Assembly: GCA_019058315.1 (NCBI GenBank)
Contig: JAHPZH010000008.1
Span: 96,001-160,000, forward strand
Origin: Candidatus Helarchaeota archaeon
Lineage (GTDB): Archaea > Asgardarchaeota > Lokiarchaeia > Helarchaeales > RDOG01
DNA: 64,000 nt
Reading direction: 5' to 3'
Part shown: one piece after another, positions 1 to 64,000 of the stretch
How the letters are laid out: each line of letters opens with the position of its first letter
Numbering within the stretch: the first letter of the stretch is position 1
Program-made: the position numbers and the translations under genes
The notes under the pieces: model-generated
Told to the model about the DNA's origin: nothing
The model's input: only the letters and a program-made list of their open reading frames with translations
The model's database searches: none

Positions 1-2
1 AT

Positions 3-935
3 TTATTGCATGTTAATGATGGAGATGTTATAATAATTTCGTGTTTGGATGAAATGGATAGATTTGGTGATACTGTAATAAGATCTATTAATATAACTTG
101 GTATTTTACACTTGATGATCTAAGGCCATTGATAATCTTAAATACTCCTCAAAATCAAACCATAATAAAAAAGCCAGCATATCTTAATTTAACAGTAATA
201 GATGATCATCTAATTTCTTCCTCGGTAAATTGGAGGGCAAATGTAAACCAAACCTACTGGACAAATTCATTTATTGGTTCATATGATATTGATTTATCCA
301 GTTTTGTAACTGACCAGACAGTACAATTTTGGGTTAGAGCCAGAGATACTTTTGATAATCAGAATGAAATAACAATAATTTTGACTTTTGATGATACTCC
401 TCCAACAAAGCCATCTTCACCGGAATTCCTCATTCAAACAGGCAATCTTACTCTCTCATGGAATTCTTCTTTGGATAATAATTCAATTTATTACCAAGTT
501 TGGCGAAATGGACATTACTTAGGAAATACCACTTCTATTTTTTATACGGATTCTGAATGTTTAGCACCAGGAACTTACATATACGAAATAATTCCATTTG
601 ATGAAGCAAATAATGAAGGTGAATCTCTAATTATTGAAATAATAATTCCAAAACCAAGAAATCCAAAGTCATCTAGACTATTTCCTATACAAAACGGTAA
701 TAATTTCTTCATTTTTTTAATAGTCATTGGTCTAGTATCTGCCATAGTCAGCAGTATAAGTATTATTAAAAAAAGAAATAAAAAAACTACCTCAAAGGGT
801 AATCAAGATTCTAGAAATAGAAGAATACAACATTCTGAAAAATCAGATATTGAAGAATTATTGAAAATAGAAAAAAAAGAGAAAAAAGAATTAAAAAAAT
901 TCTCGAAATTATTTAAAAATACCTTTAAACTTTAA
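3..935 (+). CDS. C-terminal part (5'-truncated by window) of a membrane-anchored surface protein with Ig/FN3-like domains
   Basis: Frame is open from the window start. Beta-rich Ig-like segments (DDTPPTKP..LTLSWNSSLD..YYQVWRNG..YTD..GTYIYEIIPFDEANNE = FN3-like), many N-x-S/T sequons, a C-terminal TM helix (FFIFLIVIGLVSAIVSSISII) and a basic tail. Confidence 0.7.
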   Translation, partial: LLHVNDGDVIIISCLDEMDRFGDTVIRSINITWYFTLDDLRPLIILNTPQNQTIIKKPAYLNLTVIDDHLISSSVNWRANVNQTYWTNSFIGSYDIDLSSFVTDQTVQFWVRARDTFDNQNEITIILTFDDTPPTKPSSPEFLIQTGNLTLSWNSSLDNNSIYYQVWRNGHYLGNTTSIFYTDSECLAPGTYIYEIIPFDEANNEGESLIIEIIIPKPRNPKSSRLFPIQNGNNFFIFLIVIGLVSAIVSSISIIKKRNKKTTSKGNQDSRNRRIQHSEKSDIEELLKIEKKEKKELKKFSKLFKNTFKL

Positions 936-1164
936 TTTTTTTCCTAATTTAAAATTTCAGTAGTACCATCTAATTTATTATAAATTTTTTTTTAATATTA
1001 AATAAGAGAGGGAGTCCATTCTTTTATTAAAAAGAAATTTAGGTTACCAAAAATAAATATTCAAGATATTTGGACAATATTTTTAATACTAATTTGAATA
1101 TTTTAATCCATAGGTTAGAATTTTTCACTATATTCATTTATAATCGAACTAGAGAGGAAATGTA

Positions 1165-2256
1165 ATGGTTGATGAGCTAGAAATTTATCGTGAATTACAA
1201 GAATATCTTGATAAACTTCCAGTCGGATTTCCTAGAACAGTATCTGGTGTTGAAATTCGAATCCTTAAATATATATTTAATCCATTGGAAGCAAGAATAG
1301 CTTTAAAGCTAACCGCTATTCCAAACACACTGGAAAATATTTTTAAAAAGGTCAAGCATCTTAAGGAAGTGACTAGTATTAAAAAATTAGAATTAATACT
1401 AAATAAAATGGTAGAAAAACGTATTATTTTTCATGTAATTAGGGATAAAATTAGCTATTATGCCATTATGATGTATGTGATTGGTTTCTTTGAGGCACAA
1501 GTAAATCAACTTACACCTGATTTCATGAAGGATGTGAAGCTATATCAAGAAGAGGCGTTTGGAGAAGAATACCACAGAGTAAAGTTTCCACAAATGCGAA
1601 CTATTCCAATTGAATCAAGTATTACACCTGAACTAACCGTTGGTGATCAAGATAATATTATAAAACTCGTGGAAATGAGCAATGGACCATTCGCCGCAAT
1701 GAACTGTATATGTAAACAAGGGATGGCTCTTTTAGGAAAAGAATGTAAACAGGTTAAGGATATTGAAACATGTTTGTTATTTGGTATTCCTGCACAAATT
1801 TGGAGTGAAGATAAAATTGCTAGACGTATCTCAAAAAAGGAAATGATAAATAAAATCAAAACTGCAGGCGAATCAGGATTAGTTCTTCAACCCATTAATT
1901 TCCAAGGAGTTCATGCGATTTGTTGTTGTTGTGGGTGTTGTTGTCTTATTCTAACTTCAGCGAAAAAATTTCAACGACCTGCAGAATTATTTGCATCGAA
2001 CTATCATGCTGTAAAAAACGAAGAATTATGCATAGACTGTCAAACTTGTTTAAAAAGATGTCAAATGGATGCGATACACATCATAGATGAAAAACCCATT
2101 ATAAATTTGGATCGTTGTATTGGTTGTGGTCTTTGTGTTTCAACTTGTCCTCAAAACGCCATCCATCTACAAAAAAAAGAGATTATAATTCACCCTCCAA
2201 AAGATGCTTCTGAGCTCTATCAACAAATATTAAAGAGAAAAAAAGATTCGAATTAA
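1165..2256 (+). CDS. 4Fe-4S dicluster ferredoxin-domain protein with Cys-rich central motif
   Basis: C-terminal CIDCQTCLKRC and CIGCGLCVSTCP motifs; central CIC, C and ICCCCGCCC cluster; GAGG RBS upstream. Confidence 0.8.
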   Translation: MVDELEIYRELQEYLDKLPVGFPRTVSGVEIRILKYIFNPLEARIALKLTAIPNTLENIFKKVKHLKEVTSIKKLELILNKMVEKRIIFHVIRDKISYYAIMMYVIGFFEAQVNQLTPDFMKDVKLYQEEAFGEEYHRVKFPQMRTIPIESSITPELTVGDQDNIIKLVEMSNGPFAAMNCICKQGMALLGKECKQVKDIETCLLFGIPAQIWSEDKIARRISKKEMINKIKTAGESGLVLQPINFQGVHAICCCCGCCCLILTSAKKFQRPAELFASNYHAVKNEELCIDCQTCLKRCQMDAIHIIDEKPIINLDRCIGCGLCVSTCPQNAIHLQKKEIIIHPPKDASELYQQILKRKKDSN

Positions 2257-2304
2257 ATTAACATCATAATTCATTGGACTATGAATTTGTAATGAATATT
2301 AGAT

Positions 2305-2691
2305 TTAATATGATAATCTTCTACCATAATCATAGAAAATTAATACCGCAAGAGCATCCATGAATACTCCACCTAAGGCAGCTAAAACAGGCATTGCTAC
2401 AAACCAAGAAGGCATAACGCCAAACACATATAATAAATGGGTGATTGCTCCACCTCCAAACATAACCATGGCTATCCATTTCAATATTTGTTGAATTTTT
2501 TCCTTCGGCACTATATAAGCTATAGATAATACTCCTAACAAAATGGCCATTGGTGCTACGAGCCAAAAAACTTCTTCTCGAATAGGTAAAAATGAAATAA
2601 TTAATGGTGCAAAGATATGGAACCCACCGAAAATAAGGATGAAACACATTTCAACAGTTTTCAAAGTATGTTGTAATTTGTTTGAATCCAT
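2305..2691 (-). CDS. hypothetical membrane protein (4 TM)
   Basis: 128-aa ORF with four hydrophobic segments; fills the gap between flanking genes. Confidence 0.6.
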   Translation of the reverse strand: MDSNKLQHTLKTVEMCFILIFGGFHIFAPLIISFLPIREEVFWLVAPMAILLGVLSIAYIVPKEKIQQILKWIAMVMFGGGAITHLLYVFGVMPSWFVAMPVLAALGGVFMDALAVLIFYDYGRRLSY

Positions 2692-2803
2692 ATTTTCATG
2701 TTATGAAATTTAAAATATTTAAATTTTATATTATTCTATCAATTTTTTGGAAAATGAAAATCATTATAAAAATGGAATTAAAAGTTTTAGGAGCATTTAA
2801 TAA

Positions 2804-3565
2804 ATGGAAATAAAAATAGAATCAAATTCAGCTATTATTATCAAAGATCTCATAAAAAAGTTTGATGATGTTACTGCTGTGAATGGATTGAATCTAAATA
2901 TAGAAAAAGGTGAGCTTTTCAGCTTATTAGGACCTAATGGAGCAGGCAAGACTACAATAATAAACATTCTAAGTGGGATTATAGAACCAACTAGGGGAAC
3001 TGCTATTATTAGGGGATATGATATAAAGAGAAATTTAAAACGGATTAAAGAGTTAATCGGTGTGTGTCCACAAAAATCTGCAGTTTTTAAATTTCTAAAT
3101 GGTAGAGAAAATATTGAACTTTTCGGAAATCTGCATACAATTCCAAAAGAGGAATTAAAGAAGCGAATTGATAAATTTTTAAATATACTAGATTTATCAG
3201 AAGCAAGTAACAGAAAAACGGGGGGTTATAGTGGTGGAATGCTTCGTAAATTAAATTTAATAATAGCTTTAATTAATGATCCAGAAATTGCATTCCTTGA
3301 TGAACCAACAGTGGGAATGGATCCTCGAGCTCGTCGTGCAACTTGGGAATTCATAGGATCTCTAAAAAATCAAAATAGAACGATTATTCTAACAACTCAT
3401 TATATTGAAGAAGCGGAAGCCCTTAGCGATAGAGTAGGAGTCATAGATTATGGAGAATTGATAGAACTAGGAAGCCCCAAAGAATTAATGACTAAGTATA
3501 AAGTTAAAAATTTAGAAGAAGTTTTCATGAAAATAACTGGTAGAAGAATATTGGAGGGTATGTAA
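2804..3565 (+). CDS. ABC-2 (DrrA/NodI-like) exporter ATP-binding subunit
   Basis: Walker A GPNGAGKTT, signature YSGGM, Walker B AFLDEPT, H-loop LTTH. Confidence 0.95.
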   Translation: MEIKIESNSAIIIKDLIKKFDDVTAVNGLNLNIEKGELFSLLGPNGAGKTTIINILSGIIEPTRGTAIIRGYDIKRNLKRIKELIGVCPQKSAVFKFLNGRENIELFGNLHTIPKEELKKRIDKFLNILDLSEASNRKTGGYSGGMLRKLNLIIALINDPEIAFLDEPTVGMDPRARRATWEFIGSLKNQNRTIILTTHYIEEAEALSDRVGVIDYGELIELGSPKELMTKYKVKNLEEVFMKITGRRILEGM

Positions 3566-3566
3566 A

Positions 3567-4457
3567 ATGAATTTACAGAGAATTAGAGTTCTTATAATAA
3601 TGCAGCTTAAAAAATTGATAAGAGAACCTGCGATTTTATTTATGATTCTAATATTTCCTGCGGTCCTTACATTAACATTTGGAATAAGTTTCCCAAGTAT
3701 AATTAACACGTTATCATTTGGTTTTAGTTTTCCTGATGCAGTCCCCACGTTAACTTTAGGAATAACTTTTGCTACTTCTATTCGTGAAATTCCCACATTA
3801 ACTTTAGGAATAAGTATTCCAACTGAAGTAATCACATTAACATTTGGAACGGAAGCTGCAGCGGATTTTAATGCAATGGTTCCTGGATTATTCGTTTTTG
3901 CTAGTATTTTTATGATAATGACAGTGGCTATGTCTTTTTCTACAGACCGGCAAGAAGGACTATTAAAAAGATTAAATACAACCCCAATGACATCTGGTGA
4001 ATTCATGGGAAGTCATGTCATATCAAAAATGTTAACGGCTATTTTACAGACGATAATAATTTTTATATTAGCTCTTCTTGTAGGTTTTAGACCGGATACA
4101 GAAATTAGTGGAATATTATTGGCATTTGGTATAATGGCATTATTTTCACTTAGTTCTGTTGGATTAGGACTTATTACAGCAACAATTTCAAAAACTCCTG
4201 AAACTGCTGTTGGAATTTCATTTGTATTCATTATTCCTCAGATGTTTTTTGGAACAATTATACCATTAAGCGAATCTACTGGACTAATAGCACAAATACT
4301 CCCAAGTTTTTATGCAACTGATGCTTTAAAATCAATTTTCGGAGGTGCCTTGTTGACAAATGTAAATATTTTGCTAGATCTTACTTTTATTGCAATAGTA
4401 AGCGTTGTGATAATAATCGTTGGTATACAATTATTTGAAAAATACGGAAAAGCCTAA
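3567..4457 (+). CDS. ABC-2 exporter permease
   Basis: Directly follows the ATPase; six TM pattern; DRQEGLLKRLNTTP motif typical of ABC-2 permeases. Confidence 0.9.
   Translation: MNLQRIRVLIIMQLKKLIREPAILFMILIFPAVLTLTFGISFPSIINTLSFGFSFPDAVPTLTLGITFATSIREIPTLTLGISIPTEVITLTFGTEAAADFNAMVPGLFVFASIFMIMTVAMSFSTDRQEGLLKRLNTTPMTSGEFMGSHVISKMLTAILQTIIIFILALLVGFRPDTEISGILLAFGIMALFSLSSVGLGLITATISKTPETAVGISFVFIIPQMFFGTIIPLSESTGLIAQILPSFYATDALKSIFGGALLTNVNILLDLTFIAIVSVVIIIVGIQLFEKYGKA
3669..3848 (+). repeat. intragenic degenerate tandem repeat, five copies of TL(T/S)(F/L)G-x-(S/T) with 13/13/16/13-aa spacing
   Basis: TLTFGISFP / TLSFGFSFP / TLTLGITFA / TLTLGISIP / TLTFGT; the DNA core ACATTAACATTTGGA / ACGTTAACTTTAGGA recurs. 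Confidence 0.85.
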
Positions 4458-4479
4458 TTGAGATTTTCTTTTAATCTAA

Positions 4480-6501
4480 TTATACAAGGGTATTATTTAT
4501 TTCATCGCCCAATTTATTTATTATTTTTAAAGATTCCCTTCTTAGTTCATAACTTCTTTTTACTTTTTTAACGATTTTATCCTGTATTTCTTTTTTAGGG
4601 ATTAATATTAAAATTCTCTTTAAATCTGTATCAGAAACTGCAGGAATTGCTGCGCCTGTTCGATGTTGGTACATTTGCATCAAGAACTCCTTTGATCTAA
4701 TATAATATAATAAATAAAAAGGATCTAAATTTTGCTCCTCCTTTTTTATTCTTAAAACTCTCAGACCATTAGTACAAATGCAACCATCATACTCTCTGGA
4801 TATATATGCTGATGCGTGTTTCATAGTACCCGTTGAAACACCGGCAATCGCCGTAATAACGTCCCCTTCCTTAACTTCATAGCTTGCTCTACTGGGAGCT
4901 TCATATACATTCATTTCATTATATGAAATTAATTCACTCAAAATAGGGTTTATATCGCTTATTTCTATATATTTTATCTTAGCTGCTGGATTTTTTAAAA
5001 CCTCTGCTTTTTTTGATGTAATATTCACAACTTTTTCTAATGGTACTGCCCCTGCCCTTAATAATTTATCTCTCAACTCTTTATACATAGGTTGATAGAA
5101 TTTAGGATCAAATCTTTCTAGAATTTCATTAAAATTTCTTGAAAATATATTATTTGAATTAATAATTTTTTTATTTTCTCTAAAATCGTTATAAGCTTTT
5201 GTTATTTTGGTAATATCTTCATTAATTAGTGGCATTCCTTTCTTATCTTTAAAAATTTCTCCTCTTTTATTTCTTTTATAGACTACTTTTCCAACTTTTG
5301 TTCCTTCATATCCAATATTTTCAACAATTCCAAAAAAAATTTGATAATTTTTTTGTATTTCTTCTTTAATTTGGTATGGAGATAATTTTTGTAAAAATAA
5401 GATAGAAGCACTTATACCTGTACCAAAAGGAATGAATGTTTCTTGGGGTAATTTAATAATAGCTAATATTTTTGCTTTATTTTTAATGAAATTTCTGATA
5501 TATTCTTGACTCGGATTCTCAAGGATCCCATCCGGCAGAACAATTGCCATTCGCCCTCCATTTTTTAAAAATTTTAGACATTTCTCGATAAAAAGTACTT
5601 CAGGTGCTTTTCCACTAATAATTTCACCTTTTTTCCATTTTCCTTCTTTTTGACGCCATTTATAAGCTAATTCAAAACCTTCTAGTATTTTTTTGTCTGT
5701 AATTTTACCCCTAGAACCAAATGGGGGATTTGTCATTAAAACATCAAAGGACTCCAACTTACTTTGGGATAATAAACTATTAGCAGTAAAAATGTGGTTA
5801 TGATTTGCATCATTTAATATCATTTGCATCTTAGCAACTTTAATTAAATCTGGATTAATATCCATACCCCATATCTGAAATCCTGCTGGTTGCTGGATAT
5901 CTTTATTTATTAATTTCATAGATTCAATCAAAAACCCCCCCGAGCCACAAGCAGGATCAATTATTTTCTCATTTTCTTTTGGATCAATAATTTTCAATAT
6001 CAAATTTATAACAGGATAAGGTGTAAAAAATTCTCCTCTTGCACCACGTAGATTGGCGTAGATAAAGGTTTGAAATGCAGTTCCTTTAACATCTACTGGA
6101 GTTTTAATTAAACTATAGTTTTGGAGTTGATCAACCACAAATCCGAGAGTTAATGGTTTTAAATTGATAATTTCATTTGGATCTTGAAAAATATCTGAAA
6201 ATTGAGATTTAATTTTTTCAAATAATTCAGATATTCTTGCAATAAATTGAGATTTCTTTCTTACTCTTAATTCTTCAAATTCTTTATCCTTAATATAGAA
6301 GTTAGTATAGTTTTGATTGCTTTTTTCATCAGCCATTTTAATAAAAATTAATTTTAAGATTTCATTAAATATCTTTTCTTTTAAAAGCCCTTCATTAGCA
6401 TAAATATAATTATGACATTTTTCAAAAACAGATTTTAACTCATTTACTGTTGCGGGCTTTAGATCTCTCTTCAAATAACTATTATTTTTAATTTCTGTCA
6501 T
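4480..6501 (-). CDS. N6-adenine DNA methyltransferase fused to a type I HsdS-like target-recognition domain
   Basis: GEFFTP, motif I DPACGSGGF, motif IV NPPF; C-terminal TRD-like region (APSRA..GDVI..DPFYLLYYIRS..TGAAIPAVS..PKKEIQDKIV). Confidence 0.88.
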   Translation of the reverse strand: MTEIKNNSYLKRDLKPATVNELKSVFEKCHNYIYANEGLLKEKIFNEILKLIFIKMADEKSNQNYTNFYIKDKEFEELRVRKKSQFIARISELFEKIKSQFSDIFQDPNEIINLKPLTLGFVVDQLQNYSLIKTPVDVKGTAFQTFIYANLRGARGEFFTPYPVINLILKIIDPKENEKIIDPACGSGGFLIESMKLINKDIQQPAGFQIWGMDINPDLIKVAKMQMILNDANHNHIFTANSLLSQSKLESFDVLMTNPPFGSRGKITDKKILEGFELAYKWRQKEGKWKKGEIISGKAPEVLFIEKCLKFLKNGGRMAIVLPDGILENPSQEYIRNFIKNKAKILAIIKLPQETFIPFGTGISASILFLQKLSPYQIKEEIQKNYQIFFGIVENIGYEGTKVGKVVYKRNKRGEIFKDKKGMPLINEDITKITKAYNDFRENKKIINSNNIFSRNFNEILERFDPKFYQPMYKELRDKLLRAGAVPLEKVVNITSKKAEVLKNPAAKIKYIEISDINPILSELISYNEMNVYEAPSRASYEVKEGDVITAIAGVSTGTMKHASAYISREYDGCICTNGLRVLRIKKEEQNLDPFYLLYYIRSKEFLMQMYQHRTGAAIPAVSDTDLKRILILIPKKEIQDKIVKKVKRSYELRRESLKIINKLGDEINNTLV

Positions 6502-6529
6502 TTTCCCCTCTTTAATATGATTTTATTAA

Positions 6530-7600
6530 TTAATATTTTTTAACTCCTTCATCAATATCTACAATATAAGCTTTGCTATTACAACGATGATTAATTACAT
6601 TTGCAATTTTCTTTTGATTATCGGGACAAAATATTACTACACACCCACCATTGCCGCTACCAACAATTTTCCCAGCCAAAGCTCCAGCATTTTTTGTTTC
6701 ATGGATTATTTTTTCAATTTTCGGAGTTGAATTTTCAAGTCCATCACGCATAGCTTTATGATGAATATCAATTAATTCAGCAATTCTTGCAATATCTGGA
6801 TTATTTTTAGAAAGTTCTTCTCTAGCCATTGTTACAACATCACGAACTTGAAGTAAAGCCCATAATCTTTTTGATGGATTTCCGGGTAAATGATTTAGAA
6901 ATTTCTCAACTTTTGATATAGGCGTTTTTTTTAAATCAAAATCAGGAATATGATCTTTCATAAGTCTTATTCCCTCATCAAATTCTGCTCTTCTTAAATT
7001 GTGTGTCTGTAATGTTTTTTTCTTTTCACATGTGTCTCCAATTACAAAGCAATTTTTAATGGATTCTAAATCAATTTTTTCTATATTAGGAGGGGTCACA
7101 CATTCCATAAACATACCATAACCTAGAGCGGATGCAAAATGATCCATATTTCCTCCTTTTTCATTAAATTCCACTACTTCAGCTTGATATGCGAGATCTG
7201 CAATTTTCTCTGGGTTAAATTTTAGATTAAATAATTCACTCAGAAATTTTATCCATGCAACTACCAATACAGAAGAGCTACTTAATCCTGCACCAATAGG
7301 AAGCTTACTCCAGATTTTACAACTTAGACCTTTTGATATTTCAAAGCCTTTTCTCTTAAGAATATTAAAACCTGATCTCAAATAATCTCGTTTCTTTCTA
7401 TAATTTGGAAATTCATGACATAAAAAATCATCCTTTTGCTTAATATCTAGTAAATCTATTGAAATTTTATCTATATTTGAATAATTTCCTTCAATATAAG
7501 TCCGAAGATTAATAGCTGCAGTAATCACAGACAGACCCATATAGTCTTGATCCTCTCCAAATAAACAAATTCTCCCTGGTGCAGAAACTTTGATTGTCAT
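6530..7600 (-). CDS. GHMP-family sugar kinase (galactokinase-like)
   Basis: APGRICLFGE, LPIGAGLSSS, GGNMD and GKIVGSGNGG motifs. Confidence 0.9.
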   Translation of the reverse strand: MTIKVSAPGRICLFGEDQDYMGLSVITAAINLRTYIEGNYSNIDKISIDLLDIKQKDDFLCHEFPNYRKKRDYLRSGFNILKRKGFEISKGLSCKIWSKLPIGAGLSSSSVLVVAWIKFLSELFNLKFNPEKIADLAYQAEVVEFNEKGGNMDHFASALGYGMFMECVTPPNIEKIDLESIKNCFVIGDTCEKKKTLQTHNLRRAEFDEGIRLMKDHIPDFDLKKTPISKVEKFLNHLPGNPSKRLWALLQVRDVVTMAREELSKNNPDIARIAELIDIHHKAMRDGLENSTPKIEKIIHETKNAGALAGKIVGSGNGGCVVIFCPDNQKKIANVINHRCNSKAYIVDIDEGVKKY

Positions 7601-7705
7601 TTCTGATTTTCCTTTATCGATGAGAAATTCATATCTATATTTTTAACTTTTCAATAATTATCATTAATGAATTCAAATTTTTATTTCTTATTATCAAACT
7701 ACTTA

Positions 7706-10700
7706 TTATTGAATTAATTTACAAATTTCTGCATATTCATAATTTTTAGGCATTAACCCAAGGATTTTAAGTATTTTTCCTATAAATTGATTCCTATCTT
7801 TGGCCCTTTGCCAAAAAGGGCGTGGATCCAATCCAGGAAATAGTGGAACTAATTGACTCTTATGTGCTTGAATTGAATCAATTTTTATTCTCATTCCTTT
7901 TTCATCAAAGGGAATAATTTTATTCGCTTCATGAATAGCGTATTCTTCCCATGCAGATTTATAATACCAAAGGTCAGCTTTGGTCGCTTTGGATTTTTTA
8001 AGTGCTATTTTAAAAATTTCAGTAGCCTTCCCATGAGTTCCATGGGGATCAGCGACCTCACCGGGAACAAGAACTATATCTGGTATTTCATTATCAAGGA
8101 TCTTGATTAATGGATTTATATCTGCCTCGGTAATAGTTGATTTTATTATGGTTCCAGTTTCATAAAAAGGTGAGTTTAGAAAAATTAAATTTTCAGAGGA
8201 GATTCCTAGAATTTCTTCTGCAGCGATAGCTTCGGCCTTTCTAACTAAAGTTTTAAGCTGTAATAATTCTTTATAATCAATAGTTTTTTGTAAAATCTTA
8301 TTTTTTATAATATTCGGTAATTTTTTTTGCTCAATATATTCAATAACGTCAGAATTTCGAACTGCAATATTTCCACTGACTACATAAATTATCTTTACGA
8401 TATTTCCATTTTCATTCAAAGCTCTAATGGTATTTCCAATACAAATTGCATCATCATCGGGATGAGGGGAAATAACTAGAATTTTCTTATTGCTAGGCAA
8501 TTTTTCTTTATAGAGTATTTTTTGTTCAGTTCTCTCTATAACTTCTTTTATTAAATCAGATTTATCACCATAAAATTTGATTAGGTTCGAAAGAAAATTA
8601 TTTTTAAAATCTTCAATATCTAGTTGTGATAAGGGTTTATTTAATTTGACAGATAGCCAAATGAGAGCATTATCGATGTGATTTTCGCCTAATTTAGCCT
8701 TTTGACGTTCCATAGACCAGTTTACATTAAAAAATAGCCAAGGAGACATATTACGGCTCAAACGAGAAGCAGCTCCATGTTCTAGAATAAAAACTGTATT
8801 TGGATGAGTTTGGAGTATAGAAGCAGGAACATAAGGATTTACCCTTCCTTCAACTGCTTCTTTAATAATAGGAGCTTTATGTTCTCCTGAGGCAATTAAT
8901 ATAATCTTTTTAGCGTCTAAAATTGTTCCAATTCCCATAGTAAGTGCGTAATGAGGTACTTCTTCAATATATTTGAAAAATTTTGCATTATCAATTCGAG
9001 ATTTTTCTGTTAATTTAATTTTTCGAGATCTGGAATTAAAATCTGAGCCTGCTTCATTAAATCCAATATGCCCACCTATTAAATTCCTATCAGCATCAAA
9101 AAATCCCCCACCAATTCCTAATATTTGAATATCAATACCCCCAGCTTTTTGGATAAGCCTTTCAAATCTGTCACAAAAATTTTCTATATCCTCTTCCTTA
9201 AGCTCTCCATCTGGTATGTGTATATTTTCAGGTTTTATATTTATGTGATCAAAGAGCCAATATTTCATAAATTTATGGTAGCTTTGAGGATGTGTGTTTT
9301 TCATAGGATAGTATTCATCCAAATTGAACGTAATTACTTGAGAAAAATCCAAATTTTCGTCTTTATGCATTCGAACTAGTTCTTTATACATACTAATCGG
9401 AGTACTACCAGTAGCTAGCCCTAAGACAGTATTTGGTTTTTTTCTAATCTGTTCTGCAACAATACTGGCTGCAACTTTTCCCATGACTTCGTCATTATCT
9501 TTAATAATAACCGCAACTTTTTCAGATACTTCTTCAATCCCTTCCATTCCAAGAATTGCGGCTCCTACTGCACCAGTATATCCCCTAATATCTTCACGAA
9601 TACCCCGAAAACAAGATTCATAAACTTCCACTGGAGAATGAATTGGAATATTTTTAGTTTTTAAATTCTTGCGTATTTCATCATAAAAAAAACTCCCGAC
9701 TTTTGCAACTTTACCCCCTATCATAATTTGAGAAATTCCAGCTAAATCACTGATTATTTTAATACCTTTAGCTAAACTTTCGGCAGCTCTATTAAAAATA
9801 TCTATTGCGAATTTATCCCCTTGATTGGCGGCATTAGCAACGATTCTAGTAGTTATTTTTGCAACATCATTATTTACAAGGTCAGTAATAATTGTTTTAT
9901 GTTTTAATATTTCTTCACGGGTTATTTCTGCGATTGCTGTCCCAGATGCATAAGCTTGTATACATCCTTTATTACCACAACCACAAAGTCTCGCATTTTC
10001 AGAATCATCAATTATAATATGCCCTAATTCTCCAGCAAAATAATTTTCTCCATGTAATATCTTATCATCAATTATAATACCTCCTCCCACACCAGTTCCT
10101 AGGGCAAGGGCAACAGAATTGCCTTCAATTTTTGATATTTCTTTTTCTCCTAAAGCCATTACATTTGCATCATTCTCAACGAAGGTGGGAATTCCAATTG
10201 CATTTTCTATTTCAGCTCGTAAATTTACATCTTTCCAATCTTCCATAATAATCATTTTTCTTACAAAAATAGGTCCAATTCCGCCAGGAATACCAACTCC
10301 AATGCTAATGACATTTCTTTCTTTTACTAGTTCTAGTAATTTTTTTATCAAGCTGATTACTTGTTGAATAACAACACGATAACCTTCTTGTTTCTTCGTA
10401 TCTGCTTCTAATCGCTCAATAATATTTCCATTTCCATCAATACAAACAGCTTTTATTGAATGACCACCAATATCTATCCCAATTCCTACTTGATCTCCAA
10501 ACGTCCCTAGATGCTTAATTTTAGATCTCAAAAAATTTTGCTCTTCTCCAGAAAATGGTAATTTTGGTAGTATTTGGATCCCACCACCTAATTTTTCAAA
10601 GGTAAATTTCATCTGTAGGATTAAATTTAGAGAATGAATTAGATAGGATTGTAATTCTTTATCTTCACAAACGAGTTCGATAACCTTTGGACCAAATGTA

Positions 10701-10840
10701 ACTACTATATTAAAAATCTTAATAGCAAATTTCATTAGATTTTTATCTATTTCTTTCTTTGAATCTTCATTAAACTCTGTAAATGCAAATTTACCGATCC
10801 CAAAAGTTTTACCACTAATTAATCGAATTTTTATGTCCAA
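7706..10840 (-). CDS. nagB: trifunctional fusion: ROK sugar kinase + glucosamine-6-phosphate deaminase + PIG-L family deacetylase
   Basis: ROK: GIDIGG, ENDAN, LGTGVGGG, GELGH, CGCGNKGC. NagB: GLATGSTP, FNLDEY, GHIGFNE, TMGIGTI. PIG-L: SPHPDD, DPHGTH, AHKSQ. TTG start. Confidence 0.9.
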   Translation of the reverse strand: MDIKIRLISGKTFGIGKFAFTEFNEDSKKEIDKNLMKFAIKIFNIVVTFGPKVIELVCEDKELQSYLIHSLNLILQMKFTFEKLGGGIQILPKLPFSGEEQNFLRSKIKHLGTFGDQVGIGIDIGGHSIKAVCIDGNGNIIERLEADTKKQEGYRVVIQQVISLIKKLLELVKERNVISIGVGIPGGIGPIFVRKMIIMEDWKDVNLRAEIENAIGIPTFVENDANVMALGEKEISKIEGNSVALALGTGVGGGIIIDDKILHGENYFAGELGHIIIDDSENARLCGCGNKGCIQAYASGTAIAEITREEILKHKTIITDLVNNDVAKITTRIVANAANQGDKFAIDIFNRAAESLAKGIKIISDLAGISQIMIGGKVAKVGSFFYDEIRKNLKTKNIPIHSPVEVYESCFRGIREDIRGYTGAVGAAILGMEGIEEVSEKVAVIIKDNDEVMGKVAASIVAEQIRKKPNTVLGLATGSTPISMYKELVRMHKDENLDFSQVITFNLDEYYPMKNTHPQSYHKFMKYWLFDHINIKPENIHIPDGELKEEDIENFCDRFERLIQKAGGIDIQILGIGGGFFDADRNLIGGHIGFNEAGSDFNSRSRKIKLTEKSRIDNAKFFKYIEEVPHYALTMGIGTILDAKKIILIASGEHKAPIIKEAVEGRVNPYVPASILQTHPNTVFILEHGAASRLSRNMSPWLFFNVNWSMERQKAKLGENHIDNALIWLSVKLNKPLSQLDIEDFKNNFLSNLIKFYGDKSDLIKEVIERTEQKILYKEKLPSNKKILVISPHPDDDAICIGNTIRALNENGNIVKIIYVVSGNIAVRNSDVIEYIEQKKLPNIIKNKILQKTIDYKELLQLKTLVRKAEAIAAEEILGISSENLIFLNSPFYETGTIIKSTITEADINPLIKILDNEIPDIVLVPGEVADPHGTHGKATEIFKIALKKSKATKADLWYYKSAWEEYAIHEANKIIPFDEKGMRIKIDSIQAHKSQLVPLFPGLDPRPFWQRAKDRNQFIGKILKILGLMPKNYEYAEICKLIQ

Positions 10841-11046
10841 TTTAATATCTCCAAACCAAAAGTGTTATTATGAAATGTTTTTTATCCTCTTTTTCGCATT
10901 TCTTTTAAATTTTCTTCATTAACACTACTCATTTTAATCCAAAAAAAATTAAATTAATTTGAATAAATTATTTACTTTCATTAATAAATATGACTTTTTG
11001 GTCTTTGGATATTTTAAATAGTATTTTTAACTGGAGATATTAAAAT

Positions 11047-12183
11047 TTGATAACTTTAAAAGACGAACAAATCCCAAAATTAATGAATGCTGTTGTTCTA
11101 GAAAAACCATTTGTATTAGTTCATAAAAAAATACCGATCTGGCCCTTAGAAGAATTTAAAGATCCCGATTTACTCTTAATTAAAGTAAAGGCTTGTGGTG
11201 TCTGTGGTTCAGATTTTAGATACTATCAAGGAGAGAATCCATGGGCACAGCATACTATAGGACAAAAAATAGAAAATCCACCAAATATTGTACTAGGACA
11301 TGAATTTTCAGGAATTGTTATAGGAGTTTTAAACGATTCCAATAAGAAATGGTTGGGAAAAAGAGTAATTCCAATTTGTTCAAAAACTTGCGGAAAATGT
11401 GCAATGTGTACTACTGGTAGAGAGAATTTATGTGAAAATACTATTCATATGGGTCATGGACAAGGTTGGGATGAGCTCGAATATTATCCAGGAGCGTATG
11501 CAGACTATGTTATAGCATGGGGAAAGGGATGTTTTGAAATTCCAGAATCAGTTACCTTTGAGGAAGCCACCACAATGGATGTTCTTGCAGTTTGTTTACA
11601 TATGATTAATCAAGGGAACGTTGAAAAAGGCGAACCGGTTTTAATATTAGGTTGCGGTCCTGCTGGTAACGGAATTGCCCAAATCATTAAAATTATTGAT
11701 CCCAAAATAGAAATATTTATTGTTGAAAATTCAAAGAGAGCAGTTGAAGTTGCTAAACAATATAAATTTAATTATATTATTAATTCAAACACGAAGAACG
11801 AAGAAGAAATTATCCAATTTATATTAAATAAAACAAATGGTCATGGAGTTAATTCAATTTTTGATAGTATAGGAACCGAATCTAGTTTTAATTTGGGACT
11901 ATCCCTGTTAACCAAGGGCGGAACTTACGTAAACATGGCAGTTCATGATCAAAATATTACCATGAATCAAATGAAGCTTGCTAGTGAACGAAAAATTACA
12001 ACTTCAAGTAATTTTTTAATAGAGGAATATAAACAAACTTTGAAATGGCTTGGTGAGAAAAGAATTAATGTTAAAACTTGGTTGACCGAAATAAAACTTT
12101 CTGAAATCCCTAAAATCTTTCGTAAAATAGTTGATGAAAATAATAGAGGGGAATATTTTAAGATTATAATTAAAAAAGATTAA
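11047..12183 (+). CDS. Zn-dependent medium-chain dehydrogenase (sugar/polyol DH-like)
   Basis: CGVCGSD, GHE, CxxCxxC...C structural Zn site, GCGPAG Rossmann motif. Confidence 0.9.
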   Translation: MITLKDEQIPKLMNAVVLEKPFVLVHKKIPIWPLEEFKDPDLLLIKVKACGVCGSDFRYYQGENPWAQHTIGQKIENPPNIVLGHEFSGIVIGVLNDSNKKWLGKRVIPICSKTCGKCAMCTTGRENLCENTIHMGHGQGWDELEYYPGAYADYVIAWGKGCFEIPESVTFEEATTMDVLAVCLHMINQGNVEKGEPVLILGCGPAGNGIAQIIKIIDPKIEIFIVENSKRAVEVAKQYKFNYIINSNTKNEEEIIQFILNKTNGHGVNSIFDSIGTESSFNLGLSLLTKGGTYVNMAVHDQNITMNQMKLASERKITTSSNFLIEEYKQTLKWLGEKRINVKTWLTEIKLSEIPKIFRKIVDENNRGEYFKIIIKKD

Positions 12184-12200
12184 GAAATTAACAATTTAAC

Positions 12201-13241
12201 TTATTCCATTTCGACAAGTATTTTCACTTCATTATTAGTTGGATCCGATAGAGTTTTGAAAGCTTTAGGGACCTCATCTAGTTTAATTCTTTTTGTAATT
12301 AAAGGTTTTATATTGATCTTTTTTTTCTCTAATAGATTAATACAAGTTCGAAAAGTTTCTTGATTATAAGCGAAAATACCTCTCATTGTTATATTTTTTA
12401 ATAAGAATTGCGTAAACCCTACCATTTCAAAAGGTTCTGCATGTATTCCTATAACAGTGATAAAACCCCCTTTTCTTATTAATTTCAAAGAATCAATATA
12501 AGTTTTTGGTACTCCAGCACAGTCAAAAATATGATCTGGACCGATTTTATTAGTTAATCCGCTTATTTTTGTCCAATCCTTTGGTATAAATACTTCTGAT
12601 GCTCCTACTTCAAGAGCTTTTTTCTGGTTAAATTCCAATGGTTCAATAACAAAGACATCACTAGCTCCAATAGCATTTAAAACTTGGATAGTTACTAGCC
12701 CAATTGTTCCCGCACCAAAGACAACTGCATTTTCTCCAACTTTAATTCCAGATTCTTGGACTGCATAAACTCCAATAGCTAATGGTTCTACAAGAGCTCC
12801 TTCTTCATAGGATACATTTGGAGGTAATAGATGTAACCTCTCAGCTTTGACTTTGATAAACTCTGCCATTGCTCCACTTGAAGTCATTCCAATCCCATCA
12901 CCCTTTTTACACAGATTCTCTTGATTTCTCATACACCAAAAACATTTAAAACAAGGTAGATTTGGGTTTGCAGTGACTCTATCTCCAATTTTCCACTTCT
13001 TAACATCTTCTCCTAATTCAATTATTTCACCAGAGAATTCATGACCTAAAATCAAACCAGTTGGAATAAGAATTCCTGTATGATAGGATTCAACGTCACT
13101 TCCACAAATACCACAGTTTTTAACTTTAATTAAAACCTCATCTTTCTTTATTTTTGGCTTTTTTATATCATCCTTTATTATAATTTCTCCTTTTTTTTGA
13201 AAAACTGCTCCTTTCAATTTAAATAAGCTTCCTTTTAACAA
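12201..13241 (-). CDS. Zn-dependent medium-chain dehydrogenase (butanediol/threonine DH-like)
   Basis: CGICGSD, GHE, CFKCFWC..C, EPLA, GAGTIG; true start may be TTG near 13217. Confidence 0.9.
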   Translation of the reverse strand: MLKGSLFKLKGAVFQKKGEIIIKDDIKKPKIKKDEVLIKVKNCGICGSDVESYHTGILIPTGLILGHEFSGEIIELGEDVKKWKIGDRVTANPNLPCFKCFWCMRNQENLCKKGDGIGMTSSGAMAEFIKVKAERLHLLPPNVSYEEGALVEPLAIGVYAVQESGIKVGENAVVFGAGTIGLVTIQVLNAIGASDVFVIEPLEFNQKKALEVGASEVFIPKDWTKISGLTNKIGPDHIFDCAGVPKTYIDSLKLIRKGGFITVIGIHAEPFEMVGFTQFLLKNITMRGIFAYNQETFRTCINLLEKKKINIKPLITKRIKLDEVPKAFKTLSDPTNNEVKILVEME

Positions 13242-13337
13242 TAACTAATTACATAATAATTTTGAATTAAATATCAATTTCCATAAATAAAAAAATAAGA
13301 TTTTTTTAAATAATCCATTTTTTAATGAACTTTAGAT

Positions 13338-14549
13338 TTATTCAAAGACGAAGGCTGTTTTAATAGAATTATTTATACTTTTATTTGAAGCAACTTCTAA
13401 CGCATTTTTATACTCATCTATTGAGAATTTATGTGTTAAGATATTTTTTACGTTAGCTTGTCCCGATGTTATTAAATCTAACGCGACTTGAAAAGTTCGC
13501 TGTTTTTTTCCGTTTACAATAATATTGCTATAGCCCATAGATGGGATAAGATTAATTTCTTTGAAACACATAGGTGACCAATCAATTTTTATATAGGCTG
13601 GAGTTCCAGTTAAGATCAAAGTTCCTTTTGGTCTTAGTAATCTTAAACTGTTGGATAGAGAGGATTCATTCCCCACAGAATCGATAACAATATCAGCACC
13701 TCCATCTACTGGATAAACATCTTCCATTACAGGTGATAAAACTCTACATCCTAACTTTTTCCCAATTTTTTTAATATGACGGTCTTTTTTTACTAAAAAT
13801 ACCTCATCTACACCTAATTCTTTCGCCAATTCAGCTTGAAAAGGATATTTTGCTACGGCAATTAAATTACATTTACTGAATGCTTTTAAAGCCATTATAG
13901 TAGTTAAACCAATTGTTCCACACCCAACAACAACACAATTTTCATTATTTTTCGGTAGCTTTTTAAAAACACCTTGAATAGAAGTTGCGAATGGCTCAGT
14001 AATAACTGCTTCTTCAAAAGTGACGGATTCAGGTATTTTAATAACTTGAGATTTATGTGCTATTATATATTCACCCCAACCTCCTCTTATATCTTCACAA
14101 ATACCTTGCCATGCTCCTGGTGATATAATACCTTGATCAAAGTTAGAACATAAATTATAGTTTCCTTCTTTACATGAATTACAAGGCTCAATCTCTCTTA
14201 TACTACATGGAAGTACTGGTTCTATTACAACTCGATCTCCAATAGATAAATCTTTTATATTATCTCCAACCTCCGAAATAGTCCCCACATTTTCATGACC
14301 AGGAGTTGCGGGGAATGAAGAATAAAAAGATGTACATGTTGAAAAATTTAATGATAAAAACTTTAGATTGCTTCCACAAATTCCTCCCAATTTCACCTTA
14401 ATTTTCATCCAGTTTTCATTAATTAGTTTTAATTCTGAAACTTCTTCTAGATCTAGTAAATCATAAATTTTAGGTTTAAAATTAGCATCCAAGGATTTTT
14501 TTTGCAAATATTGCATTAATTTTTCCATTTTAATTTCCAAAACTTTCAA
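13338..14549 (-). CDS. Zn-dependent medium-chain dehydrogenase
   Basis: GGICGSN, GHE, C..CNSC..C, EPF, GCGTIG. Confidence 0.88.
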   Translation of the reverse strand: MKVLEIKMEKLMQYLQKKSLDANFKPKIYDLLDLEEVSELKLINENWMKIKVKLGGICGSNLKFLSLNFSTCTSFYSSFPATPGHENVGTISEVGDNIKDLSIGDRVVIEPVLPCSIREIEPCNSCKEGNYNLCSNFDQGIISPGAWQGICEDIRGGWGEYIIAHKSQVIKIPESVTFEEAVITEPFATSIQGVFKKLPKNNENCVVVGCGTIGLTTIMALKAFSKCNLIAVAKYPFQAELAKELGVDEVFLVKKDRHIKKIGKKLGCRVLSPVMEDVYPVDGGADIVIDSVGNESSLSNSLRLLRPKGTLILTGTPAYIKIDWSPMCFKEINLIPSMGYSNIIVNGKKQRTFQVALDLITSGQANVKNILTHKFSIDEYKNALEVASNKSINNSIKTAFVFE

Positions 14550-14676
14550 ATTATCACTTCCCTTCTTTATATCATTAAAATTTTAATGGATCTTGGAAAT
14601 ATATATATTTTAGGTTCTTTATTCCTTTTTTATAGAATTTCCTATTATAAGATTAATAAAGAAATAAGGTAGGTTT

Positions 14677-16404
14677 ATGTCAAAAGAAAAAAAAGAAACC
14701 ATGAATGGTGGAGATTTATTTATAAAATCACTTCTTACTGAGAATGTTCGTTATATATTTGGAATCCCTGGAGGACAGCTACTTTCAATATATGATGCAG
14801 TCTATCGTTTTGGTAGAGAAGAAGGTTTAGATTCGATTATGTTTCGGCATGAAGTAGGAGCAGCGCATGCTAGCGATGCTTGGGCTCGCATTACGGGAAC
14901 TCCGGGTGTATGTTTTGGTACAGTTGGTCCAGGGGCTATGAATTTAGTTACTGGAGTTGGAACTGCTTGGTCGGACAATATTCCATTGGTTGTTTTAGTA
15001 CCTCAAGTAAGTAAACCAGTTGAAGATAAATTCACGCTTCAAGGAGGATTGGACCAAATTACTATGTTTAAACCAGTAACGAAATATCAAAAACGTATAG
15101 ATGAAACTGAAAATATTCCTGATGCTGTTCAAAAGGCTTTCAGAGAAGCAATTTCTGGAAGACCTGGTCCAGTGTTATTAGAAATTCCTGCCAATGTTCT
15201 ATTTAAAAAAACAGATAAAAAATTTTCATTCCCTTCTCCTGAAGAGTATCGATTTACAGGTAGAGTAGCAGGTGATCCAAATTTAATTGAAAAAGCATGT
15301 GAGCTGCTTTTAAATGCTGAAAAACCTCTAATGATAGCCGGGGAAGGTGTTATTCAATCTGAGGCATGGCCAGAATTTCAGGAACTTTCTGAATATCTAG
15401 GTATTGCTGCTGGAGCCACAATCCAAGGGATGGGTGCGGTTTCTACTAAGTCTGAGACGGGACTAGGCGCATCACTCGGGACGATTATGCAAGCCTTAAC
15501 ACAAGTAGATGTTTGCTTAGCACTAGGTTGTAAGTTTTCTTTTCTTCTCGCATTTGGTGCTGAACCTATATGGAATAAAAATATTAAAGTGATTCATGTT
15601 GACATTGATCCGGGAATGATTGGAAGAAATAGACCTGTCGAAGTTGGTATTGTGGGTGATAGCAAGCTTGTTCTTCAGCAAATGTTGAAATATATTAAAG
15701 AAAAAGTAAAAAAAATCGAAACTGTAAATGATTGGGTAAAATCATTAAAAGCTTCTATAGATTCTCAAATCAAGAGTGCTATAAAAAAAGCTTCCAAGGA
15801 TAAAACACCTATGCGTCCCCTAAGAATGATTAAGGAAATATTCGAATTTATTGATGAAGATGCAATTATTATAATGGATGGAGGAGACATACTCGTAGAA
15901 GCTAGTACGTTTCTTGAAGCGTTTAACTCACGACCCCCTCGTTCAACTCTCATGGCATCAGGGATGGGAACTTTAGGGGTTTCAATTCCCTATGCAATTG
16001 GAGCCAGACTTGCTGTAAGACATTTAGGACAACCAAACAGACAAGTAATAACCATCTCTGGAGATGGATCATTTATGATTAATGTACAAGATTTAGAAAC
16101 CGCTAAACGATATAATCTTCCATTTATTAGTGTAATTGGCAATAATTCTGCTTGGGGAATGATCAAATCAGGTCAGAAATTGATGATGAGAAAACGTTTT
16201 ATTGATGTAGATTTTGGAGACACAAATTTTGCAGAAATAGCTAAAGGTTTTGGATGTTATGGAGAACGAATAACTGACCCAAATGAGATAAAGCCAGCTT
16301 TGCAAAGAGCTCTAGATTCGAAATTACCAGCAGTCTTAGATGTAATAATAGATTTTGAAACTCCCGAGGGAACAGTTCTCATGGCTTCAATGGGAATTCT
16401 TTAA
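14677..16404 (+). CDS. thiamine pyrophosphate-dependent enzyme (AHAS-like / 2-hydroxyacyl-CoA lyase-like), copy 1
   Basis: FGIPGG, RHE (catalytic Glu), TVGPG, GRPGPVLLEIP, GDG...NN TPP motif. Confidence 0.9.
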   Translation: MSKEKKETMNGGDLFIKSLLTENVRYIFGIPGGQLLSIYDAVYRFGREEGLDSIMFRHEVGAAHASDAWARITGTPGVCFGTVGPGAMNLVTGVGTAWSDNIPLVVLVPQVSKPVEDKFTLQGGLDQITMFKPVTKYQKRIDETENIPDAVQKAFREAISGRPGPVLLEIPANVLFKKTDKKFSFPSPEEYRFTGRVAGDPNLIEKACELLLNAEKPLMIAGEGVIQSEAWPEFQELSEYLGIAAGATIQGMGAVSTKSETGLGASLGTIMQALTQVDVCLALGCKFSFLLAFGAEPIWNKNIKVIHVDIDPGMIGRNRPVEVGIVGDSKLVLQQMLKYIKEKVKKIETVNDWVKSLKASIDSQIKSAIKKASKDKTPMRPLRMIKEIFEFIDEDAIIIMDGGDILVEASTFLEAFNSRPPRSTLMASGMGTLGVSIPYAIGARLAVRHLGQPNRQVITISGDGSFMINVQDLETAKRYNLPFISVIGNNSAWGMIKSGQKLMMRKRFIDVDFGDTNFAEIAKGFGCYGERITDPNEIKPALQRALDSKLPAVLDVIIDFETPEGTVLMASMGIL

Positions 16405-16422
16405 TATTTTTTAATTTTTTTT
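16405..16422 (+). terminator. oligo-T archaeal-type terminator
   Basis: TATTTTTTAATTTTTTTT directly after the stop codon; a near-identical tract follows the paralogue. Confidence 0.55.
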
Positions 16423-16548
16423 CTCGATTTCTTTTAAAAATTGCTTTTTTTGGTTAAAATACACTATTTTAGTATATTATCGATAAACAAGAATTATAAA
16501 TCAAATCTAAAATACATTATAACAATAATAAATAACCAAGGTGAATTT

Positions 16549-18279
16549 ATGTCTGAAGAAAAAAAGGAAACTATGAATGGTGGAGACTTATTAATAAAAT
16601 CCTTACTTGCTGAAAATGTTAGGTACATGTTTGGTGTTCCAGGGGGTCAACTCTTAACAACTTATGATGCGGTATATCGTTTTGGAAGAGAGGAAGGAAT
16701 CGATACATTAATGTTTCAGCACGAAGCAGGAGCAGCGCATGCATGTGATGCTTGGGCCAGAGTAACAGGTACTCCATCAGTATGTTTTGGGACAGTTGGT
16801 CCTGGTGCCTTAAATTTAATTGCCGGTGTTGGTTCTGCGTGGTCAGATAATATACCGATGGTTGTATTAGTTCCCCAGTGTGGTAAAGCGATTAAGGATA
16901 AATTTACGCTTCAAGGTGGATTAGATCAAATTACATTATATAAACCTGTCACAAAATATCAAAAACATGTTGAAGATGCTGAAGATATCCCAGATGCTGT
17001 TAAAAAAGCTTTTAGAGAAACAATTACCGGAAGACCAAGACCAGTATTACTAGAAATTCAAGAAGATGCTTTATTTGGAAAGACAGATAAAAAAATCACA
17101 TTTCCAAATCCAGAATTATATAGATTTATGGGGAGAGTTGCAGGAGATCCAAATTTGATAGAACGAGCTTGTGAATTATTACTTAAAGCTGAAAAACCAT
17201 TGATGATAGCTGGAGGTGGAGTTATACGATCAGAAGCATGGCATGAATTTCAGGAACTTTCGGAATATTTAGGTATTGCTGCAGGAACTACAATTCAAGG
17301 AATTGGATCGATTCCAATTACAAGCGAGACAGCACTTGGTTCAGCAGTAACTTCAATGATGCAAGCTATAACTCAAACAGATGTAGTATTAGCACTTGGA
17401 ATGAAATTTTCTTGGGCTATGGGATTTGGTGCGGAACCATTTTGGAATAAAAAAACCAAAGTAATTCATGTTGATATAGACCCAACTATTATTGGAAGAA
17501 ATCGTCCTGTAGAAATTGGAATTGTCGGAGATTGCAAACTTGTACTTCAACAAATGTTAAAAATAATTAAACAAAAAGCAAAAAAGGTAGAAACTACGAG
17601 TGATTGGGTTAAATCATTGAGAGCAGCTAGAGAATCTAATGTAAAAACCTTATTAAAAAAAGCTTCAAAGGAAAAAACTCCTATGCGTCCTCAAAGAATG
17701 CTAAAAGAAGTTTTTGAATTTATTGATGAAGATGCAATTCTTGCACTTGATGGGGGAGATTTACATGTGTTTACGATGGATTATATTGATCTGTTTAAAC
17801 CTAGACCTCCTCGTGCAACGATAACTGCAGCAGTAGGGATGGGTCAATTAGGTACAGGAATTCCTTATGCAATCGGAGCGAAACTAGCTGCCAACCACTT
17901 AGGACAACCAGATAGGCAAGTAGTAAATATAACGGGCGACGGAGCATTTATGATTAATGTGCAAGAACTAGCAACTGCGAAACGGTATAATTTACCAATT
18001 ATCTGCGTAGTAGGTAATAATTCAGCATGGGGTATGATAAAGTCTGGACAGAAGTTGCTTATGAAAAAACGCTTCATAGACGTGGACTTTGAAGATGTAA
18101 ATTATGCAGAAATTGCTAAAGGATTTGCATGTTATGGGGAACGTGTAACTGATCCAAAACAAATAAAGCCAGCTTTACAGCGTGCTATTGATTCAAAATT
18201 ACCGGCTGTGTTAGATATAGTAATTGCATTTGAAACACCTGAAGCTTTAACGCTAATGGCTCAGATGGGTGTTCTCTAA
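16549..18279 (+). CDS. thiamine pyrophosphate-dependent enzyme, copy 2 (tandem paralogue)
   Basis: Collinear with copy 1 over its full length. Start revised to ATG 16549 (MSEEKKETMNGG matches MSKEKKETMNGG; GGTGA RBS upstream). Confidence 0.9.
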   Translation: MSEEKKETMNGGDLLIKSLLAENVRYMFGVPGGQLLTTYDAVYRFGREEGIDTLMFQHEAGAAHACDAWARVTGTPSVCFGTVGPGALNLIAGVGSAWSDNIPMVVLVPQCGKAIKDKFTLQGGLDQITLYKPVTKYQKHVEDAEDIPDAVKKAFRETITGRPRPVLLEIQEDALFGKTDKKITFPNPELYRFMGRVAGDPNLIERACELLLKAEKPLMIAGGGVIRSEAWHEFQELSEYLGIAAGTTIQGIGSIPITSETALGSAVTSMMQAITQTDVVLALGMKFSWAMGFGAEPFWNKKTKVIHVDIDPTIIGRNRPVEIGIVGDCKLVLQQMLKIIKQKAKKVETTSDWVKSLRAARESNVKTLLKKASKEKTPMRPQRMLKEVFEFIDEDAILALDGGDLHVFTMDYIDLFKPRPPRATITAAVGMGQLGTGIPYAIGAKLAANHLGQPDRQVVNITGDGAFMINVQELATAKRYNLPIICVVGNNSAWGMIKSGQKLLMKKRFIDVDFEDVNYAEIAKGFACYGERVTDPKQIKPALQRAIDSKLPAVLDIVIAFETPEALTLMAQMGVL

Positions 18280-18298
18280 TATTTTTTAAATTTTTTTT
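18280..18298 (+). terminator. oligo-T terminator
   Basis: TATTTTTTAAATTTTTTTT after the stop codon. Confidence 0.5.
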
Positions 18299-18309
18299 AA
18301 CAAGGTAAC

Positions 18310-19482
18310 TTGATAAATTTGAATTCAGAGCCAATTAAAAAGCCCGAATTTCGATTAACTAGACTTTTTTCATTGGATGTAATTAGAGGAATTGCAGCAT
18401 TTTTCATGGTTAATGGACATTTTATTTATGATACGATGAGCAAAGATCCAAAACTACAATTCACTAAATCATTTTTTTTTATGGCTGAAAACTTCATTTA
18501 TACCGTAGGATGGACTATGTTTTTTCTTATAATCGGAATTGGATTAGCTATTTCCACACAGCGATACAAATTAAAGAAAGTATCATTCGAAGTACGGTTA
18601 TATCATGTTTTAAAGAGAACAATTATTTTAGTTATAATTCAATATGTATATAATTTAGTTAATTTCGGCTTCTTATCTTCAGATTATTATAAATTATATT
18701 TTGGTCCTTATTCCAATACCGATTTTACCTATTTTTTTAATCCAATTTCATCCTTTTCTCACTCAAATTTAATTGCACAAATTGCACTTTGGTCTTTTGT
18801 TGTTTTCATCTTAATGGAACTTCCTACTGTTGCTAGAGTTATTATTGCAGTTGTTGTTGCATATTTTGGGTATTATGTGTTCGCGGTTCAAGGAAATATG
18901 TTTTTCTATATATTAACTGGTGAAATTTTTGGAACTTATTTAGTAAATGAATTGGGAAAGGGAAATACTGAAAGAGTATATAAATTAATTCTATTTTTTG
19001 GGATCATTTTGTTTTGTATCGGACTACCTTTACATATTGTTACTGTAAATAATAGGATTTTTGTGGATAATATTTTTTATATTTCACAACTTATTCAAAG
19101 TCAATCTGGAAAGACAAGATTGTATTCTGGAGTTACGAATTATGCAGATTATCTAGCAAGCCCTGGTTTTATTTTGTATTCTTTAGGTGCAGTATTTATG
19201 TTATTTGCATCACTATTTTGGATTTTAGATGTTAAAAAAAAGAAATCTAAAATCTTTAGACCTTTTATTTTATGGGGAAATTTAACTTTGACCTTATATG
19301 TAACTCATTTTATTTTATTATATCAATTTGTTTATAATTTAGAACTCTATCTTTACTTTTCTTTAGTCACGTTTATGACATGGAATCTTTTGTTATGCAT
19401 TTTCATTTATATTGGTGCAGTATTTTGGTCAAGATATAAATTTAAATATAGTCTTGAGTGGATTATCCGTAAATATAGTTAA
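18310..19482 (+). CDS. HGSNAT/DUF1624-like membrane acyltransferase-family protein
   Basis: N-terminal RLFSLDVIRGIAAFFMVNGH; about 10 TM; C-terminal LTLYVTH and YSLEWIIR. Confidence 0.75.
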   Translation: MINLNSEPIKKPEFRLTRLFSLDVIRGIAAFFMVNGHFIYDTMSKDPKLQFTKSFFFMAENFIYTVGWTMFFLIIGIGLAISTQRYKLKKVSFEVRLYHVLKRTIILVIIQYVYNLVNFGFLSSDYYKLYFGPYSNTDFTYFFNPISSFSHSNLIAQIALWSFVVFILMELPTVARVIIAVVVAYFGYYVFAVQGNMFFYILTGEIFGTYLVNELGKGNTERVYKLILFFGIILFCIGLPLHIVTVNNRIFVDNIFYISQLIQSQSGKTRLYSGVTNYADYLASPGFILYSLGAVFMLFASLFWILDVKKKKSKIFRPFILWGNLTLTLYVTHFILLYQFVYNLELYLYFSLVTFMTWNLLLCIFIYIGAVFWSRYKFKYSLEWIIRKYS

Positions 19483-19564
19483 ATGTGTCAATAGTTAACG
19501 ATTTATAAGGATAAAAAAAATATCAAATATTATTTTTAATATTTAAAATCAATTAAAAGTTCAT

Positions 19565-20719
19565 TTGATTAAATTGACAGAACCACCGAAGAAAAAACCA
19601 AAGATGAGATTGCAAAGAGTTGTAGCATTAGATATTGTTAGAGGAATCGCTGCATTTATGATGGTTCAAGGTCATTTCATTTATGCTACAGTTGAAAGTC
19701 ATGTTCCAAATATATTATTTCCTAAAATTCATCCAAACTTTTGGTTAACGAGGCTTTACTTTTTCATCTCTGAGAATTTCTTATATGCTTTGGGATGGTC
19801 AATGTTCTTTCTCGTCATCGGAATTGGCTTGGCCATTTCAATAGAGATTCAAAAACTAAGAAAAACCCCATTTAAAGATCGTTTGAAACATATTTTAAAA
19901 AGAACTGGATTTTTTATATTGGTTCAATATATTTTTAATATAGTTAGTTATGGATTTTTGCCTCCTGCCAGCTATGAAACTTATATTTTAACTCTTGGGA
20001 ATGTTCCTCCTTCTGATATTTTTTTCTATTTAAATCCAATAACCTCATTTTCGTATTCAAGCCTCATTGCGGAAATCGGACTTTGGTCTTTAGTTATTTT
20101 TTTCTTAATGGAACTCTCATTACGTGTTAGAATTGTTATTGCGATCATTTTTGGATTTGTAGGGTATTATATCATTTTCTTAAGGGGTAATATGCTTGTA
20201 TATATTTTAGCGGGTGGAATTTTTGGTTCTTATTTGATAAAAGAATCATTGAAAGGCAATAAAGATAAAATATTTAAGATTTTTCTTTTAACTGGAATAG
20301 TTTTTACAGGAATTGGAACCCCGTTACATATATTCGCCGATATTGCTGAGAGACTTGCAAATCCACTTCCTACTAATTACGCGGATTACTTAGGTAGTCC
20401 TGGATTTATTTTGTATTCATTAGGGGTAATTTGGATTTTATTTGCACTTTTATATCGGGGTGTGGACTATAATAGGCATAATTATAAGGCGTTTAAACCT
20501 TTTATTTTACTAGGAAATTTAACTCTGACAATATATGTGGCACATTACATACTATTGAATCAATTTCTTTATAACTTTGGGTTTAATGCTTATTTTAACA
20601 TAATTTCAGGTTGGACTTGGAATTTTGCTTTAATTATTTTTATTTATATAGCCTCAGTTTATTGGTCAAGGTATAGGTTTAAATATAGTTTAGAATGGGT
20701 TGTTCAAAAAATCAGATAA
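19565..20719 (+). CDS. HGSNAT/DUF1624-like membrane protein (tandem paralogue)
   Basis: RVVALDIVRGIAAFMMVQGH, NYADYLGSPGFILYSLG, YSLEWVVQ; clearly homologous to the previous gene. Confidence 0.75.
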   Translation: MIKLTEPPKKKPKMRLQRVVALDIVRGIAAFMMVQGHFIYATVESHVPNILFPKIHPNFWLTRLYFFISENFLYALGWSMFFLVIGIGLAISIEIQKLRKTPFKDRLKHILKRTGFFILVQYIFNIVSYGFLPPASYETYILTLGNVPPSDIFFYLNPITSFSYSSLIAEIGLWSLVIFFLMELSLRVRIVIAIIFGFVGYYIIFLRGNMLVYILAGGIFGSYLIKESLKGNKDKIFKIFLLTGIVFTGIGTPLHIFADIAERLANPLPTNYADYLGSPGFILYSLGVIWILFALLYRGVDYNRHNYKAFKPFILLGNLTLTIYVAHYILLNQFLYNFGFNAYFNIISGWTWNFALIIFIYIASVYWSRYRFKYSLEWVVQKIR

Positions 20720-20769
20720 TTAAGCTTGAGCTTTCTAAACCCCCAAATTTTATTTTTAGAAGGTCAAAA

Positions 20770-20967
20770 TTAAATTATTAATTTTTGATGACTTTCCTTT
20801 ACAGTCTTTTTAGTGCTCGAAATTGATTTATTTTTTAAATTAGGGAATTCAGAGCTCTTTCGCAATTCATTTATATTATTTAACATGTTAAAATCGAGTA
20901 ATTCATCTTTACAAAGTAAATAAAAGCTACAATCTTTGCAATTTTTGTTTTTTTTACAGTGATTCAT
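20770..20967 (-). CDS. small Cys-motif hypothetical protein
   Basis: 65 aa with C-x5-C-x2-C-x5-C; sits in an otherwise empty gap. Confidence 0.4.
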   Translation of the reverse strand: MNHCKKNKNCKDCSFYLLCKDELLDFNMLNNINELRKSSEFPNLKNKSISSTKKTVKESHQKLII

Positions 20968-21097
20968 AATTTTTGACTCGTTTTTGTCGAAAATACAATT
21001 ACTAATATTTCAAATAAAAAGCTACATGAATATATAAAAACTAAACATAGGGGTAATTTCGATTAGAAAATCTCCTATTCTTAATTGTTGCACTTTG

Positions 21098-22153
21098 CTA
21101 AATGAAAGAACTTAATAAAAATAGTACTTGTAAAATCCCGAGAATCCATGAGATTGTGAGCCCTATGATAAAACTAATATAGTTTTTGCTGGGAAATCTT
21201 TCATCATTTATTTGTATAAATATAGTTAATGGTAAAACTATGGGCAGCATGTGTCTGAATTCTATAGCGGAGATTAGAATCGATAGAGATAATACGGTAA
21301 ATAACCAAATAAAATAGAGTAGATTTTTTGTCAGATATTTTTCCCCCTCTTCATCCCTTTCATCATCTCGGATTCCTTTGATTAACATCCAATTACCTAT
21401 ACCAAATGTAAGTAATGTGAAAACGATTAAATTTGCAGGATTAATTGCAATAGAAATAGATTGAAATGTTAAAAATATGATACCTACTGGAACAGAAGTA
21501 AGAATTACGACAAAAATATATTCAGTCATCTCTTTTTTTTCAACTTCTCGGTTCCTTATTAGTTTAATTAGAAGATAAAGAACTATAAATACTGGAATTG
21601 CTTTACTTGAGTCTTTATACAGATTTCCTAGAATCACTGCAATTACTAATAGCGGATAATAGAGGATATGTTCTTTTCTTTTCTCAAAACAATAAACCGA
21701 AGCTAACATAAAGAATTGGGAGATAATTTCCCAATCACAAATCCAAATTGCTGAAGCCCAAGTTATTCCATTGAGAATGAAAAAGAATGCTTTTGATTTG
21801 TTATAAGTTAATTTATAGAGAACCACTCCACTTAAACCTACGAAAATTGCTTTAAATAGATGAAATCCCCATGGATTAAACCCAAAAATCCTTAGTAAAT
21901 AATGATATGTCCATAACGCCATTGGACGATGAGGTAATAAACGTAGAAAACTAAGTATTCCAAATACAAAGTTATTAATAACCTCATTGCCAAGGAAAAA
22001 CGTTGTGGCTGTTAAAGGAATCCAAAAGGTGAAATCATCTCGTTTGAACGGAAAAAAGAAGGAAGTTCCAAAATTAAAAAGGAACCCAATTAAAAAGAAC
22101 TTAAAACTCCAAGAACTATTCAACCAGTTAAAAAAATCTTTGAGTTTTTCCAT
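21098..22153 (-). CDS. GT-C superfamily integral membrane glycosyltransferase (TMTC/ArnT-like)
   Basis: RDD in the first luminal loop, HRPMALWTY..IFGFNPWGFHL motif, YKDS, FRHMLP; multi-TM. Confidence 0.6.
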   Translation of the reverse strand: MEKLKDFFNWLNSSWSFKFFLIGFLFNFGTSFFFPFKRDDFTFWIPLTATTFFLGNEVINNFVFGILSFLRLLPHRPMALWTYHYLLRIFGFNPWGFHLFKAIFVGLSGVVLYKLTYNKSKAFFFILNGITWASAIWICDWEIISQFFMLASVYCFEKRKEHILYYPLLVIAVILGNLYKDSSKAIPVFIVLYLLIKLIRNREVEKKEMTEYIFVVILTSVPVGIIFLTFQSISIAINPANLIVFTLLTFGIGNWMLIKGIRDDERDEEGEKYLTKNLLYFIWLFTVLSLSILISAIEFRHMLPIVLPLTIFIQINDERFPSKNYISFIIGLTISWILGILQVLFLLSSFI

Positions 22154-22226
22154 TTAATATTGTCCTATTTAAGTTTTAAAACAAGTATGAGTTAATTAGG
22201 AGTTAATACTTTTTAATTTAACCATT

Positions 22227-23468
22227 TTAAGATTTTTTAAAAAATGATTCTAAAGTCTTTCCTTTGGTATTTGCTTCAAGAATGGGGTTAATTAGCTCTA
22301 TTATTTTATCACCAACACTTTTTATCGACTTTAATTCGTTTCTATTCGCAATATTTTGAATAGATTCCTTTAGATTTCCGATATTTAAACCAGCCCATAA
22401 TAGATGATTATAATATTTACCTTGAATTTGTCGATCATAAGACATATCGCATAAAAATTGGCTTATTTTATAATTTAATTTCCTATAATCCTTTGGAATA
22501 TATCGCTCCTTAATTCTGTACTTTATATCATATTTTTTACACAATTCTACAACTATTTCATTAATCTTCAACATATAATCCATTTTTGGGATATATTCGC
22601 ACTTAAATTTCGATTTTAATTTTTCTTTTTTCTCTTCGATATTTTCTCCATCCTGTAATTCTTTCATAAGATTAGCCGTTTCTGAGCAAAAATTGGCATT
22701 ATATAGATTATTATATTTAGGAATTAATTCTGGATATTTCTCTTCTAATTTAGACATAAAAAAAATAGCTTGGAAATCTCTCATGGTCATTCCACTAAAT
22801 AAAATGTATTCAGAACCACTCTCTTTAGTCCTTCTGATTATTTCTTCAAGAGTTTCTTTATCATCAGTAAGATAAGGCACTATTGGCATTATAAAAATAC
22901 CCGTATGAATTTCGGGATATTTTTCATTAATTAATTCTAGACATTTCATTCTATTCTCAGCACTTGGAGCTCCTGGTTCTAAAAATTTATTAATTTCTTT
23001 ATTTAATGTTGTTACAGTAAAAGAAACTGCAGCCCATGATGCTTTTGCGATTTTTAATATGAGATCTAGATCATTCTGAATCATATCAGATTTAGTTAAA
23101 ATGGACAGAGGATATTTATGCTTTAATAAAACTTGTAAAATCTGGCGTGTTTGTCCATATTCCATCTCTGCTGGTTGATATGCATCTCCAGCACTGCCAA
23201 TAATTGTAACATCTGGGAGTAATTTTCTTGCTTTTTTAAGTCTTTGGTCCAAGGCTTCCCCTATTGGCTTCCCATTTATTGTTTTAATATAAACTGTCTG
23301 ACCAAAATCTTGATGAAGATAATATCTAAAAGATCTTGTATCGCAGTAAATACACGCATGTTCGCATCCATTATAACAATTTATTATATATTTACACCAA
23401 AACCATGAATCTACATATTTCATAACTTTTAAAACTGTCTTAAAATCTTTAAATTCATATTTTACCAT
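22227..23468 (-). CDS. radical SAM protein (SplB-like DNA-repair family) with C-terminal HhH and PIP-like motif
   Basis: GCEHACIYC (CxxxCxxC), DAYQPAE, ILTKS, LEPGAPS, PIVPYLTD; LKSIKSVGDKI HhH; tail KTLESFF. Confidence 0.85.
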   Translation of the reverse strand: MVKYEFKDFKTVLKVMKYVDSWFWCKYIINCYNGCEHACIYCDTRSFRYYLHQDFGQTVYIKTINGKPIGEALDQRLKKARKLLPDVTIIGSAGDAYQPAEMEYGQTRQILQVLLKHKYPLSILTKSDMIQNDLDLILKIAKASWAAVSFTVTTLNKEINKFLEPGAPSAENRMKCLELINEKYPEIHTGIFIMPIVPYLTDDKETLEEIIRRTKESGSEYILFSGMTMRDFQAIFFMSKLEEKYPELIPKYNNLYNANFCSETANLMKELQDGENIEEKKEKLKSKFKCEYIPKMDYMLKINEIVVELCKKYDIKYRIKERYIPKDYRKLNYKISQFLCDMSYDRQIQGKYYNHLLWAGLNIGNLKESIQNIANRNELKSIKSVGDKIIELINPILEANTKGKTLESFFKKS

Positions 23469-23578
23469 TTGTCATCAAATTAAAAGAGTTTTTAAGGAAA
23501 CTTTAAAATTTGTTGATAAGTTTAAAAATTTCTTATTATTTATAAATAAGAAATCTTCCTAAAAAGTGACGTGATATA

Positions 23579-24640
23579 GTGGATTTATCTGAAATTCTTG
23601 AGGAATTGAAAAAACAAAAAGACTCTGGAAGAAAAATTGTTGGAATTATGGCACATCAGATGATTCCAGAAGAAATTATACATGCAAGTGGAGCCATACC
23701 ATTAAAATTAAGTTTTTCAGGACCTGAAGAAATAAGTATGAGAGGGACAGAATATCTAACAGCAGCCACATGCCCCCTTGCACGTTCGACTGTGGGGTTC
23801 TTTGAGGATGGAAATGAATTTTACTCATTAATTGATGTTTTTCTTGGTGGAAATTATTGTAATGGTGATGTTTGCGCTTCTGAATATATTTCGAAATATT
23901 TTAAAATACCTTTAATTCATTTCCCAATTCCTTGGATGGATAATTCTCCTTCGGTCCATTATTATCAAACACTCATCTCAAATTTAAAAAAATCTCTTGA
24001 AAATATCTTTAAAATACAAATCACAGATGAGCAAATTTCAAATTCAATTTCCTCATATAATCAAATTCGGAAATTTTTTCAAGAAATTAAACCAAAAATT
24101 GGAATGGGTTCGCAATTTCAAGAAATATTAAATGAATTATATTTATTGGGTCCTGATATATTCCTCAGAAATATTAAAACACAGCAAGATTTTGTTAAAA
24201 AAGAGGAACAGAATACAGCTATAGCATTTACAGGTTCCTTTGTCGGTATAAATGACCATATTTTAGAAACTATCGAAAATTGTGGATTTCAAATAAGTTA
24301 TAATAATTCAGAATCAATTTTCTATTTTGATGAATTGATTCCTTCAGGAGAACCAATGGCAGCTTTAGCTCAATATTATTTACAAAATCATTATTCCTTT
24401 CGAATGCTTGAAACCCAACATCAAATAAACCGACTCGTTGAAAAAGTTAAATCATTAGAATTGAAAGGAACTATTTTACACGTTCTTAAATTCTGTGATC
24501 CTTACGTGTCAACAAGAAATTACATTAAAGATTCATTAAGTGAACAAGGTTATGCCATACTAGAAATTGAACGAGATTATGACCAAAGTATTGAACAAAT
24601 TAAGACACGTTTAGAAGCTTTTAGGGAAATGATAGAATGA
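23579..24640 (+). CDS. 2-hydroxyacyl-CoA dehydratase subunit (HgdB/FldC/BcrC family)
   Basis: PEEIIHASG, TCPLARS, YCNG, KFCDP, EQIKTRLEAFREM; GTG start. Confidence 0.85.
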   Translation: MDLSEILEELKKQKDSGRKIVGIMAHQMIPEEIIHASGAIPLKLSFSGPEEISMRGTEYLTAATCPLARSTVGFFEDGNEFYSLIDVFLGGNYCNGDVCASEYISKYFKIPLIHFPIPWMDNSPSVHYYQTLISNLKKSLENIFKIQITDEQISNSISSYNQIRKFFQEIKPKIGMGSQFQEILNELYLLGPDIFLRNIKTQQDFVKKEEQNTAIAFTGSFVGINDHILETIENCGFQISYNNSESIFYFDELIPSGEPMAALAQYYLQNHYSFRMLETQHQINRLVEKVKSLELKGTILHVLKFCDPYVSTRNYIKDSLSEQGYAILEIERDYDQSIEQIKTRLEAFREMIE

Positions 24641-25950
24641 GTAAGCTTGTAAAGGATTATTTAAATGAAAATACTCTAACTTTAATGTTAGACTATTATT
24701 CAGGTCAAAAACAAGTGCGTTTAGCAAAATCGCGGGGGAAAAAAACATGTTCAATCATGCTCCCCTTTGTTATAGAACTAATTGAGGCCTCGGGCTGTGT
24801 CCCTATTTCTTGTTATCGACTAGGTCGCTTTCTTGCAGATCGTGAACTCCGCCTAATGAGACTTTCAAAAAATATTTTTGGGACTAGCTCCCTTGTACGA
24901 TCATTAAGTTTCATTAACAGGGCAATTGGTCCGGATTGGCTTAAAAATCTAGCTGATAAAGGAATTCTTGGGGGTTTATGGAAGGTTTATCATGAATCAG
25001 TTAATGTGGCTAAAGAACAACAATTTCCTTTGGATGCTTGTTTTGGAACGAGGGTTTATTATGGAGCTTTAACACAATTCCAAAAGGACATTGATTTTGA
25101 AATTGGCTATGGAACTAGGTGTGGTTGGTTAACTAAATTCTATCAAGCTTGCAGTAAAATAAAACCTCTTGTATTTATTGATATTCCAATGAAATTTGAT
25201 GAAAATGCCTTTGATTATCAAAAAAATGAAATATTACGAGTCATTGGTGAAATTGAAAAGATTACTAAAAAATCTTTTTCAGAAGATGCTCTTCAAGAAG
25301 AAATTCGTCTCCATAATTCTATAGCAAAGAGTTACTCAGAAATTCTAAAAGTTTGGGCTCAAGATATAACGGCTATGGGACCGCTTGGCTTTACTTATGT
25401 TCTTTCCATGTTGCATTTTGGATATACTGATAGGTTAACCAAAGGATCAAAATATTTTGATAGACTTTTAAGAAATCTTCTTCAAGAATTCAAGAAAAAC
25501 CTTAAAACAGATCTTACAGATACTCCCAAATTGATATTAGCTCCTATGTTTGGAGGTTTTGATCCCGAAACCTTGAAAATTGTAAGTGAATTAGGTGGAA
25601 GGTTATTATTCGCAGATTGGACAGTTCTTAAAATATTAGATCCCATTAAAGAGAGTGGTGATCCAATTGAAAATTATACGGATTATCTATTAAACATTTC
25701 ACGGAATTGGTATGATAACTCTACGGTTATTAATAATTGGATAGAGGTTATTGAAGATTTAAAACTTGATGGGGTCATTTTTAATAGTGTCTATGGGTGT
25801 AAGAGTTTAACTCCCTCGTTCAGACTATTTAAAGACCGTTTAATTGAGTTAGATGTTCCAATCATCGATATATCCTTTCATAACATGGAAGAAAATATTG
25901 GACAAAATAGAACAAGGATTGGAGCATTTATTGAAATGATTAAAGGTTAA
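24637..25950 (+). CDS. 2-hydroxyacyl-CoA dehydratase subunit (HgdA/FldB/BcrB family)
   Basis: ATGA overlap with the previous gene; DACFG, TRCGW, YGCKS Cys ligands; GQNRTRIGAFIEM. Confidence 0.8.
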   Translation: MSKLVKDYLNENTLTLMLDYYSGQKQVRLAKSRGKKTCSIMLPFVIELIEASGCVPISCYRLGRFLADRELRLMRLSKNIFGTSSLVRSLSFINRAIGPDWLKNLADKGILGGLWKVYHESVNVAKEQQFPLDACFGTRVYYGALTQFQKDIDFEIGYGTRCGWLTKFYQACSKIKPLVFIDIPMKFDENAFDYQKNEILRVIGEIEKITKKSFSEDALQEEIRLHNSIAKSYSEILKVWAQDITAMGPLGFTYVLSMLHFGYTDRLTKGSKYFDRLLRNLLQEFKKNLKTDLTDTPKLILAPMFGGFDPETLKIVSELGGRLLFADWTVLKILDPIKESGDPIENYTDYLLNISRNWYDNSTVINNWIEVIEDLKLDGVIFNSVYGCKSLTPSFRLFKDRLIELDVPIIDISFHNMEENIGQNRTRIGAFIEMIKG

Positions 25951-25991
25951 TTAATTTATCAATACGTTGTTAGAGAATTACTTAATAAAAA

Positions 25992-26711
25992 TCAAAGGGG
26001 TAATATCTCATATTTTAAATCAACAATATTCTCTTCTGGAAGAAATTGAAGTACATTAACTTCTATATTGAATAATTTATCAAAAATATTAGGGTAACTT
26101 TTTAAAAAATCAAGAGTTTCTTGTTCAATAATGCCTGAAAATATTTCAAAATGTAATTTATTTTCCATATAATTAGAATCTCGAATACGAATTATTATAA
26201 ACGGGGGATCTTGGTTTATTATTGGCGGATCGATACTACAAGGGTCTTTTGAAAGATATATTATTTTAATTAAATCAATTATAAAACCTGCAAATTGATT
26301 TAAATCTGAAATAATATTAAAAGGTTTTTTTATTCCATTAACGGGTATTACATCTTTTACAATAGGTTTTTCCTTAGCGATTGCTTTGCCAATTTCTTTC
26401 CCATCTTTTATTTCAGGGTGGAAGATATTCAAGTATTTCATAAAGGATTTTTGATACTCTATAACTCCGTGGTGTGCTCGTGACATATATGACTGATCAT
26501 ATTTTTTCAAATCACTAATATACCATATTTTATATTGACCGACTCGTCGATCGGAAACTAAACCCTCCTTTTCTAATTTTTTTAAATATTTTGTGACTGT
26601 TATCCGACTAAAATTTGTTTCTTCAGAAATCTTCTTAATACTAATCCCAAATTTTGACTTTTCCAGAAGATTTAAAATATCTTTTCTTATTTTTCCTTGT
26701 TGTTTTACCAT
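25992..26711 (-). CDS. winged-HTH transcriptional regulator with putative V4R/HNOX-like ligand-binding domain
   Basis: ILNLL..GISIKKISEETNFSRITVTKYLKKLEKEGLV..RVGQYKIW wHTH; C-terminal GKEIGKAIA...FEIFSGII pattern; likely start ATG 26711 after GGAGA. Confidence 0.7.
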   Translation of the reverse strand: MVKQQGKIRKDILNLLEKSKFGISIKKISEETNFSRITVTKYLKKLEKEGLVSDRRVGQYKIWYISDLKKYDQSYMSRAHHGVIEYQKSFMKYLNIFHPEIKDGKEIGKAIAKEKPIVKDVIPVNGIKKPFNIISDLNQFAGFIIDLIKIIYLSKDPCSIDPPIINQDPPFIIIRIRDSNYMENKLHFEIFSGIIEQETLDFLKSYPNIFDKLFNIEVNVLQFLPEENIVDLKYEILPL

Positions 26712-27031
26712 TTTATTATTTCTTTCTCCATGGCTTTTATTCAATTTTGATGAAATTAATTAAATTTAAATTTAGTCCTTTTATAAGGAAGATTTTTTAT
26801 TAAAATTTTAAATATATATATCTGTAACATAAGTTATTTTCCTTATTTCTGTTATTTAATCCATTAAATAAATATCTTTTGATATAAAAACTTCAATTCT
26901 TCATCTAATCGAATAACTTTATTATTTTATTCAAATTTCATGTTTATTTTGTAAAACCTACCAAAATATTTTTAATAAAATTTTGGTCTTTGGTTATCAT
27001 ATGAGTATATTTTCAATATACACATATATAT

Positions 27032-27637
27032 ATGAAAATAATGGACTTGATTAAAATGAATCAATTAGGACTAAAAAACATCTTTAGTGATTTACCACCC
27101 GAAAGATTAGCTTGGCTTGCCCCCCTGGTGTATTTGGCACATATAATTGAGGAAGCCGCATTTGGCTTTTATAACTTCATGAATAAATATCGTGGAGGAT
27201 CTGGAACTCTCGGACAATTTTTGATCATGAATGGAATCCTCATGATCGCATATATCATTATAATTACTATGTTTACTGTGTACACAAACCGTTTAACTGC
27301 ATTTATTAGTTTGGCAGCTTTGTTGGCGGCGCAATTTTTTAACGCGTTTTTTCATTTAATTTTTACAATTATATATGGAGAATATTGTCCAGGTTTAATA
27401 ACTGGTTTTGCTTTATATATCCCATTTAATATTTTTATTGTTTGGAAAGCATATCAGGAAGATTATATAACAAAAACTACTGGAGCTATTCTCTTTGTTT
27501 TAGGGGCTATACTTATGGCATTATTTGAGTTTGAATCCCTTATAGTACTTTTAGGCTTTGCAATTACTGTAGCAATATCACTTCCGGTGTACTATATTAG
27601 AAGTCACAAGTCCGAAAATTTGGAAAAGGAAACTTAA
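27032..27637 (+). CDS. HXXEE domain membrane protein
   Basis: LAHIIEE, NAFFH, YCPGLITG motifs; six TM. Confidence 0.8.
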   Translation: MKIMDLIKMNQLGLKNIFSDLPPERLAWLAPLVYLAHIIEEAAFGFYNFMNKYRGGSGTLGQFLIMNGILMIAYIIIITMFTVYTNRLTAFISLAALLAAQFFNAFFHLIFTIIYGEYCPGLITGFALYIPFNIFIVWKAYQEDYITKTTGAILFVLGAILMALFEFESLIVLLGFAITVAISLPVYYIRSHKSENLEKET

Positions 27638-27665
27638 AAAAAAAATTAATAGAAGGGAGATAATT

Positions 27666-29450
27666 TTGAAAAGAAAAATAAATGATATAATTTATCCATG
27701 GAAAACTCCTCCAGGAGTCGTGCTTGAAAAAAATCATTATGCGACTATGCGGGATGGTATAAAAATTGCGATGGATGTATACAAGCCCGCAGAGGGAAAT
27801 GGTCCATGGCCAGTTATTCTGTCGATAGCACCATATAAAAAGGAATTATTAATGGAAGTAGGCAATCTTAGTTTCTATGTTCCTAAAGGATATGTAATAG
27901 TCAATGCTCAAGCAAGAGGCAGTGGTTTATCACAAGGAAAGTACAACTTTGGTGATGAATTGGAACAACAAGATGGATATGATATTGTGGAATGGATCGC
28001 CAAACAACCATGGTGTGATGGAAATGTAGGTATGTTAGGGTGTTCCTATCTTGCTATGAGTCAATATTATGTAGCAGGACAGAAGCCACCTCATCTTAAA
28101 TGCATTGTCCCCATTAATGGCATGACTGATATATACAGAAATGCTATTTACCAAGGAGGACTCTTTAATTCTTCTTTTATGCACATGTGGGGAATAATGA
28201 CGCTTAAAAGTTGTGCATGGCCGAGTAATGTTCCCGGAAAGGAACAACCAGATGATGGACTTGCTGCTTGGTATTTTTATCCAGAAGATGGACCATATTA
28301 CTGGGAAAGAAGTGCAGATAGGCGTGCTGATGAGCTTGATATACCCATATTCGGCATAATTGCAGCCCATACTTACATCCATACAACTTCACAACTTATT
28401 ACGTATTCAAAAATCAAGAGTCCAAAGAAGCTAATGATATTACCAGAGGCTCCAGTGATGTATATGTTATTTGTCGATTTAAACGTGGGAATTAACCAAG
28501 AAATACTCAGATGGTTTGATTACTGGCTTAAAGGTATAGACACAAAAATTATGGACGATCCTCCAGTAGCGATCTACGATAATGGTACGAAAAAGTGGCG
28601 TTATGAAAATGAATATCCGCTTTTAAGGACAAAATGGACAAAATTTTTTCTACACCGAAATCCTGCTGGACCTGCAAGTAAGGCCCCATGGGGATTACTT
28701 AACCAAGATGCACCAACAGAAAATGAAAAACCCGATAAATTGAAGAGTTCTGCCTTAGGTGCCGCGAGTATGTTAGGGTCTGGGCTAAGTAGAGTGCCAC
28801 GAGGTAGTGGTTTATATAGAGAAGAAGCGCTACCCTCCTTTAAACCAGCAATTTTAGCATATTTAAGTCAACCTTTAATTGAGAATTTGACGGCATTGGG
28901 ACCGCTAAGCATTAATCTTTATGGATCTGCTGATACAGAGGACACATATACGTGGGCATGGTTTGTAAAAATAGGAGAAGTAGCACCCAATGATAAAGTT
29001 AGGGTCTGGACATTAGGTAATCTCAAAGCATCGTTTAGGGAGGTTGGCGAGGAAAAGTCAAAGCCAGGACAGCCTTGGCATTCTTTCCAAAACCCAGCTA
29101 TTCTAGAGCCAAACACAATCTATGATTTTCAAATCGAGATTCAACCCTTATTTCTTACTTTTAAAAAAGGACATAAGATTTATGTGGAGATTTCATGTGA
29201 GGACCCTGGCTATGAAATTGATAGTACCTGCGATCCAGTAGGATTAGCGGGATCAGTACCTAAAAAAATATCTGTTTACCATGATCCGGAACACCCATCC
29301 CATCTGCTACTGCCGGTTATTCCTGATGCTCCAGAAATCAAGCCAGTGGGACCACCTTTATCAGATATATATTGGGGTGGACCATCGATTAGCGATAATT
29401 ATATATCCAAATTTATAGGTGGAGCAAGTCGAAGTAAGCGTTCTAAATAA
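27666..29450 (+). CDS. CocE/NonD family (peptidase S15) alpha/beta hydrolase
   Basis: MRDGIKIAMDVY, RGSGLSQG, DGYDIVEWIAKQPWCDGNVGMLGCSYLA (nucleophile Ser), RWFDYWLKG, PSHLLLPV. Confidence 0.92.
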   Translation: MKRKINDIIYPWKTPPGVVLEKNHYATMRDGIKIAMDVYKPAEGNGPWPVILSIAPYKKELLMEVGNLSFYVPKGYVIVNAQARGSGLSQGKYNFGDELEQQDGYDIVEWIAKQPWCDGNVGMLGCSYLAMSQYYVAGQKPPHLKCIVPINGMTDIYRNAIYQGGLFNSSFMHMWGIMTLKSCAWPSNVPGKEQPDDGLAAWYFYPEDGPYYWERSADRRADELDIPIFGIIAAHTYIHTTSQLITYSKIKSPKKLMILPEAPVMYMLFVDLNVGINQEILRWFDYWLKGIDTKIMDDPPVAIYDNGTKKWRYENEYPLLRTKWTKFFLHRNPAGPASKAPWGLLNQDAPTENEKPDKLKSSALGAASMLGSGLSRVPRGSGLYREEALPSFKPAILAYLSQPLIENLTALGPLSINLYGSADTEDTYTWAWFVKIGEVAPNDKVRVWTLGNLKASFREVGEEKSKPGQPWHSFQNPAILEPNTIYDFQIEIQPLFLTFKKGHKIYVEISCEDPGYEIDSTCDPVGLAGSVPKKISVYHDPEHPSHLLLPVIPDAPEIKPVGPPLSDIYWGGPSISDNYISKFIGGASRSKRSK

Positions 29451-29587
29451 TTTCATGAGTTCTGTGAGATTTTCTCACTACTTATTTTTTTTATAGCTCA
29501 AAACATGATGAATAATTAAAATTAATATACCAAATATTATAGACATTTAAATATGTTCTAAACCTAGTAATTACGGCCACCCAGACT

Positions 29588-30598
29588 TTAGACTCTTTGT
29601 CGGAGTAATATATCCATTTGTTTATTAATATCTTGGCTAAAAAACCATAAATAACATTCTCTCCAAGCGTCAACCACTGATTTTTTTGGAGAATAACCTA
29701 AAATTTTCTTTGCTTTTTCGCATGAATAAGCTCCTCCGTATAAAATAAAATCCATAAGTTCTGATGGTGTAATAGTTTTAAAAAGCATGTTTGAAATTCT
29801 TTTAAATAGCTTTAAAGCAGATTCAACAAAACCTCTAGGAGGAATTATAATTCTTGACTTTGAATTTACTGATTTAACCAATCTTTCAAAGAATTGTTTT
29901 GCTCTTGGATAATCAGAAGCAGTAATATTGAATGCTTCTCCCACAGCACTTGGAATCTTTTCTGCCAGTAAAAAAGCATCTGCTAAATCACTTGAAGACA
30001 CATAACATACAGGGATATCTGCAAATGGAACAGGAATTGGCAAACCATATCTTATAAATAAAAAAATTCCAAGTGTTGATTTTTCATGATAAAAACCAGG
30101 GCCAAGAACCATCGGAATTCGTAAAAAAGTGGCTTTAAGCCCATATTTTTTCTGATAGTTAAGTAATAATTTTTCACATTCCATCTTATTACGACTATAA
30201 TGCCCTGTATACACTTTTTTATCGTCTTCTTTCAATGGTTTCATGATTTTTTGTGGCCCATAGACTTCTATAGTTGAAGCGAATAAAATACGTTTTACAT
30301 TATTTTTAACACAAGCTTTTGCGATATTGACAGTTCCGCCCACATTAATTTCCCAAAATCCTTTCTCATCCAATCTTGCTTGGGGCATTTTACCTGCTAA
30401 ATGAAATACAGTATCTACACTTTTACAAGCTTCCATAACTTTTTTGGGATCCTTGATATCTCCACGAACAAATTCAATATTAGAATTTTTAATGGGTGGG
30501 GGTGCAAGATCATAAACTCGAACATTTTCTCCATTTTTAAGAAGTTTTTGGACTAATGCCCTACCAATAACTCCAGATCCACCGGTTACAAGTTTCAT
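29588..30598 (-). CDS. NAD-dependent epimerase/dehydratase (extended SDR, 3-beta-HSD-like)
   Basis: VTGGSGVIG, VFHLAG, NVGGT, YSRNK. Confidence 0.88.
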   Translation of the reverse strand: MKLVTGGSGVIGRALVQKLLKNGENVRVYDLAPPPIKNSNIEFVRGDIKDPKKVMEACKSVDTVFHLAGKMPQARLDEKGFWEINVGGTVNIAKACVKNNVKRILFASTIEVYGPQKIMKPLKEDDKKVYTGHYSRNKMECEKLLLNYQKKYGLKATFLRIPMVLGPGFYHEKSTLGIFLFIRYGLPIPVPFADIPVCYVSSSDLADAFLLAEKIPSAVGEAFNITASDYPRAKQFFERLVKSVNSKSRIIIPPRGFVESALKLFKRISNMLFKTITPSELMDFILYGGAYSCEKAKKILGYSPKKSVVDAWRECYLWFFSQDINKQMDILLRQRV

Positions 30599-30681
30599 TT
30601 GCAGTTATTCTCCTTTTTATTTAATTTTTTTTATAATTCAATGATTGTTAAATTGTTATTATATATATAATATTAATAATT

Positions 30682-31479
30682 TTGAAAAAAGAAAAACTAA
30701 GAGTGGAAAAAATGCTTTCAGAGAAGGTTCTATTAATAACTGGTGTTAGTGGTGGTATTGGATATGCAATTATGGAAGATTTAGTCATAAAAATCAAAAA
30801 TTTAATAACTTCTAGTAGAAAAAAATTGACTGATTTTTTAAAATTAGACCCAGTTCCAAGAAATTTAGAGCACATCCCTTTAGATCTAACAATAGAAAAA
30901 AATGTCCAAGATTTATTTCAACAAATTAAGAAAAAATATGGTCGATTAGATATTATGATAAATTGTGTAGGGGGAAGTTTGTATAGTCATCCAATTGAGG
31001 ATTTCCCAGTTGATGAATATGATAAGGTTATGGAAGTCAATTTGAAATCTGCATTTTTATTAACTAAATTTGGAATAAGAATGATGAAGAATAACGAAGA
31101 AGGCGGGAATATTGTTCATTTTGTGTCAAGTTCTGCAAAAAATATTTCTAAAAATAAAGCACCTTATGGCGTTGCTAAAGCAGGTTTAGCCCATCTTATC
31201 CATTATGCGGCATTTGAAGCAGCTAAATATGATATTAAGATTAATGGTATTTCGCCCACCTATGTTTTTACTCCACGGCATGAAAGAGAAATTAATGAAA
31301 AAATCCAAAAAACAGGTGTTAAAAGGGATGAGATAATAAAAAGTAAACTCTCAAGACAATTGTTAAAAAAAGAATTGTATCCAAATGATTTGCTGGATGT
31401 CGTGAAACTATTAATAACCACAGAAAGTATAACAGGACAAATATATAATTGTGCAATGGGAGAAATCTTATCCTATTGA
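30682..31479 (+). CDS. classical short-chain dehydrogenase/reductase
   Basis: ITGVSGGIG, VNL, YGVAK; likely start ATG 30712. Confidence 0.88.
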   Translation: MKKEKLRVEKMLSEKVLLITGVSGGIGYAIMEDLVIKIKNLITSSRKKLTDFLKLDPVPRNLEHIPLDLTIEKNVQDLFQQIKKKYGRLDIMINCVGGSLYSHPIEDFPVDEYDKVMEVNLKSAFLLTKFGIRMMKNNEEGGNIVHFVSSSAKNISKNKAPYGVAKAGLAHLIHYAAFEAAKYDIKINGISPTYVFTPRHEREINEKIQKTGVKRDEIIKSKLSRQLLKKELYPNDLLDVVKLLITTESITGQIYNCAMGEILSY

Positions 31480-31502
31480 AGTCTACTTGGTATTTAATTT
31501 TT

Positions 31503-32972
31503 TTAATTATTTATTCTGCTTTTAATTTTATTAATTGCATTTAATATCTCATTTTCTCCAAACATAGAATATTCCGCTATATCTTTTTCGATCTCTAATA
31601 GTTCTTTTAACTCTTCAAGCTGTTCTTTTCCACCAATTTCACCAATTGCTTTAGCAGCGTAAACTTTAATATTCTTATTTTCTGCTATTCTTAAATTCTT
31701 CATGACCTCGTTAATCATATCTGTTCTTTTCATTTTCTCGATAGAATTTAAAACTGCTTTCTTTTTTTCAAAATCTTCTGAATACCATTTTGGTGTATTT
31801 AATATTTTTATAAATTCGGCACGTAATTTAGGCCATTCATCTATTTTTTCAGGATGTTTCTCAAGATATTGGGAAACATACCATTTTTGACCTAAGTGTC
31901 CATCTATAAGACAAATTGTAATAATTTCTTCATCAATCATATCTTTTTCTTCTAAATCCCTCAAAAGTGTACTATCAATCAATTTATGTTTTAAAATATA
32001 GTCTTTTATCAATTTTTTCCATTCTGTATGACCTAATTTAACTAATGCACGAAAAATATCAGATACCAGAGAAGAGTCTTTAGTCTGATTTAATTTTTCC
32101 AAAATTAATTGTAGGAATTCTTCATTTTTACTAAATTTCTCGGCTATTATTGGTAAAATATGACTCCCTCTATGTTCCAAACTTTTAATAAAATCAAAAG
32201 TTTCTTTTTCAAAACCAAGATCTAATGCTGCTGCTAATTCTATAATTCTAGCTTGAATATCTATCTTATAATCATGTATAAAGCTTTTATCTCTTTGGAT
32301 CGTCTCTTGAGCTTCTGTTTTATCCTCATTAATTTCTTTCAAGTATTTTTTAAAGATTATTTTTAATTCATCTTTTTTCTTGAATTGGTAAGATTCATAA
32401 TTCATCCGATTGATAGCTTCAATTAAATGTTTTTTTGTTTCGAAATCACTAGCTTTTGCATTCATAGCATGTTTAAATAATAATTCTTCAACCTCTGGGT
32501 CTGGTATTTTATAAAATGAGTATTCAAATACTGATCCCACAATTATATTTGTTTCTTCAGTTTTAACAAATTCCATTAATGGGTTTAAAATGATTGAGTG
32601 ATCATGGTAACAAATACGCCCTACAAATACTTCATTAACCTTTTGATGGGATAGTTTGCAACCCAATAACGTTTCAATTATGCTATTATCTTTTAATATT
32701 CCAAGGACAATTTGTTGTATTTTAGTTAATATTTCAAGATCCTTGATATCTTCAGCTTTTTTATCCATAATTAGAGTATTTATTCCTTCCCAAGCCCACG
32801 CACGAAGTACTGGGTCATTTTTTTCCCATAAATCAAAAAAAATCTTAATATCATCATAAGCAAGAAGTTTCTCTAATGCTTCATAGCCCGGAGATTTAAC
32901 TGCATTGGGACCTATTAAATCGCTGCTATAAATTCCCTTTAATTCCTTGATAATTTTCTCTTTATCATTCAT
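31503..32972 (-). CDS. HEAT/ARM-repeat alpha-solenoid protein
   Basis: Amphipathic helical repeats (DPVLRAWAWEGI; NIKVYAAKAIGEIGGKEQLEEL). Confidence 0.65.
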   Translation of the reverse strand: MNDKEKIIKELKGIYSSDLIGPNAVKSPGYEALEKLLAYDDIKIFFDLWEKNDPVLRAWAWEGINTLIMDKKAEDIKDLEILTKIQQIVLGILKDNSIIETLLGCKLSHQKVNEVFVGRICYHDHSIILNPLMEFVKTEETNIIVGSVFEYSFYKIPDPEVEELLFKHAMNAKASDFETKKHLIEAINRMNYESYQFKKKDELKIIFKKYLKEINEDKTEAQETIQRDKSFIHDYKIDIQARIIELAAALDLGFEKETFDFIKSLEHRGSHILPIIAEKFSKNEEFLQLILEKLNQTKDSSLVSDIFRALVKLGHTEWKKLIKDYILKHKLIDSTLLRDLEEKDMIDEEIITICLIDGHLGQKWYVSQYLEKHPEKIDEWPKLRAEFIKILNTPKWYSEDFEKKKAVLNSIEKMKRTDMINEVMKNLRIAENKNIKVYAAKAIGEIGGKEQLEELKELLEIEKDIAEYSMFGENEILNAINKIKSRINN

Positions 32973-33038
32973 AAAATCAAATGAGTAATAATTTAAAGAA
33001 TATCAAGAGAATAAAAGAAAGGATAGAATTAATATGTT

Positions 33039-34637
33039 TTAGGTTGATTTCTTTTTTTCTTTTTTTGAAGAGATATAAAATCCAGGATCAGCAACATTGT
33101 CAGGATCAAATGCTTCTTTTATTTTCCTTAGCCAAATATGATAATCAGAGCAGTGAGGACCGTACCATTCATGCATTTTATCCCCCTCAATAAAAAATGG
33201 AATTCCTAGATGTTTTACTAAATCCATTTCATTGCTTTTTTCCATATATTCAACCACTCCTTTCACAGACTTCTCCGATGTTTGGTCATACATAGTTGGC
33301 ATTTCACAATGATAAAAATGTCCATGTTCATAGCTAGTAACCCAAGCTCCTTCTCCTTCATCATCACCGATAACACCTTGTTTGATATATTTTTTCTTTA
33401 GTGGTATATTATTTTCCATCAGATGACGTGACATGGTAACGGTTTCCATTGCACCATGAGCAGACTGAAATGCACCTGTTATAAGAAATCCATGAAATCC
33501 AAGATTTGCCCTTATACCATCAGCATAGGATATATTTGGAATATCCAATTTTTTCTTTAAAACGATATCTTTACCGCCAGTCTCCTCAACAACACTTTCA
33601 AGAACTTTTTCTTTGTAAAGAAATTCTCGTGAAGTATGTGCTGCTAAAACAACAACGAGAGGTCGTTTATAACGCATCATTGCAGAATAAGTTTTCATTA
33701 AATCTTCTGCTGTAAAGGAAAAAAGTGCTCCAATACCAGCAGAGGAAGTATGAAAGCACATGAAACTGATTCCTTCTTCTTCAATTCTTTCAAGGGCATG
33801 TTCTAGTTGTTCATAGGTTTTGTAACTTATAACATGGTATTGAATGTAATTTGGAATTTCAAAATCATAATCTGGAAGTACACCTTTAATATTCCAAGTA
33901 GTATCGCATGGATATGGATATAATTTAACACATACTTTTGTAAATATGCCTAATCCACTTTTTGCACCAACAAATCCTCGCATAACGCCACGTAAACTAG
34001 GACCCGGGCCATCTCCCGAAAACCAATCAGGATTATCCTTCAAACCCCACGAACCAAGGCGTAATATTTCACCAGTGGGTAAAATCCATTCAACACCTAG
34101 AACATTTCGATCTGAAAAACCTGTACTTGCAGAAGTGAAACCGGGTCCACACATTGAGGTAGCACTGGCTAGTGGAGAACCCATTGGACCACATCCTGGC
34201 ATGTGACAATTCAAACCCACTTTCATTGCTTCTGCTTGCAATTGAGCACCAGAAACGTAGGATTCAACAACAGCATACATATTTTTTTTATCAATTTTGA
34301 TTATTTTATTCATTCGTCGTAAATCTACTACTATAACTCCAGGCATGGATACTTGATTCCAAGGACCTAATCCAGTAGATTGAGCTTTAAATTTTAAACC
34401 ATATTTTTTACAAAGTTTTACTACATTTTGAACTTCTTCAGTTGTTGAAGGAAGAACGACAGCCTCTGGTCTATAATAGAAACCATGAACATCTTTACCT
34501 TCTTTACCATCTATTACATTTAAAAACTCTACACACCAATTAAAGGCGTAAGTGTCAGTGATAACAGGATCGTCAGATATATTCTCAGGACCTAAAACTT
34601 TTTCAAATTCTTCATAAACTTTCTTATCTAAAACCAT
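33039..34637 (-). CDS. FAD-linked oxidoreductase (VAO/PCMH, GlcD-like family)
   Basis: PEAVVLPSTTEEVQ, VVDLRRMNKI, VLGVEWILPTGE, GLGIFTK, IKEAFDPDNV. Confidence 0.88.
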   Translation of the reverse strand: MVLDKKVYEEFEKVLGPENISDDPVITDTYAFNWCVEFLNVIDGKEGKDVHGFYYRPEAVVLPSTTEEVQNVVKLCKKYGLKFKAQSTGLGPWNQVSMPGVIVVDLRRMNKIIKIDKKNMYAVVESYVSGAQLQAEAMKVGLNCHMPGCGPMGSPLASATSMCGPGFTSASTGFSDRNVLGVEWILPTGEILRLGSWGLKDNPDWFSGDGPGPSLRGVMRGFVGAKSGLGIFTKVCVKLYPYPCDTTWNIKGVLPDYDFEIPNYIQYHVISYKTYEQLEHALERIEEEGISFMCFHTSSAGIGALFSFTAEDLMKTYSAMMRYKRPLVVVLAAHTSREFLYKEKVLESVVEETGGKDIVLKKKLDIPNISYADGIRANLGFHGFLITGAFQSAHGAMETVTMSRHLMENNIPLKKKYIKQGVIGDDEGEGAWVTSYEHGHFYHCEMPTMYDQTSEKSVKGVVEYMEKSNEMDLVKHLGIPFFIEGDKMHEWYGPHCSDYHIWLRKIKEAFDPDNVADPGFYISSKKEKKKST

Positions 34638-34646
34638 TTAACTCAC

Positions 34647-35906
34647 CTACAGAGCCTCAAGAATTAATTCGCTTAAATCATAAAATTTCATTTTATTTCC
34701 TTTTTCTTTAATTGCATCCTTTAAATTGGTAGAACAAAATGGACATGTAGAAATTAAAGCCTCAGCTCCAGTAGCTTCGACTTCTTCAAGTCTGGTTTTT
34801 GCTGTATATAAAGCAAAATCTGGATATGCAGCTTTAACTCCCCCACCAGCTCCGCAACAGTAACTAAATTCTTTAATTCGCTCCATTTCTACAAAATTTA
34901 TTTTGGGTATTTTCATAATTACCTCACGGGGTGGTTCATAGACTCCATAAGTCCCCTTTCTTCTCGGTTTTGGAGGAATTTCTAATTGCACTACGGGCAT
35001 TGGTTCTATCACTTGTCCATGCCACTCTTTATAAGGTTCCGAACACCTTCCCAAATGACAAGGATCATGATAAGTAACTGTCATATCAATTGGTTTTTTT
35101 AATTTCAATTTCCCTTCGTTAATGAGATTAGCGAAATATTCCGAGGAATGTGTGACTTTAAAATTATATTTCATATATTTGGGATAATCTGCCTTAAAAG
35201 TACTGTAACATCCAGCACAACTCATGATGACCTCTTCTATTCCCTTTGCTTGTATTGTTTCGATATTATATTTCATTAATTTTAGCATTTCATCTTTTGC
35301 CCCAGCACGTAATAGTGGGCTTCCGCAACAGAATTCTTCAGAACCTAAAATTGTAAAATCAATTCCTGCAGCATTTAAAACTCGAGCTGTTGCAATAGCA
35401 ATTTCTTTTCTTCTATAAGAGGATGTACAACCTACAAAATAAGCTAATTTTGCATCATCTTTGAGTTTTACATCATCAGGGAGCCAGGATAAGCGTTCTT
35501 CGGCGGGTTCTCCATATGGATTATGATTTTTTATTGTACTTTCAATATATTTCTTATGGAGAGGTAGTGGAGCTTTTCCCTCCTCAACTAATTTTTCCCT
35601 GAATTCCTGAATTACTTCCTGAGGGTCTAATTTATTTAAATATTGACATGAAATAGAACACGATCTACATAAGGTGCATTTATAAACCACATCAAGTAAT
35701 TTATCGGAAGGTTCAATTCTATTCATTAAATATGATAAAGCGACGATAATTCTGCCACCACCAGAATAAGAGTGAAAGTTATATCTGTCAATACTAGGAC
35801 AAGAGGTAGCAAATTTCTGACTTTTAATTTGGATTTGAGGAATCCACTTACAAACACTACATCTTAAACATTTTTTGATCATATCAGCATAATCTTCTAA
35901 TGGCAT
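34647..35906 (-). CDS. Fe-S oxidoreductase with two CCG domains (GlcF/HdrD-like)
   Basis: CLRCSVC, CTLCRSC..C, CCG, SCAGC, YHDPCHLGR, CCGAGGG, TCPFC. Confidence 0.92.
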   Translation of the reverse strand: MPLEDYADMIKKCLRCSVCKWIPQIQIKSQKFATSCPSIDRYNFHSYSGGGRIIVALSYLMNRIEPSDKLLDVVYKCTLCRSCSISCQYLNKLDPQEVIQEFREKLVEEGKAPLPLHKKYIESTIKNHNPYGEPAEERLSWLPDDVKLKDDAKLAYFVGCTSSYRRKEIAIATARVLNAAGIDFTILGSEEFCCGSPLLRAGAKDEMLKLMKYNIETIQAKGIEEVIMSCAGCYSTFKADYPKYMKYNFKVTHSSEYFANLINEGKLKLKKPIDMTVTYHDPCHLGRCSEPYKEWHGQVIEPMPVVQLEIPPKPRRKGTYGVYEPPREVIMKIPKINFVEMERIKEFSYCCGAGGGVKAAYPDFALYTAKTRLEEVEATGAEALISTCPFCSTNLKDAIKEKGNKMKFYDLSELILEAL

Positions 35907-35909
35907 TTT

Positions 35910-37388
35910 TTATCCTCCTTTAAAACACAAAACTCCTGGATTTAGAATATTATCGGGGTCAAAAATATTTTTAACTTTCTTTAGAGCCATAGAAATTTCG
36001 GGATCGACTCTTTTATAAATTTCATCTGCCCATTCTCCATATGGTCTATTAAAAAATGCTCCCATGTCCATCAGTTTTATGCTCAATTCAGAATAGATTT
36101 TCTTAACTTTGTTTATTTCCTCTTCGTTTGTCGGATCATAATATAAGTCAAATTCACAGTGACAATTGCATCCTTGGGTCATAGGCTGAATATAGACGCC
36201 AAGATTTTGGACGGAAAATTTCTGAGCTTTTAAAAATTGTTTTGTTTCAGTAACAAAATTAGGAGATTTATCCATTGTTGTTACGAAAAATATGTCTTGA
36301 CAACCACCTTTAAATCGTAATTTCCAATAATTCTTACAAGATTTGGTAATGACTTCGACTATTTGATCATTAGAAATTCCATTAATTTCAGTTAAAACCT
36401 TAGTATTGAATTTTTTAGAAATATCAAGAATATCTGCTTCTAAATAATCTATTCTATCTTTAGCAAATTGGCCTCTACCTAAAACAGAAATAATTACATT
36501 CCATTCTGGTAAGTTTTTCGCTAGATTTTGAATTTTTACTGGATCTTCAAGAATTAAAGATGCAAGGTTAACATTGTTTATAATGAAAAGTTCATCTGGC
36601 ATCCTGAATTTCAAAATTTCATATAAAAAGTCAATAAAATCTAATTTATCAGATTGTAAATAGAATAATTTTCGATTAGAGGGTTTTAATTCACATTTAA
36701 CTGTTGCCCAGCTTACAATACCCATACTTCCTTGCGCTCCTTGCAACACTCTGAACATATTAAATTGGGTAGGCCCCAGCGGATTTTTCATTGCTTGTCC
36801 TACTTCTAATTGTTCTTCGAGTGTTCCAGGACCTGCTGCTGAGCCTGTCCTAAATAAATCTCCCGAACCAAATGTTACTTCTGTACATAATAGAGGATCA
36901 GAAGTATCCCAATGATGGCTAGGCATTATTGTTGGTTCTCTTTCTAGTGCACTAGTTAGGACGGATTTTGAATTACGAGGATATAGAGGTAATAATAAAC
37001 GTAAGCCATGTTTATCAAGCTCTGGTATTAATTGTTCAAATGTAACTCCTGGTTCAATCATAACTACACGATTTTTTTTATCAATTCGAAATATTTTGTT
37101 CATTTTAGAAAGGTCTAAAATAATAGTATCGTCTCTCTTTGGAATTGTATCTCCATGAAACCTAGGACCCGAAGGCGAACTTACTGTTACAATTCCCATT
37201 GAAAGATCATTAGCAATCTTGACAATTTTTGGAATATCTTCAGATTCAGTAAGCCATATTACTGCCTTAGGCTTCACGGATTTTGAAAAACTCAAGTCAT
37301 GTGAATAGTCTTCAATAATTTTAGGATCATTAGAAATATTTTCATTAGCCAATATTTCATTTAATTTTTTCATCAATTCTTCAGTCAA
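35910..37388 (-). CDS. FAD-linked oxidoreductase (VAO/PCMH, GlcD-like family)
   Basis: ILDLSKMNKI, IEPGVT, GAQGSMGIV, VKNIFDPDNILNPG; TTG start. Confidence 0.88.
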   Translation of the reverse strand: MTEELMKKLNEILANENISNDPKIIEDYSHDLSFSKSVKPKAVIWLTESEDIPKIVKIANDLSMGIVTVSSPSGPRFHGDTIPKRDDTIILDLSKMNKIFRIDKKNRVVMIEPGVTFEQLIPELDKHGLRLLLPLYPRNSKSVLTSALEREPTIMPSHHWDTSDPLLCTEVTFGSGDLFRTGSAAGPGTLEEQLEVGQAMKNPLGPTQFNMFRVLQGAQGSMGIVSWATVKCELKPSNRKLFYLQSDKLDFIDFLYEILKFRMPDELFIINNVNLASLILEDPVKIQNLAKNLPEWNVIISVLGRGQFAKDRIDYLEADILDISKKFNTKVLTEINGISNDQIVEVITKSCKNYWKLRFKGGCQDIFFVTTMDKSPNFVTETKQFLKAQKFSVQNLGVYIQPMTQGCNCHCEFDLYYDPTNEEEINKVKKIYSELSIKLMDMGAFFNRPYGEWADEIYKRVDPEISMALKKVKNIFDPDNILNPGVLCFKGG

Positions 37389-37479
37389 AATAGATCACTT
37401 ACATTTCCTGTGGTCTTATTTTTTACTATAATTTAAAATATTACATTCATTAAAAAAAAAGAAGAAATTATTTTTAAAA

Positions 37480-37749
37480 TTAGCCTTGTTTGTAAACTAT
37501 GCCAGTTCCACCAGCTGGATAGCGGAATTTAATTGCATCAGCTTCACAAATTTGATAGCAACCACCACATTCTACACATTTCGATTGGTAATCGTCCACT
37601 AAGCTAGCAACACCATCTTTCATTTTCCAAAGATTCATAATACAAATTATAAGGCAACGACCACAACCAATACATCTTTCTTGATCTACTTGAATAAAAT
37701 CTCCAGTTCCAGGAATTCTTTCCATTAAATTTTTAACATCAATTTTCAT
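37480..37749 (-). CDS. 2x[4Fe-4S] ferredoxin, FixX-like
   Basis: CIGCGRC..C and CVECGGC..C; FixX-type tail YPAGGTGIVYKQG. Confidence 0.85.
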   Translation of the reverse strand: MKIDVKNLMERIPGTGDFIQVDQERCIGCGRCLIICIMNLWKMKDGVASLVDDYQSKCVECGGCYQICEADAIKFRYPAGGTGIVYKQG

Positions 37750-37770
37750 AATTTTTTCCCTTCAATAGAT

Positions 37771-39186
37771 TTATTTTGGTACAGTAACCTTCAATTTATC
37801 TCGTTCCTTTTTTTTCCGGGGTTGTTTCTTTTTAGGAAGCATACTTTGTATTAAATCATTCATTGTGTTTATTTGATTAATGTCATCTCCCAAGACTTTA
37901 GAAAGTAAAGGAAATACCTCTTGCATAACAAATGGGATCATTTGGGGTGAATAACTACGAACTTTATCAATTATTTGCCGCACTCTTACGGTGTGAGGTT
38001 CCGACCAATCGTATATACCACCTAATACTTCCATCATCATTGGGACAAACCATTCCATCGTTTTTGGTTCGAACGGCAACTTTGACCATATGTGATATAA
38101 TTCAGCTCCTGATTCAAACTCAACTCCAACTGAGGTGTTTCGCCATTTTTCATCATATAATTTAAGGAAATTTTTTGAAGTATCACCTTCTGAAATTGCC
38201 TCTGCTGCTACTTCAGCCGCTGCTCTTCCTGTTACCATCGCGGGATAAATTCCTTCGGCTTCTAACGGACATGGAAAACCTCCAGCATCCCCAATAAGCA
38301 TCACATTATCGGTATGTGTGTCATAGGGATCTGACATCCATGGTAATAAATGTGCTTGAACTTCTCGGGGTTTTGCTTCTAGATTTTTAATTAATCTCTG
38401 AAAATAATCAAGATTAACCACCCGATTTAAATAATATAACGGATTTTTATCCCACCAAGTCAGCCAATTACCTAGACCAATATGAAATCCATCTCTAAAA
38501 AAGACTTGATATGCAGCAGGAAATGTTGCACCCCACCAGACGGCAAGAGCTTCTTCGCCCATAACTTTATCAATATTTTCTGGAGGCACATAAAAGTCAT
38601 ATTGTGGAACTATTGTTATTTGGTGTTGTTGCCATTTATATCTCAGACCTGATTTCTTTGCAACCATTGAAATTGCTCCATCAGCTCCAATGATAATACT
38701 AGCTCTATATTTTTCTCCTTTTTCATCAATTACACCAACGACTTTTCCTTTTTCTTTGATAAGATCTACAATTAAAGTTGATGTTTTTAGTTCTGCCCCC
38801 GCTTCTATGGCAAAATTACAAATCCATGGATCAAAATCCGATCTATAGCAATTCATTGTTATAAAACTCTTAGCGGGCTCATATGTTACCGATTCTGTAG
38901 GTCTTGCCATGACCATCCCAGCGACTTGATCATCCTTATTAATGAAGTAATTCCTGGCATAAACACCTGGTCTCAAAGAAGGGCATTTTTCGGGAGTTAA
39001 TTCTTTCATCATTTCTGGAAAATCGCGCCACATTCGTGGTCCTAAACCGCAACCTGAAGAATTTTTTTCCCCAGATTTGCGACCTCGCTCAAAAAAGATT
39101 GTCTTTAATCCTTTTTCAGCTGCAACTTTTGCGGCGACTGAGCCTCCTGGCCCAGCACCAACAATTATAACATCATAGGTTTTCAA
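37771..39186 (-). CDS. FixC/geranylgeranyl-reductase family flavoprotein
   Basis: VGAGPGG, ERGRKSGEKN, RSDFD, IGADG, IGDAGG..EGI; adjacent FixX-like ferredoxin. Confidence 0.85.
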   Translation of the reverse strand: MKTYDVIIVGAGPGGSVAAKVAAEKGLKTIFFERGRKSGEKNSSGCGLGPRMWRDFPEMMKELTPEKCPSLRPGVYARNYFINKDDQVAGMVMARPTESVTYEPAKSFITMNCYRSDFDPWICNFAIEAGAELKTSTLIVDLIKEKGKVVGVIDEKGEKYRASIIIGADGAISMVAKKSGLRYKWQQHQITIVPQYDFYVPPENIDKVMGEEALAVWWGATFPAAYQVFFRDGFHIGLGNWLTWWDKNPLYYLNRVVNLDYFQRLIKNLEAKPREVQAHLLPWMSDPYDTHTDNVMLIGDAGGFPCPLEAEGIYPAMVTGRAAAEVAAEAISEGDTSKNFLKLYDEKWRNTSVGVEFESGAELYHIWSKLPFEPKTMEWFVPMMMEVLGGIYDWSEPHTVRVRQIIDKVRSYSPQMIPFVMQEVFPLLSKVLGDDINQINTMNDLIQSMLPKKKQPRKKKERDKLKVTVPK

Positions 39187-39497
39187 TAATTATAACCTCC
39201 TATGCAGTATTAATATATAAATTTTAAAGAAGAACAAATTGAGATATGTTAATTTCAAGCTAAAATATAAAGTATTTTAATTTTAAAATTCAATGACTTA
39301 GCAGTATTTATAAATTTTAACTAAATAATCAAGAATTAATAAATAAAAGTATTAAAATTTAGAATATAAATTGTCTGAAAAAAGCTATTATAAATATCTG
39401 ATAAAAGATAATTTAAAAATATAAGATATATTGAATTTATTGAGACTACCAGTTAAACAATTTTTTCCTTACAATTTAATTCCAAAATAATAGATAT

Positions 39498-40109
39498 TTA
39501 GTCTTCTTTATAATAATCTGATACTTCTCCAGTAATCAATTTACTAACTTTAAGACCAGTTCCAAGCCTTCGAAGTGGTTTTATTGATACTCGTTTTTTC
39601 ATCATTAGCCATACTACTTTCATTAGATTTTTTAATTTAGTGAAAAATCCTCCGGCCAGAACTCCAGCGACAGCCCCAATATCTGAAAAATTTCCTTTAA
39701 GTACGAGAGTAACATCCTCATATATCCAATCCTTGTATTTTAATTTTGGAGTCTCACATTTTATACATTTCTCTATTGTAATAATCTTAATAGGATCAAA
39801 TAATTCCTCTTGATAAACCCTTCCTGTTAAATCTAATTGTTTTTCTTCTGTATTCAGATCCTTCCATTTCCCTTGCCATCCACATTTCTTACAAGTTATT
39901 TTGGGAGTTGAATAACTCTTATAGGTTACCCAGTTTCCTTCTCCTACACCGAAATTGATCACGACGGCTTCATGCTCATCAGGTAAAATAAATTCTACAG
40001 TTTTTCCTTGAATTTTATTTTTTACATATAATTCTTCCCGTTCTTCTGGGGATAATCCCTCAACACATCCAACAAATAATTCGCCTAAAGTTTCTCCTAC
40101 TGATTTCAA
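39498..40109 (-). CDS. putative SCP2 (sterol/lipid carrier)-like protein with inserted CxxC..CxxC Zn ribbon
   Basis: SCP2-like pattern (TVEFIL..VVINF; DVTLVLKG..DI; MMKKRVSIK..GLKVSKL) interrupted by CKKCGWQG-x34-CIKC; GGAGG RBS and TTG start. Confidence 0.5.
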   Translation of the reverse strand: MKSVGETLGELFVGCVEGLSPEEREELYVKNKIQGKTVEFILPDEHEAVVINFGVGEGNWVTYKSYSTPKITCKKCGWQGKWKDLNTEEKQLDLTGRVYQEELFDPIKIITIEKCIKCETPKLKYKDWIYEDVTLVLKGNFSDIGAVAGVLAGGFFTKLKNLMKVVWLMMKKRVSIKPLRRLGTGLKVSKLITGEVSDYYKED

Positions 40110-40142
40110 TTCAAACCCTCCAAAATCTCATTCCTTCATTCA

Positions 40143-41297
40143 TTATTTTCTCCCAATTCCAATATTAGTAATATGTTCCTTCCCATAGAATTCTTGTGAT
40201 GGTGTTTTATGGGTAATGTCTGTATAAATTCCATTTAATACTTCATCTTCAGTTAATCCCCATTCATAAGGCATAACCCTAGTACCTTTTGGGTAAACCC
40301 AATCGAACTCTTCCTTTTTAAACTTCTTCTTATTTTTTAAATCAGGAGGTGTGCAACCTAAAGTTTGTCTTGGAGTAGTCACGCCTCTCTCCTTCCAAGT
40401 TTTAATTAAAAAGTCCCAAAATTCTGGTACCTCTTCTCTAAAAAATTCCTGCATTTTTGGCTCAAACCCGTTAATAAATAATCTGTGAGATGTAAGTAAA
40501 CCTGCTAATTTCATTGTCCATTCGGGGCGTCCCATTGTAGTTAATACATTAAAAATTGGTGGCCAAGGCACGTAACAAAACCAAGGAATTGGACGCCCAT
40601 ATACTTTTTGAGCAACAATTCCATCCCATATACCTGCAAGAGAACTCCAGCTTGATGGTTCTGAAAACAAATTAATTGCTGCTGAAAACCAAACCATACA
40701 CATAGAATAAGCTGAATTTGCCCATTGCGGACTTCTTTCATTCCTAATATCTTTTAAAACGTCTAATATATAAAATCCTGCTTTAGTAAAATTCTTAGTA
40801 TTTTTAGGAATCTCACGAAGTCGCAAACCTCTTTTAATGTGCCTTCGCTCGAATACTTCATCATCGCTATAGAGATACCAATAATCTACAGGAACTCCAT
40901 CCTCCATATGACCATTTATAAGCATCTCTAACTCATAATTTGCATCATTTAAAACAATAAATGTTATATCAGTTGATTCACCATAAATGAGTTTTGTACT
41001 TCCCATTTGTAAATCAGATCTAACATATAAAACTGGAGGAAAAAACCACGTAGTTAATACATTTTCAGGATCTTTTATTTCACCACTCATGACTTTTTTA
41101 GCAGAATCAACTGCGATTTTAAATTTTTCATGCATAAATTCTGAACCACTATTCATGAATTTAACTTCTGGATCAGTTGTTTTTTCAGTCCAATACTCAT
41201 GTCCGAGTTCTTGAAATAATCTCCAAAGATGTTCCCCTAAAGGTATTAATGACTTTGAGGGAAAATCTTCTGGAATATCACCATAAGTGTGTACCAT
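40143..41297 (-). CDS. uncharacterised protein, family X paralogue A
   Basis: Shares FPP..RxDL, NxHMExGxPV, DExFxRRHxKxG, DxRNERxPQWA, PWP, PxQT, ITHK with 45306-46496 and 46552-47853. Confidence 0.85.
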   Translation of the reverse strand: MVHTYGDIPEDFPSKSLIPLGEHLWRLFQELGHEYWTEKTTDPEVKFMNSGSEFMHEKFKIAVDSAKKVMSGEIKDPENVLTTWFFPPVLYVRSDLQMGSTKLIYGESTDITFIVLNDANYELEMLINGHMEDGVPVDYWYLYSDDEVFERRHIKRGLRLREIPKNTKNFTKAGFYILDVLKDIRNERSPQWANSAYSMCMVWFSAAINLFSEPSSWSSLAGIWDGIVAQKVYGRPIPWFCYVPWPPIFNVLTTMGRPEWTMKLAGLLTSHRLFINGFEPKMQEFFREEVPEFWDFLIKTWKERGVTTPRQTLGCTPPDLKNKKKFKKEEFDWVYPKGTRVMPYEWGLTEDEVLNGIYTDITHKTPSQEFYGKEHITNIGIGRK

Positions 41298-41379
41298 AAA
41301 TTATCTTCCTCTAATTATTATTTCTGGTTTTATAATTGTTCGATAATTATTTGATTTTTATTTGAAATGGATAGTTCTT

Positions 41380-43347
41380 TTATAACTCACAGTGTTTTTT
41401 ATAATTCTCTTCCAATGATGGAGCATACGGAGGTTGTATATGGTAATCCACTGGTACAGATCTTGATTTTACTTGGTCATCTTCCTTCCAAATTACAATT
41501 AATTTTTTATCGTGTTCCTTATCTTTTTTTGGATAGTCTATTCTTATATGACCTAATCCCCAGTCGGTACCTTTTCTTAAAAGACTTGTATGTATTATTG
41601 TCTCCCCTACAGTAATTACGGTAAAACATTCTAATGCTCTGACCAATTCACGAGGATTTCTTGCATAAACTTGTTGTCCTTCAACATCTTTAATCTCTTT
41701 CAGCCATCGTAATCCCAATTTTAAAATATTTTCATGTTTAAACTCTCCGCAATATTCTTGCATCTTGACAGTAATTCCCATCATGAGCTCTTTCCATCCT
41801 ATTCCTTCTTCTCGATTAATAGGTGCATATACTCTAGCCTTCTCCATTTCAACTTGTTTCCTGTCGATTATTGGATCAGGTGCATTTAGTGCATATTTTA
41901 CAGCTATTCTACCCGCATATCTCCCAGTAGCTGCTGCTTGGCTGTGATCAAGACCACCCCATCCGTTCATTCCAGCTACGTATAGTCCTTCAAGGTTTGT
42001 TTTTAGATCCCAATCAAATAATAGACCACCACTACCTACAGATGGACCCCTGTATTGAGATGGAGGATCTCCCATAAACCAAGCTGGAAAAAGATAATGG
42101 TTAGGAGGATGAACAGGTACTTGAAGCAAGTCTTTTTCGGGATCAAATCCGGCTTCTGTGTAATTCTGATATACAGGTACGCGAGTTTTTCCTTCATTGC
42201 CAACCATGAGACCAAATATTACTCTTCGCTCAAGTTCTGGCATACTGGGTAAATCAGCATATAATGGTAATTTAACTTCACCTTTTTTTATCATGTTTGG
42301 TAAATTTGGTGTAATCATAGGAGCTGAATATTTCCATCTCATTTTATAGGGAAATATAGGCACACCTACAAGAGATAATTTTTGTTTTGATGCATTTAGA
42401 GATCGCTTTTCTACAGGTAAAGTTTTCATACTTCTATCTACCCATGGTATTTCCTTTCCATCAGCGTCTATTACTGTAGTAGGAAACCAAGTCTTTTCAT
42501 GAAAACCAGTTCCAAGGAAAGGAGACATAAATTGACCTGGATTATAAAAAGATCTTTCCATTAATGCTAACTCAGCTCCAGCATTCCAAGCAATAGAAAA
42601 CCCTTCTCCTGTACTATTTGGACAAAGCATAGACCAGCCCATTCCATTCCTATCGGTAGAAAAAACCCAAGGATTTGCAGCTATAGACATGCAAAGGATG
42701 GTGGCTTTTGCCTTGAAGATATAGAATTCCCCAGTTCTAGCATTTACACCTGTTGCACCGACTACTCTTGCTCCTTGCTTACCTCCTTCGGTTAAGAGGC
42801 TAGTAATCATAACTCTTTCATACATTGGGACTTTAAGACGCTTTAATTCATCATAATAATACTTCTTGATTTTAGCCCCTCCACGGACACGAACTATGAA
42901 TTTACTTTCATAATTATAAGCAAATAACATCTTTGATTCTTCATCTCTGAATGGAGCACCCTTGAATTCATCATCTACATCCCTTAAAGGAAGACCCCAT
43001 TTTTCCGCATCAAGTAGGCAATCATAACTTTCTTTACATTGAATGTATCGGGAGATTCCAGGATCAAAAACCGCTTCATCTGCTATAGCATTTGTCAGTT
43101 CTTCAGCTGAAACTTTACAAAATGGTGCAGTACAAGGAAAATTCCAGTGATCGACTCCAGCTCCACCAGAACCACTTGAAATTATAGGACCCTTATCGAC
43201 TAGAATTACCTTACTCCCTTTATTTGCGGCAGATATAGCTGCATAACACCCAGCAACTCCCCCACCTAAAACAAGGACATCTCCGATTACTTCATTTTCT
43301 TCACCATACTTAACAGGATATGGCCATTCTGGCAAATTTTCTTCCAT
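41380..43347 (-). CDS. AprA-like flavoprotein (SdhA/FrdA/AprA family)
   Basis: VLGGGVAG, SSGSGGAG, STGEG..AWNAGAEL, TNLEGLYVAG; helical C-terminal domain with RIDYP. Confidence 0.85.
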   Translation of the reverse strand: MEENLPEWPYPVKYGEENEVIGDVLVLGGGVAGCYAAISAANKGSKVILVDKGPIISSGSGGAGVDHWNFPCTAPFCKVSAEELTNAIADEAVFDPGISRYIQCKESYDCLLDAEKWGLPLRDVDDEFKGAPFRDEESKMLFAYNYESKFIVRVRGGAKIKKYYYDELKRLKVPMYERVMITSLLTEGGKQGARVVGATGVNARTGEFYIFKAKATILCMSIAANPWVFSTDRNGMGWSMLCPNSTGEGFSIAWNAGAELALMERSFYNPGQFMSPFLGTGFHEKTWFPTTVIDADGKEIPWVDRSMKTLPVEKRSLNASKQKLSLVGVPIFPYKMRWKYSAPMITPNLPNMIKKGEVKLPLYADLPSMPELERRVIFGLMVGNEGKTRVPVYQNYTEAGFDPEKDLLQVPVHPPNHYLFPAWFMGDPPSQYRGPSVGSGGLLFDWDLKTNLEGLYVAGMNGWGGLDHSQAAATGRYAGRIAVKYALNAPDPIIDRKQVEMEKARVYAPINREEGIGWKELMMGITVKMQEYCGEFKHENILKLGLRWLKEIKDVEGQQVYARNPRELVRALECFTVITVGETIIHTSLLRKGTDWGLGHIRIDYPKKDKEHDKKLIVIWKEDDQVKSRSVPVDYHIQPPYAPSLEENYKKHCEL

Positions 43348-43395
43348 ATTTTTTCACATTCTTCTAATTTTTAATAAAGATTTAATAGAAAATCT

Positions 43396-43734
43396 TCACC
43401 CAATAGGTGGTTTTCGTTTGTATTTTGGTGGGTTTTTCATTCCTACTCGAAAAAATTCTCCCGTATCTTTCCTTATCCAACCCACTTTTTGATTTAATGG
43501 ATGATAAAACTTGATGGCTCCTGGTCGTTGACAATATTGCACACAGTTTCCACAAAACCAGCATTCATCGGGATATAATACAATTGGAGGTTTTCCTTTA
43601 ACTGGATTTGGCATCAAAACATCCCTTCTACACACATCAACACATGTATTACAACCATTACAAATTTCTTGATTAAATTTTACAGGTTGGCATGGCATAG
43701 CGGGATTTGGAACCATATAGGCTTTATATTTCAT
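43396..43734 (-). CDS. AprB-like 2x[4Fe-4S] ferredoxin
   Basis: CNGCNTCVDVC and PDECWFCGNCVQYC (Trp after the Cys as in AprB); directly upstream of the AprA-like gene. Confidence 0.85.
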   Translation of the reverse strand: MKYKAYMVPNPAMPCQPVKFNQEICNGCNTCVDVCRRDVLMPNPVKGKPPIVLYPDECWFCGNCVQYCQRPGAIKFYHPLNQKVGWIRKDTGEFFRVGMKNPPKYKRKPPIG

Positions 43735-43841
43735 ATAGAAACAACACCGTTAATATTTTATATATAAAAAACGTTCAAGACTTCAGTTATTCAACCATAT
43801 TTATAAAAATTCACTTAAAAAACATAAATTAGCAATATCTA

Positions 43842-43870
43842 TATGATAATTTAGCCATTCAATTATCATA
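43842..43870. promoter_or_regulatory. perfect 10-9-10 inverted repeat, candidate operator
   Basis: TATGATAATT-tagccattc-AATTATCATA in the divergent region between aprB-like and the PadR gene. Confidence 0.5.
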
Positions 43871-44213
43871 CATTAGCAAATTTCAAAAATAATGAGTTAA
43901 AATGGTTGATTATAAAATGAATTGTGAGGATTGGCTAAATTTATGCATAAAATTTTACTTAGATTCTTCTAAAATTCGAAAAAATTAATACAATTCATAT
44001 CTTAAAATCCAATAAAATAGAATTTCGATATATAATTTTTTTCAATAGAAAAGATATTTTATTATTTAATTAAAATGATAGTTTAAATTTGAAATCTTTT
44101 AATTTTAAATGGAGTAAAATTTTTGGTGGAAAGGTGAATCTGTCACGAATATAACAAATATTGATGATTCTGATAGTTTCGATCGTATTGGATGGTTTCA
44201 AATTCAATTATTA

Positions 44214-45020
44214 TTGCAATTAGCATTTAAACCAAAATATGGATATGAAATAATTAATGACTTAAAATTAAATAATATAAATATTTCAACTGGTCAGATT
44301 TATCCCGCATTAAAGAAACTTGTGAATATAAATTACCTAAAAACTTTTTCTAAAAGGGGACGGGCTGCAAAAAGAAAATATTATCAAATAACAGATAAAG
44401 GATTAAATGCCCTTCAAAAAACCATTCGCTCAATTCTTATAAATCTTATACCAGTTATGTATTCTTTTTTAGGAGAGCTTAAAGATAGATTATTTAATAA
44501 ATATAAAATTAATAGGGGAGATGTAATATTCTTATATTCTTATCCAATAAAACAAGCTTTAATAGATTTAGCTCGATTGGTAGGAGACACAGGTAAATTA
44601 TTAATATCTGTCAATAATGATTTAACTCGTCAAACAATCCTGGATCTTGCGGTATTCTATAATTTTGAAAATGTTATCATACCAATTACAGTAAATGATG
44701 ACTTTAAACTTGGTTGTGAAAGGGGAATAGCAGATAAAGCTATATTGATGCTCTTTCAAAGAGAGAAAAAGATTGATTTGCTTTTAAAGGAGACTTTACA
44801 AGTTCTTAAACCAAAGGGGAAATTATTTTCACTTTCAACAAAATTAAATATATTTAGTGAGACCTTCTTAGCCTTTTTCGATTTCTTTGCTCTTCTAGAG
44901 TTCTTCAATGGTTACACAGAACATGAATTAAAAGCTTTATGTGAAAAGTTAGGATTAGATATTGAACAAACAGAAGATATTAAAAAAATAATTATAGTTG
45001 AAGCTAGAAAAAAGGATTAA
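44214..45020 (+). CDS. PadR-family regulator fused to a degenerate class I SAM-methyltransferase-like domain
   Basis: PKYGYEII, STGQIYPALKKL, RKYYQITDKG; C-terminal INRGDVI..LARLVGDTGK..ADKAIL..LKPKGKL. True N-terminus probably lies upstream (frame open to 44118). Confidence 0.8.
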   Translation: MQLAFKPKYGYEIINDLKLNNINISTGQIYPALKKLVNINYLKTFSKRGRAAKRKYYQITDKGLNALQKTIRSILINLIPVMYSFLGELKDRLFNKYKINRGDVIFLYSYPIKQALIDLARLVGDTGKLLISVNNDLTRQTILDLAVFYNFENVIIPITVNDDFKLGCERGIADKAILMLFQREKKIDLLLKETLQVLKPKGKLFSLSTKLNIFSETFLAFFDFFALLEFFNGYTEHELKALCEKLGLDIEQTEDIKKIIIVEARKKD

Positions 45021-45216
45021 TATTTCTAATTTGATTATTATAAATCTTTTTTGATAATTTAAATACACATTTTTTAATTATTTATAATATTATTACAATC
45101 GTTAGTGGTTTATCTCTATTTATATCATTATTATTTCGAAATTAAAACATTAGAATAATTTATCTATAGTTTGATTGTTATATTGCTAAAATAAGATAAT
45201 TAGATGAAAACATATA

Positions 45217-45252
45217 TTGTATAAGATACAAATTTAATATACGGATATATTA
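45217..45252. promoter_or_regulatory. two adjacent palindromes upstream of family X paralogue B
   Basis: TTGTAT-aag-ATACAA (45217-45231) and TAATATA-cgga-TATATTA (45235-45252). Confidence 0.35.
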
Positions 45253-45305
45253 TAAATTATTAAAATATTTATTCTTTAAAAATAACAAGTCCTGGAGGGA
45301 CTTGT

Positions 45306-46496
45306 ATGTCTAATAGTAAATATACTTATGGGGATTTACCGGATGACCTGATAACAAAACCCTATTTACCTCTTTCGCGTCACGCATGGAGATTATATCA
45401 AACCCTGGGTTATGAAGCTTTCATGGAAGAAATTTTACCTCGTATGGAAACTGATATAATTTATGATATGATGAAACTTAGGTTAGATGAGAGTATTTTT
45501 ACTGCAAGAGATGTATTAGATGGAGCCATTAAACATCCAGATAAAAGATTGGCGTGGATGATGTTTCCTCCCGTTATCCCATTACGTGCAGATTTAACTC
45601 AAGGTACAATGAAATTACTTTATGGAGATTCTCTTGATATGACCTTTTTTGCTTTAAAAGATCTTGATCAAGAATTGTTATTTTTATTAAACGGGCATAT
45701 GGAGAATGGTATTCCTGTGGATTGGTGGCTTGTGGGTCCAGATGATGAAATTTTTGAGCGACGCCATATAAAATATGGTTTTAAATTAAAAGATGCATTC
45801 AAACATTCAAAAGATATGACAAAATGTGGTTTCCAAGTTATGGATATCCTTCGCGATATTAGAAATGAACGTACTCCACAATGGGCAACGACTCCTTATT
45901 GCGTTTGCATGGTTTGGGCTACAGGTGTTATAGGATTTATGGTAGAATTGAGCATGTTCGAATTGGTTGGAATGATATGGGATGGAGTTGGAGCGAAAAG
46001 AGCATATGGACTTCCTGATCACTGGTTTGCATATATTCCATGGCCATCTATGGTTCGATTGTTATTATTCATGAATCGAGGGGAGTTTATACTTCGATTA
46101 GCGGGTCTTTTAAGTGGTAATCGGCTCTGCATAAACCATATAGAAGAAAGTTTATTGGATACAATCAAAGAAATGTTAGATGGAACTAATTTTTGGGAAG
46201 AAGCTTTTATTAATACAGCGAAACTTGGATTTCCTTGGCCATCCCAGACAATAACAGCTGAACCACCTAATCTTAAAAAGAAATCAGCCTATAAAAAAGA
46301 AGTATTTGATTGGAAATATACCAAAGAACGATGGTTAACTCCTGAAGATTTTGAAATGACATTCGAGGAGATAACTAGGGGTCTTCTTTTAAATATCTCT
46401 CATAAAACACAGCCATGGAGTGTCAACCCTAAAGATGAGATTATTTCCATCGGATGGGGAAGGGAGATTGAAGTTTTTCAAGATATTATATTATAA
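45306..46496 (+). CDS. uncharacterised protein, family X paralogue B
   Basis: GGAGG RBS; full-length alignment to paralogue A (NGHMENGIPVDWW, DDEIFERRHIKYG, DIRNERTPQWA). Confidence 0.85.
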   Translation: MSNSKYTYGDLPDDLITKPYLPLSRHAWRLYQTLGYEAFMEEILPRMETDIIYDMMKLRLDESIFTARDVLDGAIKHPDKRLAWMMFPPVIPLRADLTQGTMKLLYGDSLDMTFFALKDLDQELLFLLNGHMENGIPVDWWLVGPDDEIFERRHIKYGFKLKDAFKHSKDMTKCGFQVMDILRDIRNERTPQWATTPYCVCMVWATGVIGFMVELSMFELVGMIWDGVGAKRAYGLPDHWFAYIPWPSMVRLLLFMNRGEFILRLAGLLSGNRLCINHIEESLLDTIKEMLDGTNFWEEAFINTAKLGFPWPSQTITAEPPNLKKKSAYKKEVFDWKYTKERWLTPEDFEMTFEEITRGLLLNISHKTQPWSVNPKDEIISIGWGREIEVFQDIIL

Positions 46497-46551
46497 TTAG
46501 AATTTATTTTTAATTTAATTGAATAACATTATATTTGAAAATATTAGAACA

Positions 46552-47853
46552 TCAAGATTCCTTTTTATATTTGATGACTTTCTTGATTTTCTTAACCTTT
46601 CTTTTTAGTCTCTTCTTTCTTTTTTCATTTTCGATCCAACCTTCGGGTTTGAGATATTTTGTTTTCATCCCATGTCCAATAGAAACTATATTATCTCGTG
46701 TAAGTTTTTCTATTTTCGATTTATGAGTGATATTAAATAATATACCTGATAGTGCTTCATTGAATGAGAGGTCCAAATCTTCATAGAATACGCGAGGTCC
46801 GGGGGGATATTTAAAATCTAAGCTTTCCCATTCGTTAGTATCTGAATTAAATTTAGGAGGTATAGAGTTTAGCGTTTGAGTGGGGGTTGGAATGCCAATT
46901 TTTTTTAATTGATAACTATTAAGTAACAACATTCGGTCAAATTCTTCTGGATATTTTTTCTTTACAAATTCAAGCATATTTTCATTAATAGGCTGTAAAT
47001 ATAGTTGATTTCCACTTAACATTCTTGATAAAGAAACCAGCCAATCTTTTCGGCTTAAAGCAAAGAAAGTGTTAAGCATTGGAGGCCATGGTTCATACAT
47101 AAAGAGAGAGTGTGGAAGTTTATATGCATTTTTAGCATTCACACCATCATAAACTTGTCCTAAGGTATCCCAATTGGAGAATGGTGTGCCTGCTCCTGCC
47201 ATCATAAATACTAGGGAGACTGAATATGAAGAATGAGCCCATTGTGGTGTTCTCTCATTCCTTACATCCATCATAATATCTCTTACTCTGGCAGCAGCTA
47301 ATGCAATATCGGGGAATCTTTTAGGCATTTCTCTTAATTTATAACCCAATTTCAAGTGTCTTCGATTAAAAATTTCCTCATCTCCCGACGCCCACCACCA
47401 TTCTACTGGAAAACCATCCTCCATATGAATATTAAATAACATAAAAAGTTCCCGAGTTATATCATTAATTCCAATAAATGAAATATCATGAGATGGACCA
47501 TAAATCATTACTGAACTGGAAGAATGAAGATCAGCTCTAATGGTCAAATTAGGTGGAAATCCCCAATAAACCATGGTTTCAGCTTTTCTTTTAATTTTTC
47601 CCTCATCTAAAGCTTTTTCTAACTCGAGACCATCCTCCATTCGTTCAGCGAAAAGATTTCCTGATTCATCTGAAATACCTTCTCTTAATAAAAATTCAAA
47701 TTCATCCCATTCTATGAATTGTAGAGTCCAGAGTATGGAAGGTACGAGAGGAGTATATTTTTTAGTGTAGATATGATCTGGAATACTTTTATATGCCTCA
47801 GTAATTGTGCGTTTTGGCTTAAGTTCAGAAATATCTAAAGCTTCTAATATCAA
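46552..47853 (-). CDS. uncharacterised protein, family X paralogue C (with basic tail)
   Basis: NIHMEDGFPVEWW, DEEIFNRRHLKLG, DVRNERTPQWA, PWPP; Lys/Arg-rich C-terminal extension. Confidence 0.85.
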   Translation of the reverse strand: MILEALDISELKPKRTITEAYKSIPDHIYTKKYTPLVPSILWTLQFIEWDEFEFLLREGISDESGNLFAERMEDGLELEKALDEGKIKRKAETMVYWGFPPNLTIRADLHSSSSVMIYGPSHDISFIGINDITRELFMLFNIHMEDGFPVEWWWASGDEEIFNRRHLKLGYKLREMPKRFPDIALAAARVRDIMMDVRNERTPQWAHSSYSVSLVFMMAGAGTPFSNWDTLGQVYDGVNAKNAYKLPHSLFMYEPWPPMLNTFFALSRKDWLVSLSRMLSGNQLYLQPINENMLEFVKKKYPEEFDRMLLLNSYQLKKIGIPTPTQTLNSIPPKFNSDTNEWESLDFKYPPGPRVFYEDLDLSFNEALSGILFNITHKSKIEKLTRDNIVSIGHGMKTKYLKPEGWIENEKRKKRLKRKVKKIKKVIKYKKES

Positions 47854-48002
47854 ATCCTCAGCTCCAGTATTTTCAAAAAACCATTAAAAGAGCGAATTAT
47901 TTATTTAACTTAATATATTTAACAATATTCATAACAATCTAATTATTGATAAGAAATTATCACATTGTGGATAAAAATTTAAATTATTTACAGTGAGAAA
48001 AA

Positions 48003-49172
48003 TTGAAAGATCCCATTTCTCAAAAATTAAAATCAATACCAGTTTCTATTTTTAGTGTAATGACGAATTTAGCGAATAAACATAATGCTATTAATTTATC
48101 ACAAGGATTTCCAGATTTTCCAATGCCCGATTTTATTAAAGAGGCGGCTTACAAGGCAATTAAGGATGATAAAAATCAATATGCTCCCAGTATTGGCATT
48201 CCAGAATTAAGAAAGGAGTTAAGTAAAAAATATAAGACATTTTATAATTTAGATTACGATCCAAATAAAGAAATTACTGTTCTAACGGGTGCGACTGAAG
48301 CAATAACATCCGTTTTGTTGGGAATGCATGATCCTGGGGATGAAATAATAATTTTTGAACCTTATTATGACGCTTACATGGCAGTTTGCCAATTTAACGG
48401 GATTATCCCGAAAACTATCCCTCTTGATTATCCGAATTTCACTATCAATAAATCTAAATTAGAGGAAGCTTTTAGTTCTAAAACAAAATCAATTTTAATT
48501 AACACTCCTAATAATCCTACTACAAGAGTATTTAATAAAGAAGAATTGAGACTCATTGGTGATCTGGCTGTTGATCATGATGTTTTTATAATTACTGATG
48601 AAGTTTATGAGCATATAACATTCAATGGGAATCAACATATTCCAATTGCTTCATTTTCTGACATTCGTGACCGTGTTATAACGATTTCATCTTTTGCTAA
48701 AACTTTTAGTGCTACTGGTTGGAAAATTGGCTATGCTTTAGCTTCGGAAGAAGTTTCAAAAAGTATCAGATTATCACATCAATTCATAACTTTCTGTTCA
48801 GCAACACCTTTACAATATGCCTATGCTGAAGCTTTGAAAACAGATAGGTCATTTTACATCAATCTTCAAAATGAATATAAAAAAAGAAGAGATATTTTAA
48901 GCAAAGGTCTGGTTGATGTGGGATTTGAAACATTTCCGACTGAAGGAACTTATTATATTGTAGCAGATATTACCCCTTTCGGATTCAATGATGATATTAA
49001 GTTTTGCGAATTTTTAATAAAAGATATTGGAGTGGCAGCAATCCCTATGAGTGAATTCTACTCAAAACAATATAAAAGAAAAAATTTAGTTAGATTTTGT
49101 TTTTGTAAAAAAATTAAAAACTTGGAAATGGCAAATCAAAGGCTTCAAAAACTAAAAGAGTATGAATCCTGA
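48003..49172 (+). CDS. PLP-dependent class I aminotransferase (YbdL/kynurenine aminotransferase-like)
   Basis: INLSQGFPDF, GATEA, NTPNNPT, DEVYE, SFAKTFSATGWKIG, VRFCFCK. Confidence 0.92.
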   Translation: MKDPISQKLKSIPVSIFSVMTNLANKHNAINLSQGFPDFPMPDFIKEAAYKAIKDDKNQYAPSIGIPELRKELSKKYKTFYNLDYDPNKEITVLTGATEAITSVLLGMHDPGDEIIIFEPYYDAYMAVCQFNGIIPKTIPLDYPNFTINKSKLEEAFSSKTKSILINTPNNPTTRVFNKEELRLIGDLAVDHDVFIITDEVYEHITFNGNQHIPIASFSDIRDRVITISSFAKTFSATGWKIGYALASEEVSKSIRLSHQFITFCSATPLQYAYAEALKTDRSFYINLQNEYKKRRDILSKGLVDVGFETFPTEGTYYIVADITPFGFNDDIKFCEFLIKDIGVAAIPMSEFYSKQYKRKNLVRFCFCKKIKNLEMANQRLQKLKEYES

Positions 49173-49193
49173 TAATTTATAAAAATAAAATCT

Positions 49194-49529
49194 CTATTTT
49201 TGCCCATTCTCCTTTAATTGACGTCTTAGAACTTTCCCTGTTGCTCCTGTAGGAACTTCATCTAATATTACAATTTGTCTTGGATATTCATTTTCTGGTA
49301 AATGTTCTTTAACCCATTTTAATAGATCTATAGAAGTAATTTTCTCACGTGATTCTTCCTTCAAAGAGACATAAGCTTTAATTGAGTCTTCCCCATTTTC
49401 ATCCTTAATTCCAATTACAGCAGCTTGTAAGATATGTTTGTTTTTATATAATTTTTCTTCTATTTCTGCAGGATTTATAGAGTTTCCCTTAAAATTGATC
49501 ATTTCTACCATTATTCTTTCTCCATTCAT
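49194..49529 (-). CDS. stand-alone AMP-binding enzyme C-terminal subdomain
   Basis: INPAEIEE..AAVIG..KAYV..YPRQIV..PTGATGKVLRRQL; start 49529 or 49511. Confidence 0.8.
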   Translation of the reverse strand: MNGERIMVEMINFKGNSINPAEIEEKLYKNKHILQAAVIGIKDENGEDSIKAYVSLKEESREKITSIDLLKWVKEHLPENEYPRQIVILDEVPTGATGKVLRRQLKENGQK

Positions 49530-50341
49530 TCTTTTTTAAATAATAACCACATTGCACCAAGAAAACAAGGTAGGGATATTGCTGTTATTATCATTTCTGC
49601 AATAAAAATTGTTATCGCTTGTAAATGAAACAGAATTGCAAATAAATTTAAAGATATATGAATCCCAACAGCAAAAAGATAATAAATAATATATGGTTTA
49701 ATAGTAATATCTTTAAAATTAAGCTCGGGAGTGTCGGTTTTAAACCCATAACCAATTATTATTGCGGTTGCAGAATGAAAGAGCACTACAATAAATCGTT
49801 CATATAAAACCAGTAAAGGTATTCCAAATAAATTTGCAATAGAAGTATATTGAATCCATGCAAAGAAATAATAGAGGATATAAAATTCATATAAAGGTGA
49901 GAGTGGAGGAAGTAATATGTACCAAATAATGCTATTTACAAATAAGTTTTGGATATTTATTATTTCAGCGGGTATTGCTGGAACGAAAGCGAGCATTTCA
50001 CCTGCTCCAAATCCTAATCCTACAATAAGACCGAAATACATTTTATTTTCTTCATCTGGATTTATTTTCCTTAAAAGGAGAAAAATGACAATAATTTTCA
50101 TTCCTTCTTCAACAAAGGCTCCAACTATGAGATTAACCCAATAAAGTGCAGGTAATGGAACGAATGGAGCATAAACTCCCCGAATTAATCCTACATAAAA
50201 GAAAAGAGCACCCATTATAAAAGCAATAAGGAAAAATTTCCATTTTTTATCTTCAAATTTTAATATTTTGAATATTATTGCAACTCCAAGGGGATATAGT
50301 ATGCTTATCAACACACCCAATAAAATTCCAATCGAATACAT
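49526..50341 (-). CDS. PrsW/YhfC-family glutamic intramembrane protease
   Basis: EEGMK, GLGFGAGE, ER..FH, GIH motifs; multi-TM. Confidence 0.8.
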   Translation of the reverse strand: MYSIGILLGVLISILYPLGVAIIFKILKFEDKKWKFFLIAFIMGALFFYVGLIRGVYAPFVPLPALYWVNLIVGAFVEEGMKIIVIFLLLRKINPDEENKMYFGLIVGLGFGAGEMLAFVPAIPAEIINIQNLFVNSIIWYILLPPLSPLYEFYILYYFFAWIQYTSIANLFGIPLLVLYERFIVVLFHSATAIIIGYGFKTDTPELNFKDITIKPYIIYYLFAVGIHISLNLFAILFHLQAITIFIAEMIITAISLPCFLGAMWLLFKKE

Positions 50342-50461
50342 CCTATTACCTTACCAACCATCTTTAAAATTCAAATAAGTAATTCATACTAAATAAATAA
50401 TCTTTGATAATTTTTAAGAATATTTTTTATATGTAAATAATTAATTCAAAATAAATTTAAT

Positions 50462-50821
50462 TTGTCCAAAAATTTTAGGATGAATAAAATGGTATCAAAT
50501 AATACAACTATTGGAGCAATACTCATATTTTCTGGATTAGGTTTGTTGTTTTTGTTATGGATCAGTGTAATTTCACCAAATACTGAAATGCGTACTCTTT
50601 GGGTTATAATTACGACAATCTTTTGGATCCAATTACAGGATATTAATCAGATTTTTTGGGTTATATCAGATGAATTTGAATCTTTTCTATTTGCAGTTTG
50701 TATTTTAGCACTTGTTTCCCTCCCTGTAGAAATTTTTGGCTTAAATATTGAAATTTTTGTCTATAGTTCCATAGTCCTTATTCTTGCTGGAGTTATTGCT
50801 GTTATTGTTAGTTCTAAATAA
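50462..50821 (+). CDS. hypothetical membrane protein
   Basis: Short ORF with 3-4 hydrophobic helices. Confidence 0.5.
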   Translation: MSKNFRMNKMVSNNTTIGAILIFSGLGLLFLLWISVISPNTEMRTLWVIITTIFWIQLQDINQIFWVISDEFESFLFAVCILALVSLPVEIFGLNIEIFVYSSIVLILAGVIAVIVSSK

Positions 50822-50836
50822 TACCTATATTTTTTT

Positions 50837-52540
50837 TTACATAATTTTTTCTCTTACATATACAATTAATATAAAGCATATTACTGCTATTATGCCATAA
50901 AGACTTACCATTGTAAAAATCTGAGGGTAACCTGCATCAGTTGTTAGACCATAAAGAAAACCCATAGCGAAATATGCGCTAATTTCTAAAATAAATAAAT
51001 AATAAGGTTCTATGTATTTTTTATCACGCACTTTTTCTTGTTTTGTATAAATTTCAGTACCAATAATTTCTTCTAATCCTCTTCCTTTACTCTCAGGAGC
51101 TAACATATAAACAGCATAAAGAAGCACGGTTAAAATCATACCCATAAGAGCAAACATAAATTGATATGATAGACCTAATCCACCAGCTTTCTCTGCTCCA
51201 TACATCATAAAGAAAGGCGCTAATATCATAGCCCCTCTACTTATGGATCCCATCCAACCCATTGCGGTGCTTCGGACATGAGTTGGCATCATCTCTAAAG
51301 GAAGAATTGTGAGTCCGGCCATTGATAATATAAGGCTAAACGCACCTAAGGTTCCACCGGCAACAACAATACTTATAATAATTGGATTTGTTATATTTCC
51401 CTCCACAAAAACAGCAGGACAAGAAAACATCAAACCTCCAATGAAAGTAAGATAAGAGAAACGTCTTACACAAGCTATTCTACCCCATCGATCAAGTAGA
51501 GGTCCAGCCAGAAGGAATCCTATTCCACCAGCTCCTGCTACAGGTAAAGCCGCCAAACCTATTAATTCTGGAGACATATTCAATTCTTGGCGGAAATATA
51601 TTCCAAAAAAGGTAAGTTGAGCAAAATTTATCAAATTTCCGCAAAAACCTCCCACACAACCTAAAATCATTCCACGAGCATATTGTTTTTTTAAAGGAGC
51701 GAACCAGCCAGTTTTAGGTTTTAGACCTTTTTTCTTTCGCCAATCCTCGTATTTCTTCATAGCAGTAAATCGTTTGGTTTCTTTTAAAAGGAAGAATAAA
51801 GGGATAAAGAAAATATATCCTACAATAGTAAAGAAAAACAAACTCTGCCAAGTTGTCATATAATTACCCCAAGGTCCAGGAATAGCTGCTCTAATTCCTA
51901 ACATTTGAATTGTTGCACATGCTATTCCCCCTATTGCATTTGTCGCAAGGACTATGCCAATCAAACGTCCTCTTAGATGATCGGGAGCTTCTTCTGCCAT
52001 AATAATTGTAACAATATCTGCTGAAAGAAAATAATTTGAAAAAATTCGCATAATAACAAAATAAATCAAGCCATCCGGACCAGGAGGAGAAAATGCCGTT
52101 AAAACTGTAAATGTAGTAAAACCTATAGCGGTAATAAGTGTCATAGGACGACGTCCATATTTATCAACTAAATATTTAAATGAAATTGCAGCAATCACAC
52201 CTATTCCAGCAAAACTTAAAACGACCCCCATAATTAGAGGGCTAGCAGAAAGTCCGAAATAGCTAAACAAGTCTTGATCCAACAATTGGTTAAAGAAATT
52301 AGAAAAATCCTGTCCTTCAAAACTTGACATAGCCAAAGTGATCGCAATTGTGCACCAGCCATCGAAGAACGTCACAATCCCAGCAAATATGATAACGAAA
52401 TAGAGATATTTATTCATTTTTGTAGGAAAACCTTCTTCTGATCTTCTTTTTTCTCTAATTCTCTTGCGTTCTTCCTTTGGAAGCTTTTTGAATGTCTCAA
52501 GGTCTGTGTTTTGTTCTATTTCTTTATCTTTTTTTAGCAG
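50837..52540 (-). CDS. MFS transporter (probable CTG start at 52540; first ATG at 52417)
   Basis: Motif A LVDKYGRR and LLDRWGR, EEAPDHLRGR, EMMPTHVRSTA, PESKGRGLEEI; frame open upstream to a CTG preceded by GAGGGAG. Confidence 0.88.
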   Translation of the reverse strand: MLKKDKEIEQNTDLETFKKLPKEERKRIREKRRSEEGFPTKMNKYLYFVIIFAGIVTFFDGWCTIAITLAMSSFEGQDFSNFFNQLLDQDLFSYFGLSASPLIMGVVLSFAGIGVIAAISFKYLVDKYGRRPMTLITAIGFTTFTVLTAFSPPGPDGLIYFVIMRIFSNYFLSADIVTIIMAEEAPDHLRGRLIGIVLATNAIGGIACATIQMLGIRAAIPGPWGNYMTTWQSLFFFTIVGYIFFIPLFFLLKETKRFTAMKKYEDWRKKKGLKPKTGWFAPLKKQYARGMILGCVGGFCGNLINFAQLTFFGIYFRQELNMSPELIGLAALPVAGAGGIGFLLAGPLLDRWGRIACVRRFSYLTFIGGLMFSCPAVFVEGNITNPIIISIVVAGGTLGAFSLILSMAGLTILPLEMMPTHVRSTAMGWMGSISRGAMILAPFFMMYGAEKAGGLGLSYQFMFALMGMILTVLLYAVYMLAPESKGRGLEEIIGTEIYTKQEKVRDKKYIEPYYLFILEISAYFAMGFLYGLTTDAGYPQIFTMVSLYGIIAVICFILIVYVREKIM

Positions 52541-52675
52541 ATTTGCTCCCTCATAATTTTTTATAAAATAATTAAATGATTAGTAAATTAAAGAGTTTTT
52601 AAAATCATTTGATTATAGGAATTAATTAATTATTTTATTGAAATCTTCTTTATAGGAGAATTTTAAAAAAATAGA

Positions 52676-53200
52676 ATGAAATCATGGAAATATATAAAGA
52701 GCACATATAAAATGGATAATAACCTAAAAAATTTCAGAGATTCCTTTTCTAACCTTGAGAAGGCTATCCAAACTAAGCATATACTTGAGATTATTAAAGA
52801 TTTTGAATTTCTACTTGAAAAAATAATCTTAAATGAAAAAATTTCTTGCGAAACTGATTGTTTAATAGATATTACTATGTCATCAGAAACCAATCCTGAA
52901 AAAATTCGAGTAAATCTTGTAATTCCTGATAAAAAGAATCCTCAAATTCTTATTTTTATAAAATTTATAATCGACTATCCAGAAGTCTTGATGAATTATA
53001 TGATTGAAGTTACGATGATAAGAGAACATTTTGGAAATGATATTAAAATAGTTTATATTTTACATGATACTAATCAAAAATTTTTTGAAGAACCTATTTA
53101 TCAGACCCTTATTAAGAATATGATAGAACAAAATCAACTTAATGAGCTATTATTTCTACCCAAAGAGTTTAATAAATTTTTAGATATTATAAAATCCTAG
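52676..53200 (+). CDS. hypothetical protein
   Basis: 174-aa ORF (alternative ATG 52712); weak resemblance to a restriction-endonuclease-like fold. Confidence 0.55.
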   Translation: MKSWKYIKSTYKMDNNLKNFRDSFSNLEKAIQTKHILEIIKDFEFLLEKIILNEKISCETDCLIDITMSSETNPEKIRVNLVIPDKKNPQILIFIKFIIDYPEVLMNYMIEVTMIREHFGNDIKIVYILHDTNQKFFEEPIYQTLIKNMIEQNQLNELLFLPKEFNKFLDIIKS

Positions 53201-53316
53201 TTTTATCCAAGTTTTTTTTCAATAAATTTCAAAAATAATGTTAAAAATATTTTTTATAACAATAATCTCAATATAATAAAATAGCTAAAACTAAATATTA
53301 TAAAAGGAGACAAATT

Positions 53317-54366
53317 ATGTACGTCGGAAAATTAAGAGCTCAATTGATCTTTACAATTTTTATCATGTTTCTATTGCCTTTCATTTTTGTATTCGCTCTA
53401 TTTTATATAAATTCAGAAATTTACGATGTTACATATAAAACCCAAGATTATCTCATTATATTTGGAATAGCAGGGGCTTTTGCTGGTTTTCAGCTTCTTC
53501 TCTTATATTTCATAGGACCAGCTTCTATTGAACGGCATTACGGGGGACAGATTCAATGGATTAGTAGTGATTATGACTCCCGGTTATGGGAGATGATACA
53601 GGTTAGAGCGAAAGAGGCAGGAGTAGGTTTAACAAAAATTGGAGTCCTTCAAACTGACGAAATTAACGCATTTGTTTACGGTTATGGAAAGAAAAAAGGG
53701 AGATTAGTATTAACACAAGGATTATTGAAACATTTAGATTTCGATGAAGTGGAAGGTGTAGTAGGACATGAGCTCGGACATGTTAGACATAGAGATATGT
53801 CAATTACATTAATGCTTATTGCAGTACCTCTATTAATTTCAAGCCTCTATAGATTTTCATTCTATACAAGTGGTCGTGGAAGAAGGGACAGAAACAATAC
53901 TTGGCTCATCATAGTCATTATAATTTTGTTTTTTGCAACCTATTTTGCTTCAATTTTATTAATGAGATATGTTAGCCGTATCCGAGAGTATTATGCAGAT
54001 GCTCATTCTGTAGAATTATTAAAGGATCCACGACCCATAGTGCAAGGGCTAGCAAAATTGACATATAAAAATGCTATTACTGAAGATACAATCATTAAAA
54101 CTCGAACCAATACCCATGCGTTAATGATTGTTAGTCCTATGGCATCAGCACATCAAGCCGATGAAGCACGAAAAACAATAGCAGAAGTCAAGGTTGATTT
54201 AGATAAATACGGTGATGTCGGAGGAGCAGATATAGATGAGGAGAAATTGGAGGACGCAATGGAGAAAGAGCTGAAAGGTGGAGAAAGTATAATGAGAACC
54301 CATCCATTAACAGCTAAAAGAATTTTAGGAGCTTTAAAATACGCTGAAGAATTGAAATTAATTTAA
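53317..54366 (+). CDS. htpX: M48 family zinc metalloprotease HtpX
   Basis: NAF, HELGH, SRIREYYAD, THP..RI; N-terminal TM helices. Confidence 0.9.
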   Translation: MYVGKLRAQLIFTIFIMFLLPFIFVFALFYINSEIYDVTYKTQDYLIIFGIAGAFAGFQLLLLYFIGPASIERHYGGQIQWISSDYDSRLWEMIQVRAKEAGVGLTKIGVLQTDEINAFVYGYGKKKGRLVLTQGLLKHLDFDEVEGVVGHELGHVRHRDMSITLMLIAVPLLISSLYRFSFYTSGRGRRDRNNTWLIIVIIILFFATYFASILLMRYVSRIREYYADAHSVELLKDPRPIVQGLAKLTYKNAITEDTIIKTRTNTHALMIVSPMASAHQADEARKTIAEVKVDLDKYGDVGGADIDEEKLEDAMEKELKGGESIMRTHPLTAKRILGALKYAEELKLI

Positions 54367-54465
54367 CATTTTTTTTGATTTTTTTATTTTATCCAAAAAT
54401 ATTTTATTTAAACAAGTTAAAATTACATCTAATATTACATAAATCGCGACTGGACTAAGGAGAAA

Positions 54466-55893
54466 TTGAGTAACAGGGATGAAAAAAAACTAATCTTGAA
54501 AGATTTAGAAGATCAAATAGATAATCTAAGGGGAAAGATTAGAGAAAATATTATCAAGAATGAAGAACAAATCAAGGTAATAAACGAAATTGATAAAAAT
54601 ATTGATACAATGAAATCTGAAGTTTTCAAATTATCGGAAAAAGAAGAAGATCAGGCAAAAATAATAGATTCTAAAATAAAGGAATATGATTACTTATTGG
54701 GTCAAAAAATTGATGAAAATGAGAAACTAAATTCAACAGTAAATGAATTACAAAATAATATAGATACAAAAGATAAAGAAATCAAGGCATTGGAAAGTGA
54801 AATTAGTCTAATGAAAGAAGAATTTTCTAAAGAAATGAATAGAGTAATTACTGATAAAGATGATTTATTATCTAAAGCCAAGCTTGTTTATCAAAGCACA
54901 GAAAAAGACAAAAGAAATGCAATTCGTCAATTAGAATTAAAATACGAAGAAATTAGGAATAATTATGAATCAGAAATTAAGAATCAGGAAAAAGATTGGA
55001 AAGAAAAATTACAAGTGCAAAAAAAATCATATGAAAAGAGATTAGGGGAAAAAGAAGACTTCATAAAGAAAAAAACTAAAGTGTATGAGGATATCATTAA
55101 AGATAGAGAATCTAAGATTTCAAAATTTCAGAAAAAAGGAGAAAAAATCGAATCTACAATTGCTGATACTAAGCAGGGGTATGATATCACAGAAAAAAAT
55201 GATTTAGAGATTTCAAAACTAGAGGAAGAAATTTCAAATCTTAAAACCACCTTAATAAAAGACGCAAAAGTTTATGAAGACATTATTAAAATGAAAGACT
55301 CTGAAATCTCAACCTTAATAGAGCAACTTCAAACTGCCCAAGCAACTTCTTCAATTGATGTTAAAGTCTATGAGGAAGAAATTGAAAATAAGGATTCAGA
55401 GCTTTCGAAAATGAGACTTCAGCTTCAAAATATCCAAATTAAATCAGAAAATGATTCAAAATTCTATGAAGATGTTATAAAAAATAAAGATTATGAAATC
55501 TCAAAGCTGAAGTCGCAACTTCAAGACATTCAAGTAAGCATATCAAATTCAAAAGCCTATGAAGATACAATTAGCAATAAAGAATCAGAGATCTCCAATT
55601 TAAAAGAACAACTTCATAAAAATCAAGCAACTTCAGAGAATAAAACTAACGAGTATTTGAATAAAATTAAAAATAAAGATTCTGAGATCTCCAAATTAAA
55701 AGAAAAAAGTCAAAATATGCAAAAAATCTCAGAAAATGATAAAAAAGTGTTTGAGGAGACTCTTAACGATAAAGATTTAGAGATATCAAAATTAAAAGAA
55801 GAACTTGAAAAAGTTAAAACCACACTAGAGGAAAAACCTAAAAAGATTAAAAAGAAGAAAAAGAAGAAAAAAGGAAAAAGAAAGAAAAAATAA
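54466..55893 (+). CDS. long coiled-coil protein with 32-aa repeats and poly-Lys tail
   Basis: E/K/Q/N-rich heptads throughout; tail KPKKIKKKKKKKKGKRKKK. Confidence 0.8.
   Translation: MSNRDEKKLILKDLEDQIDNLRGKIRENIIKNEEQIKVINEIDKNIDTMKSEVFKLSEKEEDQAKIIDSKIKEYDYLLGQKIDENEKLNSTVNELQNNIDTKDKEIKALESEISLMKEEFSKEMNRVITDKDDLLSKAKLVYQSTEKDKRNAIRQLELKYEEIRNNYESEIKNQEKDWKEKLQVQKKSYEKRLGEKEDFIKKKTKVYEDIIKDRESKISKFQKKGEKIESTIADTKQGYDITEKNDLEISKLEEEISNLKTTLIKDAKVYEDIIKMKDSEISTLIEQLQTAQATSSIDVKVYEEEIENKDSELSKMRLQLQNIQIKSENDSKFYEDVIKNKDYEISKLKSQLQDIQVSISNSKAYEDTISNKESEISNLKEQLHKNQATSENKTNEYLNKIKNKDSEISKLKEKSQNMQKISENDKKVFEETLNDKDLEISKLKEELEKVKTTLEEKPKKIKKKKKKKKGKRKKK
55267..55820 (+). repeat. six tandem ~96-nt (32-aa) repeats KxYEDxIxxKDxEISxLKxQLQ
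   Basis: Unit starts at 55267, 55363, 55459, 55552, 55648, 55744 (96/96/93/96/96 nt); an earlier partial copy at 55078. Confidence 0.85.
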
Positions 55894-55985
55894 ATTACAG
55901 ATAAAATTTCTGCATTCTAAATTGTCAATAGTGTTTTTCATTTAAATTTAATAAAATTTTTAAATTCCATTAAAAAATCCTATAT

Positions 55986-57083
55986 ATGGAATTGAATGAA
56001 AAAACTCCGAAACCAATAGTTAGAATTAAAGCTATGGATACTGCAAGAGGTATCGCGACTTGGTTATTGATGCCGGCACATTTTTCTCACTGGTATCTAA
56101 AAATTATCCCTAATCCTAGCTGGATGCAATATCTTTTTCGTTCAATTTTAGGTACAGCTTTTCAATATGTCTTTGTTACATTACCTGGAATGGCTGTAAC
56201 ATTGCAGTTATATATTAGTAGAAATAGAGGAATTGATGAAAACCAATTAAAGGTTTCCATAATAAAAAGAGGATTGATATTAATTATCATACAATTTATA
56301 TGTAATTTCTTCTCATATCAACCATTTTTTACTTTTAATTGGTTTATACTATCTTTTATAGGTTTATCGATAATACTTTCTTACTTCTTTACAGGTACTT
56401 CTGAAAAATTAAGGATTATTCTTATTTTAATAATTATAATTTTATCACCAATTTTGAAATTTATTTTCTGGAATTTCTATGTATTAACAGCTTTTCTATC
56501 AAATGCATGGTCTATTGAGATTTTTCTTAATAAAATGTGTTTTGAAGTAAATTTTCCCTTATTTCCATATCTTGCATTACCTATTTTTGGAACTTTATTT
56601 GCAGAAAAAATGATTAAAGCCATAGAAAGTGAGAATCAGATGAAGTTCATAAAAAATTCATTGATTATAGGTGGAATATTAATTATGTTTTATATATTTA
56701 CACTTAATTTTGATTATATTCTAAATTTTCCACATATTGCCTTTTATAGCTTACCTACTCGCCAGGAAGTACTTTATTCCTTTGGAGTAGTTATGGTTGT
56801 TATAGCTTTATTATTTTGGATTCAGGATATTAAGGGAAAGAATTGGAAAATATTTAGACCTTTTGAAATTTATGGGGCTATATCTTTGACTGTATTTGTG
56901 ACACATTTTTATTTATTTCCTCCTCTTTTAGAATTATTGTACGATCCATTACAAAACTTAAGTGAATTTACTGTTTTTCAAATTTGCTCATTTTTTTGGG
57001 CAATATATTGGATCTATGGCGTAATTTGGCGCAGACATCAAAGAAAATATAGTCTAGAATGGGTGCTAAGACGGTTATCATAA
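55986..57083 (+). CDS. HGSNAT/DUF1624-like membrane protein
   Basis: RIKAMDTARGIATWLLMPAH, FPLFPY, SLTVFVTH, YSLEWVLRR. Confidence 0.75.
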   Translation: MELNEKTPKPIVRIKAMDTARGIATWLLMPAHFSHWYLKIIPNPSWMQYLFRSILGTAFQYVFVTLPGMAVTLQLYISRNRGIDENQLKVSIIKRGLILIIIQFICNFFSYQPFFTFNWFILSFIGLSIILSYFFTGTSEKLRIILILIIIILSPILKFIFWNFYVLTAFLSNAWSIEIFLNKMCFEVNFPLFPYLALPIFGTLFAEKMIKAIESENQMKFIKNSLIIGGILIMFYIFTLNFDYILNFPHIAFYSLPTRQEVLYSFGVVMVVIALLFWIQDIKGKNWKIFRPFEIYGAISLTVFVTHFYLFPPLLELLYDPLQNLSEFTVFQICSFFWAIYWIYGVIWRRHQRKYSLEWVLRRLS

Positions 57084-57157
57084 GTTAAATTCTAAAAAAA
57101 ATAAATATTAGATAATTTAATTTTAATGGATTCTGATAATAAATTTCAAAGATCTAT

Positions 57158-58315
57158 TTGGTTATTTTCTTGAGTACAAAGGCAAATCAATTTAAAACTG
57201 AAAAAAAAGGAGTTTCCACTAATAGAGTAAAAGCTCTAGATACAGCAAGAGGTTATGCTACAATTATGATGGTAATAGGTCATTATATTCAATGGTACTT
57301 GAAATCTATTATCCCAGCGTCATTTATACAAAACATTTCTTCTCCATCAATTATTCATTATATTTTTGTTCCATTGCTAGGTATTTCAGCGCAAAATCTC
57401 TTTGTAACAATACCGGCCATGGGGGTCATCTTCCAGCGAAATTTGTATAAACAAAGAAATATGGATGAGAATTTATTAAGAAAATCGGTATTGAAAAGAG
57501 GGTTATTGTTAATTTTAGTACAATTTTTTTGTAATGTTATTTTTTCAGATCCTGGATATACTTGGGCTTGGTTTATTCTTTCTTTTATTGGAGTATCAAT
57601 AATAGTTGTGTATTTTATCTCGAAATATTCACCTTACATAAGAATCATAATTGTAATCGCTATTATTATGTTATCTCCATTTCTGAAATATTATTTCTTT
57701 TCGGCGTTTCTTTCATTATTTTTTTATAAAAATGCATGGTCTATTGAAATATTTATTTATAAAATGACTTTACAAGTGGTTTTTCCTATATTTCCTAGTA
57801 TAGTTTATCCGATAATTGGAACAATTTATGCAGAAAAAATAATTGAAGCAAAAGAAAATAATACCCAATTTGAATTAGTTAGAAACTCGTTAATATGTGG
57901 AATTATTCTAATTTCAGCATTTTTCTTATTAGGAAATATTTATGCATTAGTGAATTATCCAGATTTTTGGCTCAATTTGCCATCAAGAGTCGACGTATTA
58001 TATGTTTTTGGAACTAATTTGGTTATCTTATCCATTTTCTATTGGATCCAAGATTGGCAGGAAAAGTCTTTGAAGATTTTTGAGCCATTTAGAGTATTTG
58101 GAGCAATTTCCCTTACTGTATTTATAACACACTTTTATTTATTTCCGATATTTTTTGAACGAATTTTATACAAAGGAGCACGTCAAAGTACAGATTTATA
58201 CACAATTATGCAATTTTCATTAGCATTGATTATTTTATATTATATTTATGGGCTTTATATATTACGAAATGACAGAAAATATAGTGTTGAATGGTTATTA
58301 AGACGTTTTATTTAG
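57158..58315 (+). CDS. HGSNAT/DUF1624-like membrane protein (tandem paralogue)
   Basis: RVKALDTARGYATIMMVIGH, FPIFP, SLTVFITH, YSVEWLLRR. Confidence 0.75.
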   Translation: MVIFLSTKANQFKTEKKGVSTNRVKALDTARGYATIMMVIGHYIQWYLKSIIPASFIQNISSPSIIHYIFVPLLGISAQNLFVTIPAMGVIFQRNLYKQRNMDENLLRKSVLKRGLLLILVQFFCNVIFSDPGYTWAWFILSFIGVSIIVVYFISKYSPYIRIIIVIAIIMLSPFLKYYFFSAFLSLFFYKNAWSIEIFIYKMTLQVVFPIFPSIVYPIIGTIYAEKIIEAKENNTQFELVRNSLICGIILISAFFLLGNIYALVNYPDFWLNLPSRVDVLYVFGTNLVILSIFYWIQDWQEKSLKIFEPFRVFGAISLTVFITHFYLFPIFFERILYKGARQSTDLYTIMQFSLALIILYYIYGLYILRNDRKYSVEWLLRRFI

Positions 58316-58553
58316 ATACCACAATTTAAAATTTGATAAAATATTTAGAGTATGTATCGAATTTCATTATTAAGTATTTTTTCCTTATTTTGATTCTTTA
58401 AAAGTAAATTAACTATGAATTTAAATTATAAGTAATTAAACAATTCTAAAAAATAATATTTTTAAATCAAGTTAATGTAATTAATTTAAAATTCTCAAAA
58501 ATTTGAAATTTACAATCAGAACTAATCTTAAGTAAAAACGGAGAGTTTAAACT

Positions 58554-59270
58554 TTGAGTTCTCAAGTAAAAAATATAATCCAAAATGCTCTGAAAGAAGG
58601 AAGAACAGCTTTAATGGAGCATGAATCTAGAGATATTATTCAAGCTTATGGTATTGAAATAGGAAAATATAAAATTGTTAATAGTCCCGATGAGGCTGTC
58701 GCTGCTGCCAAAAATATTGGCTATCCTGTAGTCTGTAAGATTGCTAGTCCAGATATCATACACAAAACAGATGCTGGTGGCATTAAACTAAATTTAAAAA
58801 CTGATGATGAAGTTAAAAATGCTTACAATGAAATTTTACAGAATGCTAAAAAATATAAAGCAGATGCAAAAATTATTGGAATTAACGTTCAAAAAATGAC
58901 TGAAAAAGGAATAACTGAAGTTATTATTGGTATGACAACAGACCCACAGTTTGGACCAGCATTAATGTTCGGTTTAGGTGGTATTTTTGTTGAAATTTAC
59001 AAAGATGTTAGTTTCAGAGTTTGTCCCATTACAGAGTATGATGCTAACGAAATGATAAAAGATATAAAGGCGTTTCCATTATTAGATGGATTTCGCGGAG
59101 CACCTAAAGCAGATATTAAATTTTTAGTCGATGCTTTGATGAAAATTTGTAAGTTATCCCTTGAAGTTCCAGAAATAGACCAAATAGATCTGAATCCTAT
59201 TATTGCATTACCAAAAGGCGCAGCGGTAGTAGATGCACGTATTATTTTAAAAGAGCCTAAAAAAGAATAA
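58554..59270 (+). CDS. acdB: ADP-forming acetate/acyl-CoA ligase beta subunit (ATP-grasp)
   Basis: GYPVVCKIASPDIIHKTDAGG, DPQFGP..MFGLGGIFVE..KDV, DLNP, VDAR. Confidence 0.9.
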   Translation: MSSQVKNIIQNALKEGRTALMEHESRDIIQAYGIEIGKYKIVNSPDEAVAAAKNIGYPVVCKIASPDIIHKTDAGGIKLNLKTDDEVKNAYNEILQNAKKYKADAKIIGINVQKMTEKGITEVIIGMTTDPQFGPALMFGLGGIFVEIYKDVSFRVCPITEYDANEMIKDIKAFPLLDGFRGAPKADIKFLVDALMKICKLSLEVPEIDQIDLNPIIALPKGAAVVDARIILKEPKKE

Positions 59271-59288
59271 ATTTTGGGAGATTAACAT

Positions 59289-59657
59289 TTGTCAGATGAT
59301 GATGAAAAAAAGGATCAAAAGCGAAAATTAGGATTAATTGAGGTAGAAACATTACCAAGTTTAATAGATATGGCAGCAAGAAGTATGCAACCTATTATAC
59401 AACATCTCCAATTCCTCGGGGAACATATATATTATCTTCAATTTGGGGGTATACCCGGATTTGGAACAACAATTTATTTCATTCGGCAAAAAGACCCAAT
59501 CACTCAAAAGTACATTGTATATAATAAAACTGAAGATAAAATTTTATTTACTGATAAGTTAGATCCTCGTGGAAACCTTATTTATCTGCCAATTATACAT
59601 ATAAAGAAACAAAATATTTTTTCAGAGAAAGAATTAAAAGAATTTATAGAAAAATAA
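59289..59657 (+). CDS. conserved-looking archaeal hypothetical protein, co-oriented with acdB
   Basis: GGAG RBS, TTG start, 18 nt after acdB. Confidence 0.65.
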   Translation: MSDDDEKKDQKRKLGLIEVETLPSLIDMAARSMQPIIQHLQFLGEHIYYLQFGGIPGFGTTIYFIRQKDPITQKYIVYNKTEDKILFTDKLDPRGNLIYLPIIHIKKQNIFSEKELKEFIEK

Positions 59658-59873
59658 ACATTTTTCTACCTTTATTTACAAAATTCACTTAAATTTCGCT
59701 TTAAAATTCGAATATTTTGCTTTATTGTACAAAATTTACTTTATTATCTTAATTATTTTTATTTATCCTCAAAGTACTTTTCTTCTTATTAAATGGGCTT
59801 ACAAATTTTATATATCAAGACTTATTCATTAAATATATATTAAAAAAATAACGAATACGGATTGGTAAGAAAA

Positions 59874-60719
59874 ATGTCTGATAAAGATTTTCCAGACGAC
59901 TTATTTGACAAAGCTTTAGATGCACTAGATGAAACAAGTAAAGAACCTATAAAGACTGAAGGTATTAAGGCAATTCCAGAATTATTAGAAAGAGGTTATT
60001 ATGATAAAGCAGTCGATATAATGATTAAAATAATTGAAGATCCCGATCCTTATTCCATAAATGATAAAATTGCGGTAACAGATATTGCTCATCAAGTTGC
60101 TCAACAGGATGCTAATATAATTCGTCGTTTATTGCCTTATCTTTATGTAATTTATAATAAAACGGAAGCATATCTTACGAGAGCAGCTCCTGATCCTGTA
60201 TTAATCATGAATACAGCAAACGTTTTAACACATGCAAAATCAGTTTTATATGATGAAATTGCTCGACTGAAACAATTAATAATTGATGTAGCCAATCAGA
60301 TTTCAAACGAATATAAGACAAATAATATACCGTTAGGTGATGTTGCACCTCGAGTAGGATTATCGCTGGTTGTTGTGTTACTATTAGTAGATGAAATGTT
60401 ACTAAATAAAGAAGTCAGGGGGCATTATGATTCTGTTGGTGATATTTTAACATTAGAATCCGATAAAGCCAGATGTTATAATTGTGGTGCTGAATTTCCT
60501 AAAGACCTAGAGAAGTGTCCCTCTTGTGGTATTGAGTTTCCAAAGTGTGTTATATGCAGATTAATTATCCGGACAATACCAGTTACTTGCCCTAAATGCG
60601 GTAATAGTGCACATCGAGAACATATGCTTGAATGGCTGAAAATGAGTCACGATAAAAAGAAGGGTAAGGGCATGTGTCCTATCTGCCAAAACTATTTGGC
60701 TCCCGAAGATCTAAAATAA
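59874..60719 (+). CDS. helical N-terminus + PCI winged helix + double Zn ribbon + RING-like finger
   Basis: YKTNNIPLGDVAPRVGL..VLLLVDEMLLNKEVRGHYD (PCI); CYNC..CPSC; CVIC-x10-CPKC-x4-H-x2-H-x3-W..CPIC. Start ATG 59874 or TTG 59862. Confidence 0.78.
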   Translation: MSDKDFPDDLFDKALDALDETSKEPIKTEGIKAIPELLERGYYDKAVDIMIKIIEDPDPYSINDKIAVTDIAHQVAQQDANIIRRLLPYLYVIYNKTEAYLTRAAPDPVLIMNTANVLTHAKSVLYDEIARLKQLIIDVANQISNEYKTNNIPLGDVAPRVGLSLVVVLLLVDEMLLNKEVRGHYDSVGDILTLESDKARCYNCGAEFPKDLEKCPSCGIEFPKCVICRLIIRTIPVTCPKCGNSAHREHMLEWLKMSHDKKKGKGMCPICQNYLAPEDLK

Positions 60720-60721
60720 CT

Positions 60722-61456
60722 TTAAGTTAATCTAACCAAACAAATTTTTGCTAATTTACATTTTTCATTAAGTTGAATTTCAATAACTACATTTTTATCA
60801 GAATATTTCTCAATCTTTTTCTTTTCTTGTTTACAAAACTCATTAATGGAGGGGCACTCATAAATTATTCCAGATCTTTTCTTACTTAACTCTTGGTCTT
60901 CCAAATATTGATAAATCTTTTCAATGGATTCCTTGGCGTTATTTTGAACAATTTCGTCTGGATCATAAATTGCTTTCAATAAAAAAGGGATAGCACGAAT
61001 ATCATTTAATTTTCCAAGCGCCCAGGCAGAATTCTCGCGTACTTCACTATTTTTATCATTTAGACTCTTAATTAAAGGTTCAAAAGCTTTTTTGTCTTCC
61101 AGCTTCCCAATAGACCACGCTGAATTCGCTCTGATCTCATCATTTGGATCATTTAATAATTCAATCAGAGGATCTACGGCGGCTTGTTCTTCGATGTTTC
61201 CAAGAACTTCAATCACATACTTTCTCACGCTTTCTAATTTATGATTCAAATTTTTAATGAGAATATCGCCTGCCTTTAATAATCCCAAATTCCATATTGC
61301 ACAATCGCGAATTTGTTCGATAGGATCATTTAATAACTTTGAAAGTGAATCTATAGCTCTGGGATCACCTAGTTCACCCAAACCTTCTATGGCATTAATT
61401 CTAGTATCTATATCAGCACTTTTTAAGTCTTCTATTAAAGTTTCAAAATTAGACAA
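60722..61456 (-). CDS. HEAT (PBS-lyase-type) repeat protein
   Basis: Repeats such as LNDPNDEIRANSAWSIGKL and LNDKNSEVRENSAWALGKL; four-Cys C-terminal domain. Confidence 0.88.
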   Translation of the reverse strand: MSNFETLIEDLKSADIDTRINAIEGLGELGDPRAIDSLSKLLNDPIEQIRDCAIWNLGLLKAGDILIKNLNHKLESVRKYVIEVLGNIEEQAAVDPLIELLNDPNDEIRANSAWSIGKLEDKKAFEPLIKSLNDKNSEVRENSAWALGKLNDIRAIPFLLKAIYDPDEIVQNNAKESIEKIYQYLEDQELSKKRSGIIYECPSINEFCKQEKKKIEKYSDKNVVIEIQLNEKCKLAKICLVRLT

Positions 61457-61518
61457 TTTATCTCAAATAATTAATAGCGCTATTAAAATATAAATAAAAA
61501 GAAAGAGATTAAGATGCT

Positions 61519-62685
61519 TTAAGAAGCTTTAATTGTTTTAGCTATTACTTTTTCCGGTAATTTCTTTATTATTTCTTCTGCTTCACTCATTATGCCTTCA
61601 ACTAAATCCTTTATAGTTGGGATGGAGTCAATTCTTCCTGTTACTTCGCCACCTAAAATAATACTATTATCAACATCACCGTCGAATAAAGCTGCCATTC
61701 CTTCCATTTCCAATTTCATGATTTCTGATGTACTTTCCATGGGTTTACCCAAAAATACTTCTGGGATGCTTTTTAAAGTTTCTTCTACTACTTTGATTGA
61801 TTGAGCATTTCGTAAAAATCTCATTGGACCAAATAAACCACGCCCTACTAGTGTACCTCTTTCATCTCTTTCAACTATAGCTTTTTTCCAAATATCCTGA
61901 AATTCGGATTCCTTTGTTGCAATGAATCTAGTACCCATTTGAATGCCTATAGCGCCCATAGCTATTGCAGCAGCTAATGATCTTCCATCACAATAACCAC
62001 CTGCTGCAACTACAGGTTTGTTTACTGCTTTGATTACAGCCGGTAGAAGAACCATACTATGAACAGGATCCCACGCTATATGAGCACCACCTTCATGACC
62101 AGATGCAATTATAATATCAACGTCTGCCTTTTCAGCTCTCTTTGCATGAACCACAGCGGGGACAACGTGACACCAAGTTATATCATCATGAAAAGTCTTT
62201 GGCTGATATTTTGCAGGTCTTTTTGCACCCTTAGCTTTAGCATCAATTGCCCAAGGTAAGGGATCTCCGGCACTGGTAACAATCACTTTAAGCTTTTGTT
62301 TAATTTCTGGATGTTCTTCAATTGTATTAACGATTCCTCTCATTAACCTTTTTGCAACAGCTACGAATTCATAAGAAACTGGAATATTTACTCCGAATAC
62401 AGCGTCGGGAAAATCTTTTAAACCATCCCATACTTTCATTATCGCGTTGCTAATTAGGACATCAGGGCTACCTTTTCCAAAGACTTTGGAAGCTGAGTCA
62501 GGGGTTGCAGCGGAAAGACCGACACCCATTCCAATTGTAGAGATTAAACCTACTGCGCCAGCTCTAGCGGCATAAAGACTTAATTCTGTTGTCGAATATG
62601 GACCCATTCCTGCTTGAATTATCGGATACTTTGTTCCTATCATTTCTTGAAACTTAGTTCTTACAACCAAATTTATTCGCCTCAT
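61519..62685 (-). CDS. nitronate monooxygenase / FabK-like FMN-dependent enoyl reductase
   Basis: YPIIQAGMG, GHEGGAH, PVVAAGG..DG, MGTRFIAT.ES; possible start TTG 62670. Confidence 0.88.
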   Translation of the reverse strand: MRRINLVVRTKFQEMIGTKYPIIQAGMGPYSTTELSLYAARAGAVGLISTIGMGVGLSAATPDSASKVFGKGSPDVLISNAIMKVWDGLKDFPDAVFGVNIPVSYEFVAVAKRLMRGIVNTIEEHPEIKQKLKVIVTSAGDPLPWAIDAKAKGAKRPAKYQPKTFHDDITWCHVVPAVVHAKRAEKADVDIIIASGHEGGAHIAWDPVHSMVLLPAVIKAVNKPVVAAGGYCDGRSLAAAIAMGAIGIQMGTRFIATKESEFQDIWKKAIVERDERGTLVGRGLFGPMRFLRNAQSIKVVEETLKSIPEVFLGKPMESTSEIMKLEMEGMAALFDGDVDNSIILGGEVTGRIDSIPTIKDLVEGIMSEAEEIIKKLPEKVIAKTIKAS

Positions 62686-62848
62686 AAGGTTTAAACTTGA
62701 AATTAATTTTGATAATAAAACTTTTTTCGTATGTTGGAATTACAACATATTAAAATTTCAAGAAAAAGTAGCAAATTTGAAATTATTTTATAAAATTAGA
62801 ATTAGATCTATGTATTTTTAATATAAAGAAAAGAATTTATTTGAAATT

Positions 62849-64000
62849 TTATTTTTCTTTAGTCAAATCTTGAACTGCAATTACTTTATGAAGATAGAGG
62901 GGCAATTCACCAATATCGCAGAGGAGAATTTCAGCTGGAATATTTGTTTTTTTCTTAATTTCTTCTGCAATACCAATTTCAAGCTCTTTTCTTCTTTCTT
63001 CAGTAATTGCTTTTCTCATATTTTGGATTCCAACATGGATCTTAAATTTCTCCATAATTTTTACATCTTTAATTATTGTAAATTCAGCAGTTCGAGTTTC
63101 TGGAAAGCTGCGAATTTCATCTATAACATCATAGGGAAACAGTGCTTTATTTTGGATATGGAACATGAAATCTTCTCTTCCTAGGCATTTAAGTTTGTGT
63201 TTTCTTCCGCATGGGCATTTTTCAGAATGGATATGTCCCATATCATCGCTCATCCATCTAATTAGAGGAGTTGCTTGGCGATCAAATTCGGTGTAAGTAA
63301 ATTCACCTCGTTCACCTGCTTCTAAACGTTCCCCAGTTTCCGGGTCGGTCACCTCAAAATAAAACAAGTCTTCAGGAATGTGACATCCCTCCTTTTGCCA
63401 ACATTCAAAAAATCCGAATGATGCATCACTCATAGCGTAGGCTTCGAAAATATCTTTGATATTTAATTCTTCTTGCATAAATTTCCTTGTACCCTCTGAA
63501 ACTGCTGCACTTGTCAAGGACATAATTGCATCTTCGGGTAAATTTAATTCTTTTGGCTCAACACCCACTTGTTTCATAAGTTCGAAGAATAAAACTGTGA
63601 AATCCATAATCCCAAACCAGAAATTAGGTTGTAAATTAGAAATCCATTTAATCCATTGTTGAACTTTCATGGATAAAATATCAAAAGCTATCCAATTTGA
63701 TTTTAAATTTAACATCTTCACTGCTTTATTAATGCCTGGCCAGATTCCATGCCAAGCTGTTCCTGATAAAAGAGTTGTCATTTTCGGAAGGACACCTATA
63801 CTCCAAAATCCCCTAGCCCATCCTTCACCTTTGAGTTTTATATCATCACTAGTCCAGGCGTGAAAGTTTGATTCTCCAGAAGTTCCAGTGCTAACAGTGA
63901 TCAATTTTATATATTCTTGAGGGGAGCAGAGAATTCCACAAAAAGGATCTCCTGTTTCACTTCGATATTTTCTCAACATACTTTTATCGATTAGTGGAAC
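62849..64000 (-). CDS. phenylacetate-CoA ligase family protein (5'-truncated by window)
   Basis: STGTSG, YAMSD, GCHIPED..EVTDPETG, PLIRW..DD, CPCGR, LGRED; frame runs off the window end. Confidence 0.88.
   Translation of the reverse strand, partial: VPLIDKSMLRKYRSETGDPFCGILCSPQEYIKLITVSTGTSGESNFHAWTSDDIKLKGEGWARGFWSIGVLPKMTTLLSGTAWHGIWPGINKAVKMLNLKSNWIAFDILSMKVQQWIKWISNLQPNFWFGIMDFTVLFFELMKQVGVEPKELNLPEDAIMSLTSAAVSEGTRKFMQEELNIKDIFEAYAMSDASFGFFECWQKEGCHIPEDLFYFEVTDPETGERLEAGERGEFTYTEFDRQATPLIRWMSDDMGHIHSEKCPCGRKHKLKCLGREDFMFHIQNKALFPYDVIDEIRSFPETRTAEFTIIKDVKIMEKFKIHVGIQNMRKAITEERRKELEIGIAEEIKKKTNIPAEILLCDIGELPLYLHKVIAVQDLTKEK

Follow-up and report, generated by a model that had tools for sequence, protein, structure and literature searches.

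A single uninterrupted open reading frame in the window (the whole 64,000-nucleotide stretch of DNA analysed here) encodes a 1044-aa protein that joins an N-terminal lobe and a ROK sugar kinase domain to a NagB-PIG-L "long deaminase", and its motifs suggest a cytoplasmic, multifunctional enzyme of amino-sugar catabolism. Our main reading, to which we give a probability of roughly 55%, is that the protein is trifunctional and would take GlcNAc to fructose-6-phosphate, the order of the first two steps being left free. The two-enzyme fusion NagB-PIG-L is common; the triple fusion, a variant of it, is rare and lineage-restricted.

Gene and domain architecture

The coordinates of the gene, its domains and the adjacent gene are collected in Table 1. 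The annotated start is consistent with the homologues, as Met1 of 12 of 12 full-length homologues aligns with the TTG codon. The original prediction of one unbroken 1044-aa frame held: other assemblies contain four full-length orthologues with 76–83% identity and no frame break (P0003, P0005-P0007) and a partial orthologue with 89% identity (P0004), and a sediment study carried out independently (runs X2-X4) yielded contigs that cover positions 7600-10663 at 90-99% identity. These contigs span every domain junction, and the sole indel within the reading frame is an in-frame TTA; the check for reads that break the frame, which had been proposed together with the prediction, thus turned up no break across the junctions. 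An assembly chimera or read-through from adjacent genes is refuted, and its probability is negligible, as the 12 full-length homologues are spread over different assemblies, seven species genomes carry the fusion, independent contigs bridge all junctions, and nothing was found in its favour.

Table 1. Location of the fusion gene, its parts and its neighbor in the window
Feature	Positions	Strand	Remarks
Fusion gene	7706..10840	(-)	1044 codons + stop, TTG start; reading frame uninterrupted
GGAG, Shine-Dalgarno-like	10849..10852	(-)	8 nt before TTG start; read in the sequence, putative function
N-terminal domain, aa 1-116	10493..10840	(-)	Orphan in sequence; modelled RNase-H-like lobe
ROK domain, aa 117-436	9533..10492	(-)	Pfam ROK E 8e-50; sugar/zinc sites and catalytic Asp kept
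NagB deaminase domain, aa 437-696	8753..9532	(-)	TIGR00502 280 bits; PDB 2bkv E 7e-59
Helical bridge NagB/PIG-L, aa 697-784	8489..8752	(-)	Within NF002557 model; conserved
PIG-L/LmbE zinc deacetylase domain, aa 785-1044	7709..8488	(-)	Pfam PIG-L E 1e-16
GHMP (galactokinase-like) sugar kinase gene	6530..7600	(-)	Co-oriented, 105 bp downstream of fusion

The ROK-NagB-PIG-L architecture and its motifs, as predicted, were recovered by Pfam, by NCBIfam and by direct reading, with domain limits that had been placed correctly to within a few residues. Pfam identified ROK at 120-396 (170 bits), Glucosamine_iso at 455-577 with a second stretch (2e-18), and PIG-L (PF02585) at 788-942 (62 bits against a gathering cut-off of 28.2 bits). 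Among NCBIfam models, NF002557/PRK02122 covers aa 438-1030 (576 bits, cut-off 384; model positions 25-639 of 653), and TIGR00502 nagB covers aa 444-695 with a score above its equivalog cut-off of 236.9. The motifs are DIGGHS (123-128), ENDAN (222-226), GELGH (270-274) and CGCGNKGC (286-293) in the ROK part, NLDEY (506-510) and GHIGFNE (590-596) in the NagB part, and SPHPDDD (792-798), DPHGTH (931-936) and AHKSQ (992-996) in the PIG-L part. What had been called a linker before PIG-L proved instead to be a helical segment conserved in the NF002557 family: aa 697-784 are helical in the AF2 model, and P700, W701, W708 and A725 are invariant across 28 two- and three-domain proteins. The AF2 model of the whole protein, built from an alignment of 13 sequences, has a mean pLDDT of 62.9 and a pTM of 0.44 and cannot be used to judge how the domains are placed, and a fold search with it re-found only ROK and NagB; because it is too poor for domain contacts, substrate channelling in the fusion protein would be pure inference.

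The NagB domain can be aligned over its full length with B. subtilis NagB (2bkv), and D508, H591 and E596 are aligned to that structure and invariant in 13 fusions. From the E. coli NagB literature we take D508 (in NxDEY) and H591 and E596 (in GHIxFNE) to be catalytic residues. With these motifs intact, the domain is a predicted GlcN-6-P deaminase; it also carries a 10-residue insert at aa 578-587 that is typical of the long-NagB family. The PIG-L domain likewise appears to be an intact zinc deacetylase by its motifs, as it retains all of the signature residues (H793, D795, D796, H933, H936, H993), and 19 of 19 aligned two-domain relatives, from Bacteroidota to archaea, conserve the very same SPHPDDD, DPHGTH and HKSQ. 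HPDD (His, catalytic Asp, Asp) and HxxH presumably form the metal-binding and catalytic signature, an assignment that we make after the MshB and Dac structures. The closest solved relatives are archaeal diacetylchitobiose deacetylases (3wl4/3we7/8bgn, E 1e-5 to 2e-4), a weak match mainly limited to the HPDD region, which aligns with PHPDD of 3wl4/3we7.

The ROK domain is the weak link of the three-enzyme reading, to judge from its ATP site. In the PDB it matches glucokinase 3vgk best (E 3e-35), and GNE kinase structures are also among the top matches (2yhw, 3eo3; E 4e-30). Its nearest stand-alone relatives are glucokinase-like ROKs with 29-38% identity; its score for the TIGR00744 ROK glucokinase model (185 bits) is below the cut-off of 260. 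In a census against 119 stand-alone ROK homologues, the domain keeps D123, G125, G126, D224, T249, G250, E271, H274 and Cys286/288/293, each of which is present in 117-119 of the 119, and its GTGVGGG phosphate motif is intact. The complete ATP motif set (DxGGT, GTGxGGG, GGG) is not present, as DIGGH and IGGK deviate: T127H replaces a residue of DxGGT that is never His among the 119 homologues, of which 115 have Thr and 3 have Ser, and G377K replaces the third Gly of the adenosine motif, which is Gly in 117. These two changes weaken the label of a typical ROK kinase, yet on this sequence comparison they do not exclude kinase activity. GGK is also found in Pontibacter ROK proteins that have an N-terminal extension and no ATP motifs, one of which gave a sub-threshold HTH_24 match. 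Positions 127-128 are [H/K/R/N][S/T] across the triple fusions except in the fully decayed copy of genome G138, and in every other branch of the fusion clade the ATP motifs are gone but the sugar and zinc residues persist. The claim that the whole pathway resides in one polypeptide thus stands in part: architecture, motifs and genome context favor it, but it requires kinase activity of the ROK domain and is therefore not secured, since the ATP site of this domain is altered at two positions where 119 stand-alone ROKs are 97-98% invariant and the other branches lack ATP motifs.

The N-terminal domain had been described as unknown, which remains correct insofar as it is an orphan in sequence, but a fold can be assigned to it from a structure model. 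It is conserved in 13 of 13 triple fusions, and a profile search covering 1.84 billion representatives recovered it from triple fusions only. One other match, P0124, was taken as spurious: it is a 1626-aa repeat protein with nine matches over profile positions 46-77, and it has an F-box domain match and other Pfam listings in which no stretch passes alone. The idea of a mobile domain was rejected, as a word-based search (shorter proteins) and the exhaustive profile search both led to triple fusions only. In its AF2 model (pLDDT 84.6), with the order strand-strand-helix-strand-helix-strand-helix, the domain models as an RNase-H-like lobe akin to the C-terminal lobe of ROK/ASKHA proteins, matching ROK C-lobes with VIA Z 7.0-5.0 and ROK clusters with Atlas TM 0.54-0.57; Foldseek against the PDB gave no match at E ≤ 0.001. 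Because hhalign of the domain against ROK aa 340-400 gave just 28% probability, an origin from the ROK C-lobe remains a structural hint, and a duplicate recognisable in sequence was rejected. Also rejected was a ROK repressor (NagC/Mlc type) fused to an enzyme, as Pfam gave no HTH family match and the fold of the N-terminal domain is not a winged helix.

Distribution and genome context

The triple fusion occurs in ∼7 of 400 Asgard species genomes. All close homologues come from named Asgard MAGs, and the organism is thus archaeal. The source names given to these homologues vary among Promethearchaeota, Helarchaeota and Hodarchaeota. In a tree of NagB-PIG-L proteins the triple fusions group together as a single clade (SH-aLRT 99) that lies within the archaeal two-domain forms, and the triple fusion is therefore a derived variant of the NF002557 family; the N-terminal domain and ROK seem to have been joined to NagB-PIG-L once, in an archaeal ancestor. 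Homologue searches agreed with the earlier statement that NagB-PIG-L double fusions occur in Bacteroidota, where they are common, and found them also in Gemmatimonadota, Planctomycetota and archaea. Among the matches listed, some Cytophagales have a separate ROK gene of kinase length whose distance to the downstream nagB-PIG-L gene is 20-31 bp, an arrangement that matches the domain order of the fusion.

A sister clade, clade b, consists of triple fusions from another Asgard class (P0008-P0015, 1001-1021 aa, 52-60% identity) that share the four-part architecture of the 1044-aa protein and group with it in one clade on the tree. In contrast to that protein, their PIG-L domain is dead (H793R, D795G, H936K, H993L) and their ROK motifs have decayed (T249E, GGK changed to GS), and the P0008-P0012 group has in addition D123E and a deletion of 36-42 residues in ROK. 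Such joint decay of kinase and deacetylase motifs is as expected if both served one pathway. The gene that follows the fusion also differs, being a GH2 gene at the clade b loci covered (G067 and a remnant locus of G065) rather than the GHMP kinase gene found here. This GHMP gene has Pfam GHMP_kinases_N/C matches and a galactose-binding signature and falls below every NCBIfam equivalog cut-off; its orthologue (47% identical) adjoins a two-domain NagB-PIG-L gene in the same-family genome G128, and it is a possible operon partner of the fusion.

The genome that carries the 1044-aa protein is 94% complete, and in it we found no NagA over the cut-off (best 31.6 bits, cut-off 226), no second NagB and no GH18 chitinase; two GH20 hexosaminidases are present. 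With NagA (over the cut-off) and a second NagB both absent, the fusion provides the one route through GlcN-6-P that can be seen in the genome. The clade b genomes G067, G072 and G075, with dead PIG-L domains, differ in that all three carry a canonical NagA (334-340 bits), which in two of them lies ∼3.4 kb from a full stand-alone ROK. NagA is absent from G000 and G128, in which the PIG-L motifs are intact, and also from G138, in which HPDDD is kept and the second His of HxxH is changed to Gln; this complementarity pattern comprises six genomes, of which three are from one genus.

Proposed function and alternatives

Under the preferred trifunctional reading, the substrate would be free GlcNAc, released for example by the two GH20 hexosaminidases of the genome. 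The ROK domain would phosphorylate it at C6, the PIG-L domain would remove the acetyl group by means of a metal bound by His/Asp/His and so replace the missing NagA, and the NagB domain would isomerise and deaminate GlcN-6-P, the end products being fructose-6-phosphate, acetate and ammonia. Alternatively, the deacetylase may act first, converting GlcNAc to GlcN, and the kinase would then convert GlcN to GlcN-6-P, as in Thermococcus. The activity of each domain, each substrate and the order of the first two steps are inferred. In a bolder form, which we put forward tentatively and at somewhat less than even odds, the PIG-L domain would be a true non-orthologous replacement of NagA (an LmbE-fold GlcNAc-6-P deacetylase) and the fusion a self-contained GlcNAc-to-fructose-6-phosphate machine whose ROK has a remodelled phosphate loop (GG-His-Ser, GG-Lys), and the sister lineages would record how this scaffold, with canonical NagA and ROK genes already at hand, became step by step a deaminase flanked by pseudoenzyme domains on both sides.

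The Thermococcus-type order, in which PIG-L would act first, on chitobiose at its non-reducing end or on free GlcNAc, then ROK on GlcN and finally NagB, with all three domains active, is a sub-case counted within the probability of the main reading. Glucokinase-like ROK enzymes often accept GlcN, and the nearest relatives of the ROK domain are of this type. Among solved structures, the PIG-L domain comes closest to the Pyrococcus/Thermococcus diacetylchitobiose deacetylases, which act on unphosphorylated sugars according to Tanaka et al. 2004, as cited in PMC6566704. This order fits equally well as the kinase-first order. However, the match to Dac is weak and lies mostly in the HPDD region, the genome is without a GH18 chitinase, and in thousands of bacteria PIG-L is joined directly to an enzyme specific for GlcN-6-P, which points to GlcN-6-P as its product. 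We consider this sub-case, taken by itself, unlikely.

The changes in the ATP site bear on a possible, if doubtful, alternative in which the protein would be a bifunctional deacetylase-deaminase. The N-terminal and ROK domains would then be non-catalytic and bind an amino sugar through the ExGH/zinc site as an allosteric sensor or oligomerisation scaffold, with phosphorylation done elsewhere, by the other ROK of the genome, by the GHMP kinase next door or in a step linked to transport. Loss of the ATP motifs with retention of the sugar and zinc residues is a feature of ROK repressors such as Mlc and NagC. A non-catalytic role is viable because other branches of the fusion clade show it too: in clades b, b2 and G138 the ATP motifs disappear step by step, with strict conservation of ENDAN (ENDGN in G138), GE[LI]GH and the Cys cluster. 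T127H and G377K, at positions nearly invariant in kinase-type ROKs, and the GGK shared with ROK proteins that lack ATP motifs point the same way, as do the additional ROK-lobe-like N-terminal domain, which suggests structural elaboration rather than catalysis, and the conserved neighboring GHMP gene as a second kinase candidate. Clade a, however, retains D123-x-G-G, the catalytic D224, the GTG phosphate-2 motif and the ∼40-residue C-lobe segment that is deleted in clade b; [H/K/R/N][S/T] at 127-128 looks like a shifted rather than a destroyed phosphate loop, and Pfam found no DNA-binding or other effector domain. A reduction to the deaminase alone, with pseudoenzymes on both sides, is the state proposed for clade b, but it is very improbable for the 1044-aa protein, whose PIG-L signature residues are all intact and identical to the family consensus and whose genome has no NagA to feed the deaminase.

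If active as proposed, the trifunctional protein would allow one gene to cover GlcNAc assimilation (from necromass, glycans or peptidoglycan) in an Asgard archaeon without NagA, would correct metabolic reconstructions that label it merely "glucosamine-6-phosphate deaminase", and would for the first time open the PIG-L part of the very widespread NagB-PIG-L family to functional study in Bacteroidota, Gemmatimonadota, Planctomycetota and archaea. The fusion clade provides a natural series from an apparently intact three-enzyme form to a deaminase with two decayed domains, a model for the evolution of pseudoenzyme scaffolds. The catalytic modules are all from known families, and no new kind of system is revealed.

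Comparison with known systems

The triple fusion had been presented as not known from earlier descriptions, in agreement with our literature search, which found no paper joining ROK, NagB and PIG-L and no assay of any member of the NagB-PIG-L (long NagB) family. We presume that the NagB of F. johnsoniae ChiUL is a long NagB-PIG-L protein and that BT_0258 of Bacteroides thetaiotaomicron is a NagB-PIG-L fusion; if the latter is correct, PIG-L does not just stand in for NagA in bacteria. The former "NagB" could not be expressed (PMC5127042), and B. thetaiotaomicron has NagA isozymes, with BT_0258 listed as a deaminase isozyme (PMC13634575). B. thetaiotaomicron, used as a control, also yields PIG-L matches.

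The nearest known proteins are the two-domain members of NF002557/PRK02122 (∼600-660 aa), which have the same NagB insert, helical bridge and PIG-L motifs as the 1044-aa protein and share 52-55% (archaeal) or ∼40% (Bacteroidota) identity with it, the fusion differing by 436 extra N-terminal residues (orphan lobe and ROK). E. coli NagK (a ROK), NagA and NagB perform the three chemical steps proposed here, and the kinase and deaminase families are shared with the fusion; in contrast, E. coli NagA has an amidohydrolase fold rather than PIG-L/LmbE, and the fusion is one chain with an atypical ROK ATP site. Thermococcus and Pyrococcus have in Dac an archaeal deacetylase of the PIG-L family, the closest solved structure to the PIG-L domain of the fusion, but their Dac, GlmA, kinase and GlmD are separate proteins, with a SIS-fold GlmD and an ADP-dependent kinase in place of NagB and ROK. 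Animal GNE (UDP-GlcNAc 2-epimerase and ROK ManNAc kinase) is a precedent for a ROK domain fused to an amino-sugar enzyme of the same pathway, although it has a different partner enzyme, works in the biosynthetic direction and carries its ROK domain at the C-terminus.

The fusion gene and its origin

The gene lies in a window of ~30% G+C. Its TTG codon is the earliest start past the upstream stop, in a frame that runs 1052 codons from stop to stop; the codon matches Met1 in all aligned full-length homologues and has a GGAG 8 nt ahead of it. Pfam placed ROK at aa 120–396 (E 8e-50), Glucosamine_iso at 455–577 plus a second stretch, and PIG-L at 788–942; in NCBIfam, aa 438–1030 fell to NF002557/PRK02122, the family of long two-domain NagB-PIG-L proteins titled "glucosamine-6-phosphate deaminase-like" (576 bits, cut-off 384), and aa 444–695 to TIGR00502 nagB (280 bits, cut-off 237). 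These placements bear out the coordinates, domain order and motifs of the original prediction, which had also allowed for reads breaking the frame. Independent sediment-study contigs cover window positions 7600–10663 at 90–99% identity and span every domain junction with no frame break; their sole indel within the frame is an in-frame triplet, single-base indels being confined to the intergenic stretch below 7706. We regard an assembly or read-through artefact as an extremely improbable source of the fusion. Among 5.8 billion proteins searched, 15 more clusters showed the ROK-NagB(-PIG-L) layout (12 full-length, 1001–1045 aa, and 3 partial), every named one from an Asgard MAG; identity to the fusion was 76–83% for four full-length homologues and 89% for one partial.

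A survey of 400 species genomes from the phylum places the fusion in the window's own genome, in four members of a single genus of another class, and in G138, a genome of the window's class, where it is split across contig ends; a fifth genome of the other-class genus holds a remnant. The C-terminal 600 residues are those of a very common two-domain NagB-PIG-L protein, 605–622 aa long and 48–55% identical to this part in archaea, and ~640 aa and ~40% identical in Bacteroidota, Gemmatimonadota and Planctomycetota (among the matches listed). A 43-row phylogeny of the NagB-PIG-L region, from an IQ-TREE quick search, groups the triple fusions as a single clade (SH-aLRT 99) nested within the archaeal two-domain forms, and places the two-domain protein of G128, a genome of the window's own family, outside it with a protein labelled Lokiarchaeota. 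The addition of ROK thus looks like a single event, and its uneven occurrence across two classes suggests that the fusion was transferred within Asgard. The closest stand-alone ROK proteins are only 29–38% identical to the fusion's ROK, too distant to point to a donor.

In at least four loci of Cytophagales (Pontibacter, Cyclobacteriaceae, Flammeovirgaceae), a separate ROK gene precedes nagB-PIG-L by 20–37 bp, both on one strand, which is also the order within the fusion. Two of these four ROKs are kinase-sized and kinase-type (318 and 328 aa); the Pontibacter copies (416–417 aa, one with a sub-threshold HTH_24 match) have an N-terminal extension and no ATP motifs, and may therefore be regulators. 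A SusD-like gene lies just upstream at locus L060. Stand-alone NagB genes (248–291 codons, 48–51% identical to the fusion's NagB) occur in a few genomes of a large family, f6, so NagB is not restricted to fusions in this phylum.

Locations of the fusion gene, its neighbours and comparison loci
Feature	Location	Strand	Remark
Fusion gene	window 7706-10840	minus	single open frame of 1044 codons, TTG start
Divergent GHMP (galactokinase-like) kinase gene	window 6530-7600	minus	105 bp downstream of fusion, co-oriented
N6 DNA methyltransferase gene	window 4480-6501	minus	directly downstream of GHMP kinase
Alcohol dehydrogenase and TPP-dependent enzyme genes	window 11047-14549 and 14677-18279		
GHMP kinase orthologue (G128)	L021 3459-4523		
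GH2 gene	L019 1-1437 (G067); L109 940-1500 (G138); L110 45-1493 (G065)		
Cytophagales ROK + nagB-PIG-L	L040 5722-8976; L029 5416-8625; L060 5980-8923; L069 4944-7874		
Stand-alone NagB (family f6)	G278:C161, G272:C82, G241:C12, G274:C49, G276:C3		
NagA + stand-alone ROK pair	G067:C1:3686017-3691482; G075:C41:23854-29327		fusion there with dead kinase and deacetylase motifs

Deaminase, deacetylase and flanking regions

The whole NagB domain can be aligned to NagB of B. subtilis (2bkv, E 7e-59). In NLDEY it retains the Asp, in GHIGFNE the His and Glu, and it has a 10-residue insert typical of the long NagB-PIG-L family. What had been taken for a linker behind it (aa 697–784) is a helical stretch conserved throughout NF002557. 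The PIG-L motifs SPHPDDD, DPHGTH and AHKSQ are identical to those of 19 of 19 aligned two-domain relatives, and the nearest solved relatives of this domain are archaeal diacetylchitobiose deacetylases, at a weak match (E 1e-5).

The N-terminal domain (aa 1–116) is kept in all triple fusions, with KLGG (83–86) and LPF (94–96) invariant, and a word-based search of shorter proteins and an exhaustive profile search of 1.84 billion representatives found no sequence relatives outside them. Modelled alone (pLDDT 84.6), it runs strand-strand-helix-strand-helix-strand-helix. ROK/ASKHA C-terminal lobes topped an exhaustive structural comparison (7rhe, Z 7.0; 5nck, 6.2; 4ija, 5.7; 2yhw, 5.6), at values where common folds match through arrangement alone; ROK or other ASKHA-fold proteins filled much of the top 50, and the ESM Atlas returned ROK clusters at TM 0.54–0.57 and one RNase-H-like cluster. 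Since this Z range is unspecific and hhalign to a ROK profile gave only 28% probability, an RNase-H-like lobe, possibly what remains of a duplicated half of ROK, is a lead from the model and not a finding. The fusion was also considered as a ROK repressor, a reading rejected because the domain does not fold as a winged helix.

Genome context

The window's genome (5.79 Mb, 12 contigs, 94% complete) encodes one further ROK protein (341 aa), five stand-alone PIG-L proteins and two GH20 hexosaminidases; at that completeness, no other NagB and no GH18 were found. The adjacent GHMP kinase scores under every NCBIfam equivalog cut-off, and an orthologue, 47% identical, adjoins the two-domain NagB-PIG-L gene of G128, making it a conserved neighbour and a candidate second kinase, even though the usual target of GHMP sugar kinases is C1. 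This one could be an amino-sugar 1-kinase. In G067 (sister clade, the other-class genus) and G138, a GH2 gene takes its place. G065 lacks the N-terminal, ROK and NagB parts, and retains a 366-aa bridge and PIG-L-like remnant directly before GH2, behind an unrelated YjeF gene. This arrangement suggests that the decayed PIG-L-like domain serves a separate function tied to the GH2 enzyme.

The methyltransferase (673 aa, N6_Mtase and Eco57I-type domains) is probably an unrelated restriction-modification gene. On the other side lie three zinc-type alcohol dehydrogenase paralogues (one plus, two minus strand) and then two tandem TPP-dependent enzymes, with no link to the amino-sugar gene seen.

The kinase domain, decay and proposed activity

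Compared with 119 stand-alone homologues, the ROK domain retains D123, G125, G126, N223, D224, T249, G250, E271, H274 and three zinc cysteines, each present in 117–119 of them. The Thr closing DxGGT is replaced by His (Thr in 115 homologues, Ser in 3, Gly in 1), and in the adenosine motif Lys takes the place of the third Gly, which 117 of the 119 have; this GGK variant is also seen in the Pontibacter ROKs without ATP motifs. Positions 127–128 are [H/K/R/N][S/T] in most of the fusion clade, the exception being the fully decayed G138 copy, a pattern that could mean that the phosphate loop has shifted and is not dead. With most motif residues kept, two ATP-site positions altered and a TIGR00744 score short of its cut-off, the domain is predicted, at somewhat better than even odds, to be an active kinase.

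The sister-clade proteins P0008–P0015 (52–60% identical to the fusion) carry H793R, D795G, H936K and H993L in PIG-L and T249E and GGK to GS in ROK; P0008–P0012 additionally have D123E and a deletion of 36–42 residues. The G138 copy has lost all ATP motifs and reads DPHGTQ in PIG-L. Each dead-PIG-L genome of the sister clade (G067, G072, G075) has a canonical NagA (334–340 bits). Two of these genomes have a full-length stand-alone ROK ~3.4 kb away from it, and the two genes are likely a nagK-nagA pair of the usual kind that supplies the deaminase of the fusion. No NagA was found at E ≤ 1e-5 in the window's genome, G128 or G138. At the motif level, kinase and deacetylase decay together where canonical enzymes exist, as expected if both serve GlcNAc catabolism in the intact form, in a small sample with three congeneric genomes. 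Bacteroides thetaiotaomicron is a caution against assuming that PIG-L simply stands in for NagA in bacteria: it gave PIG-L matches in a control search, and its BT_0258 is, we assume, a NagB-PIG-L fusion. The same species has NagA isozymes (PMC13634575).

We favor, at a probability of about 0.55, a trifunctional enzyme converting GlcNAc to Fru-6-P in which PIG-L would do the job of NagA; for its first two steps the canonical order is tentatively proposed, and a Thermococcus-like order, with deacetylation first, would be a less probable course. The main rival, which we consider possible but doubtful, combines active deacetylase and deaminase domains with a ROK part that would only bind sugar, as a sensor or scaffold: the altered ATP-site positions are compatible with it, and the retained ROK residues and the joint decay with PIG-L fit a kinase. 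That only the deaminase functions, the state to which the sister-clade motifs point, is very unlikely for the window's protein, with its intact PIG-L motifs. As for the trifunctional enzyme, none of the results supports channelling between its domains.

We found no publication on a ROK-NagB-PIG-L triple fusion, in keeping with the original view that it was not known as described, nor any published biochemical work on the two-domain family; databases annotate the fusion proteins solely as "glucosamine-6-phosphate deaminase". Interest is somewhat raised by the intact and decayed sister clades and the absent NagA. All modules are nevertheless known families, fusions that join successive enzymes of a pathway are well known, and GNE provides a precedent for a ROK fusion.
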